A stretch of DNA of 64,000 bases, from the NCBI GenBank assembly GCA_965645245.1, contig OZ287068.1, forward strand, positions 1,488,001-1,552,000, given 5' to 3'. This document shows, piece by piece, positions 1 through 64,000 of the stretch; the stretch's first letter is position 1, and every line of letters starts with the position of its first letter. A program made the position numbers and the translations under genes. The notes under the pieces are model-generated. The model was not told the origin of the DNA. It made no database searches and saw only the letters and a program-made list of their open reading frames with translations. Source of the DNA: Massalongia carnosa (Eukaryota).

Positions 1-225
1 GGCTCTTACCAAAGTGGTTAGGCAGTCAAAAGCGCATAGAAAGATGCTTATGACTAGAAGCATTAATAGTCACAAAAGATGGATGATGATCATGAAGGAA
101 TTGCTGAAAAAAACCCCGATGTATGTAGAATAGTTGATTTTTGGCTGTATGGCTGTATGGCTGGTCCTGGCTGTATGGCTGGCTAGCACTAAGCGAGTCG
201 ACCGAGCGAAAGTGTGGGGCACGAA
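1..225 (+). mobile_element. 3' end (transposase C-terminus + TIR) of a pogo/Fot1 DNA transposon, same family as 9069-11292; truncated by window edge
   Basis: 1-133 encodes ALTKVVRQSKAHRKMLM..KRWMMIMKELLKK, matching the C-terminus of ORF 9136..9585; TIR ...gctagcactaagcgagtcgaccgagcgaaagtgtggggcacgaa then TA (226-227) matches the TIRs at 9069 and 11292. Confidence 0.85.
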
Positions 226-275
226 TAGAAATTAAGCGAAATTTAGTTAGTCCCGTTGCCCAGTGAAATACGTTA

Positions 276-2113
276 GTGTCCGACACCTCAGTGACGCACT
301 TTTCCCATTTTACCTACCACTCTTCACCACGTAATCACTCCACCACATCATGTCTAGTTTATCTTTCAGTAAGGAGAATCGAATTCTTGAAGCTATTGAC
401 GCGTGGGACACGGGTGATTTTCGAAGTGTGCGCGCGGTAGCTTTGGAGTACGACGTGGACATTCGTACTCTACAGAGAAGACTTAATGGAGGTGGTTCGA
501 AAATCGGTCGTTCTGCCCCCAACAAAGCTTTGTCTGATGAACAAGAATTAGCTCTTTGTGAATATATTAAAATGCTCGATCAAGCCGAACAATCTGCCAG
601 ACTTCCAATGATTCGGGCGGCAGCAAATTATCTACTTCAAGAGGCTCATTCAGACGTTTTCACTCCTTCTCCTCACGTCAGCAATGCCTGGACCAAACGT
701 TTTCTGACTCGACATCCTCAATTCTTCAAACGCAAACAAAAACCACTAGCCGTCGAGCGAAAACATGCGCACAACGTCGATGATATATTGGAATATTTCG
801 AGACATATCGGGCTGCTCGCGAGGCTCTTGGAGTAGCGGATGAGGATATTTGGAACATGGACGAGACAGGCTTTCGAATTGGCTGTGGGCGAGCTCATTG
901 GGTTGTTTCAACTCATTCTAGAAAGTCTTTGCTGTTGACGGACTCGGACAATAGAGAATATATCACCTCGTGTGAATGTATTAGTGCAGGGGGGCGTGAT
1001 ATCCCCCCCATGATCATAATCGCTGGTGCATGGGTGCTGGAGAAATGGGCCTAACACAATGACTTGGATGATGATATTCACCTGACCACCAGTCCTACCG
1101 GCTATTCCAATGATGATTTAGCTCTCGATTGGTTGAAAATTTTCGACATACATAGTCGAAAGGGGCTGGTAGGTGCATGGCGCATGCTCATCATGGATGG
1201 ATATGGATCTCATATGACATTCGAGTTTTTTACCTATGCCAAACGAAACAAAATCGAATTGTTTCGTCTTCCACCTCATTCCACACATCTCACTCAGCCA
1301 TTGGATGTAGGATGTTTTCAGCCTTTCAAACATTATCATTCCGAAGCCATTGATCAACTGATGCCGGGTGGAGGGTCTGATTTCGATAAACTCGACTTTC
1401 TGTCGATTTTTCAGAACATGCGAAATCAAACATTCACGTCAACTACCATACTAGCTTCATTCAGAAACACGGGTCTGGTGCCTTATAATCCAGAAGTGGT
1501 ACTCCGCAAAGTGGAGGCTATTCAGACCCGTAGGCCTGCTACCCCGCCCCCACTTCCATCAGCTCCATTGCTCGCCAGAACACCTTCCACATCCAAAGAA
1601 GTTGTTTAATATGAAAATAAGCTTCCGGAAAGCCTGAAGAAGTACATTGTTTTGAATGCCGAGTGGGACTGTCCTGTGGAACGATTTGTGAAAGGCTCCA
1701 TCTCCAGTGCTCATGCACGTCAGATTTCAGAGCGAGACCTTCGGGCCAATCAGATGCTGTCCATCGCGAAGACAGCACGACGAAAACTTGATGGAAAGGT
1801 GACCCAGAAGGGAGGAGTCATAACCGTTCGAGATGTACGGGCGAAGGTTACAAAATGCACTCAGAATGAGGTGGAAAAGACCAAGCAGGCCCATGAACGT
1901 GCCGTACTAGCTGCTGAAAAGAAGCAATTAGCCCTGGATCGAAAGTATAGAGCAATCGCTCGATCTATGTCCAGGCAAGCAAAGCTGTTTTACCAGCGTC
2001 ATAGTCAATTAAATTCTACATAACCACTGTTGTCCACAAATTATATGTAAGATAGTAGGTAAAATGGGAAAAGTGCGTCACTGAGCTGTATGCGTCACTG
2101 AGGTGTCGGACAC
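276..2113 (+). mobile_element. pogo/Fot1-family DNA transposon, full length
   Basis: TIRs GTGTCCGACACCTCAGTGACGCA at 276 and its reverse complement ending 2113; TA on both sides (274-275, 2114-2115); internal transposase. Confidence 0.95.
350..2023 (+). pseudogene. pogo/Fot1 transposase (HTH-psq, CENP-B HTH, DDE_1) with two in-frame stops
   Basis: ORFs 350..1054, 1064..1609, 1652..2023 are one frame; motifs WNMDETGF, LIMDGYGSH, LPPHSTHLTQPLDVGCF; TAA at 1052 and 1607. Confidence 0.9.
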
Positions 2114-2386
2114 TAGTAGGCGACTCGCTTCGATTACTAGTTTCTTGACACGATTAGATGATCGAGTAGGAGACACCTGTGATAGACACCGGCGGTTGCG
2201 TTTGTTGGGTTGCTTTCATCAGTTTCGTATTATCGAGTCTCACTGCTGGTACAACCATGAGCCATCAAGTTGGTTTCCAAAGGGGCACACACAACTCCTA
2301 TGAAACTTTGTTTTTTAACTAAGCACGCTAAGGTATCAATGTCTCTAGGGCTGAATTTGATGTCTTGGCATTCGCAGGGCAACTCT

Positions 2387-4088
2387 GGGAGGATGACACA
2401 AAAAGTCCTTGGATGCGCTAAGAATGGCACTAAGGATTTAGCGCTGCATCAATGCCCCTTTTCCATATTTGATTTATCATCTTTATTTTTCACATCAACC
2501 TCATTTTCAAACGATATAATGCATTAAAAATCAGGTCTATATGCAGACTTATGACATGATCAGTCTACATTACTGCTGTCAGATATAATGTCTTTGCGAT
2601 AGCGAATGCGACGATCTTCGGAATTATATGGCCGAATCACACCATTGTCTCGACCCTCTCGATACTCGTTTCCTCCATTCAAAGCGATGACTTCTTCTAT
2701 ATGTCATGGAATTCGTTCTATCCATTGCAGAATTAATTTTGTTTCAGAGTTTTTGTCCAGCACCGAGTCCATGCTTTGATAGCCGTAATGCGATTTCGAG
2801 GTGCTCCTTTTCGTGTGGTATGCCTTTTCATCTAAGGCCAACATTGCTCGATCATCTTCAAATCAGGAGAATTACCCGGCCACAATAAAAGCAAGACTTC
2901 TGCATCCATAAAGACGAGGTCTTGATGTTTGGAAGCATAACTAGGGGCCCTGTTCTCCTGCACAACAGTATCGGGACGATCTTTTATACAAGCTTTTGCA
3001 AACGGAAGAAGTTTAGGAAGAAGAATAGTTTTTTGATAATGATACCAGTCGATGCCCCCTTTGCCTTTTCGAGCCACTTTTCCATGCTTTTCATCCCATT
3101 TCCAGACCGGTTTTCGACCTCCTTTGGTACGCAGTCCCATTCGTTTCATGCCTATTTCCAATTCCCAATTTTCTTTCGCTAGAGGCTCCAATGCCTCATT
3201 GATTTTGTCGATTTCTCCTTGAGCGGCACGTTTTTCTGCCGCTGTCTCCGGCTTCCATATATGAAAAGGACCTTTCTTTTCATACGAAAAACAACCCCAA
3301 AACATGAATTCGGAACATCCTTTCCATCTACGTCGAATGCACGTTTGAGCATATTTTTCTTTTGGAGTTCGCCACTGAAGTCTTCGTCCTTTTCGAGAGC
3401 CTAACACAACACTAGTTTCATCGCTCCATATGACATTCTTCCAGTCATCGAGAGTCCAATGACGATAACGCAAACAGAATTGCAATCGAGCCTCTTTCAT
3501 TGCTGAATCAAGGCCTGGTTTCATGGTAGATTTGCAGGGACGAAAGTTATTGCGTCGAAGAACATTGAGAATAGTTCTAGATGAGACTCCGTGCTCATAT
3601 CCCAAAACGGCTGAGGATTTTTCTCTACAATTTTGATCATGACGAACGTTGTCTAAAACGGCCTGTTCTACCTCAGACGTCACTTTAGGAAGACGTCCTG
3701 AACGACATGCATCTTCTACGTATTCTACCTTCAATATTCGCGAAACAGTGGGATCATATCCTCGATCTCGTGCCTTGCGTTTGAGATAGCTGATAGACTG
3801 AGTAGAGATTCCGATGACTGCTTGAACGACTTTGGCTGTTATGCCGTGTTCAATCAAGGATAATGCTTGTAACTTTTGACCGATGGTCAGACTATTGTTC
3901 TGAGTTCGTGATGTCATGATATGAAGCATATAAAATTTTACTTGATGATATTTGATAAATAAAAGATGCTGCACAGGTTAAAATATACAATATCTATAAA
4001 AACCCCTATTTAATTTTTAGCGTCCTTTCTGCATGACGCTAAAAATGCACTAATGCACGCTACCAAGGACTTTTTGTGTCATCCTCGG
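2387..4088 (-). mobile_element. Tc1-family DNA transposon (defective), relative of the 11426 and 29717 family
   Basis: TIR GAGGATGACACAAAAAGTCCTTGG at 2389 and reverse complement ending CTCGG|TA at 4088; left terminus degenerate; ORF 2832..3974 has WSDET and WPGNSPDLKMIE, second catalytic D changed to N, TAG at 2832. Confidence 0.9.
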
Positions 4089-4157
4089 TACTTGGCGCTA
4101 TTTATTTGTTGTTTACCATCTAATCTGTTTTAGTTCTTGAATTTTGGTCGGCTCCAA

Positions 4158-6050
4158 ATGAGGAGCTTCAGACCATCATCACCCTTTGGTCAAAGCTCTT
4201 CTTGGGTTTGTCACCTATGCATGCGTGCATCCTACTCTCGTACTCCGAGAAGTGGGAGATTTGCGACAAAGGCTACAAAGGCACGTTTTTTAAAAAGCCG
4301 TAAATCCACTATTCTTATGGGAGTAGTGAGTGGAACTCTTGCAGCAGGTGTGATAACTGGAACATATGATGATCTGAAGCATGGTTACGCTGCGGCTCGA
4401 AGAAGTGGGCGGGTGTTAGCTGCACTCGCCGTCTGCATAAACGAGTAGGTTTCGATCGATGGATTAAGAAGCATTTGGATTACCCATAGCTAAAAATTAT
4501 GTTGTAGCTATCGAAATACGCTAAGGAAAAAGTCAAAGCATGAAGAGGATTGGCCAACGATCTTGAAAGAATGTCATCGGCGCTGCTCTGAACGTACGTT
4601 GCGTGTACTTGAACAGAACGGTTCGATCTTCATCAAGCTTGGCCAACACTTGAGCAGCATGAACTATCTACTTCCACTTGAATGGACAGCAACTTTTATC
4701 CCGCTTCAAGATCAGTGCCCCATTTCATCATATGAATCAATTGAGGAAATGTTTATATCAGACACTGGGTTGTCGATTGCGGAACACTTTATTGAATTTG
4801 AGAAGAAACCCATCGGCGCTGCATCGCTTGCTCAAGTGCATCGAGCAAGGCTCAGAGAGACGGGACAAGAGGTGGCTGTCAAAGTGCAACATCCGTCGCT
4901 CAAGGAATGGGTGCCGCTTGACTTGGCTCTAACCAGGCTGACGTTTTCTACTTTGAAGAAATTTTTTCCTGAATACGACCTTGAGTGGCTTTCAAGCGAA
5001 ATGGAGTCTTCCCTTCCACAAGAATTGGATTTTGCTCTGGAGGGGAAGAATGCCATGCGAACGAAAGAATACTTTGGGATGTTACACGACATTCCTCTTG
5101 TAATACCAGAAGTGAATTGGGGGTTGAAACGGATACTAGTAATGGAATATATCTCCGGACATCGAACCGATGATCTTGCATTTATTGATGCGAATGAAAT
5201 CGACCGTGACGAGGTCTCTGCTACACTAGCTCGTATCTTTAATGAGATGATATTCGGTGATTGTGCATTGCATTGCGATCCACATGGTGGAAACATTGCA
5301 ATTAGAAAAAATACTTCAAGGCGAAGACCAAATTTTGAGATTGTCCTGTATGACCATGGTCTCTACAGAGAAATACCAAAGCAGTTACGGCGAGATTACG
5401 CAAAGCTATGGCTTGCGGTGATCAATGGAGATGAGAAGGGCATGCGAAAATATGCGTTCAATGTTGCTGGCATTACAGATGAGCAATTCCCTCTATTTGC
5501 CAGTGCTATTACCGGACGAGACTATAAGGCCGTGACGACATCTGTGGTGTCGATGAGGTCAGCGGAGGAAAAAGAAGTGATCTCAGGCGCCATGGGGGAT
5601 GGCATGTTACAGCAGGTGTGAGAGTCTATATCTACTTTCTTTCTGCAGCTAACATATCCAAGTTGGTCCAGCTTCTCGGCCAAGTACCTAGGATCATATT
5701 GCTTATTCTCAAAACTAATGACTTGAGTATGTCTATCATCACCGCTGAAGTGCGTGAACATATCAAACTAAACCCCTTAATTCGCAGCACGGAGCTTAGA
5801 TGAAAACCTACAAACTAGAGAAGGTCCTGTGCGAAACTTCATGATACTCGCCCGGTACTGCAGTAGAACGGTCTTCATGGAGCAATTAGAAATCATTGGC
5901 CAGCATGGGAACATATTATGGCCAAAGAATCTTCTTCGATTCCTTCGAGCTTGGAGCTCATATGTGACAGTTGATTTAAGACTTTCGCTGTACGAATACT
6001 ATATCTCACTCAGACGTTTAGTACACTTACCTGGGACATCAATATTCTAA
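4158..6050 (+). CDS. ABC1/UbiB atypical kinase (ADCK1/Mcp2-like, probably mitochondrial); exons approx 4158-4444, 4508-5615, 5663-5726, 5788-6050
   Basis: Motifs FIKLGQ, AASLAQVH, VAVKVQHP, LHCDPHGGN, LYDHGL; GT-AG introns with CTAAC-like branch sites join the ORFs in frame; basic N-terminal presequence. Confidence 0.92.
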
Positions 6051-6410
6051 TTTAAAATCTAATTCTTCAGACCATAATGCCGCTTCAGTTATCTTTAAGC
6101 GCGATCTGGGTGGGCGTAGCGTCACGATGAGCACACAGATACCTAAATTGACTGCAGAAGCTTGGTACAACCTCTGCGGACAGCCATAGCTTCCACAGCG
6201 AGCCAGCTGCAAGTTTGGTTGGTCATTCGAACAGGCTGGTGTGTTAAATCTCAGGGATTTTTTATGTATCCCATGGCTTACTTCCAATATGCCTGTTGGG
6301 GCCTCACCACAAGGAATTTTCTGTGGGCCACCTAAGGAGCGCACCAGAGGGAACTGGAGAGGACAACTAAGAGAGGTATCCTAAGATCCTTACTCCTGCG
6401 GCTCAACAAA

Positions 6411-7247
6411 TCACTCTTCTCTCCAGCTTGCATCATCTGTACTGATGACCACTTCCTGTACACTAAGCCTGTCGCTTACAATTTCCATTCCGTTAACAAG
6501 ATCATTTTCTGTAACCCTCTTATTGGCATCTGCGTCATCTTTGGCAATTCCCGCCCTGATATGTCTTCTCACCAGTCTCTGGCGAGCTATGTCAAAATCA
6601 ACATCTACGAACCACAGTTCATTCATCAATGCGGCCGACTCTTTCCATAATCCTTTATTCAGGCTCAGGTAATTACCCTCAAACACAACAACTCGGGCCG
6701 TGGGAGCTATCGGAATATCGCCTTCTACAGGATCTTTAATGGCATGATCAAAGGAGGGGGCATATAGAGTTGTGGTTTCGGGCCCAAGTTGCTCCCGGAG
6801 CTTTCGGACCAAGGCAAGAAACGCTTTATCGTTGAATGTAAAAGCTGCACCTCTTCTGGCATGCGCGTACGCCGGATCAGTCATGGCAGACAGCTCGGCG
6901 CGTGAGAGGTGATACCCATCCATTGGAACGATTACGGCGATGGGGCTGGATGGGCAATCTGGAGAGGTTATGGCGTGCAGGGCGTTGAGCCGCTGGACCA
7001 CCTGGCTGGCGAGAGTAGTCTTTCCTGTTATTTTATGAATATCGTACCTGGGCTATGGGCATCTAACATATATGAGGAAGACATACCTGATCCGGGAATC
7101 CCTGACACCGCTATCAAAAGCCGTTGGGAACTTGCTGTCTGATGGTGCATGGCTTGAAACCGGTCACAATCATCATCTCGAGCATGCATACTGCAAGCAA
7201 TTCTTACCCCAGGATTTTTGGACCAACCGTTCTACTTGTTCTTCCAT
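6411..7247 (-). CDS. Phosphoribulokinase/uridine kinase-family P-loop kinase (Yfh7-like), 3 exons
   Basis: Start MEEQVERLVQKSW; Walker A GIPGS|GKTT split by an intron; motifs PMDGYHL, RRGAAFTF, APSFDHAIKDP, FEGNYL. Confidence 0.9.
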
Positions 7248-7376
7248 CTTTTATGGATTTTTATGTTCAGGAAAAATTGATATGATGCCCAAGAAAGGAT
7301 AAAGCTAGCTAATGTCCACTAACCCGAAAGGGCTTAGCTGGCTCGCCAGAGCTAAACACGCCTAAAGTACGGAGTA

Positions 7377-8629
7377 CCGAGGCACGCGCGTGACAGAAAC
7401 AGGCGGACACCAAAATTTCCCCGCACCACCCACACCTTAGTTTTTTAATTTTTACATCGTACATACACACATTTATCAATTCTTTATAAGCAATGGAGCC
7501 TGTTCTAGAGTCACGAATCACTATAAATACTGAGCATACCACTCCTACCAAGGCGAAAGGGATTTTGCCTTCAAAGCGAGAGGTTTTCGAGTTTTTCGGC
7601 GTGGGACATACTCGAGGTTATGAAATACTCAACGATCAAGAAACTAATCGACGGCATGATCATACAAACAAATCGGAGACTCGTGGTCAGCCTCGCAAAT
7701 TGTCAAAGAAGCAGGTAGATCGTATGGATGAAATATTGCAAACCTGGCTTGGAGGGAAGATCACTGACCTGGAATCAACTGGGTGCAGCTGCTGAGACTT
7801 CCTCCGTCTCCTGGCGTACTATACAACGAGCGATGCATGAACGAAACTATCGTAAATGTCTCGCACGCACAAAAACCTACGTCCCGAAAGATTTGATGAT
7901 TGCACGAAAGGACTGGGCTTGGAACAAACGAAACACATACTCGTTGAATGATTGGAAAAGAGTTCGCTTTTCCGATGAAGTTCATTTCGGACGAGGACCT
8001 CAACGAAGACTACGCATCATTCGAAAACCTGGCGAGCGTACGTGTCAGGATTGCATTCAGGAACAACATGAGCCTGAAGAGAAGGACAAAAAACAGAAAC
8101 GATATCATTGTTGGGCTGCTGTGGGGTGGAACTTCAAATCAAAGCTGATTTTTTATGAGGTTCCCGGCAATTCGAATGGAAAGATGAGTCAGATGGTGTA
8201 TATTGACTTCGTTCTGGAACCGGTAGTAAAAACATGGCTCGAAACAGACCCGATTTTCGTGTTGGAAGAAGATGGCGATTCAGGACATGGATCGGGGAAG
8301 GACGAGCATGGGCTAAAATACTACTTCAACTGCCCTCGTTCTCCTGATCTCTCTCCTATCGAAAATTGCTGGCAGGTGCCCAAACAACGGGTAGGTCGTC
8401 AACCTCATTGGGATGATGACACCACAATAGCTGCAATTAAGGCGGGTTGGGTCAGTCTTTCTCAGGAAACGATCAATGAATGGATCGAACCAATGCCTAA
8501 AAGAATAGATGATGTTTTAGACATGAATGGCAAGATGACTAGATGGTAATTATTTTATAGATGGTAGTAAGTTCAAATTTGATGATATTCGCTTATTTTG
8601 GTGTCCGCCTGTTTCTGTCACGCGCGTGC
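7377..8629 (+). mobile_element. Tc1-family DNA transposon with frameshifted transposase (7493-8549)
   Basis: TIR (CCGAG)GCACGCGCGTGACAGAAACAGGCGGACACCAAAAT after TA 7375-7376, reverse complement ending 8629 (last ~5 bp missing); motifs RFSDEVHF, LEEDGDSGH, SPDLSPIENCW; frameshift near 7745. Confidence 0.9.
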
Positions 8630-9068
8630 GAGGCAATAATTTGACTCAGATCCAAGCCAAGTGTTCGTTCTTTCAACCACCTCCCCCACCTCCCCTATCC
8701 CCCTCCACCTACACCCTCCTCGCCACCTCGCCTCCTCCTCATCCCCCGTGTGCTCCTCGTGCCCCTCAGCGTGTTTATCGAGTGCAATGAGTAGAGAACC
8801 GAAACAAGGAAAAGATAAATCCGAGGAAGGGGCGTTTAGCTCCATGTTGATAAGGTAAGGCTGAAGAATGGAGAATCCAAAAAATGTGAATGAAAATTTC
8901 TGTGAAGTCCCGGAGCGGAAGATTCAAAGGATTTATTTGATGGAGATTAATAATTCCCTTGGGGGGGAGAATGTAGTGGCATAAAAAAGGAGCATAACCG
9001 TCGGCCTCGCTTAGCTGCCTCCATACGAGGTGTACCACCGTGCACCTCTAGTCGGGGAAAGCGGTGTA

Positions 9069-11292
9069 TCCGTGCCCCATACTTTCGCTCGGTCGGCCTC
9101 GCTTAGTGCTAGCCAGCCATACAACCAAAAATCAACTATTCTACATACATCGGGGTTTTTTTCAACAATCCCTTCATGATCACCATCCATCTTTTGTGAC
9201 TATTCATTCGCCTAGTCATGAGCATCTTTCTATGCGCTTTTGACTGTCTAGCCACCTTGGTGAGAGCCGTACAATAGCGCTTTTCCCGTGCGACCCCTCG
9301 TTCTTTCTCTTTCTCCTCCTCTACCTCCTCCCTGTCTCGAACCATTGAATGGGCCTCTCCAACAATAAGTACACCTCCGCGATGGAGAATCTTATTGGAC
9401 TCTCGTTTACGAGCTTTTCGAGCAGTCTGGGCCGCGGTTTGCTGTTCCCAGCGTTGTTCGAGAAGATCGCCTTTTCGTACTTCGGCCACAGCTCCTTTCA
9501 CAAATTTGCTGACCATTTGTACAAGATCACCAGAACAAGCCGGATGCATCATGATTCCTGTGGCTACCTCGGCCAACTGTCGCACGGTTCGAGGAGTTTT
9601 TTGTACTGATTGAGGTGCTATATTGAAGAAGGGTAGTCGTGCGTGCTAATGGAAGGTGGTGGTACGTGATGATAGATGGCGAACTGAGCAGTGAACATAC
9701 ACACACACAAACGTCTGAATGGACCTACGACTGCATAGACATGAAAAGAACTCGACGACTGAACGACTGAACGAATAGTTGATGCACGAAATGAACGTGT
9801 GTCGATGACTACGTGACACGACGATGATGATGACAGCGTAGGTGATAGAAGATGATGTCCGGAGATGATGAAGAAAACGCCAGCAAAAAACCCGTTTTAT
9901 CCCCACACAGGCCTGCCATGTCACCTGACCATAGATGACACATGTCGCCCCACCACAATATGAGACGGAGTTGGAGTTGGAGTTGATTCACGAGGACGAG
10001 GAAGAAGTTCTCGAACTTTATCGAGAACAATTTCCGGATTGTATGGAATCAAGCCCGTTTGTTTCCAGGTGGACTTTATTGTTGATGATTTAAACGCTCG
10101 CGATCGAAACGAGTTAAATGCAGCAAAAAATTCGACTTTGGAGAACGTTTTGTCTCCGTTCTGAATTACCTCATTGACGGCCTCGGAGTGCCAGTGTTTC
10201 AGAGGCTGAAACACACACACATCTAATGGCTGCAAGAGATATGTGGTATGAGAAGGTAATCGAATGGAACAATGTTTTTGATTTCACAATACTATAAATT
10301 CACGAGTATGATGCGACCCAAAACCGTCCATAATCAAAAGTCTCCAAGCCCCTTTCCGGATTTTTTCAGTGTGTTTATCAAAGTGTTTTATCTATTGCAA
10401 GCTCAACCAATCATTGGTACAACCCGAGTCAGACGTAGAGATGACAACATCATCATTCAGGTCATTTTTTACCCAGGGAGCGAGTATGTTAACGCCAGTC
10501 ACAGTTGGAAAAGGGGGAATATCCTGCCCGGCCCCATGGATACACTCCACCGCAGTCAGCGATTCTCGATTCGATGGATCAGCACTGTATGATCTTCGAG
10601 AGTTATCAGCAGTAATTATCCAATCATTTCGTGCCATGCCGATACGATAACCCGTTTCATCAAAATTCCACTGATCGTCCGAGATTATGCCATATTTGTT
10701 CACCACTTCTTGATATTTTTCGAAATGTGCCTTAAACAACTCCAAATCATGCGCATTTTTGCGATCAGCAGCTAGAGGCTTGCGTTTAACCTTATGAAGA
10801 TCCGGATGACGTTTCAACCATCTTTTGGTCCAATGCAAGCCGAGAGGAGGAGGAGACACTGAATCGGGAGCAGTTTGTCGAAGGATGGAGTTTGCAGCAC
10901 TTTTCACCATGTGCAAGCGGGCCGGTATGCCACAAGAGTCCAGTTTCAGAATATATAGACGTAGGGCCAGGTCCTGATCGGGTTTCAGACGTTGATTATG
11001 CAGTCCTCGTACTTTCGTTTTGGATGGAACTCCTTTGACTCGAGAACGAAGTCTTTCTCTAGGCACGTTAAATTCTCGCGCAATTGCACTTAGTTTGGCG
11101 TTCTTGCGCGAGTTCAAGGCGTCAATTGCCTTTGAAATACGATTCTCAATTATAGTATAAGATTCAGGCATGATGGTGGTGGATTATGAATTTTCAAAGG
11201 TGGTGGGTAAAAATTTGCAGGTTTTGGTTGTATGGCACGTATGGCTGGCTAGCACTAAGCGAGGCCGACCGAGCGAAAGTGTGGGGCACGGA
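9069..11292 (-). mobile_element. pogo/Fot1 DNA transposon; transposase pseudogene 9136-11171
   Basis: ~55-bp TIRs TCCGTGCCCCA(T/C)ACTTTCGCTCGGTCGGCCTCGCTTAGTGCTAGCCAGCCATAC; TA at 9067-9068 and 11293-11294; motifs WNFDETGY, QPLDVCVFQPLK; stop at 10392, frameshift, internal insertion. Confidence 0.93.
9644..9957. mobile_element. Probable solo LTR inserted in the pogo transposase
   Basis: 314-bp non-transposase segment with TG...CA ends interrupting the C-terminal region; flanks GTGCG / ATATG differ only by transitions (decayed 5-bp TSD?). Confidence 0.5.
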
Positions 11293-11662
11293 TACCACCT
11301 CTAGTCGGGGAAAGCGGTCTGCGTATTGTAGGCAAATAGTTTCAAATTCACCCATTTTACCACCTATTTTGCAGCTTTTTGCGACACTTCTCGACCGCAA
11401 CCTACGACCGTTAGTTGTTATTATACGAAGGATGACGCCGAAAGTCTTTGCTAACGCTAAATATGCAGCTAAAAAAGCCACTTTACATGGGTATATTTGC
11501 ATGGATAGATATTTATTAAATATCAATCCATCGAATAATCGCATGAAGCTATTCAGAATTATCACCATTATCATCTTTATCACTTGCAATCATCGCTGTC
11601 AGTGCTTTCTCGTTTGAGATGAGCGCGATGATATCGAACACGGCGATCTTCTTTACTATACG

Positions 11663-12022
11663 TGTCACGGTGCGAGGTCAGGTAGAAATTCAGATGGTGC
11701 AAACGTATTACTTGATTGTCTAGCTAGGTGGACAAGACGTTCGACAAGGAGGAAAGAAACAGAAAATCCAACGTGGGCGAGTATAAGACTGTGGCGAACG
11801 GAACTAGTCCCAGTCCAGCCGTTGATCCAATTTTCCCCAAGTCCCTGGCATGAAACTATCGCCATGACACTATTGACGGTCGGAACGCTTACCTTTGCCC
11901 TGACTGAACCGGATTAAGCTTAGTCCTTTCGGATCGGCTAGCCGGCTAGTGCTTCGTTCAAGCAGCTAAGGTTGAGGTTGATTCAATGAACTAACTGGCA
12001 GGTGCCCAGTCACTCCATGACA
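11663..12022 (-). repeat. 3' LTR (360 bp) of Gypsy element 1
   Basis: Direct repeat of 17150-17484 with an extra 26 bp (11863-11888). Confidence 0.97.
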
Positions 12023-12034
12023 CCAGCTCCCCTT

Positions 12035-15000
12035 TTAGGTCCGAGCTCCGCGAGGACCACCAGGCTTGGTAGGCCTCAATCGATGAAAGTCTTCCAATAG
12101 GTCTAAGCAGTGGGTGACGTCCTTAGCTTCAGTCCGGTCGGGGGCGTCCCAACCAGTACATTTGATCAGGTATTGTAATCGTCTTCGAAAGAAACGGGAG
12201 TCCAAAATTTCCTCGACTTCCCACTCTGTTTCACCTTCAACTTCGACAGGAGGAGAAGGAGCGGGTATGTGGCCGACGTGGGGGTGTTGAGAGACAGGTT
12301 CTAGAAGAGAGACATGGAACACAGGATGAACTTTCATAGAGGCGGGAAGGTCTAACTCGTATGCGTACTTGCTAATAACCTTCTTTATAATGAACCTTCC
12401 AAGCTTTTTCCAATCCAACTTTCGTGATGGCCGTTCGGTCTTTATATGCCTAGCGTCCAACCATACCTCGTCACCGACATGAAACATGGGAGCCGGGGTC
12501 CTGTTTGCATTAGCAGATGCTTCATAACGCGCTTGAGCTAGGCGCATTTCGTCGCCGAGGTGTTCACTGATACTTTGCATTTTGGAGGCGAATTCGTCGG
12601 CGCTAATGACCTGCGCATTGGGGGAGTCGCGATGAACAGGTTCAAAACCAAGACGGGGGTGGAAACCATAGTTAGCAAGGAACGGGCTGACGGACGTTGT
12701 TTCGGAGTCGGAGTTATTGCTAGCGAAGTCAGCCATGGGCAGCCAGTCGGTCCAGTCATCTTGTTGATAGGATACATAGCTTCTGAGGTATTGTTCCATG
12801 ACCGCGTTATATCGTTCCGTTTGACCGTCGGTCTCCGGGTGAAACGACGTGGATAGCCGACTGTTGATCTTTAGTCGTTCACATAGTGCTTTCCAGAAGT
12901 CAGCGATGAACTGGCCTCCTCGGTCCGACACAATGGAGTCAGGTAGGCCATGAAGTTTCCAGACATGTTCAACGTATAGCCAAGCCAAGGCCTTAGCGTC
13001 GGTGGTTTCTCTGCAGGGAATAAAATGCTTCATCTTGGTTAGTCGACAAACAACGCTTAGTATGGCGTTCTTATCACTACTTTCGGGTAGGCCAGTGACG
13101 AAATCCATGGATATGTCCTTTCATCGTTGTTGAGGAACAGGCAAAGGTTTCAATACTCCGTACTTAGCATGATGAGAAGCTTTACTGCGAGAGCATGTGT
13201 GACAGTGCTGAACATAGCGGGCAATGAACTGATGATATCGGGGCCAGTAGTAGTCTCGCGCCATTAGACTAAATGTTTTAGATCTGCCTGGATGACCGGC
13301 GACTGGACTGTCGTGATATTCCTTGCATAGTCTCATTTTTAATTCATGCCAATCAGGGACATATAGCCTTTCCTTGTAGTATAGTCTTCCATTCCTGTCT
13401 TCACATTCGGCTAGGGTGATGTCCTTGCTGTGTCGAGTACCGTTTCGGAGAAGTGTCAGGATTTTGTTAGGCGTAGGGTCATGTTCATATCCTAGATCAA
13501 TGAGTTCGTCTATAGATTTGTCTTCCGAGTCGGAGGCGGGAGCAAGGTTCGATGGTTCAATGACGATGTCAGGTTCAGAGTCAGACACGTCAGTCACACG
13601 AGGCACGTTGTTAGCATGAACTTCAAAATTATGCGGTTTTAATACCGCCTGATTCTGATGTTCCAGTCTCACGTCCCCTTCCTTTAGGAAGATCTCCTGA
13701 TCTTCTAGTCAATGCATCAGGTTTTCCACCTAATTTGCCGGGTCTATACGTGATTTTGAAGTCGAAACGTGAGAGATATTCTGCCCAGCGGGCCTGTCGT
13801 CTGCTTAGCTGCTTGGTGGTGGTGAAATACTCCAGGTTTTTATGATCGGTGATTACTTTAACCGGGTATGCGGCTCCTTGGAGTTCTGGTCTCCATTCCT
13901 CGAAGGCACGTATTATGGCTAGCAGTTCTTTATCATAAATCTCGTAATTGCACTCCGCCGGTGACAAACGTCGCGAGAAAAAGGCTACGGGGCGAAGGAC
14001 TCCATTGTCATCATACTGTGAGAGAACTCCGGCATTGACATAATCAGAAGAGTCAGTTTCAACCACGCTTTCCTTATCGGGGTCAAAATGCAGCAGAACA
14101 ACGTCACTGGTGAACATAGCCTTCAGATCCTTGAAGGCCCTGGCGCAGTCAGCGGTCCATACGAATGATGTCTTCTTTTTTGACATAGCAGTCAATGGTC
14201 CGGCTATGCGAGAGAAACCCTTGACAAATCGACGATAGAAATTCGCGAATCCTATGAAGGCCTGCACGTCTTTTAGATTCTCGGGGGTGTTCCAATTCTG
14301 AATTGTCTCAATTTTCTTAGGGTCCATTCTTATACCATCTTTGGATATTATCAACCCTAAATAAATGGTCTCCATGACATGGAACTCACACTTTGAGATG
14401 TCGAGTTGTAGTCCGGCCTTCCGTAAGGCCGTTAGTACTTTTCTCACATGACCCTTGTGTTCGCTCATGGAATTGCTGTAAATCAATATGTCATCGATGT
14501 ACGCGGTGCAGAAGATGTCTAGATATTCACGAAGCACATCATTAATGTACTCCTGAAACGAGGATGGCGCTCCACAGAGCCCAAATGGCATGACGAGATA
14601 TTCGAATAATCCATAACGTGTTCGAAAGGCAGTTTTCCATTCCTCTCCATGAGTTACACGGAGACGGTTGAAAGCCGCGACAATATCCAACTTAGTAAAG
14701 ACAACTGCCTTACTCAAGCGGTCCAAGGTTTCTCTGATCAAAGGTAGGGGGTATCTGTTCTTGATCGTTATCGCATTTAATGCTCTGTAATCAACACAAA
14801 AACGCAGGCCTCCGCCTGGTTTCCTAACGAACAATACCGGGGACGCAGCGGGGGAAGAACTGGATCGAATAAAACCTTTCTTCAGGTTTTCTGTGAGATA
14901 CTTCTGTAGAACTAACAGTTCATCTCGACTCATGCCGTATAACGGGCCATACGTGGGTTCCTTTCCTTCCATCAATGGAATTTTATGATCATAGCTACGT

Positions 15001-17110
15001 CGCTCAGGAAGTTTATCAGCTTCTTTCTTGGAAAATACATCAAGAAATTCATGATATTCCTGTGGCAACACTGTAGCAGGGTCAATTTCCGGTTTAGGGT
15101 TCAAGGCACGCTCGATATCTCTCATGTTCACGGTAAAGAGTTCACACTCTTTTTTCTTTGCTAGACGGGTAAAGGGGGCGGCCCCTATCATACATATGCT
15201 CAATGGTGGACTCTGATTGGTCGGCGGCGGAACGAGCGGGGACGGAACGGGTAAGGTCGAAGACAAGATAGGCGAAGGGGCGGCGGACGCGACCGCATTG
15301 GAGTTGACGCGCTGATTTAACCGGCCAGGCCTATTAAATTTAACCGCCTCGGGACTAGTGTCATGAGCGATGATTGGCGCAGTCGTGTCGGGACTAGCGC
15401 TACTTTCCACGACGAGGGCTTTTCCGCACGAAGTTCAGGAACGTTGGTTATGCCTATCACCGTATTTGACTCGGAGTTGTCAAGACAGTGCTGACGGCAG
15501 TAAGGTGAGTTGAAAGTGAGAGAGTTCATGGCCCATCGTATGCTGACGTCGTGGACTTGTAGCCATTTAATGCCGAGAACGATAGGATAATGACCGAGAC
15601 TGGTAACGAGAAGGTTGGCGGGTTCGGAGTGGGAGGCGATGTCAAGGTTTAGACGAGCAAGGTGGGTAAGTTTTCCAGACGATACGGGACGACCGTCTGC
15701 GAGTTCAAGAGTACGAGGTTTCTTCATGGGGGCGAGGGGTATGCGATGGTAGTGCGCGAACGAAGAATCAACAAAGGCAAATCCAGATGCTCCACAATCA
15801 ATCAATGCATAAGTCTTGATTCTGATTGTTCCTATGGAGACAACAAGAGACACAACCAAATGCCTACCATCTAGGTTTTCTTCAGATAAAGGCTCTTTGG
15901 ACAAGGAAAATGCCGAAATTGAAATAGCTCCTTTCGATAATTGTCTTCGGCCGCGACTTAGACCGAAGACTGAACTTTTTCCTCCTCCTCTCGGAGTTCC
16001 CGAGCTTAGTTCAAATGTCTTCATTCTAGATTTTCCTTTGGAGACCGGACAAGCGTTGGCGAAATGTCCGGATCCTCCACAGTACATGCATAGTCCCTCG
16101 TTCATGCGGCGCGATCGTTCCGCCGGTGTGATGGGACCCCGACGCCTAGAGGTTGACAGGTCCATGACGTCTGAGTCTGCAGAGGGGTGGGAGCGGGTCG
16201 AGGAGCGGGGTGGTAGGACTGGAAGAGGTCTTGGTGATCGGAGTGGACGGAGCGGAGGAAGAACGGGAAGTGCCGCCATACGTGAATGGCTTGCGGAGCG
16301 ATGCTTGAACGGAGCGGAATCGGTTATCGATCTTCTGAAGGACTTGTATGGTGTCGTCCAGGAAGCGGGTAGGTCTACCGTGATTAGAGCGGATTTTAAC
16401 TCATCGCTGAGACCGTCCAGAAGAATCGATCGTTTAGCTTCATCGTCGAAGCCTGTGTCGGGAACGAGGCGCTGATAGTCGGATAGATATAGGTAGAACT
16501 CTTTATTCTTTTGTCGAAGCTGTCGCAGTTCCCTTTGTGCTGTTGCTTTTCTATCAGGATCACCGAAGGCCAATTGCAGTTTGGTATAGAACGCGTTCAT
16601 ATCGACAAGGGCAATGTTTCCATCTCTTTCTAGGTACGGCTGCATTTGTTCCAAAGCTTTTTCCTTCAAGCGGCTTAGCGCATAAGCCAGCTTGCTTTGC
16701 TCGGTGGGATAATGGTCCTTGTTGATGTTTAGCTTGATCCGGAGTTGTGTCATCCATCCTCGAAGTTCTGCTTTGTCGCCACCAAAGGGAGAGGGGTCTG
16801 GATGCTTAGTGGAGCGGTGCGATTTAGACTGCGAGGATGCATCGGCAAGGTTGGTGCGGAGTTCGTCTAGAACAGCCTGTCCGGCGGCCATGGTGATTGA
16901 ATTCTCGGTCAGAGTGACGTTAGCCTGTTCAAGGGAAGATAGTGCGGTTGCTTTGTCGGTCTCTAAGGTGGTGATGATTTCCTGAGCGTTGGATGCGAAG
17001 TTGGTGATGCGAAGAAGGAAATCGAGCCATGCTTGTGGGTGTTGCTGCACGGCACTGCTTAGTTCGTTGGCATTGGAAACGGAGGTGGGGGGGTCGAGGT
17101 TGATAGACAT
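12035..17110 (-). pseudogene. Gypsy gag-pol (gag with CCHC knuckle, aspartic protease, RT, RNase H, integrase, chromodomain), broken by 1-bp indels and one stop
   Basis: [83 protein letters not shown]; frameshifts near 15410 and 13670, TGA at 13121. Confidence 0.93.
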
Positions 17111-17149
17111 GATGATGATGCACCAGGTGAATAGGCTGGTCGAACGTAG

Positions 17150-17484
17150 TGTCACGGTGCGAGGTCAGGTAGAAATTCAGATGGTGCAAACGTATTACTT
17201 GATTGTCTAGCTAGGTGGACAAGACGTTCGACAAGGAGGAAAGAAACAGAAAGTCCAACGTGGGCGAGTATAAGACTGTGGCGAACGGAACTAGTCCCAG
17301 TCCAGCCGTTGATCCAATTTCCCCCAAGTCCCTGGCATGAAACTATCGCTTACCTTTGCCCTGACTGAACCGGATTAAGCTTAGTTCCTTTCGGATCGGC
17401 TAGCCGGCTAGTGCTTCGTTCAAGCAGCTAAGGTTGAGGTTGATTCAATGAACTAACTAGCAGGTGCCCAGTCACTCCATGACA
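17150..17484 (-). repeat. 5' LTR (335 bp) of Gypsy element 1
   Basis: Direct repeat of 11663-12022, upstream of gag on the minus strand. Confidence 0.97.
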
Positions 17485-18963
17485 ATACGGTCGTACGACT
17501 CCGATCTCTCTACCTTCTCTATACTCGTTACCTCCGTCTAACAATATCACCTTGTCAACATGTCGCTTTATACGTTCAATCCAGGACTGAATTCTTTTCT
17601 GCGTCAACTCCTCCGTCCAGCACTTTGTCCAGGCCATTTCAGCCTCAATACGAGTCCGCGGAGCACTAATCGAGTGGTTCTTCGCTTCATCCAGAACCAG
17701 CAAGGCTCGATTATGTTCAGATCAGGAGAATTTCTAGGCCATAACAGACGCATGACGTTGAGATCCACAACGATCAAATTTTGATGTTTGAATGCGTGAC
17801 TGGGGGCCTTGTCTTCCTGTACGATAGTGTTTGGTCGATCTATCATACATTCTTTTGCAAACGGAAGAAGCTTAGGAATTAAGACGAGTTTTTGATAACG
17901 ATACCAGTCCACTCCTCCTTTGCCATCTCAAACGACTTTACCGTGTGTTTTATCCCATTTCCAGATAGGTTTTCGACCTCCTGGATTACGTAGCTTCATT
18001 CGTCTCATGCTGGTTTCTAACTCCCAATTCTCTTTAGCTTCTGATTCTAAAGTCTCATTGAGTTTATCTAACTCAATTTGAGCCTCTCTTTTCTCTTTTG
18101 CGGTCTCCGTTTTCCAGATATGAAAAGGTCCTTTCTTTTCGTACGAAAAACAGCCCCAAAACAAAAACTCGGAGCATCCTTTCTATCTACGTCGAATACA
18201 CGTTTTAGCATACATTTCTTTCGAGGTACGCCACTGAAGTCTTCTTCCACGTCTAGAACCCAATATAATGCTTGTTTCTTCAGTCCATATAACGTTCTTC
18301 CAATCATCAATAGTCCAGTGCTGATATCGCAAACAAAATTGCAGACGAGCCTCTTTCATGATCGAATCTAGACCTGGCTTTTTTGTGCTTTTACAGAGGC
18401 GAAACCCATTCTGTTTAAGCGTACGAAGTATAGTAGTGGAGGAGAGTTTATGATCAAAGCCAATCATAGCTGATGATTTTTCTCTGCTATTTCGATCTTG
18501 CACTACATTATTCAATATAGCTTGCTCTACCTCCGGTGTAACCTTTTTAGGTCGTCCTGAACAAGGTGCATCTTCTATATATTCTACTTCTAAAACACGA
18601 GATACAGCTGGATCATATCCACGCTGTCGTGCTTTGATTTTGAGAGCTGAAATCGATCTTGTGGAGACTCCAGTCACTGCTTGCACGATTTTCGCCGCAA
18701 TTCCGTGTTCTACAAGCGCTAAAGCCTGTATTCTTTGTGCAATCGTGAGAATATTGCTCTGTGCATTGGGCATGATAATGATGATGATTAAAACCTTCTA
18801 CTGAATATCAGATGCAGTAGTACTGTCTTTTTGACGAAGAGAATAGAAGCAATTCGAGATTTTCTAGACTATTTTAGTACTGTATTCCCCTTGTAAGCTA
18901 ATAAACACTAATGCACGTCTCATGTACGCTAGCAAGGACTTTCAGCGTCATCCTTCGTACATA

Positions 18964-21810
18964 GATATCAACTGCACATCCTAACTGCTTATTTATCAAC
19001 CGGGCATGCATTATTTTTCCAATTTCACCAGTTTTATCACCTATTTACAACTCATTTGCGACGCCGTCTCATCATGATTTGCAACCTCTATGTGCTTTAT
19101 TTTCAACCTCATTTGCAAATATTATTAATAATTAGATATATATCAATTGCGCGTTCTAATAGTAACTCCTAGTCTGACGATAGCCCTCTTGATAAAAGTT
19201 AAACTGCTCATCCTCATCATCCTCATCACCCTCATTATTCTCATTATTCTCATCAAAAGCTATGAAGTTCGTCTGCTCGCGAATAGAATCATCTTCTATA
19301 ACTCGTAGACTATCATCACCTATAGTATCCGTGATGAATTCGATCTCATTTCTATCTTCATCTGTCTCATCTGTCTTATCTGCAGTCTGCCCTTTCTTCT
19401 TTCTTGCCGCGTCCTTCCTCGCCACCTCCATCTTCCAAATAGAGTTTGTCTTCTTCCATCCTGCTTCGGGATCTTGAATGGGAGTCAGCTTATCAACAGG
19501 AATGATGACGCCTTGCCTGTTGAGCTCCTTGACTTGCTTTTGCCGAACTCTTTCATCTTTTCCCGCAGCAACTCCCTTGATGTGTATAGCATTACGTTCC
19601 ATTCGCCATATTCTCATGTAATTGTTGTGCTTCTTTATTCTTTCCTCTCGTTCTTCTTTTTCTTGCTTTTCGGCAATGACTCGTTCTGCGTCCTCCTTTG
19701 TGAGTCCTGACGCCTCCGAATAGATAGATCTTATCCTCTTGCGAGAGGTTGCTTTGTATAGCAATTCATCATTTCTCCTTTTGCGGATAACTTTCAGTTC
19801 GAATTCGATAAGATTTGATTTTGCAACAATCTGCTTCGCACTATCAACAAACTGTTCAAACTCGTTTGGCCGATTATCGTCACTCCACTGCGTAACATTT
19901 TGAATTTATGGCAACCAATCAATCAGGCCCTTTCAACGTCATCGAAGGCTTGAGGTTGAATACCTGCGGGCAACACTGGAAGGGGGATCCTCATTCGCGC
20001 GCTTCTGACCCCGCAGTTGACCCCGCATCACCTGCTCACCCCGCAGCATTCGAACGGGCCCCTTCAACCCTGGGGCGGCGAATTTTTTAAGCTGTTTAAT
20101 ACATAAGTAATTCGGCTAAGGCGAAAGGTAATGCCGGGACCGAGTGGAGGCAGGCCGCGAAACAGCCGACGAAGGCCGAATGGCAAAGGAGGATGATGTC
20201 CAAAATAGTTGGACAAGCAAGGGAGAGAAAGGGCATAAATAGGTGGCCTTTTGGCACTCTTCTCCTCATCATCACCATTGATTCGGAGTTCAGCACCAAA
20301 AGGTCTTTTGCCCACCCACCCACTCCCTGAATCAGCCGCATAGGTAGATGGAGTTTTTCCCCTCACTGCTGCCAAAACAAAGCCATTATAGCAGGGGCCC
20401 TGAGCAAAACTGAGCGCCAGCAGGGCAACAGCGAGGGGAGAGTTGCCCAAACATAGATAGAAATTATGTATATGTTCAGCTGACACGATGGAGCCCGCGA
20501 ATTACACCCCCTATTGATAGACCACATTCCGGCCTTTCTAAAAGTAGATCGAATGGTGGAGCTTGTGAAAGTGTTGTCTCGTATTTTGGTGAGGTCTTGA
20601 CAAAATCGAGTCAATGAATACTCGGTGTTGAACTCTGCAAGGACATCTTGAATAGCCTTATCATGCCAATGCTTATAGGGTTGAAATACGCCCACATCAA
20701 GGGGTTGCATACATTGAGTCAGATGTGGTATCAGGGGGAGAGGGCGAATGTGATTTTCATTGGCAAGCTTTATAAACTCAGGAGTGCAATGAGTCCCATG
20801 ATTATCCATGAGCATCAATTTCCACTGCTTTATAGGCCCCGAGTTCGTATTCGCAATGAAGTGCTTCAAAAATTCAATGGCTATTTCATCGGTGATGAAC
20901 CCACTTTCTGATACTTCAATCAAAGTCCCCGTGGGCAGCCCTTCTTGGAACCAGTTCTGCATTATCTACAAGCTTGCATGATTAAAACGGGGGAAGGTGG
21001 TTGATGACCGGCGGCGTTGATGCTTTCGATTATGGTGAGAGATTTGCAATTTTCTGGACTGATCGAATAGAACTCCTTAATATCTGATGGAACTAGAATT
21101 TCATGACCCTTCATACACCCAACTCGAAATCCTGCTTCATCAAAATTCCAGATATATTGTGAACGAGTTATCCCCAACTCTGCAAGAACCCGCTGATATC
21201 GATCAAACCATGATCCCACATCTGACTCCTGAGCCGCAGTATATCGAACAACTGCCAGCGGCTTGGTCTTTATCTTGTGCAGGCCATTGTCTTTCCACCA
21301 TTGCCTAAACCACCGCGGACTTGGACCATTGAATTCGGCATCTTGAGCACGTTTCAGAGTCTTAGTGGCAGCAAAAACCACTTTATGAGTAGGTTGAATG
21401 CCATACGCAATCAGAGATCGAATGAATTCGTGAATGGCTCTGACCTGATGCTCCTCCATTATTTTTTTCTACCCTCCAGTTTTCTTCGGCGGCGTCTTTT
21501 CACGTTCACTTGAACTGTATAGAGTGGTGTCGACGAGGTTGAAGATTCGAGCAGCGCAAACGATGCTCTCCTTGGGGTTTTCTATTAAAAACTGCTTAGC
21601 ATTTTGCACGCGCGTTGCATTAGAATCACTGGTTTTAATGAGGTTCTTATTTATGACGCTGCTGCTATTCATAATTGAGGTGGGAAGCGGTTGATGAAAT
21701 AGGGAGAGAGTGATTGACGAAATAGGAAGCATGCAACTGATGCGGTCGCGATTGAATAAAGGTGAATATCCCGGTTAATCAATGAGTAGTTAGGATGTGC
21801 AGTTGATATC
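18964..21810 (-). mobile_element. pogo/Fot1 DNA transposon; transposase pseudogene ~19156-21672
   Basis: TIR GATATCAACTGCACATCCTAACT at both ends flanked by TA (terminus ambiguous by 4 bp); motifs WNFDEAGF, LMDNHGTH, MQPLDVGVFQPYKHWH; frameshifts and a ~550-bp foreign insert. Confidence 0.9.
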
Positions 21811-22794
21811 TATCTATGGTATGAATAATAACAGCTAACGGTCGTAGGTTGCGGTCGAGAATTGTCGCAAAAAGCTGCAAAATAGGTGGTAAAATGGGTG
21901 AAATTGAAACTACGCAGATCGCTTGCCTACGCAGACCGCTTTCCCCGACTAGGGGTGGTATTGTACACCTCGTATGGAGGCAGCTAAGCGAGGCCGACGA
22001 TTAGCATTAATAAGATCTTTCTTTTGTCTTGTTTTTTTAAACCGCATCCGTTAAAGCTATGACTGTATTTTCAAGGATTTTGTGACGATCTGTAAGATTA
22101 TTCTTCATCTATTTGATCAATTTGTTCCAAGCTCGCTCGATACTCCTCTCGATCGCATCTATGCCCGCCTGATTTCCGTATGCTTGTCTGATATCTACTT
22201 GACCGATTGTGGCAGATTGCAGGGTGATTTGAAAGATTGTAACGGCGAGTGTTTGCAGGTCTGAATCGTCGTCCATGCGTAGTATTTCATATGCTATGAC
22301 TTCTACTTCTAGAGGTTCCTGTCAAGCCGTGAGTATACTTCGTAGATGTTTGGGGACGTAGGAAAAAGTCCGTACATTTGTCGAGAGATAGGAGGATTCG
22401 ACTCCGTGAGATTGCTAATCGACTGACTTGATGACGTTGTAGCTACCTCGAGCCGGCTTTTCGCTTATGATGTATCTATAAAATCATAATTAGCTAAGTG
22501 TTTGCTAGGAAATAAGGTGGAGGTGATGAAGAAGAATCATTCTGATATGCTTGGGTGGAGGTAAGAAAAATTCCTCAAGACATAATTTAGACACTAAACT
22601 TTGAATGTTTATGAATGAGCAATAAAAATTCAGAAATGACGATCAATCGTCTCAAAAGACATTTACAAATCTTCGATTTTGCACTCTAACTTTGAAAAAT
22701 CCACTTGCTTTCGCGGACTTTATTAGTTTACCGACATAGTTACAAAACAGTACACCATAACTATCTAACCTCCATATCTGCCTCTTTGCTTGCC

Positions 22795-22905
22795 TGCTAA
22801 AAAACTTACCTACTTACCTATCTTTCTACTTATCTACAGTACTTACCTACCTACCTACATAACGACATACCTATCTACTTGCTTGCCTGCGTGCCTGCGT
22901 GCCTA
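22795..22905. repeat. Degenerate (CTAC/TACC)n and (TGCC)n simple repeat
   Basis: cttacctacttaccta...ctacctacctac...gcttgcctgcgtgcctgcgtgcc upstream of the 23062 gene. Confidence 0.6.
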
Positions 22906-23061
22906 TTTAACCCGGTTCAACTTAAACTCATCAACGTATCAGGCTCCTTCCTGTATGGGTTCATACTTCATCACGTAACTTGTGGGACCTACACCATCCG
23001 GGTCTGCTTGTCTCGTTGTTTGGCAATGAATTAGGCATTCAATGGGTTGTCTTGGTTTAAA

Positions 23062-23397
23062 ATGGCCAAGAATTTCAATGTTAACTCCAAAACGGTCGTG
23101 GGTCCAATCGCGGCATTCACGATGGCAGGCTTGCTCTTCGTCTACTCTCGTACCTCGATAAAAGCCGCCAAAAGAAACGCCGAGAGGCATCGTTCTGCCG
23201 ATGGAGGACAGATCAGCTGGCGCAACGAAAGTCTCAGAAGGCATGGAGTGTTGAAGAGACCGGGCGAGAGCAGTTCTTTGGGACAACTCGCCAATGGCGC
23301 AAAGGATCAAGGAAATGATGCCACTGGAAAAAGCCCATCGAGACCAGAAGGAGATGAAATCCTCAGAGCAAGGAAACGAAAACCAGGCGTCACATAG
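23062..23397 (+). CDS. Small hypothetical protein with one N-terminal hydrophobic helix (111 aa)
   Basis: ATG in AAAATGG context; VGPIAAFTMAGLLFVYSRTSI hydrophobic segment then AAKRNA..DGGQISWRNESLRRHG; resembles a conserved fungal small-protein family (from memory, unverified). Confidence 0.75.
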   Translation: MAKNFNVNSKTVVGPIAAFTMAGLLFVYSRTSIKAAKRNAERHRSADGGQISWRNESLRRHGVLKRPGESSSLGQLANGAKDQGNDATGKSPSRPEGDEILRARKRKPGVT

Positions 23398-23830
23398 CAG
23401 CTAGGAGTTACGCCATGTTCATTTGTCCTTGAAGCTTTGATTCAGTCATCACAATTTCTCGTGTATTCTACTGGGGCAGTTCCTCGTTTCTGCTGCATAC
23501 CTCCATATAAATTCATCGGCTTCCGGCTGGACAAGTGTCAAAACATACAGCAAACAGGCCATGGTAAGTGGTCGACACCCGTGGACAGGTCCAACAAAAG
23601 GCCTCTTGCTAAGAAAACCTGGCCTTGAACCTCTAATACACCAGCACACTACCCTCCAGTTACCAATTACTCCAAACTAATAAATCCCCCTTAATTGGAA
23701 AAACCTACATTGCGCCTTGACTATTATCAGATCTTCACCCGCGCACATCAATGAATCCAAAACACCACCATGAGAAACACAAGTCTTTCTTTTTTAATAC
23801 ATGAGTAGGGAAATACTGTGTATGCGAAAG

Positions 23831-25099
23831 CTATTGTGCAGAGCGGCCCAAGGTTTCTATTTTGGCCTCGCCCTCGCGTTGCAGATCGTAATAAGTCTTT
23901 TTAAGATACTCAAAAGTAAGAATAGTGGTCATAGCAGATGGTACTGCTCTTATCAGATTTGTGCCAAGTCCAGCGTAGAAACCTCTCCAACCTTCCTCTG
24001 CTAGAATGACTTTGCATGTCTGCACAGTGCCCCGGTAGCGTAAACCGTTAATCATGCCATCGGAGGAAGCACCGCCCGGTGGTCGATTCTGATTTGCTGC
24101 CTTTTCAAAATCCCCCCTAAATTGGATGCCTTCCGAGGAATGGTTTGGCATAGATCTTTGTTGCGTTTGAAGACGGGTGCGGACAACTTCATGTGGATAA
24201 GTCGCGGTGCTTGCACAGACTTTACTGAGGAATACGGCAAATGCCAAGCCATAGAAATGATGGTTCCTGTCATCTTCGGTTTCGGTGTTACCAGCCCCTA
24301 ATCCAGTGAACCTTTCCTTGAAGACTTCATATAAGGGAAACTGTATCGCCACATGAGTTAATCCTAGCAGAGCTGGTGTTAGGCCTGAATAGAATGAAAG
24401 AAGGCCTTCTGTCCGATACATTTTTCTCGCGGCATCAAAAGTATTGCGGTAATGCCAGGGTGACCGTGAATGGTTGTTCGCGGACCGTGAACTAGTTTGG
24501 GACATGAGTCTTGTTTTTATAACCCAAATCGGATTTGTCGTCATTGTCGAGCACGCACCTCCAGTTAGTGATGCGTAGATATTCGCAAGAAACCAGTTAT
24601 CTATATGAATGATTTCAGTAATGATCTGCTAAGACAAAATCCGTCATTGCCTACCTGTTTTGGTTCTGAAAAAGGTCTGCGCTTTGTTATAAACAGTTAA
24701 ATAAACAGCCCATGTTGGCACATAGCCCAGAAGCATTGGTCCTAGCCCTCGATACAATCCCTTAATGCCTTCTTCCTTCCAAATCATTCCCGCGGTCCCT
24801 TGCACACCATGATATGCTGACGTTCTAACATTCAGGCCATCCTTTGCCACTTGGAATCCGCCCTGAGCTTGTAACTTCGTCTTAATCACATCTAATGGAC
24901 AGCTGACCAAGCCTGATACAGCCCCAGCAATCCCTCCCGACACTGGGAGCACGTACGCCTGAGGTAATCGCACTGCCCAGCTTTCAAGTCCACTGATCGG
25001 AGAAGTTAGATTTGTGCTATGACGATGCAGCTGCCCGTCTTTTGATTCACCAGCATCCTGAGAAGCAATCGGAGATGCAGGCGTTCGATCGAAGGACAT
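23831..25099 (-). CDS. Mitochondrial carrier (SLC25), NAD+/folate carrier-like (Ndt1/Yia6 type); intron 24601-24654
   Basis: Three Px(D/E)xx(K/R)x(K/R) signatures: PLDVIKTKLQ, PIWVIKTRLM, PHEVVRTRLQ; W in repeat 2 typical of the NAD+/folate subgroup. Confidence 0.92.
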
Positions 25100-25647
25100 T
25101 TTCGATATTGAATGTTCTAACTAGCAGCACTTTGCTAGCAAATTATCTGTCAATTGTTTTTGAGCGAAACTCGAAAGAGATAGCAGGTAATGCTGACGGA
25201 TTTTTCACTTACACCGCTCGTCAACATGCCAGGAGTGCGTACCCCGCAGCACTTCCGTGGGGGGTTTGATCAACGATTGAACTCCATTCCATTAACAGAC
25301 GGCTTGGCCGAGGTGTTCTGAAGATGTGCGACGGTTTCTGCAATTTCCAAAGGTCTGGAAAATAATGTTTCCAAAAATTGAAAATCCTTCATCCCACAAA
25401 GAAGAACGCTGTTTCTGGGCCTGTCAAAGGCGGAGTTATCTTCCTACGTATTTTTGAATTAATTTCCTGTTCGAGTTAGTGGTAAGGTGAAGCTTTCAAA
25501 GCTAATTGATCAAAAACTTACGCTAACGAGAATTGAAATGTATCACCAATGCCGATGTTACCAATAAATTACGAGTCTAGCATCATTACATCAAGTACAT
25601 CAACGACTTTGGATATTCGCTCTCGTTTTATCAAAGAGCATACCAAC

Positions 25648-26253
25648 ATGTCGGCGCCTTCAATTACCAATATCATTATAAAGAGGCCGTGGTTAAAGCG
25701 ATGGATGACACCATTGGCTAAATGGTACGCCGACGCTGCTGGATATCGAAAGCTTGGACTGAGGTAGCTGCTCCGAAGCTGAGACGTCATAAACTACTTG
25801 TAGTTTTGCAGCAGAGCATCACATGCCTTATCCTCGTGGTACCTAAAACAGTTTACAATGAGTGCTAATATATTTAAAAATCTAGAGCTGATGATCTAAT
25901 TCCCGAAGAGTCCGATACCGTCCTGCTCGCTCTGAAGCGGCTACCACCTAAAGAAGCATACGATCGAGTCTTCCGACTCAGAAGGGCCTTCCAGGTCTGT
26001 CGTTAAATAGCCGGGTTAGCTGAGAAGGTTTGAGGCTGATCTCTGAAAGTGCTCCCTTGCCCACCAGTTGTTACCCAAAGATCAGCAAACAAAGCCCGAT
26101 GAAGTGAGGGCCGTCCTGTTTCCCATTAGACTTCCTTGCTCATCGTAATCACAGGATTATCCATATCTTTCAGGCATCATTCAGGAAATTGAAGCAGAAG
26201 CAAGAGAGCGAGGGGATCTGGAAGCTATGATTGTTAACAAGAAAAAAACCTAG
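25648..26253 (+). CDS. QCR7: Cytochrome bc1 complex subunit 7 (4 exons)
   Basis: Spliced product MSAPSIT..AAGYRKLGLR|ADDLIPEESDTVLLALKRLPPKEAYDRVFRLRRAFQ|CSLAHQLLPKDQQTKPDE|DYPYLSGIIQEIEAEARERGDLE. Confidence 0.96.
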
Positions 26254-26605
26254 TAGATTGAGGCATTTGGCTCCTATCAACACTGTAAAAGCAACCACTT
26301 CGTGCGAAGCGTATTCTCACCAATGTGCCTTGGTCCCTTTGTACACAGTTTTATGGTCTACTCAGTACTTAATTGGCAGACATACTCATGTTTCCCTTAT
26401 GTACCTATTCCAGTTTCAACTTAACTATATGTCTTATTTGTTCAAGAGAATCTTGAAATCTGTCAAGAGTTTCCTGGAGTCTGGTTTTCGACAAGAGAAC
26501 TGTTTGCGGACTTAGAATAACTCTATTCTCCCTTTGCTCCGAATATAGGTGCTATATTATATTTGATTTGCTTCAACCATCCTCTTGTTGATGCGTATTA
26601 AATAA

Positions 26606-27794
26606 TCAACTGTCTTCGATGGCCTTGAGATTGACGTTCTCAATCTTCCACATATACCACATGAATAGACTCCTGCAATTAATTAGCAACATAGAGGCCA
26701 AAAAATTATTATCGAGTATTACCGATATGGAGCAAATTTTGCAGAGAGTTCAAGCATATCCTGTTCAGACATATATTTCCACTTACCACCTCCCTTCGCT
26801 TTGATCTTTTTAACGTCTTTGCCTATCCAAGCTGCCATCCCTCTCCTGGGTAGAATCAGCATATGCCTTCTATTTTAAGAAAAGAGCAGTCATACTGTAC
26901 ACCTAAATCACCGGTCGAAAGAATATCCATTCTCTTCAGGCCAAAACAAGCAAACATCTCCACAGACCATTTCCCTAATCCCCTCACCGCTGTCAATGTT
27001 CCCAGCACTTCTTTGTCGTCAGCGTTAATCAGCATTGCCGCGCTCAGCTCTCCACTGGCGAACTTCTCTGCGAGCCCTTTGATGTACTCTGCTTTTCGCT
27101 GCGAAAGTCCAGCTTGACGTAAGCGCTGCACATCGGCCGCAGCCACTTCTATTGGCTGGGGAAATTTCCTAGATGCTTGATTTTCTTCACCCACTAACAC
27201 AGGCTGGAAAAGGCTAAGGAATTTTTTTTTTATCGAACTGGCAGCTGCACCCGAAACCTGCTGAGACATGATTCCACTGCAAAGGCTTTCAAAGGGGTCA
27301 ATCTCCTCTGCCAATCCTTCCGCAGAGAAAACATTACAAGGATACTTTTCGATGAGAGGCTTCAGTCCTGGATCCATTTTCAGGAGGTGGCTATACGCTT
27401 GTTCTAATAAATTCGCTGTTGTGGTCGTGGGTTGCGAATTTTCACCTGCATCCATCCGGGGTCTAATCGTGGACTCCTGACTAGAGTTAAACAGACGAGA
27501 ACCTAGTGAAGTTCTCAATGGCGTATATTTTCTATGTGGGTTTGCAGGTTGATCCAGGAGAGGATCTGACGGACCGCTTTCATTGGTGTTACTGCATCTG
27601 GGTTTCGAGTCCGGGGCTGCATCTAGAGAAGCAACTCGGAGCCTCTTTTTAGCTGGACTCAATGGAGCTTCTAATGAAGGCGCAGTTCGATGGTCCACAG
27701 TTGTTTTGCCGACTTCCTTACCAAAGGGTTTAACAACTTTTCCAGTAATCCCAGGTGAGGCCATCGCCCTGCTGCGCAAGACGCGGTTCGACAT
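26606..27794 (-). CDS. MAG1: DNA-3-methyladenine glycosylase (HhH-GPD, AlkA/Mag1 family), 3 exons
   Basis: IMSQQVSGAAA, GLSQRKAEY, HhH LTAVRGLGKWSVEMF, GDLGVQ|RG, APYR|SLFMWYMW; intron 26846-26895. Confidence 0.92.
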
Positions 27795-28474
27795 GACTAA
27801 ATTAACTATAGATTAACGAGAGGAAGCTGTGTATTCAAAACGTATAAGAGATTGATTCCCCGTCTCGTAGAATATATCTCATGCAAAGCCTCTCCTTACT
27901 TGACGAAGACTGGAGAATGGCGAAGTGAGAATAATGGTGCATCCTCCTATCAATATTAAAAAATCATGGTTGTTATAGTACACAATATCTTACTTGAGAT
28001 GTGAAGGACTGTAAAAGGTCGATTAGTCTCTGATATGCATTTTGTACGGAGTATCTGGGGAGAAAATTGCAACTTATTATTATTTATAGCTTAGCGTACA
28101 TGCATGCCCGCAACCCGTTTTGATACACCCTTGAGGTTTTTTTTTTTATTAATTCATTAAGCGTATGCATCCTAAGGATATGACGCTGTGACTGCTATTT
28201 AGGTACATAAACAACAGTCAGGAAGTGGAAACCTGGCCCCCAGGGTAAAACCACTCCCTTTTTCCATGTTGAACGCAACGAGAACGTCCTTCTACCACGC
28301 GGTGCATACACCCAGATCTTCAAGCGCTAGGAATCATATAGACTCGATGAACTAGACAGTGTATTTCCACACGTTTGACGAACGTTCTCTCTCTTTAAGT
28401 GTTTTGATTCAATGGAGGAAAGACTGGCCGTGATCGAGGGCAGATCGTGGTGTCGTATAAATGAAGGTGTGTAA

Positions 28475-28620
28475 GTGTGACCATTCTAAATGAATGGGCT
28501 TTTTCGATGTGGTGATAGGCTTCCGCCTGAGGGGTGTGGCCATTCCGAATGAATGGGCTTTTTCGATGAAGTGAAAGGCTTCCGCCTGAGGGGTGTGGCC
28601 ATTCTGAATGAATGGGCTTT
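28475..28620. repeat. 59-bp tandem repeat, ~2.5 copies
   Basis: Units start at 28475, 28534, 28593 (gtgtggccattccgaatgaatgggctttttcgatgaagtgaaaggcttccgcctgaggg). Confidence 0.9.
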
Positions 28621-29716
28621 GTATGTGTGCCTTCGAGGTGACGAATGATCAGTAGAGACGTTGATCGTTCAAATGGCCACCGAGGTGGACGTCCGCGTTG
28701 GCGATGATCAGATATTGGCCACCTCCGAGGAGGTGTTGATAGCCTGCACCACGTAGAGGTTTCTGACCCAGCAGGCCCACCATTGAGGTTTAACCTCCCT
28801 ACGAAGAACCCCAAAGCTTCTTTTTCACCTACTACCATAGCTGATGGTTTTTATCATGTGAGTTTAATCAGCGTATTCAATTCATCCAGAACCCAGAAGA
28901 TTGTACGATCTTTGAAAAAGGGTTAAGGAGTCTGTATTAAATAACTACATATGGCCAAAAACCGTTCCTGCATAGACTAGGCAAATTTGCCTGCTACCAT
29001 TACCTTCATTCAATAACCCATCGTTGTGATTTGTTTAATAAGACAATCCTCTAGCACATTTGGGTTTTCTAATGGTGGGCACAAAAGACTCTTGGCAGAA
29101 CAGATTGGCCGAACTATATAATATGTTTTTATATTGTTAAACGGTCAATATCACTTTTCAGGAGAGAACTCTTCTGCCCCTAAGTTCCCCACTTGTTGCC
29201 CCAAATCCTCTCATCTTATTTCTATACTAATAACTTAATCAGGTTGTCCAAATAATTTTCTTTTCTGGTGTTTTTGGTTTATTTGTGACCTAACAACCTG
29301 CCTACCTTTCTTCAAACCGATTGGGAAGGGAGGTAGGAAAGTAGAGAAGTATAAGGGGAAAAACGAGGGGGGAAAAGGGATGAAAGGTTGAAGATTCAGG
29401 AAGGTAGGCAAAAAGAAGCAGGTTTTAGGAACGTAAGGAATTAAAGTACAGACAAGGTTGGAACATCTCGATCGAAAAGATGAAAATGAACCTATTTATT
29501 ATACGTTGGTTGTTCCACCAAACGCTCAACAAAAGCGACGAACACTCTGCTAGCTTTTGCCTGTATCCTTCGAATGTGCTGAAGTGGTTTTGTCAGTAAG
29601 TGATGGTGCTTATTTCGCTTTGTATATTCTGTACTCTGCAACGGATTTTGATAAGATTGATATGCCCAACCAACTCCATATGTATTGAACTATATCTCAA
29701 GATGCATGAAGCGGTA

Positions 29717-31411
29717 CGAAGGATGACGCTGAAAGTCCTTGCTAACGCTAAATATGCAGCTAAAAAAGCCACTTTACATGGGTATATTTACATGGATAGA
29801 TATTTATTAAATATTAATCCATCGAATAATCGCATGAAGCTATTTAGAATTACCACCTCCATCATCTTTATCACTCACATTCATCGCTGTCAGTGCTTTC
29901 TCGTTTGAGATGAGCGCGATGATATCGAACACGGCGATCTTCTGTATTATACGGTCGTAGGACTCCGATCTCTCTACCTTCTCTATACTCGTTACCTCCG
30001 TCCAACAATATCACCTCGTCAACATGTCGCTTTATACGTTCAATCCAGGACTGAATTCTTTTCTGCGTCAACTCCTCCGTCCAGCACTTTGTCCAGGCCA
30101 TTTCAGCCTCAATACGAGTCCGCGGAGCACCTAATCGAGTGGTTCTTCGCTTCATCCAGAACCAACAAGGCTCGATCATGTTCAGATCAGGAGAGTTTCC
30201 AGGCCATAACAGACGCATGACGTTGAAATCCATAAAGGTCAGATTTTGATGTTTGGATGCGTGGCTGGGCCTTGTCTTCCTGTTCGATAGTGTTTGGTCG
30301 ATCTATCATACATTCTTTTGCAAACGGAAGAAGCTTAGGAATTAAGACGAGTTTTTGATAACGATACCAGTCCACTCCTCCTTTGCCATCTCAAACGACT
30401 TTACCGTGTGTTTTATCCCATTTCCAGATAGGTTTTCGACCTCCTGGATTACGTAGCTTCATTCGTCTCATGCTGGTTTCTAACTCCCAATTCTCTTTAG
30501 CTTCTGATTCTAAAGTCTCATTGAGTTTATCTAACTCAATTTGAGCCTCTCTTTTCTCTTTTGCAGTCTCTGTTTTCCAGATATGAAAAGGTCCTTTCTT
30601 TTCGTACGAAAAACAGCCCCAAAACAAAAACTCGGAGCATCCTTTCCATCTACGTCGAATACACGTTTTAGCATACATTTCTTTCGAGGTACGCCACTGA
30701 AGTCTTCTTCCACGTTTAGAACCCAATATAATGCTTGTTTCGCCAGTCCATATAACGTTCTTCCAATCATCAATAGTCCAGTGCTGATATCGCAAACAAA
30801 ATTGCAGACGAGCCTCTTTCATGATCGAATCTAGACCTGGCTTTTTTGTGCTTTTACAGAGGCGAAACCCATTCTGTTTAAAGAGTACGAAGCATAGTAG
30901 TGGAGGAGAGTTTATGATCAAAGCCAATCATAGCTGATGATTTTTCTCTGCTATTTCGATCTTGGACTACATTATTCAATATAGCTTGCTCTACCTCCGG
31001 TGTAACCTTTTTAGGTCGTCCTGAACGAGGTGCATCTTCTATATATTCTACTTCTAAAACACGAGATACAGCTGGATCATATCCACGCTGTCGTGCTTTG
31101 ATTTTGAGAGCTGAAATCGATCTTGTGGAGACTCCAGTCACTGCTTGCACGATTTTCGCCGCAATTCCGTGTTCTACAAGCGCTAAAGCCTGTATTCTTT
31201 GTGCAATCGTGAGACTATTGCTCTGTACATTGGGCATGATAATGATGATGATTAAAACCTTCTACTGAATATCAGATGTAGTAGTACTGTCTTTTTGACG
31301 AAGAGAACAGAAGCAATTCAAGATTTTCTAGACTATTTTAGTACTTGTAAGCTAATAAACACTAATGCACGTCTCATGTACGCTAGCAAGGACTTTCAGC
31401 GTCATCCTTCG
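29717..31411 (-). mobile_element. Tc1 (DD34E) DNA transposon, uninterrupted copy of the 11426 family; transposase pseudogene 29871-31237
   Basis: Perfect TIR CGAAGGATGACGCTGAAAGTCCTTGCTA, TA at 29715-29716 and 31412-31413; frameshifts near 30880 and 30265, TGA at 30391. Confidence 0.95.
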
Positions 31412-32002
31412 TACTCGGTGCTAGTTATAGAGTATGCAAGGTTCAGCTTACTAACATACTTACATCGCTCTATGAGCCGTCTAAGCCCCCCTGGATTAGC
31501 CTATTTGGCTAAGCTCCTTCGGATTAGCGTCTCAGCTAACTAACGTGACATCTGAACATAGAACTCAAAATTACAGTCAGATATACGTAATTAACCATGT
31601 AATACAGAGGAAAATACGTCAAGTCTTGATTTACGCTAGCTATATGCGGCTGGTACAATTAGGCTCAATACAATATCGTACTTATGCTCGGGCTTTCATA
31701 GGTGATAAGACACCTAAATGTAACCCGAGAGATAGGCGTCATGTAGCCTAGATAATAGGTGCTGTGTGCCCGGAGCGGTATATGTAAGCATATACATTGT
31801 TTTAGCGCAAATCAAGACTTTGCATCTAGAGAAAAGCTGCATAATCAGTCTATTAACTTGAAAGGCTAACTAGAAGGGGCTTAGCGAAAAATTTTTGAGG
31901 TAAGCATCACGAGCAATCTATGACGAGTCGGGTTGTGGACCCGCAAGAACTAGGAAGAGAAGATAACGTTTGACAAGATGACGAGTTAAGTTATACAACC
32001 TA

Positions 32003-33272
32003 TCCGGCGATTTAGTTGTTAGTACGATACATACCTCGATCTACATTAACTATACTCGATATGGCTTAGACGTTTGGAACAACTTTCATCTTCACTTTTT
32101 CATTTTTCATCAGCATCATGGAGTCCGTTCAGCCTGCACCCGTCATACCCATTAAACAAAAGGAATTATCTCGTGATACGCGTCTTCAAATCCAAACTCT
32201 GAAAGATGTAGCTGGATGGCGCTATTCTCGAATTGCCAATGAATTGAGAATCACAGCTCGTCAGGTTCAGTATGCTTGCACTACCGATCGACTCACTCCG
32301 CAGAAGAAACGATGCGGACGAAAACCCTTGATTGATGCTCAGTCTCAAGAGGTATTAGTTGAATTTGTATGCGCATCAATGAGAAATCGTCAAATGCCTT
32401 ACTGTCAAATTCCCTTGACACTGGGGTGGAATGTTTCTGAAGATGCCATACGAAGAGCACTAAAATCGCAAGGTTTTTCGAGACATGTCGCTCGTCGAAA
32501 GCCTCCTATCTCCGAAGTCAATCGAGTTCGACGTTTGAATTGGGCGATGGAGCATTTGGATTGGACCAGGGAATAATGGGAGAGAATTATATGGAGCGAC
32601 GAGACATGGGTCACAGGCTCTAGACATCGAAAGATATTCGTGACCAGAAGAGCTCATGAAGAATATGACCCCACCTTCGTTGTTTCCAAGCCTCCTCGTC
32701 GAGGTGGATAGATGTTTTGGGGATGCTTTTTTGGTACTACGAAAGGACCTTGTTTATTTTGGGAAAAGGACTGGGGTAGCATCAAAAAGTCTCTTATTGT
32801 CAGCGAATTGTTCCCATTGTTCATGGCTGGATGAGAATGAACTCGGGACTGCTTTTCATGCAAGATAATGCCCCAGGTCATGCAGCTGAATTAACCCTTC
32901 AGGAATTTCGCGATAGAGGAGTTTCAGTCATCGAATGGCCTTCCTTCTCACCCGACTTGAATCCTATTGAAACTGTTTGGCGAATAATGAAGGACTGGAT
33001 ATAAAATGTTTATGGAGACGAGGATAAACTCTCGTATGATGCTCTACGAAAGGCAGTGAGGGAGTCCTGGGATGCTATATCTTCAGAACAATTAGGAGGG
33101 TTAATTGACTCCATGCATGATCGATGTGTAGCTGTTCAAATGGCAAACGGGATGTACACTAAATATTAATGAGAATTGATTGGACGAAGCAGATTAAGTC
33201 AGCAACCCTTTTTGGTATGGTGAAGTGGGTAAAAATCGCTGCACGTACCTTACTAACAACTAAATCGCTGGA
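32003..33272 (+). mobile_element. Tc1-family DNA transposon; transposase pseudogene 32118-33169
   Basis: TIR TCC(G/A)GCGATTTAGTTGTTAGTA, TA at 32001-32002 and 33273-33274; motifs WSDETW, FMQDNAPGH, WPSFSPDLNPIETVW; several stops and a frameshift. Confidence 0.92.
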
Positions 33273-34399
33273 TACCATAGTACGCTGATATATGAATATT
33301 ACTGTTGGATAGTGCATGATTAGCTAGGTGTTACCTGTGCTCTGTCGCCGAGTACAGTAAAAGTACGTAGTACAAAGTACTTGCATATGCGACCCATCGG
33401 TAACTTAGCTGCAAGTTGAAAAGAACAATCGTGAAACCAGAATCTACACTCTGCAGAGTATTCTTAAGACAATACTCCGTCTGTATCGAGTAACTACCTA
33501 CTCCGTACTCTGGAAACTGTTGATTCAACTGCGGCAGACAGCCAAAAAGCTCAATGATGACTTGAGCATCATGCTGAGTCTCATGAAAATAGAAGTACAT
33601 AGATATTGAAGATATAGACGTTTATAGCAATAAATTACGTTAATATTATACGGAGTACTTGGTATAGAGTAGAGAGTAAGTAATACTCTGTATAGGGTAC
33701 CGAGTACTTTGTACCTGTAATCTGCAAATTACCAGGTAACGAGGACAATAAACCAGGGAACGAAAAGAATGAGGCCTCAGAACGCGCTTAACACGCCAAC
33801 CGTATCCATGTATGTCATTCATTCACTAGCACCCAACCAAAACATTCCCCTTTCCCTTTTTCTAATTCCCTTTTCTGCCCTGCTTTCCACTCCAAAATTT
33901 TCATCTTGGAAGCAGCCACCCCCCACCCGTGCACCGCCAACTTCATCGATCTCAAATTCTTTCTGTCGTTTCAGTGGTGCTCCGTACAGATTCTATCTTC
34001 ATCTTCATCGTACTCTTGGCCGCGACTTCCTGGGAGATATATCATAAGTTATCTCCGGCTGGCTAGCTTGTAATTACTAAATTGGCCCTTGTTTTCTTTT
34101 TCTTCCGCTCGTTTCTTCGACATTCACCTTCATCCCATTTCCATTCCTCAACAAACTTTTTCATCTCACAATACTACCATCAGTAACACATTATCTTCTC
34201 TCATCCATAGTCGTTAACACACTATTTCACGTAAGTCTTGATGCCTCTAGCGCATCTTATCCCATTCATCATCTAGCTTACTTTGGCTCATTCACATTGC
34301 TCTGTAATCTCACAGCTACAGCTTCAGTAGCATCATCAAGTAACATTGTCTTAAAGCTGACGCGTTCGTTGTGCAGTTATCCCACCATTCTCGATAGCA

Positions 34400-35781
34400 A
34401 TGGCAGTGGCCAAGTTTCTCGTTCCGGCTCTTGCGTTGGTCAGCGGTGTTGTCGGTAAGCTTCTTACTGTTAGACATTTAAGCCGCCGAGAGTATTCTTT
34501 ATATGCTTGCTCTGATATCGGAGAATGATTTTAGCTGACAACACTTGTTTGCATAGCTCAACAATGTAGTACTTCGGGAACCACCACCATTACGGCCTCC
34601 GCCGACGCAACGGCATTAGCCTCTTGCACCACATATAGCGGCTCTGTAGCTATCGAGACAGGGCTTGCGACTCCTAAGGACAGCAATGGTCACCAACAGC
34701 TCCGAGTCGACAATGTCAGGAAAATAACAGGCAACCTTACTGTTACCAACATTGCGGAGCTGACCAGTTTGATTTTCAGCTCTTTGCAATCGGTTTCGGG
34801 TTTTGAGCTTGGTGCTCTGAATGCGCTGTCCGAGCTCTCTTTCCCTCAGCTGACAACCGTCACACAACTTAATTTCACGGCGCTTGCCCAATTACAGCAA
34901 CTGGATTTTGGAGGTGTTGGGATCACGAAAGCTGCAAGCGTCCTCATTACTAACACCGGTCTCAGCTCACTGAATGGCATCAACAACCTCAAACAGGTGG
35001 ACATATTCAATGTTAACAACAACCAAGCTTTACAGAACATAAGTCTCCAGGTCACTAGCATTACGCAATCCCTTGATATCGAGGCGAACGATTTTCTGGT
35101 TTCTGGGCTATCAACATCATTTCCGTTGCTCCAGACAGCTCAAAATATGACTTTCCGCAATTGCAGCGAGATCTTATTACCTGCCCTTGTCAACGTTACG
35201 GAGGATCTTGGATTTTATGGAAATGATTTTATCAGCTTCACCGCACCAAACCTTACGACTGCCGGAGGACTTGTTTTCGTTGATAATACGCAATTGACGA
35301 ACATATCGCTTCCAGCGCTCGTATCCATCAACGGGACATATCAGATCGCCAATAATACCAAATTACCTAAGATCGATGGATTCCAAAATCTTTCTGTGAT
35401 AAAGGGTGCTCTGGACTTCAGCGGGAACTTTACCGAGTAAGCCTCTATACCTCTCAAGCCATGTTACCCTCCCCATATTCTGACTTCATTAGGGTTGATC
35501 TACCTGCTTTGACTCAGGTACAAGGTGCTTTCAATATACAAACCTCAGGGACGTTTGATTGCTCAGCATTTGATACCCTCCACAAGAATAAAGCTATTAG
35601 AGGAAATTACCACTGCCAAGGGAGCGCAACCAAGCCTGGGCCTGACGGTTCTAGTCCATCATCTTCTAATACTGGGGGTAAATCTTCGAAGACTGGGGCT
35701 GCCGTTCACTTCGAAGCCAATATTCCAATGCTCATAAGTGGATCGTCTCTCATAGCTGGGCTGTTACACTTCTTACTGTAG
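34400..35781 (+). CDS. ECM33: GPI-anchored cell wall organisation protein Ecm33 (receptor L-domain repeats), 3 coding exons plus probable 5' UTR intron (~34231-34376)
   Basis: Signal peptide MAVAKFLVPALALVSGVV; repeats LSFPQL, ISLPAL, GALDFSGNF, VDLPAL..VQGAFN; Ser/Gly-rich linker and hydrophobic C-terminal GPI signal. Confidence 0.93.
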
Positions 35782-37025
35782 CGGACGATCTTTTCGGAGA
35801 CCTTTGCTCCGCCTTCCACTAACTGATGCTCTTACGGTGTTCACGCTGTACCATCAAGAGTTTTAATGCAATTGAGCGAAGCTCGATTTGTCCAGAACAT
35901 GTTTATAAGCGTTGCATTGGTTTGTGCCCAGATCAGATTGATCTCGCTAGCGATGGGGTTTAATGGGGGTTGGACGAGGTTATTTAGCTGGAGCATGTTT
36001 ATCTTAGACGTGTGAGGAACGGTAGATATCATGCGGAGCCAACCTTGTCTGACTATTCTGTTTCAGCCTTTTCCTAGTAAATCAAAAGCCGCGTACATAA
36101 TATTTTCTTTGTGATTACTCCCTATATTCTCTGCCAGGTCTCCTGCCCCTTTTCCCACGGCGTGGAGGGAGACATTATGTTCCCGTCTATTTACCGATCT
36201 ACATACAATTGCGATAAAAAATTTCCTCCAGAACCAAACCCTCCCAAGGAGCATATGAAATGTTAACAAATCCAGGCAACCGATTCCAATCTGCTGCTGT
36301 ATTATTCTCTCCGCAATATACCTAAACCATGCGTAATAATCAAGCAGTATTGAGCTCAAATCGGTCATTGGAAGCGAACGTCAAATGAGAGTGCTTGAAT
36401 AAGTACTTACTTGTGTGGCCCAGAAGGTTGTCGGTTCCTTTTCGGGCTAGCGTTATACAATCAGATGGTGATTTGGCCACCCTCACCAGGAATAAAGATC
36501 TTCCGCATATAAAGTTTGACCGATGGCTACCAAATCACCAGCAAGAGAGGAATGTAGGTTTAAATGAAGCGATTCTATTGGTCTTGATCTGTACTTTTCG
36601 CTAACCATAGAAGGAAACGACAGACTTCTGGGCACTTAGTGCCTATTCAACTCGAGGAGTCGTTCCTAACTAGTAAGTTATAGCCTTACATTACAAAAAA
36701 ATATGGTATCCATTTTTGCAAAACGATACCCTAATTTATTTTTGATATTATGTATTTCAAACTCCAATATGAATACGTAAAGTATACCTGACCTAATTAC
36801 GAATTAAAATCGTACCTAACCGACATGCAGATAACAGCATCAAAACCTTCGAGATATCTTCGTTATTCACAATACAATCGCGACATCGGTTGATTGGGTT
36901 ACCTCCTTGCGAATTTTCGCCAGTACGCTGCCTTGGAGGCTATCTGTTGCTGATTTACAGGCCACAATATTTGTCTGCGTTAGCAGACCTTTTGAGATTG
37001 CCGTCGGCACATCCGCGGCGACGAT

Positions 37026-38528
37026 ATGCTTTTACCTAAAGGCGGAGTAACCTGGAAGTCCACCAAAGCTCGTCTTCCACCTTCAAGAGCTCTTTTTATC
37101 CTTTGCACCCGATCACGCCTTCCCCTCTTACTTGCTTTCGCCGGTGTAATCATTGTATTATGGCGAGGCATACATATGTCCGCACGAGAAATGCAGAGGT
37201 ATTCCTTGAACTCAGCGGAAAATGGTTCCCTGCGTCACATGGTATCCTCTGATCCATTCCAGGTTCTACTGCTGGGGACCCGCAAAGCCACCTATGCAGA
37301 TGACAACCAACGAACAAGCGCAATGGCACTCGCATCTACAAACCCCGGTACTTTTCAACCATCATGCACCCATAGAGGTTGAGTCGGGCACTATACAACA
37401 TGTCGATCTTAACGATGTTATGTCCACACCAAGGGCTATTGCCAACGGTGAACGAGTACTCATCCTGACGCCTTTGAAGGACGCAGCCCCTTATTTAAGT
37501 AAATACTTCGACTTGTTGTCGGAGCTCACCTATCCTCACGAATTGATTGACATCGCTTTCCTTGTCGGTGATTCCCGGGATGACACGTTTGCCGTGCTTT
37601 CCGCGGAGCTTGACAGGGTGCAAAAACGGACGGATAAGATACCTTTCCATCATGCGTTGATCGTTCAAAAAGATTTTGGGGCGATTACCGGACAAAGCGT
37701 GGATGAGAGGCATGGATTTGCTGCTCAAGGGCCAAGACGAAAAGCAATCGCTCGGGCGCGAAACTATTTACTATACACGGCTTTGAAGCCGGAACACTCC
37801 TGGGTGTATTGGAGAGATGTGGATATTCAAGATAGTCCTGGAAAAATTTTAGAGGACTTCATGGACCACAATAAGGACATATTAGTGCCAAGTATGAATT
37901 CCTTTCGGTAGATTTTCCGGCAACCCTGATTGGATTTTAGACATCTGGTTCCATCGATATGAGAACGGGAAAGATATTGAGGGCAGATGTAAGTTGGCAA
38001 CGACTGTTTGAATTTATAGCACTTCTAACTAATTATACAGTTGACTACAATTCATGGCAAGAGTCAGAGAAAGGTCTTCGATTAGCTGCTTCTCTCGATA
38101 AAAACGTTGTGTTGGCCGAAGGTACAGATATTGATAGGGCAAATGGACATTATGCCTTGCTGATTTATACTACAGGCTATAAGGAATTCAATACTGGCCG
38201 CAAGTACCTCGCGAAGATGGGAGATTGGCGTTATAATAAGGATGAAGAAGTAGAACTTGATGGAATTGGTGGAGTGAACATCCTGGTTAAAGCTGATGTT
38301 CACAGATCAGGTTAGTCCAAAGGGAATAAGACTTTACAAAGAGTATGCGCTCACAAATATGCAGGAATCAACTTTCCCTGCTACGCGTTTGAGAATCAAG
38401 CTGAGACTGAGGGTTTCGCCAAAATGGCCAAAAGAGCTGGATATCAAGTTGTTGGGCTACCGAATTATGTAGTGTGGCATATCGACACGGAGGAAAAACA
38501 AGGGAATTTGGGAAGGAGGCCAGCATAG
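37026..38528 (+). CDS. ANP1: Golgi mannan polymerase subunit, Anp1/Van1/Mnn9 family (GT62), multi-exon
   Basis: Type II TM near N-terminus; ERVLILTPLKDA, RRKAIARARNYLL, WVYWRDVD (DxD), ELDGIGGV, ETEGFAKMAKRAGY..GLPNYVVWH; Anp1 vs Van1 assignment is tentative. Confidence 0.9.
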
Positions 38529-38921
38529 CGATTTGCTATGTTCCAGGATGTTGAGTTTCTACACGCCATATTAGTACGTGAGCCACCGGATGGGCTATTT
38601 GAGTTGACCATCTACATCTGCACGAAGGCTCGGGCCCTCGAGCAACAGGCTCTTTACATGGTGGCTGTTGCGATTCTGGAATATACTCAGACGCAAGGCT
38701 TAATAATCTCCATGGGCATTGTAAGTTGATGTTTCCGGGAATAGGAGGCAAAACGACAACTTTAGATTGGGGTTGTATTCCTAGATTAATCAGGTCTCTC
38801 TCTAAGACTATTTTGTGAGCATGTTTATGATGTCTCTGCAAAGACTGGTCTCAAAAGACTTCATGATTGGAACCATTTCTGCTCCTAGGTTCTAAATTAA
38901 AACGACAGATATTCTACACGA

Positions 38922-40837
38922 TTATGCATAAGCCCCCTGCTCGAATTTGTCGACGTCGAAAAACCGAGCCGTGATGGTATTTCCATTGAAGATTCTGCCT
39001 TCCAGAGCGTTGACAGCCTAACCCCTATTAGCATCTCAAGCCGTTGCGAAATTTATTCTTGCTTGAAGGAGGGATATATATACACACCCGTAATGCTGAG
39101 AGCTGACTGGTGAACTTGATGAAAACGGGCGTTTTCTCCTGTATGCTTCGATCGATGTAGACTCGCTCAACTCGGCCGTACTGATGAACGTCAAAATGCG
39201 TCAATCCGTCAATCAGAGCAAGCAAGCAAGCAAGCAGATCAGAACTCACCTTCTCCCCACACTCCTCACCGATCTCTTGCATCAGGCCGCCGTCACCCGA
39301 TCCCTCCAGCTCCATATCAAGATCCATACCATCCACCATGCCAAGAAGGATCACAACCTCGCTCATGGCACCGAACCTTCCAGTTTCTTCCCCTGCGTTT
39401 AACCCACCCTTCTTACTCCCCATAATCGTACCCTTGGCTCCAGATACAACGAATCCACCTCCTTCAGAGTCTGGCCTTTTCTTTTGCTTTTCAACCTTTA
39501 CGCGGAGGGGATTAACGATACCGGAACCGCTTGCTCCAAGCCCAGACCCCTTTTTCCATCCGTACTTGGACATGAGACGCTCCGCGAACCCCTTTTGTCC
39601 CGGTCGAAGGGATCGAGGAGCTTCGTCTTGTGGAGCGACTTCAGCATCATCTCCGTTTTCGCTTAGTGTGGTCTCGAAATCCGGGTCAAGTTTAAACAAC
39701 TCGGACGGAGCAGGGGGGAAGTTATAGCGTATGGGGGGCCTTGAAATTACTGGCCGGAGGGTGTCCGTAGGAGCAGGGGTTAGGTTAACCGATTGAGAAG
39801 GATAGTTGACGTTTGAAATTCCCGGAACAGGTTCTTGAGGTAATTTAACTTGCGGAGTTAGGGCGAAAGGGGTATTGGAGCCGAAGAACGAGTTAGAAGC
39901 ACCTTCGGCATGGTTATTTGACTGAAGGAGCCTTGTATGTTGAGTATATGCAACTTCTGCGTTGATCTCCTTAGGCTCTGCTTGTGGCCTCGACTGCGTA
40001 CCCTCAGTATAAGCAGACGGTGGTGGAAAGGAGAGCCTAGCGGGCTCGCGTCCACCTTTGGAGATTTAGCAACAGGATGTTCAACGGTTTCAATAGCACT
40101 TACGATCGATCTCAGATTTTATGCTATCCTCAATGCTATCCACGTCGCTACTGCGCATTCTGACTATGCGGTGCGCATATAATTTGTCTTTCCATTCACG
40201 TAGCTCCAGGATTTTTTCCTCGCTATGTTTATATTCTTCGTAGTTATTGGGACGTGACGGATCATAGATGTCGTCCCAATTTTGCGAGACATGTTCGTCG
40301 CCTTTAGTTTTTTTACGCTTCTTCCTGCCACCACGCTGTCGCTTCTCTAGGCCGTAAAAAGCGCCTTCTTCATTATCGTCGGGATCCGCAGTCCAATCGG
40401 CCAAAGTATTTCTGCCTTGCGGTCTGGATACAGGACCGAGGACATCAGTGGTAGCTGGCTCCGATGCTATAACACTTGAATTTGGCGGAAGGGTAGTCAC
40501 ACGAGAGATACCTTTTACTTTTGGCCTTTGCGCTGGTAGCTGCGGGCGTTTGGTAGGTTGAAAGCGGAGAGAAGCTGTTCGATGCAGAGCAATGTAAGTT
40601 AAACCACGTCGCCTCCTCAAAATCCAATCTCGAGGGCCATAGGCATCTACCGGCACTTAGCTGTTGTTTCGACGCTGCCCCATCCTCGGGCTGTGAAGTT
40701 CCATCAACGACTTGCTTGAAGACAACAGGTGCCCGGGATATTGTGCCAATGGCTGGAACATCAAGAGAAGGATCGAGGAGATTAGCATAAAGCGAGATAG
40801 CAGCCTTTGTTGACTTCATGGAAGTGTCTGATGCCAT
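38922..40837 (-). CDS. SPF45: Splicing factor 45 / RBM17-like (SPF45 motif, G-patch, UHM/RRM), multi-exon
   Basis: YDPSRPNNYEEY, G-patch FAERLMSKYGWKKGSGLG, UHM ..QEIGEEC..YGRVERV..VNALEGRIFNGNTITARFF. Confidence 0.9.
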
Positions 40838-41653
40838 TCGAATTATAATCGGGCCTTGGTGTAGAATACATATGAAGTAATTAGCGTATGTTAGAAATCT
40901 CCAACAAATTTAGCGTAATGGTACTCTCTGTACAGAGTACTGACCACCAAACAAGAGAGGGTATCTATCTACCTCTTCACGTGAGACATTTCTGTTTTTT
41001 TAAAAGACCATGTCACGTTAACAACTCCAAGTGTACAAATCATCTTATCAACCTGCTCATCTATGTGTATGCTCTTGATGGATGCATAAAACTAACTACG
41101 GAGTACAAAGAAAACGGAAACGTATATGTTCTCATGAGTTCAACCGTTCTTACACCTCAAGTCAATGATCGTCGATGTAAAACCCAGTTAACTGTTATGA
41201 CCTGCCGCGGATAACGTGAGAAAATGACTACTTTTATGATACTCAGGACAGAGCGTAAGGATGCCGATGAGGCGAGGTCATGAAATGTTTGGCTCTACTC
41301 TTATGTCGGTCGATTGAATCTCGGAGCAAAATCATCAACAAAGTGTGTTGTTTGACTCTGCTAGAGCAGTTCAACGTCATCATACAGTACATCGACTCAT
41401 GCATGTGTTACCCCCGGGGGTTCACAGCCTGAAAATGTTTATTGATGAACAAAGGCGAACTTGGGATGACCATTCTTGCTGCAAAGCCAACTAGCATATT
41501 TCTCTCGCAAATTTACTGGGGAAACACGAGAAGAACCACAAGCACACACCAAGCCGCGGCCTAGCCTCCTTAGTTGACATAACTGCTTTGGTCTTATCTC
41601 GCCATTATTTGGGATTTCTGAAAACTCGGTGTGAAAAGTAGCCGGTCGATTCA

Positions 41654-44089
41654 ATGGCTTTGAGAATCTCATCTTTGCAGAAGCTTGCTGCAATAGGAGT
41701 TGTCCTCTTCGTTTATCTCATTGAATCACCAACTTCGGCATTTCCAATTCTTCCAGGCATTGCAAAAGAGACAGCACCCAATGTACTCACAAAAACCGTT
41801 GATCTGGCTGTTGCTCAAGTTCTCGAAGCCCCCTTTCCTTTTGAATTTCCAAAGGAGCAAAATGGGCTAGACCTCTTTCCTATGCCCAAATGCAATGGCG
41901 TTACGCTCGAGGAGGCTACAATAGATCAACTGCAGGACACGATGAACACTGGGTTATTGACAACATCGCAGATCGTGGTATGCTATATGCAAAGGATATC
42001 CCAAACCGATATGTATCTTGAGTATGATTTCGTGTTTTGCACTGTGTATTATTTATGATTTTAAGTCAGAAGACAAGTTGATCGAGTCGTATGACTGTAG
42101 TGCTATCATGGAACTCAACCCCGATTGCATGCAGATTGCTGCTGCTTTGGATGCGGAACGCGCTGCAGGCCACGTTCGTGGTCCTCTTCATGGGATCCCT
42201 TTTCTAATCAAGGACAACATAGGGTCGAAAGACAAGATGGAAACCACTGGTGGTAGTTGGGCGCTTCTTGGTTCCATTGTCCCTCGTGACGCTCACGTTG
42301 TAGCGCGGCTCCGAGAACAAGGTGCTCTCCTTCTTGGCCATGCCACGCTAAGCGAGTGGGCAGACATGCGCAGCAGTCTCTACTCTGAAGGCTACTCCGC
42401 TCGAGGAGGGCAGGCAAGAGGACCATACAATTTAACCATGAATCCTGGAGGGAGCAGTTCCGGAAGCGGGGCGGCTGTTGCGGCCAATCTGTGTATGTTT
42501 TCATTAGGGACGGAAACGGACGGAAGCGGTAAGAGTACAGTATAACCAGAAGATTGCAAGTACCAACAGTAAGCGCTAATCTATCCGATTCACTGCAGTC
42601 ATAGATCCAGCAGAAAAAAACGCCGTGGTCGGTATCAAACCGACTGTAGGTCTTACCTCTCGAGCTGGGTATGATTCGAATATAGTACTGCAGCAAGGCA
42701 CTCGGATCGTTAACTTTGACAATAGCGTCATCCCGGAAAGCTCTCACCAAGACAGTGTTGGTATCTTAGCCCGCACTGTTCGAGACGCAGTCTATGCTCT
42801 GGATGGTATCTACGGCGTCGATCTACGCGACAACTATACATTGGCGCAGGAAGGTAAAACCCCTTCCAGAGGTTACGCCCAATTTCTAGGGAATAAGTTT
42901 GCTCTTCAAGGCGCTACTTTTGGTTTGCCGTGGAAAAGTTTTTGGGTACACGCACAGGAGCCAATGTTGACTTCACTGCTTGAATTGATTGAGCTGATAG
43001 AGGAAGCTGGTGCAACGATTATTAACGAGACAGAAATACCAAATTATGAGAACATAATTAGCCCGGATGGGTGGAACTGGTAAAATTCTCAAATCTAATC
43101 GTGTCTGACCAGTTTGCTGATCTTGCTGGTTTCAGGGATTATGGCGGGACCCGCGGCTTTGCTAATGAATCGGAATTTACAGTTGTCAAGGTTGACTTTT
43201 ACAACGACATAAAAGGATATCTATCTGAGTTAGACAATACAGACATCAGATCCTTGGAAGACATCGTGAAGTACGTGAATACCTGCTGAAGCACAAGAGC
43301 GTCTTATTCCGCCGTTCAAGAGTCCATTAACGTTGATTTCTTCTTCTCTAGGTACAACACCGATAACACGGGCACAGAAGGCGGGACTCCAAGCATTCAC
43401 CCTGCATTCGCATCAGGCCAGGATAGTTTTTTAGCTTCTCTCGAGAGTAAGGGTAAAGTACTCACCATTTCATGCTTCCTCACAACAACTTTACAAGAAC
43501 CTTATAAATCTGTGCTCTCCAAGGAATCATGGACGAAACGTACTATCAAGCTCTCGAATTCTGCCAGAAGTCTACTAGGGAGGACGGCATCGATGCTGCT
43601 CTACGCCATAATGGGACTCAGCTTTCGGCATTGTTGGTTCCTCCAGAAGTGGGCCAGACATATCAGATAGCTGCCCAGGCTGGTTAGTTCCGAGAATCTC
43701 GATTTCCTATTTTGATAGCTCAAGTTGAACAACTTTTCCTATAACGCTATCTTACAGCCCCCACATACAATATCTTCTTTCTTCCGTCTCTTTCCTCTAC
43801 AAACTCCAGAACATCCAGCGCAACTATCTTCATACATTATTGTCGCGAACATTCCACTAACAAGAGCCTCTTCGCCGAAGGCTACCCGGTTATAACAATC
43901 CCCGCCGGCATCAATGCCCTCAACGGGCTTCCATTTGGCCTCGCCCTCATGAACACCGCCTGGTCTGAGCCCACTCTCATTAAGTATGCGTCTGCGATTG
44001 AAAACTTGCAGTTCACCACCGACACGAAATTGAAGCGGACCCTGCCAACCTGGTATGAGTACAGGAAGAAGAACATTCCAGTGCTTTAA
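41654..44089 (+). CDS. Secreted amidase-signature family protein, ~8 exons
   Basis: Signal peptide; GPLHGIPFLIKDN, PGGSSSGSG, LGTETDGS, VVGIKPTVGLTSR, GYPVITIPAG..PFGL. Confidence 0.92.
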
Positions 44090-44212
44090 ATTTCCTACTC
44101 GACTCAAACAAGGTTCCACCGTAATTCCTGCCTACAATGATCGTAGGTTGTCAAACTCGATATTCACGCTTGATGTGCTCCTCCCCCCCCCTTGCGCCCC
44201 CCTTACCCTTTT

Positions 44213-44710
44213 TTACCTCCAATACAAATCTTTATGACACTCTGTACACCCAAAAACCGTAAACCAACAATCCTCCTCAGCCCTCTGTCTCGGATTCTTC
44301 ATCTCATACCCAAAAGCGTTACGCCATGGCCCGATCCAATCTTTTGTCCCGTCTGGCAGTTCCACCCACACGTTCCCAATCCAGTTGAATTTTGCGCCGG
44401 GAGGACCGTAGATGGGAACGCTGGTGCTGCCACGGTGGAGAAAGCCGAGGAAAACTTGAGGGTCGGGAGGAGCGTATTGCATGACAGGGCGGTGGGACAG
44501 TGGGAGGGCGCAGGGGTAGGAGGGAGAAGGATGGGAGGGAGAAGGATGGGAGGGAGAAGGATGGGAGGGGGAGGGGTGGAAGTAAGGTTGTTGAGGGTAG
44601 GTGGGAGGAGGGTGGCTGTGGTGGGCGGCAGGCGGGGGTGTAGGTGAGAAGTAGCCATTTGTGTTTGGGCTGCCGGAGTATTGATTGCGAGGGGAGGTCT
44701 GCTGGCTCAT
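44213..44710 (-). CDS. Hypothetical proline-rich protein with (PSPSH)3 repeat and Trp/Cys-rich C-terminus
   Basis: Open frame with in-frame 15-bp repeat and protein-like C-terminal segment; acceptor-like CTCAC...CAG just upstream, so the true start is uncertain. Confidence 0.5.
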   Translation of the reverse strand: MSQQTSPRNQYSGSPNTNGYFSPTPPPAAHHSHPPPTYPQQPYFHPSPSHPSPSHPSPSHPSPSYPCALPLSHRPVMQYAPPDPQVFLGFLHRGSTSVPIYGPPGAKFNWIGNVWVELPDGTKDWIGPWRNAFGYEMKNPRQRAEEDCWFTVFGCTECHKDLYWR

Positions 44711-45808
44711 GTCGTTGACAGAGGAAGGTTGCGCCTGGAAGCTGACTGTGAGCAAGCGTTCTAAAAATGTGCAGCAAGACTCATAACAAGATAAGAAGAT
44801 GTGGACTTGCTTTCTGTATGGGCATTGTTCACTATAGAATGCGCAATTGAGGACAGGAATGGCTGAGGATCGTTTTGGACCTCAAATTGTGTACTGCTAA
44901 AGCTTCGTCCCCTATAAGGGAACCAATCTTCTTCACCTACCGGCGTCTTCATATAAATAGATGGGTTCACCAGCTTCCCGTCCGAGCTCTGCAATCAACC
45001 CAGCCTTATCTAAGCGCCCACAACCTGATCAGGCACATCATCAATGCGGGCATGGGTCCGGACAAGGTACTCTCTTCTAGCAAGAAGCCGAAGGTGTTGC
45101 TGCAGGGTGCCAATAAAGATCAGCCATAAAGATCATATCCAGGTGAGCTAGAATTTTAATATCCATCAAAAAAGGTAGTCGGCATCTGTCATTCCGTGTT
45201 TCGCAATACCAAATATGGAAGTATATACAATGATCGACGGTAGTGTAATTGGATGATCAACGTAGATTGGGGGTAATCAGGAGCGAAAATATCAGAATCC
45301 GTCCTCCTTGCTTAGGGTCGGAATCTAGCATCAGTTATCCTAGCGCCAAATATCCTACCGACTTATTTGACAGACAAAACCCTGGTCTTATAGGTCAATT
45401 GATCGCCCGAAGGTCATTTGGGACAGGATTTTAGGGTCTTTCATAGAGAAGGTTTAATGTGCGAGGTACTAGAAAATTACTCCGCACCACCTTACCCTCT
45501 TCAACCATGAATAACACTACCACCACCGCCCCAATTGACCAAGCAATTGCTAATTTAGAGTCGCAAGAGTGACCCAATGTACTTGCAACTGCTAAGAAAT
45601 TTGGCCTAGTCGAAAGTACTCTTCGGCGGCGATGGAAAGGCCAATCGGTCTCCCGACGGGAGGCTTCATCCACACATAAGCAACGCCTCACAACGGTCCA
45701 AGAAGAGGCTCTAATCTCACAAATCAATCGATTAACCGACAGAGGAATACCTCTTACCCCTACAATTGTGCGCAATTTGGCAGAAGAAATGATCAAGTCG
45801 TCAGTAGG

Positions 45809-46264
45809 TACGCCGCGCAACGGGTTGGGTTAAACCCGTCGGGTTTGGGTCGGGTTTTCGGGTCGGGTTGGACTCCCTCGAACCCGACCCGACGGGTTCG
45901 GGTTTATTATGCGGGTTTCCGGGTTAAACCGTTTAACCCGGTCAGTTTTTTCTGTATGAAAATTCGACGAAAATATAACGTTTAAACTGATAAAAATTCT
46001 GCTTACTAATCATCATTTCTTGATGACGAATTTTCAGAATTTTCAGAATTTCCAAATGTGTTTAAAACGTCTAAAAAACATGTTTAAAAATGACATAAAA
46101 AATCGACCGGGTCGAACGGGTCGACCGGGTCGAACGGGTCAAACGGGTTAACCCGGGAACGGTTCCCCAACCCAGCGGGTTGAGCCCTACAGGTTCCCCA
46201 ACCCGGTAGCGGGTCGGGTTCGACTAGTCAAAACCCGACCCAACCCGACCCGTTGCGCGGCGTA
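45809..46264. mobile_element. hAT-type MITE copy 1 (456 bp)
   Basis: TIR TACGCCGCGCAACGGG, perfect 8-bp TSD TCAGTAGG (45801-45808, 46265-46272), many subterminal ACCCG/CGGGT motifs. Confidence 0.92.
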
Positions 46265-46723
46265 TCAGTAGGTAGGAACTGAGCGGGAGAATTCACTAAG
46301 CGAAATCAAGATAGACTTAAAAGTCTATATTTACGCAACATGGACAGTCTACGCATAAAGTCTGAGTATGCACCTACATTCAAGCAATTCTATGATCAGG
46401 TCCGTATTTTTGACAATATAACTGCCCCTAATCGCGTCGCATTTGTGCCTAATAGTCAACATTTCTTCTAGTTGATAACGGGCATCGAAAAATATAGTAT
46501 CACAGCAGATAACGTCTATAATTGGGACGAAAAGGGCTTTTTAATTGGCATGGGCCTCTGTCGTAAAGCGAATAATGACCCTTGAAGCTCTAGAATCGGG
46601 GCGCATAATTCATGCGAGTCAAGATGAAAGTCGTGAATTCATCAGACTACTGGCTTGCATATGCGCAAACGGTACCGCTTTACCACCCGCGCTGATCTAT
46701 AGAGGCGATTCAAAGACACTCTC

Positions 46724-47088
46724 AGGGGAGGCTGGAGAGATACAAGACTCTATCTTGCAGAACGGATATCTAGATATGCTAAAACTAGAAGTTGAGAATA
46801 ATACACAAGACGTCCGATGAAGAGCTCTAAACACCTGGGAAACCACATAGACTTTATAGCCATGGCTTTCAACTCTCCTATTCTCGACTTGCCCCATCTC
46901 TGTTCCTATACTAATTTCCTTAACATGATTGCTTTGACCTATCCCGCCTTTATCTGTGCTGAAGCACTCTCAGTCATAAGCCTGGATAGTGGAGACGTTG
47001 AGATTGGATACGGATTGTAGGAGATTGATAGTGCGCTGAGGGCGGCAGAAGAACGCCTGAGCACGATGGGTGAGGTTTCACAGCAATG
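46724..47088. mobile_element. ~365-bp foreign insert in the pogo transposase, possibly a decayed solo LTR
   Basis: Transposase reads YRGDSKTL before and T*LEDWSVGQKAFFAVSPN after; the segment between is unrelated; no clean TSD. Confidence 0.4.
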
Positions 47089-47319
47089 GGACATGATTAG
47101 AAGATTGGAGTGTAGGTCAGAAAGCTTTCTTCGCGGTCTCCCCCAATGAATGGAGTTGTGATCTGCTTGGTCTGAACTGGCTTGAGCGTGTTTTTGAACG
47201 ATGTACGAAGCATATGAGGCATTGAAGGCGGTTGCTAATAATAAATGATCATTCTAGCCACGTTAATATGAAATTCATCAATAAATGCGATGAACTACGA
47301 ATTCTATTGATGATTCTAC

Positions 47320-47582
47320 TGTTACAGCGCCGCCGTATAAGGCTGATTATTACTAAGCCTGATGACTCAGCGGTACTGAACACAGTCATACTATAGTCAG
47401 GTCAAGCGATGACTAATGGGACGGGACAGAAGGTCTGAGCCCACGGAGGAACGTCCGCCCTTGATCTATATAATGTGGTGTTAGGCCCACCTAGATAGAT
47501 CATCTTACAATTTAACTACTCCGTACTGAATTGTTCTACTCTTAACCCACTACACTACTCCTAGTCCAGAGTCACTCTCACA
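47320..47582 (+). repeat. 5' LTR (263 bp) of Gypsy element 2, TATATAA at 47467-47473
   Basis: Direct repeat of 53666-53988 minus ~53-bp and 7-bp segments. Confidence 0.96.
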
Positions 47583-47662
47583 TATTGTAAGATACATTAC
47601 GACGAGTGGTCCAGTGGGAACTCTACCCTATCCTGTCGTCTCAACGACATTTATCCTCTATT

Positions 47663-50600
47663 ATGACCTTTTATACCCTCCGAAGTCGTTCCGTAGGCGC
47701 CCAACCCTCGGAGTCTGAACTGGAGCCAGAGGCCCAACATCCTAGTATAGGGATTGTGGTAGACAGCCAGATGGACATCGGGCCAGACATCGGCACCGTG
47801 TCGGGCTTAACTGACTCAAGCCTAAGCATTCCTTCTCCTGGGGTAACGTTAACCAAGGAGCAGATGCAAGCGCGTATAGATACCATCATGGCAAAGAAAG
47901 CTGAGGCTCACCTTAGCCGTCAGCTTGCCATCATGGAGCAAGAAGAACAGGACGGTTTTCCTCTCGTTGATACCAGTCCAATGACGTTGTCTCACCGGGG
48001 CCGCAGCAGCAGGTTGCCGTCCAGCGAAGAGATACTCGAGAAGAAGCTAGAGAACAATCGAAAGGTTGAGGCTCGGCTGAACTTCATCAAGGTAGATCTG
48101 TACACAGCTGACACGTATGCTAAATGTGTCATCTTTATAGCCCAGTGTCTCCAGGCTTTTCAGCAAAAGCCTGCCACATGATAGGGCCAAGGGACAGATC
48201 CTTTTCGCCAAAGCCTTCAAGCGAGGAGACGTCGTTATCAAGTGGCAGACCCACGAGGAAGCGGTAGGACTCGATAATATTACCTGGGAAACATACGTTA
48301 CATGGTTGAGAGACGATGTATGGCCGCTACACCTCCGAATTCATGACGGATTCTTGAAGTACCGCTCAGTGCAACAACGGGAAGGACAAACCGTTGCCCA
48401 GCTAATCGCGTACATCAGGAGCATAGAAGACATCCTACCCCCACAAGAGTCATCCATGAGAATGAACACACTCCTAGGAGCTCTGAAGCCTACCCTCCGG
48501 GAAGAAATAATTAAGCACAACTCTTCGGTAACCACCCGGGAACTCCTTGAACCCTTAGCTCAGAAGCTCGAGGCCATTGACAACAACTATAACCGTACCA
48601 AGGCGAATGGCCGAAGAGAGGCACCATCGCGACCCACACGGGATAGCGACGCCACATCTGGATGGAACGTCTGGAAATCGGACTCGGGGAATGATTACCG
48701 ATCTGGCTTTCATCAAACCCCTACTCATGACAAGAGGAACAAGGACGGTTTCCATCAAGGTCAGCGTCGCAAGAGGTCCGTATCTTCCCGTCGCACATAT
48801 AACGAGGGAGGAAAGTATAATCGACACGGATCAAACGGTAAGGAGCCTATGAGGTCCTTCAATCGTGACAGGACAGATCCGGGCCGTCAGCGGGAACGCC
48901 GTGGCAACAATGGTAACAACGACAGTACCATCAAGTGCTATAACTGCGGCGATTACGGCCACATGGCAAAGACTTATCTCAAACCCAATAATCCAAAGAT
49001 GGAGGGAAACGGCAGGGGCCAGTAGACATCGCAACCCTTCTATTGACCCGTTCTGCTAGGGGGCAAAATGTCAGCCACATAGTGACGCCGGTTACTATGA
49101 TATGCGGTAAGTTCAAGTTGACGGTAAGAGGTCTCATAGATTGTGGTGCAACTTTGAACTTTATCACCCAGATCCTAATTAAGAGGTTGGGTTGTGAGCC
49201 TGGCGTTGATCTCCCGCATGGGGTTCGGACCATTGACGGTACTGCGCTCAGGACCTATCAACTTCATACTTTGTACGCCAAAGTTGTGGACTCGATAGAG
49301 AATGAGCGTGTTACCAAGGCGGACTTCATCGCAGCAGACTTCGCTGGATTCGATGTTATTCTGGGCCTACCATGGCTAATACGGGAAGATCCCGAGATAG
49401 CATGGGGTCAGCGGAAGTGGTGGTATCGGCTAGGGCCTGCGTCGCCACCGATCCCACTTCCACCGTTGCAAAAAATACAGGTTCATAAACCCACAGAGTT
49501 GCCACCGGTACCTGGAAGTCATTTAATGAATGGACCCACGCTACCGAAAGGGCGGTACAAGCTCGTGAGGCAAAGAGCCTTGGCCAAAAAGAAGAAAGCA
49601 ACTGCCCATACTTGCTCCGCTTAGGAGCCGTAGAAGTTCAGTCGGACGCTCTGTGAGTCCAGAGAAGAAGTCAGCGACATCGATCGTTGCAAAGAATGTA
49701 CAGTTGTCATCGGAGTCTTCTTTCGTGAACCCGAATAATGTACATGAGACCAAGAGAAGTCTTACTTCGGAAGATATCTTGATGAGTTCTTCTACTAGGA
49801 AAGAACCGTATAATGCGCGTGACGAACCCGTATCTATAAACATAGCATTACTTAGTGCAGAGGAGTTTGATGAATGTATCACAGAAGTTGGTGCTTATCT
49901 CTTTGCCATCGAAGTAACGGATGTGACCCGTGATAGTCCCGTACTCGGTGCGACCGTTGAAGTCATTCTTCCTGAGGAGTATCAAGACTTCCTCGATGTC
50001 TTTTCTGAAGAGAAAGCAAACAAGCTTCCCGCTCATGCATCTCATGATCATGCAATAGAAACGGAAGGTAGTCAACCCCCGTACGGGCCTATCTATCCTC
50101 TTTCCATTGTAGAATTAGAGGTCTTGAGAAAGTACATAGACGAGCACCTCGCGAAAGGCTTCATCACCCCATCCGTGTCTCCAGCGGGAGCACCCATACT
50201 CTTTGTAAAGAAGAGCGATGGAGAGTTGCGTTTATGCGTAGACTATCGAGGACTAAACTCCAGCACCATTAAGAATCGACATCCTCTGCCTTTAATCGCA
50301 GAAGTATTAGATCGACTGGTGGGAGCAAAGTTCTTTACAAAGATAGACCTGCGTGCCGCATACAATCTGATACGCATCCGGGCAGGTAGCGAATGGAAGA
50401 CGGCGTTTAGAACCCGTTATGGACACTTCGAATATAAGGTCATGCCATTCGGACTAGCAAATGCCCCAGCGACATTTCAAGCATATATTAATAACACGCT
50501 GCGCGAGTTTCTTGATCTGTTCGCAATTGCATTCCTAGATGATATTCTCATCTTCTCGGAGACGTTCGATGAACATGTGGAACACGTACGAAAAGTACTC

Positions 50601-53401
50601 GAGAGGCTGCGGAAGTTCAAACTCTTCGCGAAGCTATCGAAGTGCGAGAAACCCTGTTCCTTGGGTTCTTAGTAGGCGCGGATGGAATTTCTATGGACCC
50701 CAGCCGCGTCGAGACTATTCGGAGCTGGCCTGAACCGGGAACACATAGAGACGTGCAGGTCTTTTTAGGCTTTGCCAATTTCTATCGCAGATTCATCGAG
50801 GCGTTTGCCCGCATAGTATCCGCACTCTCCGATCTGTTGAAAGGGAGTACGGAAGGAAAATTTACAACCAAATTTATCCTAACAGAAGAGGGTCGAAAGG
50901 CTTTTCACCGTCTAAAGGCCGCGTTTATGACGGCACCCATGCTTCGTCATTTCGATCTCAGTCTGAAGATAAGGATTGAAACGGACGCATCGGGATTTGC
51001 TGTCTCTGCGATCATTACTCAATTAAATCCAGAGACAGGACAATGGCATCCTATTGCATACTGGTCTAGGAAAATGCCTGATCCTGAGAGAAATTACGGC
51101 TTCGGCGAAGCCGAAATGCTGGCCATCGTAGGAGCGTGCCGGCAGTGGAGACACTACGTAGAAGGCGCGGCTCATCCTATTGAAGTCATTACCGACCATG
51201 CAAACTTGAGAACTTTTCTTACTAGCAAAAATCTCAATAGAAGAGAGGCTAGGTGATGGGAGAGACTCTCCGGCCTAGATCTTCAAATAATATACCGCCC
51301 GGGGAAACTCAATCCTGCGGATGCGCCCTCCCGACGGAGCGACTACGCCCCTCTCGGTGAGGCAGAGACGCTTCTGGCCACGCTGTCAGGAAGCAGTCAA
51401 ACAATAATTATTCCATCCCTTAATACAGGGGGAGGAGCCTTGCTGACCGCAACAAGCAGGCCCCATCCTAAGCCCGGCATCGTATCGGAGGAACTGCTTA
51501 GGAACGGTGCTCAAACACCGTGGGATATATCCCGAAGCGCATTTGCCTCGTTAGTTCCGAAGGAAGGATCTTCTGTGCCTTCTGCGGGCACTACACGGAG
51601 TCCTTCCGAACTCACAACGAGAAGAGATTCCAGTCTTAAGGGAGAAAATTCCACTACCCTGACTGATCTTCGCGAGCCCGCTGAGGAAGCGTGGTCGTTC
51701 CAGCTCGCGGACGTTGCAGGACCGCAGACCCTGGCGTCAAAAGATACTGTGAAAGAAGTAACTCAGTATGAAACGGCCTATGCTGTGCCCTCTTTAGAAT
51801 TGCGCACCGTTTTACAAATCTTATAGGAGGCTGATCACCTTGTGCAGGAAAAACGGCCCCTCACCGCACAGTCGGAGTTGTGGGAGCGTGAGGACAGAGA
51901 GAGTACGGACGATAGACTGGTAAGAAGAGACTCTGTGCAAAGCGACACACCGCCGGCCCAGCTCAGGCAACCCGAAGGTGCAGAGACGGCTAGGCAAAAA
52001 TATGTTAACTCCATGACCAAAAGAAAGTGGCATATGGATGGAGAACTCTTATGTTATAATGAGAAATGGTATGTTCCTGCTGGTCTTTTGAGAAGACGCT
52101 TACTTGAACGTAATCATGACGATCCCTTTGCGGGCCATTTCGGATTCGATAGAACTCTTGACTTGATAAGAAGAAAGTATTATTGGCCAGGTATGTACAA
52201 AGACGTAAAGCATTATGTCGAGACGTGCGCAAAATGTCATCGGGCAAAAGCCGTAAGGCACAAGCCCTGGGGACAATTATCTTCCCTTCCCCTTCCTAGA
52301 GCCCCATTCAGTGATATGACAATGGACTTTATCACCGATCTTCCGCTCAGCCTGCGGAGAGGCCTCGTATCAGACTCGATACTTGTGGCCGTCGATCGTT
52401 ATACAAAGTTCGCCATTTATATTCCCTCAAGAATGGACTGGTCAGCCGAAATAATGGCCGATGCTGTGTTTGACCTAATCTATGGTCAGCATGGAATGCC
52501 TGAGAATTGGGTCACTGACAGAGGCAGTCTGTTTACCTCTCATTTCTGGGAAACTTTTTGCGCACACCTGTCGATACTGTGCCGCTACAGCAGCGCGTTT
52601 CACCCGCACTGACGGGCAGACAGAAAGACAAAATCAGACCTTGGAACAATATCTTCGTACCTTTGTCAATTATCAGCAAGATGACTGGGCACAATGGTTA
52701 ATTGTTGCTGCATTTGCTTACAATAATAGCGTTCACACGACTACCGGGGTGAGTCCATTCTTCGCCGCCTATGGCCGTCATCCCAGATGGGAAGAAGAAA
52801 TCAAGGACGTAAATACAGACATCCCGGCGGCCAGGGTGCGGGCAGAGGGACTCACAGAGATGAGACGCATGCTCGAAGCAAGATGGAAATCCATCATGGA
52901 GAAACAAGCCAAGAATTATGACAAAAAACATGTCCCTCACAACTTCAACAAAGGAGAAAAGGTATGGTTGAATGGAAAGAACATCCGCACCATTAGACCT
53001 TCCAAGAAGTTGGACTTCAAATTCTTTGGGCCTTGTGAAATCATAGGTAAGCAGGCGTACAGGTTCCGGCTTCCCACCACAGCGAAAGGCATACATGATG
53101 TTTTTCATGTGTCTCTATTGGAACCTTATAAGGTATCCGCCGATAGAGAAGAGCCTCAGCCGCCGCCAATGGAAGTTGACGGCGAAGAACAATGGGAAAT
53201 AGAAGATGTACTAGACAGCCGCTTCTATTATGGGAAAATAAAATACTTAGTAAAGTGGTTGGGTTACCTAGATACGGATAACTAGTGGCTACCGGTCGGG
53301 GAAATGGAGGGAGCAAGAGAATTGACCTCGTCGTTTCATGAGAGGTATCCAAATAAACCACCAAGCGGTGGGCCACCCAAGAAACGACGACGACTCAACT
53401 A
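47663..53401 (+). pseudogene. Gypsy gag and pol (PR, RT, RNase H, IN, chromodomain) with several stops and frameshifts
   Basis: CYNCGDYGHMAKTY (decayed CCHC), [66 protein letters not shown]. Confidence 0.92.
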
Positions 53402-53665
53402 AGATGCAGACTCACTTCAGGTCACAATCAATCAAGCTTAAAGCGAGCAATGATGGAAAGTAAGATTGTTGATGTTACTTGGAAGAAGATTCTACGGGGA
53501 AGCGGGGTAACAACACTTGTACGTCTGGCGCGAAATGGCGCACAGTCCGGCTCAAAAAAAGCGGAGTTGTTACGAGAGTTAGGATTTTAGTCTTCCAAGA
53601 GTGAGGTTATTCCCAACTCGCGATAATGCGGCTCCTGAGGACAGTAGCCCTAAGGGGAGGCCTAT

Positions 53666-53988
53666 TGTTACAGCGCCGCCGTATAAGGCTGATTATTACT
53701 AAGCCTGATGACTCAGCGGTACTGAACACAGTCATACTATAGTCAGATCAAGCGATGACTAATGGGACGGGACAGAAGGTCTGAGCCCACGGAGAAACGT
53801 CAGCCCTTAGTTGGCATAGTTGGCAGAGTACTGAAGAAACTCGACCTCGACTATTCCTACTGATCTATATAATGTGGTTTTAGGCCCACCTAGATAGATC
53901 ATCTTACAATTTAACTACGAAGTACTCCGTACTGAATTGTTCTACTCTTAACCTACTACACTACTCCTAGTCCAGAGTCACTCTTACA
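53666..53988 (+). repeat. 3' LTR (323 bp) of Gypsy element 2
   Basis: Direct repeat of 47320-47582. Confidence 0.96.
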
Positions 53989-54974
53989 TCTACCATCGCA
54001 TACTACGCACCGGTTGCAACCTAAAGATGTTTCATTGTTTGCACCCCTGGCCCGATATTATACGAATGGCCTCAATAATATGATATTTAACTTATTGGGC
54101 TCAGTGAACATATCAAAAAGAGTCTTCTGGGGTGGTTTTTGGCCTGCCTGGCAGAAGGCCTTCAATGAAAAGAACATAATCTCTGGGTTTGAGAAGAAAG
54201 GCATATAGCTGTAAAATCCAAATATCCTACTAGATAAAATCACAAAAGCGCCTTCACCAGAGGAGAAACCTAACGTCACACAAGTACCCAAGACACCTAT
54301 GACGGGACGGGCGGTTCATCGCATACAAAAAGCCTACGTAAAAGAGCCAAATAGAGTTTTGTTGTCTATAAGATATTTGCTGCAAATGAGCGTCTCGCAG
54401 CTAATCGTTCTATTGATCAACACGTAATTAGGGGCCTATGCGAGGCATTTAAAGAGGAAAAGAAACGACGAAATCGTGGTAAACGCCTGAATTTGCTAGG
54501 TAAAGAAGATTCTGGGCCTCAATTATTCAGTCCGGGTAGGGTGGCAGCGGCCAGAGCCTATCAGGCTTCAAAAGATGATTAAAAGACACGACGGCAACAG
54601 GATCTCGCTGAAAAACGGGCACAATTAGTTTTCAACAAGTCGCTAAAGGAAAAGAAAAGCAAGAACGGGCCCTAGTTGGTATAGAAAAAAAACTATTGAT
54701 CGAGGAGGCGAGGCAGGCTAAAGCGGTCGAAATGTACGCCCAAAACGAATTGAAAAACGCAAGTACTAGGCCTTCTAATTTATCGATGAGGTTGAAACCG
54801 ATATCTACAGGGCCAAAGCAGGTACTAAAGTGCCAAAAGCAGTCCCAGGAGCAAAGTGATAATATCTGTGACGGTTCGACCATGCGTGGTGAGGACGGCA
54901 GCCCCAACAGCGAACATAGCAGGAGTCCCAGTTATAGTAGAATAGAGCTTAGTCTACGGACTAAGTATTGTGCC

Positions 54975-55339
54975 TACGCCGCGCAACGGGTCGGGTTGGG
55001 GAACCTGTAGGGCTCAACCCGCTGGGTTGGGGAACCGTTCCCGGGTTAACCCGTTTGACCCGTTCGACCCGGTCGATTATTTATGTCATTTTTTTAACAT
55101 GTTTTTTAGACGTTTTAAACACAATTGAGAGATCTGAAAATTAGTCATCAAGAAATGATGATTAGTAAGCAGAATTTTTATCAGTTTAAACGTTATATTT
55201 TCGGCAAATTTTTTTATTTTATTTGCAGAAAAAACTGACCGGGTTGAACGGTTTAACCTGGAAACCCGTATAAATAACCCGAACCCGTCGGGTCGGGTTC
55301 GAGGGAGTCCAACCCGACCCAAACCCGTTGCGCGGCGTA
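54975..55339. mobile_element. hAT-type MITE copy 2 (365 bp), inverted relative to copy 1
   Basis: Same 16-bp TIR; flanks ATTGTGCC / ATTGTGTT (6 of 8 match). Confidence 0.9.
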
Positions 55340-56059
55340 ATTGTGTTTTTTAGTCGGGAGGACAGGTAGCACATTGGTAGAAATCTATTCACTATTTCGC
55401 TTCGTCACAATATAGAGGTATTTAGAGGAGTAGCAATGATAATTTCTCGTATACCTAGAGGGAGGTACGAAAGCCAAATTATTTTGGCGAATAGAAATTT
55501 TCTGTATACATCAAATTGGAAACTTTTTATATGTTATGATCTATCTAGAGACAAGTTTTAGGGACACTAGAAACGAATACAATAAAGATAAAGAAGGAAA
55601 AAGACAATTGACGACAAGAACTTGCCTCTATATATCTACTATTGCGCTGTAAAGGGATAAACTGGGTGGTGGCGAACGATAGAAGGATGGAACAAACCAA
55701 CAAATAACCGAATCAACAGAGCCTCACTGCATCGATAAATGAATCGTCATGCCCATCAATGGCCGACTAGCAGTATGAATGAAAGTGTCCATGATAGCTT
55801 TGTGTGTTGATAGCAGTATGATCCGAAGATAGATATCCCGAAAGATGAGAAGGAAAGTGCGAGAAAAAGACTCATATAACCGGAACGCCAAGACACCAGC
55901 ACCCGACCACATGACCAATTACCTGACTTACCACCTGACTTGCCACCAACCCGGTGGAGTTCCACTCTACCCCTCTACAGCGCTAGTACCCATGTGGTAT
56001 TAGCGTGGTAGAATCTTCTAGTATCTGCAAAAATCGAAGATACGGGAACGAAATCGTAA

Positions 56060-56168
56060 TACGCCGCGCAACGGGTCGGGTTGGGTCGGGTTTTGACTAG
56101 TCGAGCCCGACCCGCTACTGGGTTGGGGAACCGTTCCCGGGTTAACCCGTTTGACCCGTTCGACCCAG
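56060..56168. mobile_element. hAT-type element end, copy 3 (one terminus only in window)
   Basis: TACGCCGCGCAACGGGTCGGGTTGGGTCGGGTTTTGACTAGTCG matches the reverse complement of the copy 1 right end, then diverges at ~56168. Confidence 0.85.
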
Positions 56169-57288
56169 TTTAAATTCAAAAATTTACAGAGACACCGCAC
56201 TGAAGCAGCAACAGTACCGTCGATTTTGATACTCTGAAACTTTCGCATTAGATTCTACCCATCTTTCTCATTCATTTGAGCTCCTCGTGAGCAAAAACGC
56301 ACCAGAATTGGGTACGGTAGAGCTCCTTCAAGGCTCCTGCAGAGTTTTTCTGCTAGTCGCATCCATCCAACTCACTCCAAAAAACGCCTAAAATTTACAA
56401 AAAACAAAAAACATCTACAATTCCATCAAAAATCGCTCAATCTTCGATATCTCTTCGATTTTATTGTCGTATAGACCTCAGTTATTATCACCGAAATCAT
56501 CAATAAAAATTTCTCACTATCGCGTTACTGTACACCTGTTGTCGTCGCGTCAAAATCTTTGAAGTTCATTTTCATATTTAAGGTTTCTAGTACGTGCACA
56601 AGCAGTATATTTCTTGCATATTCAGTGCATATTTCGTGCATAAGTTTATTTTAGGTTTTCTTGTTCATCATCGAACGGCCAGACCAACAATCTACTTTCG
56701 GACATCTATTCCTAAACATTGGACGGCCCGCTGAAAGGAAGAGGAAAAAGTCTGGAATAGGGTTACGCCAAAGGCCCTGTTTCAGGCTAATCAGAATAGG
56801 AGGTCCCTATTTTCTATATCGTACTTGATTTATTTTTGATTAAAAAACACTAAAATTATCCTATTTGATCAAAGTTTTTATTATTTTCAACTACCGTAGT
56901 GTCTGGTAAAGGTTTAAATCAGACTTACTGCCTAAGCGAGGAACGGTCTAATTTAACCCGATAAGGATTTATTTGACTTGTTATTGTCAATTAAATAGGG
57001 ATAGGAAAGAAAGAGTTATTTGACCAGTAAATCGGTGTAATATCTATTCTGACTAGTACGTCTAGGGAACGTCAGAATAAACTATTGGGTTGTGATAAAA
57101 TGGATATAGAAAAGGCATGTTCAACCAGGTAATCAACCCGGTAGCAGACTCGGCACTCCCTAGAACTAGGCGATTTTTGGCGAGACCACTCCCCCAAGGC
57201 CCCCCATCTAGAAATTTATCGGCCCGCCCAAGTACCCCCCCTATTCCTCCCCCCCCAAAACAACTCTCCCGCGCCATCTTCAGTAGCC

Positions 57289-57703
57289 ATGATAGGGAGC
57301 TCACCCCCATCCGACGAGTTTATAGAAGCTATAGACCAGTCAGGGAAATTTTCGTCCGCACCCTCCACACCGAACCCTAAAGCGAAAGTCTTCACTGCTC
57401 CATCTGGTAATTTTACTACCAATTTACCTATGCCGTCATTATATTCGAATATTGGACTAAGCCCGCCAATCAAACGCAATAAAATACGAACATTTGACGA
57501 GTATTCGATTGAAAATCAAGAAGTCATCAATCGAACGAAATCAATTCAACTACTTAATACGGCTAAAAATGCACTACTGGAGTCATTCGTACTAGATCAA
57601 AATCCCGAAACGGCTATTGTCATTGATAATTTTAATTCTCTACTGACAAAGAAATCAATCAAGCCTAAAGAAACACTGGAAATGATTGATTGGAAATTGA
57701 ATA
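57289..57703 (+). pseudogene. Possible N-terminus of a LINE (Tad-like) ORF1, truncated by the Tigger-like insertion
   Basis: Pro/Ser-rich then helical AT-rich ORF after a long AT-rich leader, cut exactly at the TA insertion site; family assignment is by resemblance only. Confidence 0.4.
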
Positions 57704-58892
57704 CAGTGAACCCTGGTTAAAACGAACCTTTTTCCAACGAATTCGGCTTATAACGAATTTTTTTCATGAATGAGCGATTCTTGTATGTAAAATAACGAAT
57801 GTCGGCCTATTGCGAATTCGTAAGCAATTTTAGAAAGTTTCTTAGTGATTCGCTATAACTAGACCTCGGCAATTACCCTTTTAGGATTAGCTGATAAAAA
57901 TTCTTGATACGTAGTACTACATGCTGCGCATCCTATCGATAGATAACATATCCTTTTAATAACCAACAACTCATCATGAATTCTTCCTCCAAAAAACGTC
58001 GTCGACCTATCACAGATGCAGAAAAACACGCACTTCGTCAGTATGTTCAGAATAATTTCGTTAAAAGACCTTTCGGCAAAGCTCTTCAAGTCTGGTTTGA
58101 AGCTGAATTCGGTCATACACCTTCGGAATCTACAATATCGGATATTCTTTCTCGAAAATACGATCGTTTAAATGAGAAGGAGATATTTCAACCTGATATC
58201 AAAAGATTGAAAGCTTCTTTTTGGCCGGATCTTGAAGCGGCTCTTTTCGAATGGCAACAACGAATGCAGACAAAGCAGGCGACTGTGACGGGAGAGTTAT
58301 TGAAGGAGATGGCAAAGAAAATCTGGACAAGACTTCCTCAATACTCTCATGAAGAAATGCCCAAATTTTCTAACGGTTGGCTAGATGCTTTTAAAGCTCG
58401 TCATTCCATCTCCTTTCGTATTCGACATGGAGAAGCGGCATCAGTTGACAAGGAGACAGTGGAAGAAAAATTGAGGGACTTGAGAATTAAGTTGGCTCCG
58501 TACGATCAAGACGATGTATACAACATGGATGAGGCTGCATTGTATTGGAAGATGAATCCGAATGGAACGTTGGCTACAGCTTCATCTGCTGGATTGAAGC
58601 TTGAGAAAGCTAGAATAACCGTTAATTTTTGCGTTAATGCAACGGGCACTCATAAACTTCCACTTTTGTTCATTGGTACGGCAAAAACACCTCGCTGTTT
58701 TACGCGTGAGGGGATCAACGTTAGCAACCTGAATATGCTATGGCGAAGCAATAGAAAGGCATGGATAACGGGAGTATTATTTAAAGAGTATTTGCAATAG
58801 TTTAGTCGTCAAACAAATCGCAAAGTAGTCTTGCTAGTCGATGGATTTTCAGCTCATGTTGCTGGCTATCGTTAGTATTCAGAATCAAATCC
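57704..58892 (+). mobile_element. Tigger/CENP-B-like pogo DNA transposon, 5' part; transposase from 57976, stop at 58798, interrupted by a LINE
   Basis: TA|CAGTGAACCCT terminus; WPDLEAALFEW, FSNGWLDAFKARH, RHGEAAS, YNMDEAALYW, then *FSRQTNRKVVLLVDGFSAH. Confidence 0.88.
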
Positions 58893-61006
58893 TTTTTTTT
58901 ATTTATTTATTCATTAAGTGTATTCAACGTAAGGTTATGACACTAAACTATTTTAGGATATGTTTCTATATTACAAATAAATCAACCCTTTATAACCCAT
59001 CTAATTTTTCCCCATTTTTACTCCGTGTTAGTAACAACCTATAGTAATCGAAGAATATCGATTTTAAAATTTGTCTTTGTAAGTTCGTGAAAATTTCAGC
59101 ATAAATCCTTTCTGATTTTACTGTTCGATCTCTCCCCAACCTCCAGTTTCGAAAATCTCGTCATCAAGCTGACCTAGTATCCATTTTCTTGTCGCGATTT
59201 TGTTATTGACAATGAATTTAATCAAAATGTCATTTCCGATTTTTGTATTAAACAACATATTCAAGTTGATCGTAGTATCGATATTTTGTTTCATGTTTTG
59301 AATTTCATCGAAATAGTGAATGCAATTCAATAACAAGTGTTCTGGCGTTTGTCGTTGATTGCATCGATTTGTGCATTTTGACGAATTATAATCTTTCAAT
59401 CGCTGTAAATATGATCGAAAATAGCCGTGTCCGAATTTTAATTGCATAATAGTAGCAAATATCAATTTGGAACAGTTGTTTGATAAATAATAAAATCTCG
59501 ATATGCCAGGTTTCATTTCGAATTTCTCGTAGTATTTGCCTTTTGATTTGCATTGTTGCCATTGATTCGTCCATGTGGTTAGCATATTTTGATTTATTTG
59601 ATCTTTTACATAATCAAATGTTATCGCCGAGGACTCGACTAGGATTTGATTATGGCCCGTCTTTGCTATTTTGTCTGCAATTTCGTTTTCGGTAATATTT
59701 GAATGACTCGGAACCCATTGCAAAATCACCTGAAAATTGCTTTCAAATAAGAGTTTTGCGAGCTTACGAATTTGTCTGGCGAAAATATGATTTGTCAAGT
59801 TCTGAATTTCGTTTATCGCGTTTATACTATCAGAAAAAATCCAAATCGTTTTTTCTAAGTTCGATAAAATATTAGTATTCGACAATTTATAGACCCATTT
59901 CATTGCTTGTAAAATCGCATGCAGTTCAGCATTTTTAATGCTTGACTGTTTGCTTAATTTCCAGCTTTTCGAAATCGTATGATACTTGATCAGACAATCT
60001 TTTTCGATAAATCGATTAAAATTATTGATAATATTACTCCAATTCCTTATAATTGGAGCAAATGTGACTGCAGACGTCGCAAATTCGATTTTCGATCTAT
60101 CTGTATAAAGTAAAACTCGGGATTTATCGGAGTTCATTGATTTAATTTTGGATAAGGTCGAATAATAACTTGATTTAGCAGATTACTTTGTATTTTCGAT
60201 TTGAAATTCGATTTTGCAAGGCGATTTCCAAGGTTTAATAAAATGATTTGATTGTTCAAATTCATCAGTTTTGTGAACTATGTCGGAAACGGAATGAAGA
60301 ACGCGAATAAGCTGACTAGGATGTCGTTTATTTGTTTGTTTTTCGTCTTCGTTCCATTCGGCATATTTGTTGTTCCATAAACTTGTGTCAAAACCGATAT
60401 TTTCGAATTTTATCGAATATATGTTTGGAATTCTTTGACAAATAGGGTTATTTTCGGCAATCTTCAATAATCGAATTGCGTATTTTTGATTTTTCATTAA
60501 TAATCGAAGTTTAACTGGTAAAACATGTGATTCAATTTCCATCGCCTGAACAGGTGTGGTTTTGAAAGTTCCTAAAATCTATCGAATCATTTGATTTTGT
60601 AGGTTCTGAAATAGTTTTTCATATTTCTTTAGACCATTATACCAAATTTCTGAGCCGTAGTCCGAAATAGGAATAATGCATGACATATAGAGCTGTCTGC
60701 ATGCGGTCGGTTTCAGACCCCATTCGGATTTCATCAAATTCTGAATTGCAAAAAACGATCGATTCGCAGAAGAGATCCGCGTTTCGACGTGTTTTTTGAA
60801 ATTTAATTTTCGGTCTAACCAGACGCCCAACCATTTGACTACATTTTTCGGTTCTAGTACTGTCCCGTTTGGTAATTCCAATGTGTCTTTCGATAGATTT
60901 CTTGTCTTTTCGAAGTGAATCAGCTCGGATTTATCGTCATCAAATTTGACATTATTCGATGCGGCCCAATCAAAAGCCGTTTTGACTATGATTTCGATTT
61001 CTTTGC
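58893..61006 (-). mobile_element. LINE (Tad/I-type, RNase H-containing) 3' part, copy A (~2.1 kb)
   Basis: (TAAA)n+poly(A) tail at 58893; RT thumb VKWLGVWLDRKLNFKKH; RNase H YTD(R)SK..AELHAI..IFSDS..LQWVPSHS..NEIADKIAK; zinc knuckle C..C..QTPEHLLLNC; stops at 60183 and 60579. Confidence 0.92.
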
Positions 61007-62502
61007 TTTTTTTATTTATTTATTCATTAAGTGTATTCAACCTAAGGTTATGACACTAAACTATTTTAGGATATGTTTCTATATTACAAATAAATCAACC
61101 CTTTATAACCCATCTATGTATCGTCAATTTTTCCCCATTTTTACTCCGTGTTAGTAACAACCTATAGTAATCGAAAATTATCGATTTTACAATTTATCTT
61201 TGTAAGTTCGTAACTGTTTCAGCATAAATCGTTTCTGATTTTACTGTTCGATCTCTCCCCAACCTCCAGTTTCGAAAATATCGTCATCAAGCTGACCTAG
61301 TATCCATTTTCTAGTCGCGATTTTGTTATTGACAATGAATTTAATCAAAATGTCGTTTCCGATTTTTGTATTAAACAACATATTCAAGTTGATCGTAGTA
61401 TCGATGGTTTGTTTCATGTTTTGAATTTCATCGAAATAGTGAATGCAATTCAATAACAAGTGTTCTGGCGTTTGTCGTTGATTGCATCGATTTGAGCATT
61501 TTGACGAATTATAATCTTTCAATCGATGTAAATATGATCGAAAATAGCCGTGTCCGAATTTTAATTGTATAATAGTGGCAAATATCAATTTGGAACAGTT
61601 GTTTGATAAATAATAAAATCTCGATATGCCAGGTTTCATTTCGAATTTTTCTCTTAGTATTTGCCTTTTGATTTGCATTGTTGCCATTGATTCGTCCATG
61701 TGGTTAGCATATTTTGATTTATTTGATCTTTTACATAATCAAATGTTATCGCCGAGGACTCGACTAGGATTTGATTATGGCCCGTCTTTGCTATTTTGTC
61801 TGCAATTTCGTTTTCGGTAATATTCGAATGACTCAGAACCCATTGCAAAATCACCTGATAATTGCTTTCAAATAGGCGTTTTGCGAGCTTTCGAATTTGT
61901 CTTGCGAAAATATGATTTTTCAAGTTCTGAATTTCGTTTATCGCGTTTATACTATCAGAAAAAATCCAAATCGTTTTTTCCAAGTTCGATAAAATATTAG
62001 TATTAGACAATTTATAGACCCATTTCATTGCTTGTAAAATCGCATGCAGTTCAGCATTTTTAATGCTTGACTGTTTGCTTAATTTCCAGCTTTTCGAAAT
62101 CGTATGATACTTGATCAGACAATCTTTTTCGATAAATCGATCAAAATTATTGATAATACTACTCCAATTCCTCATAATTGGCGCAAATGTGACTGCAGAC
62201 GTTGCAAATTCGATTTTTGATCCATCCGTATAAAGTAAAACTCGGGATTTATCGGAGTTCATTGATTGAATTTTGGATAAGGTCGAATAATAACTTGATT
62301 TAGCAGATTCCTTTGTATTTTCGATTTGAAATTCGATTTTGCACGGCGAGTTCCAAGGTTTAATAAAATGATTTGATTGTTCAAACTCATCAGTTTTGTG
62401 AACTATGTCGGAAACGGAATGAAGAACGCGAATGAGCTGACTAGGATGTCGTTTATTTGTTTGTTTTTCGTCTTCGTTCCATTCGGCATATTTGTTGTTC
62501 CA
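61007..62502 (-). mobile_element. LINE 3' part, copy B (~1.5 kb), frameshift near 61650
   Basis: Poly(T) at 61007, same 3' UTR and RNase H ORF as copy A. Confidence 0.92.
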
Positions 62503-64000
62503 TTTTTTTTTTTCATTTATTCATTAAGTGTATTCAACCTAAGGTTATGACACTAAACTATTTTAGCATATGTTTCTATATTACAAATAAATCAACCCTT
62601 TATAACCCATCTATGTATCGTCAATTTTTCCCCATTTTTACTTCGTGTTAGTAACAACCTATAGTAATCGAAAAATATCGATTTTACAATTTATCTTTGT
62701 AAGTTCGTAACTGTTTCAGCATAAATCGTTTCTGATTTTACTGTTCGATCTCTCCCCAACCTCCAGTTTCGAAAATATCGTCATCAAGCTGACCTAGTAT
62801 CCATTTTCTAGTCGCGATTTTGTTACTGACAATGAATTTAATCAAAATGTCATTTCCGATTTTTGTATTAAACAACATATTCAAGTTGATCGTAGTATCG
62901 ATGGTTTGTTTCATGTTTTGAATTTCATCGAAATAGTGAATGCAATTCAATAACAAGTGTTCTGGCGTTTGTCGTTGATTGCATCGATTTGAGCATTTTG
63001 ACGAATTATAATCTTTCAATCGATGTAAATATGATCGAAAATAGCCGTGTCCGAATTTTAATTGCATAATAGTAGCAAATATCAATTTGGAACAGTTGTT
63101 TGATAAATAATAAAATCTCGATATGCCAGGTTTCATTTCGAATTTCTCGTAGTATTTGCCTTTTGATTTGCATTGTTGCCATTGATTCGTCCATGTGGTT
63201 AGCATATTTTGATTTATTTGATCTTTTACATAATCAAATGTTATAGCCGAGGACTCGACTAGGATTTGATTATGGCCCGTCTTTGCTATTTTGTCTGCAA
63301 TTTCGTTTTCGGTAATATTCGAATGACTCGGAACCCATTGCAAAATTACCTGATAATTGCTTTCAAATAAGCGTTTTGCGAGCTTTCGAATTTGTCTTGC
63401 GAAAATATGATTTGTCGAGTTATGAATTTCGTTTATCGCGTTTATACTATCAGAAAAAATCCAAATCGTTTTTTCCAAGTTCGATAAAATATTAGTATTA
63501 GACAATTTATAGACCCATTTCATTGCTTGTAAAATTGCATGCAGTTCAGCATTTTTAATGCTTGACTGTTTGCTTAATTTCCAGCTTTTCGAAATCGTAT
63601 GATACTTGATCATACAATCTTTTTCGATAAATCGATCAAAATTATTGATAATACTACTCCAATTCCTCATAATTGGCGCAAATGTGACTGCAGACGTTGC
63701 AAATTCGATTTTTGATCCATCCGTATAAAGTAAAACTCGGGATTTATCGGAGTTCATTGATTGAATTTTGGATAAGGTCGAATAATAACTTGATTTAGCA
63801 GATTCCTTTGTATTTTCGATTTGAAATTCGATTTTGCACGGCGATTTCCAAGGTTTAATAAAATGATTTGATTGTTCAAACTCATCAGTTTTGTGAACTA
63901 TGTCGGAAACGGAATGAAGAACGCGAATGAGCTGACTAGGATGTCGTTTATTTGTTTGTTTTTCGTCTTCGTTCCATTCGGCATATTTGTTGTTCCATAA
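62503..64000 (-). mobile_element. LINE 3' part, copy C (runs off window), frame intact in view
   Basis: Poly(T) at 62503; ORF 62738..63757 with intact YTDGSK, and the frame stays open towards the window end. Confidence 0.92.

Follow-up and report, generated by a model that had tools for sequence, protein, structure and literature searches.

Centromere-associated non-LTR elements are known from Drosophila, in which G2/Jockey-3 occurs in retroelement islands inside satellite DNA and CENP-A binding has been shown. In Blumeria, the centromeres are marked by LINEs; in the ascomycete B. graminis, RII_Fuji and the Tad1-family LINEs of gene-scarce regions show high turnover and are restricted to a single gene-free region on each chromosome, according to the accessible portions of PMC5964911, PMC6587952, and PMC13124064. 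The Zepp/ZeppL elements of green algae, which belong to the L1 clade, form one cluster per chromosome by nested insertion, with arrays of 3′ ends, and are described in the available text of PMC8226300 as targeting existing copies. Grem-LINE1 of Mucor is a fungal LINE that is specific to gene-free pericentric regions; it is an L1-clade element of a lineage without CENP-A and occupies regions of 15–75 kb around small core centromeres (10.1101/706580, in the part available). The HeT-A/TART/TAHRE elements of Drosophila are terminal and one-directional and replace telomerase (PMC13534243, accessible portion). In the available part of a centromere atlas, transposon-cluster centromeres were found in 34 of 49 fungi, and LTR elements are named for the lichen fungus Ramalina siliquosa (10.64898/2026.09.17.752431); the centromeres of Cladonia rangiformis have been read as RIP regions in the accessible text of PMC12542154. 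Nothing on centromeric LINEs was found in PMC5381539, and no description of a lichen-fungus centromere built from LINEs was found in a search that reached a minority of the subscription papers and the atlas without its supplements.

In this report, we describe a LINE family that resembles those of Blumeria in being a probable ascomycete element of high turnover that is restricted to a single gene-free region on each chromosome. The Blumeria centromeres are genetically mapped, span 0.68–2.4 Mb, and contain 11 LINE families and tandem repeats in the descriptions available, and G2/Jockey-3 is an animal element with CENP-A binding, whereas the regions described here measure 40–160 kb, contain one family, and are known from sequence alone. 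The best reading is that of a region-targeting, probably centromeric LINE like RII_Fuji of Blumeria in a probable lichen fungus. The three adjoining copies that are the subject of this analysis are likely to be separate target-primed insertions of this active LINE, which is confined to one, probably centromeric, region per chromosome.

The window is the whole stretch of 64,000 bp that was analyzed (C2:1,488,001–1,552,000), where C1–C25 denote the contigs of the genome and A, B, C, E, and X denote element copies. Coordinates within copies refer to an intact natural LINE copy at C2:1,604,064–1,610,870 (the reference). The window holds the left 7.8 kb (56213..64000) of a nest of transposons, and the features of this locus are as follows.

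C2:1,544,213–1,626,161 (82 kb), both strands: C2 nest, putative centromere; 65% one LINE family, with other transposons in the remainder
56213..57703, plus strand: copy X, 5′ UTR and ORF1 start of a divergent LINE of the same family; left edge of the nest
57704..58892, plus strand: 5′ half of a Tigger element (Tc5/pogo-type DNA transposon) with Pfam HTH_ABP1_N, HTH_Tnp_Tc5, and DDE_1
58893..61006, minus strand: LINE copy A, 3′ 2.1 kb (reference 4675–6798); tail inserted in Tigger
61007..62503, minus strand: LINE copy B, 3′ 1.5 kb (reference 5303–6797); tail joined to A at reference 4675
62503..64000, minus strand: 3′ end of LINE copy C, which spans the whole element and reaches about C2:1,557,915, past the window

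The family element is about 6.8 kb in length, and the intact copy encodes an ORF1 of 552 aa and an ORF2 of 1337 aa. The domains Exo_endo_phos_2, RVT_1, and RNase_H were identified in ORF2. ORF1, in whose sequence three CCHC motifs are recognizable, is gag-like and gave no Pfam match (PRE_C2HC was not found), and its nearest Atlas clusters are ascomycete gag-like proteins. The combination of APE, RT, and RNase H in ORF2 with a zinc-knuckle ORF1 upstream is that given for LINEs of the I superfamily in the available part of PMC4641428, and the family belongs to this type. The nearest named relatives of the RT region are from Lasallia pustulata (53%) and the LINE proteins of Sclerotinia (44–46%), with no Blumeria protein among the named relatives; the chromosomal clustering of the Sclerotinia relatives, as judged from locus tags, is mixed. 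A public run that contains part of the window is labelled lichen metagenome, and the host is likely to be a lichen-forming ascomycete. Both the domain set and these relatives indicate a member of the fungal RNase H group and not of the L1 clade; the family is probably of the fungal Tad1/CgT1 type, with Tad1 as its candidate clade. No chromodomain or other targeting domain was detected in the LINE proteins at E ≤ 0.05. The family shows an A-rich 3′ tail, 5′ truncation, and target-site duplications, and its copies arise through target-primed insertion, which leaves short duplications. That the family has recently been active is shown by its intact ORFs and by copies that are identical between several chromosomes. 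Changes of C>T plus G>A account for 97 of 472 private substitutions, the CpA share is 43% versus 37% expected, and no RIP signature was found in the family copies.

The initial annotation had recognized three minus-strand copies of one RNase H LINE family, and this is borne out by the coordinates and by the RNase H domain. The A-rich tail of each copy was found to be joined directly to the broken 5′ side of its left-hand neighbor with no spacer, as had also been stated for the joints to the previous copy or to Tigger. The accompanying account of decay holds in part. Copy A carries the two reported stops (60581 and 60185) and TDRS, and the deletion in its 3′ UTR is 10 bp and not 9 bp. The single frameshift reported for copy B is real (2 bp), and it is not the only lesion, as one premature stop is present at 61654–61656. 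Copy C, described as intact in view, is broken past the window, where ORF2 has deletions of 14 and 1 bp (two frameshifts) and the 5′ UTR, just beyond the window, contains a 704-bp insertion that is itself a plus-strand copy with a 14-bp duplication. ORF1 of copy C carries three CCHC motifs, and its ORF2 has the arrangement APE-RT-RNase H.

From this decay and from variants common to B and C, it had been proposed that age falls from left to right. The common variants are present and mark a sublineage that consists of B and C, with A in another, and are not a sign of age. In an alignment of 76 family copies over the last 1.4 kb, the private substitutions were 5 for A, 7 for B, and 2 for C (equal rate, p = 0.26), and none of the 200 bootstrap trees grouped A, B, and C as a clade. 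These results leave no left-to-right order of age in the decay of the copies. Each of the three has private variants and different nearest relatives on other chromosomes, and these relatives rule out a tandem duplication of B and C. The possibility that copy C is a purely local recombinant was not supported; a copy on C6 matches C at 98.6% overall.

Copy X is 72.7% identical to the reference over reference 23–1462 and is cut by the Tigger element. The latter is 99% identical to an intact copy, and both of its halves were mapped; the 3′ half is found on the same strand at C2:1,582,739–1,583,766, beyond the window and 35.8 kb to the right. Between the two halves, 31 bp of Tigger are absent, and the split is without a target duplication. 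Next to the 3′ half is the 5′ end of another minus-strand LINE copy of a different subfamily, and the DNA to the right of Tigger is not a continuation of copy X. The 5′ end of copy C is joined to a broken plus-strand copy (E) and not to the remainder of B. Copy E was considered as the remainder of X, which is unsupported because the two are of different subfamilies. Further to the right of the window, the nest contains family copies on both strands with LTR elements between them. A search for the missing 5′ halves, as suggested in the initial annotation, thus recovered the remainder of Tigger and not those of A and B, which were absent from the seven nests read (C1–C6 and the second C7 nest), as were swapped flanks for A or B. 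Since the A and B remainders were not found in the nests read, Tigger is split without a duplication, and X is not continued, several unseen rearrangements are needed. The C2 locus is a nest in which deletions have occurred as well. The most likely order of nesting is Tigger, followed by A, B, and then C.

The genome comprises 52.16 Mb in 25 contigs, of which C1–C22 are of chromosome size, C23 and C24 are 1 kb, and C25 is 70 kb. The 3′ marker of the family gave 363 matches, 100 of which were listed and used, and two 5′ markers had 100 of 108 and 52 of 52 matches listed; clusters were drawn from 253 positions, which are the listed matches of the three markers and one further position. One main cluster was found on each of C1–C22 (22 of 22), and together these hold 241 of the 253 positions among the matches listed. 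The main clusters are 40–160 kb each and sum to 2.08 Mb (4.0% of the genome), and none is nearer than 400 kb to a chromosome end. Of the 12 positions outside them, nine belong to a second cluster on C7, and C10, C19, and C22 have one each. A young-copy marker that had not been used for drawing the clusters placed 99 of 100 listed matches inside them (103 matches in all). The family is thus confined to one region per chromosome, with the exceptions of the second, 39-kb cluster on C7 and four solitary markers on C10, C16, C19, and C22.

A junction census was made for the main nests of C1–C6 and the second C7 nest (589 kb, 70.2% LINE family). Among 91 tails, 35 are in same-strand copies, 28 in opposite-strand copies, and 28 elsewhere, and a 9–15 bp duplication at the copy's own 5′ end was found for 29 of them. 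The nests contain young, nested copies on both strands, and serial self-insertion of the family, one of the origins initially put forward, is correct. The polarity read from the array is not upheld, since target orientation is unbiased (35 versus 28, p = 0.45) and the next copy to the right of C lies on the plus strand; genome-wide, the 3′ marker is found in 178 forward and 185 reverse orientations.

Sequence-directed self-targeting, as proposed for Zepp, would have the element recognize its own copies, with nests as the consequence. The landing of 63 of 90 tails within the family (one stub outside a nest having been dropped) could be taken in this sense, as could the nonuniform target positions (KS p = 0.005) and the few sites that recur (reference 5303 twice, 3061 three times, and 4394 twice). 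However, self-hits are just as frequent as the coverage of the DNA by the family predicts (p = 1.0), the targets range over reference 5 to 6731 on both strands, and Tigger, LTR elements, and other DNA inside the nests are hit as well. The full-length solitary copies on C10 and C19 have also seeded no nest within the 10 kb read. In contrast to Zepp, the LINE family has RNase H, is inserted in both orientations, and has no excess of self-hits over its area share; self-targeting by sequence is therefore unlikely. A mild self-preference may exist, as present coverage overstates past coverage and some of the targets classed as non-LINE may be misclassed.

Template jumping, in which a single reverse transcription event copies A, jumps to the tail of RNA B, and then to RNA C, is improbable. 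In its favor, the A–B joint is unique in the genome, an equal age of the copies is not rejected (p = 0.26), and the remainders of A and B were not found in the seven nests. The same nests contain 14 head-to-tail pairs, and among the 12 other than A–B and B–C, six have a duplication or remainder and six are without a detected one. However, the B–C joint recurs at C9:787,121, where a full-length copy of another subfamily occupies the identical nucleotide position in a different host copy, which resumes behind the insert with a 12-bp target duplication (the C9 nest was read for 20 kb). This marks the B–C joint as an ordinary endonuclease site and favors an insertion of C into B over template jumping. 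The transfer of a B–C composite to C9 as a unit was rejected, since 64 substitutions separate the C9 host from B and the inserted element is from another subfamily. Template jumping would also require three different source copies, and the 5′ end of C is not joined to Tigger. Moreover, remainders are lost about equally often at opposite-strand targets, for which jumping is no explanation: of the 35 same-strand targets, 16 showed a duplication or host remainder and 19 showed neither, and of the 28 opposite-strand targets, 16 showed one and 12 showed neither (p = 0.45), by an automatic detection in which a few distant remainders may be chance. Nesting plus deletion very probably accounts for the triplet, which is an ordinary product of nesting.

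A further alternative is passive accumulation, in which the family inserts everywhere and survives only in gene-free, nonrecombining regions. In its favor, the nests lack genes and contain transposons of other kinds: when the ORFs of at least 170 aa in the gaps of the seven nests were examined (83 in all), 66 had transposon domains only, 17 had no match, and none belonged to a host-gene family, although short exons could be missed. Left of the C2 nest, seven of ten hand-picked ORFs match host families. A few family copies are found outside the nests. Against this explanation, other elements persist along the chromosome arms. A second LINE, equally young and with full-length copies near 100% identical, has 4 of 43 rows in the clusters (compared by eye), and Gypsy and Tigger have 2 of 31 and 2 of 21 places, respectively; these controls for dispersal count the best-scored candidates only. 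The identical, newest copies of the family are located in the nests. Survival alone is thus improbable, and active targeting of the region by the family appears fairly likely.

An assembly artefact or local tandem duplication is very improbable: no piece bridges A–B or B–C among the listed short-read contigs of public runs, but A, B, and C have their private variants and distinct relatives on other chromosomes, neighboring insertions have clean duplications, and in two runs, of which one is possibly the source sample, tail-to-body joints at other sites have the depth of a single copy. Capping of a chromosome end or break in the manner of HeT-A/TART, also raised initially, is hardly credible, since the locus shares with those arrays only the local head-to-tail appearance of three copies and is internal (1.55 Mb from the nearest end of C2, which is 3,635,028 bp in length, has TTAGGG arrays near 4.4 kb and 3.6336 Mb, and gave no family match in the terminal 5 kb at either end) and bidirectional (plus-strand copies follow the triplet), and the block lies between the two halves of Tigger. 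TTAGGG arrays are present on both C1 and C2 and were seen at 10 of the 17 other chromosome starts that were checked, and no head-to-head telomere fusion motif was found in the genome.

For the favored reading of separate insertions into a preferred region, the following steps are proposed, the first three of which are observed. The endonuclease nicks with a relaxed preference, frequently directly behind A/T, where the tail primes and leaves the 9–15 bp duplications found for 29 of 91 tails. Since the LINE family already makes up about 70% of each region, most new copies land in older ones, in both orientations. An insertion in the same orientation creates a joint of a tail to a broken 5′ side, such as A–B and B–C, and such joints occur elsewhere with their remainders, including the one at the identical site on C9. 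The remainders of A and B would have been removed by deletion, either when C inserted or through subsequent recombination among the copies. The agreement of self-hits with the area share, together with the survival of other young elements along the arms, suggests that the region is chosen by chromatin or a tethering protein and not by element sequence or survival alone. This region is quite probably the centromere. Our guess would be that ORF2 or ORF1 tethers to a centromeric protein.

The LINE family is new, but its kind, a probable centromere-targeting LINE, is known, and the internal control is unusually clean. The nests provide candidate centromere positions for all 22 chromosomes, derived from the assembly. 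In this genome, a LINE that is intact, recently active, and confined to one region per chromosome, and that shows no RIP signature, stands beside an equally young dispersed LINE, and the two form a pair suited to finding the determinant by which non-LTR elements pick centromeres. A more tentative proposal, which we consider possible at best, is that the LINE homes to CENP-A chromatin by means of its own proteins and without a chromodomain, that nested insertion and deletion both build and turn over the centromere DNA on all 22 chromosomes, and that the second C7 nest, which on weak evidence lacks the youngest sublineage, would be a centromere switched off after a chromosome fusion and dated by the element. 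The best copy of the second C7 nest, which contains about five tails, is at 96.6%, versus at least 98.9% in the six other nests.

The outer edges of the DNA transposon Tigger (window 57704 and C2:1,583,766) were each found to adjoin a LINE 5′ piece. The two pieces are unrelated and lie on opposite strands, which suggests either an adjacent deletion or recombination between two Tigger elements. Mismatched flanks were found for two very young, full-length copies of the nest-forming LINE, the RNase H-bearing family whose copies pile up in one main nest per chromosome:

C1:1,754,332-1,761,128, full-length copy (99.7%), two flanks mismatched
C4:1,366,220-1,373,015, full-length copy (99.7%), two flanks mismatched

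These flanks imply that insertion is often accompanied by deletion, or that identical copies often undergo exchange. The two copies at C5:1,928,029 and C5:1,940,947 are identical, lie on opposite strands and have their 3′ flank in common; the pair is a local inverted duplication.

The 5′ ends of many copies define at least three subfamilies, which differ in their 5′ UTR/ORF1 starts (70-80% alike) and have ORF2 in common. Extra bases are frequent between the 5′ end of the element and the target duplication.

Chromosome C7 carries a second nest, 1.4 Mb from its main one:

C7:2,099,329-2,138,157, second nest, 82% nest-forming LINE

The youngest sublineage is absent from this nest, which is possibly a silenced centromere. 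A search of the genome for the head-to-head motif of a telomere fusion returned none. The telomere arrays of C2 lie 4.4 and 1.3 kb inward of the contig ends, and in the C3 telomere (C3:1-1000) a variant repeat is mixed among the hexamer units.

A second LINE family serves as a natural control for targeting by the nest-forming LINE; its near-identical copies are scattered on chromosome arms. In a domain search APE and RT were matched, and RNase H was without a match.

C1:1,813,215 (3215-6856 in the stretch read there), copy of the second LINE, APE-RT

Left of the C2 nest, a Gypsy element is surrounded by inverted repeats that are probably the termini of another transposon:

window 45857-46265, 54992-55323 and 56059-56169, long inverted repeats

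Among the relatives of the nest-forming LINE in Sclerotinia (P0104, P0134, P0173 and P0179), some pairs have adjacent locus tags, a hint of clustering. However, two relatives on chromosome 11 are far from each other.

Solitary copies of the nest-forming LINE were found outside the nests:

C10:2,052,001-2,058,690, solitary copy
C19:1,625,376-1,631,729, solitary copy
C22:1,267,111, solitary copy, 3.8 kb between its 5′ end and the telomere array
C16:621,937, solitary copy

At window 28137-28187, an old stub of the nest-forming LINE's tail, 51 bp long, lies amid host genes, close to a 59-bp tandem repeat (window 28475-28651).
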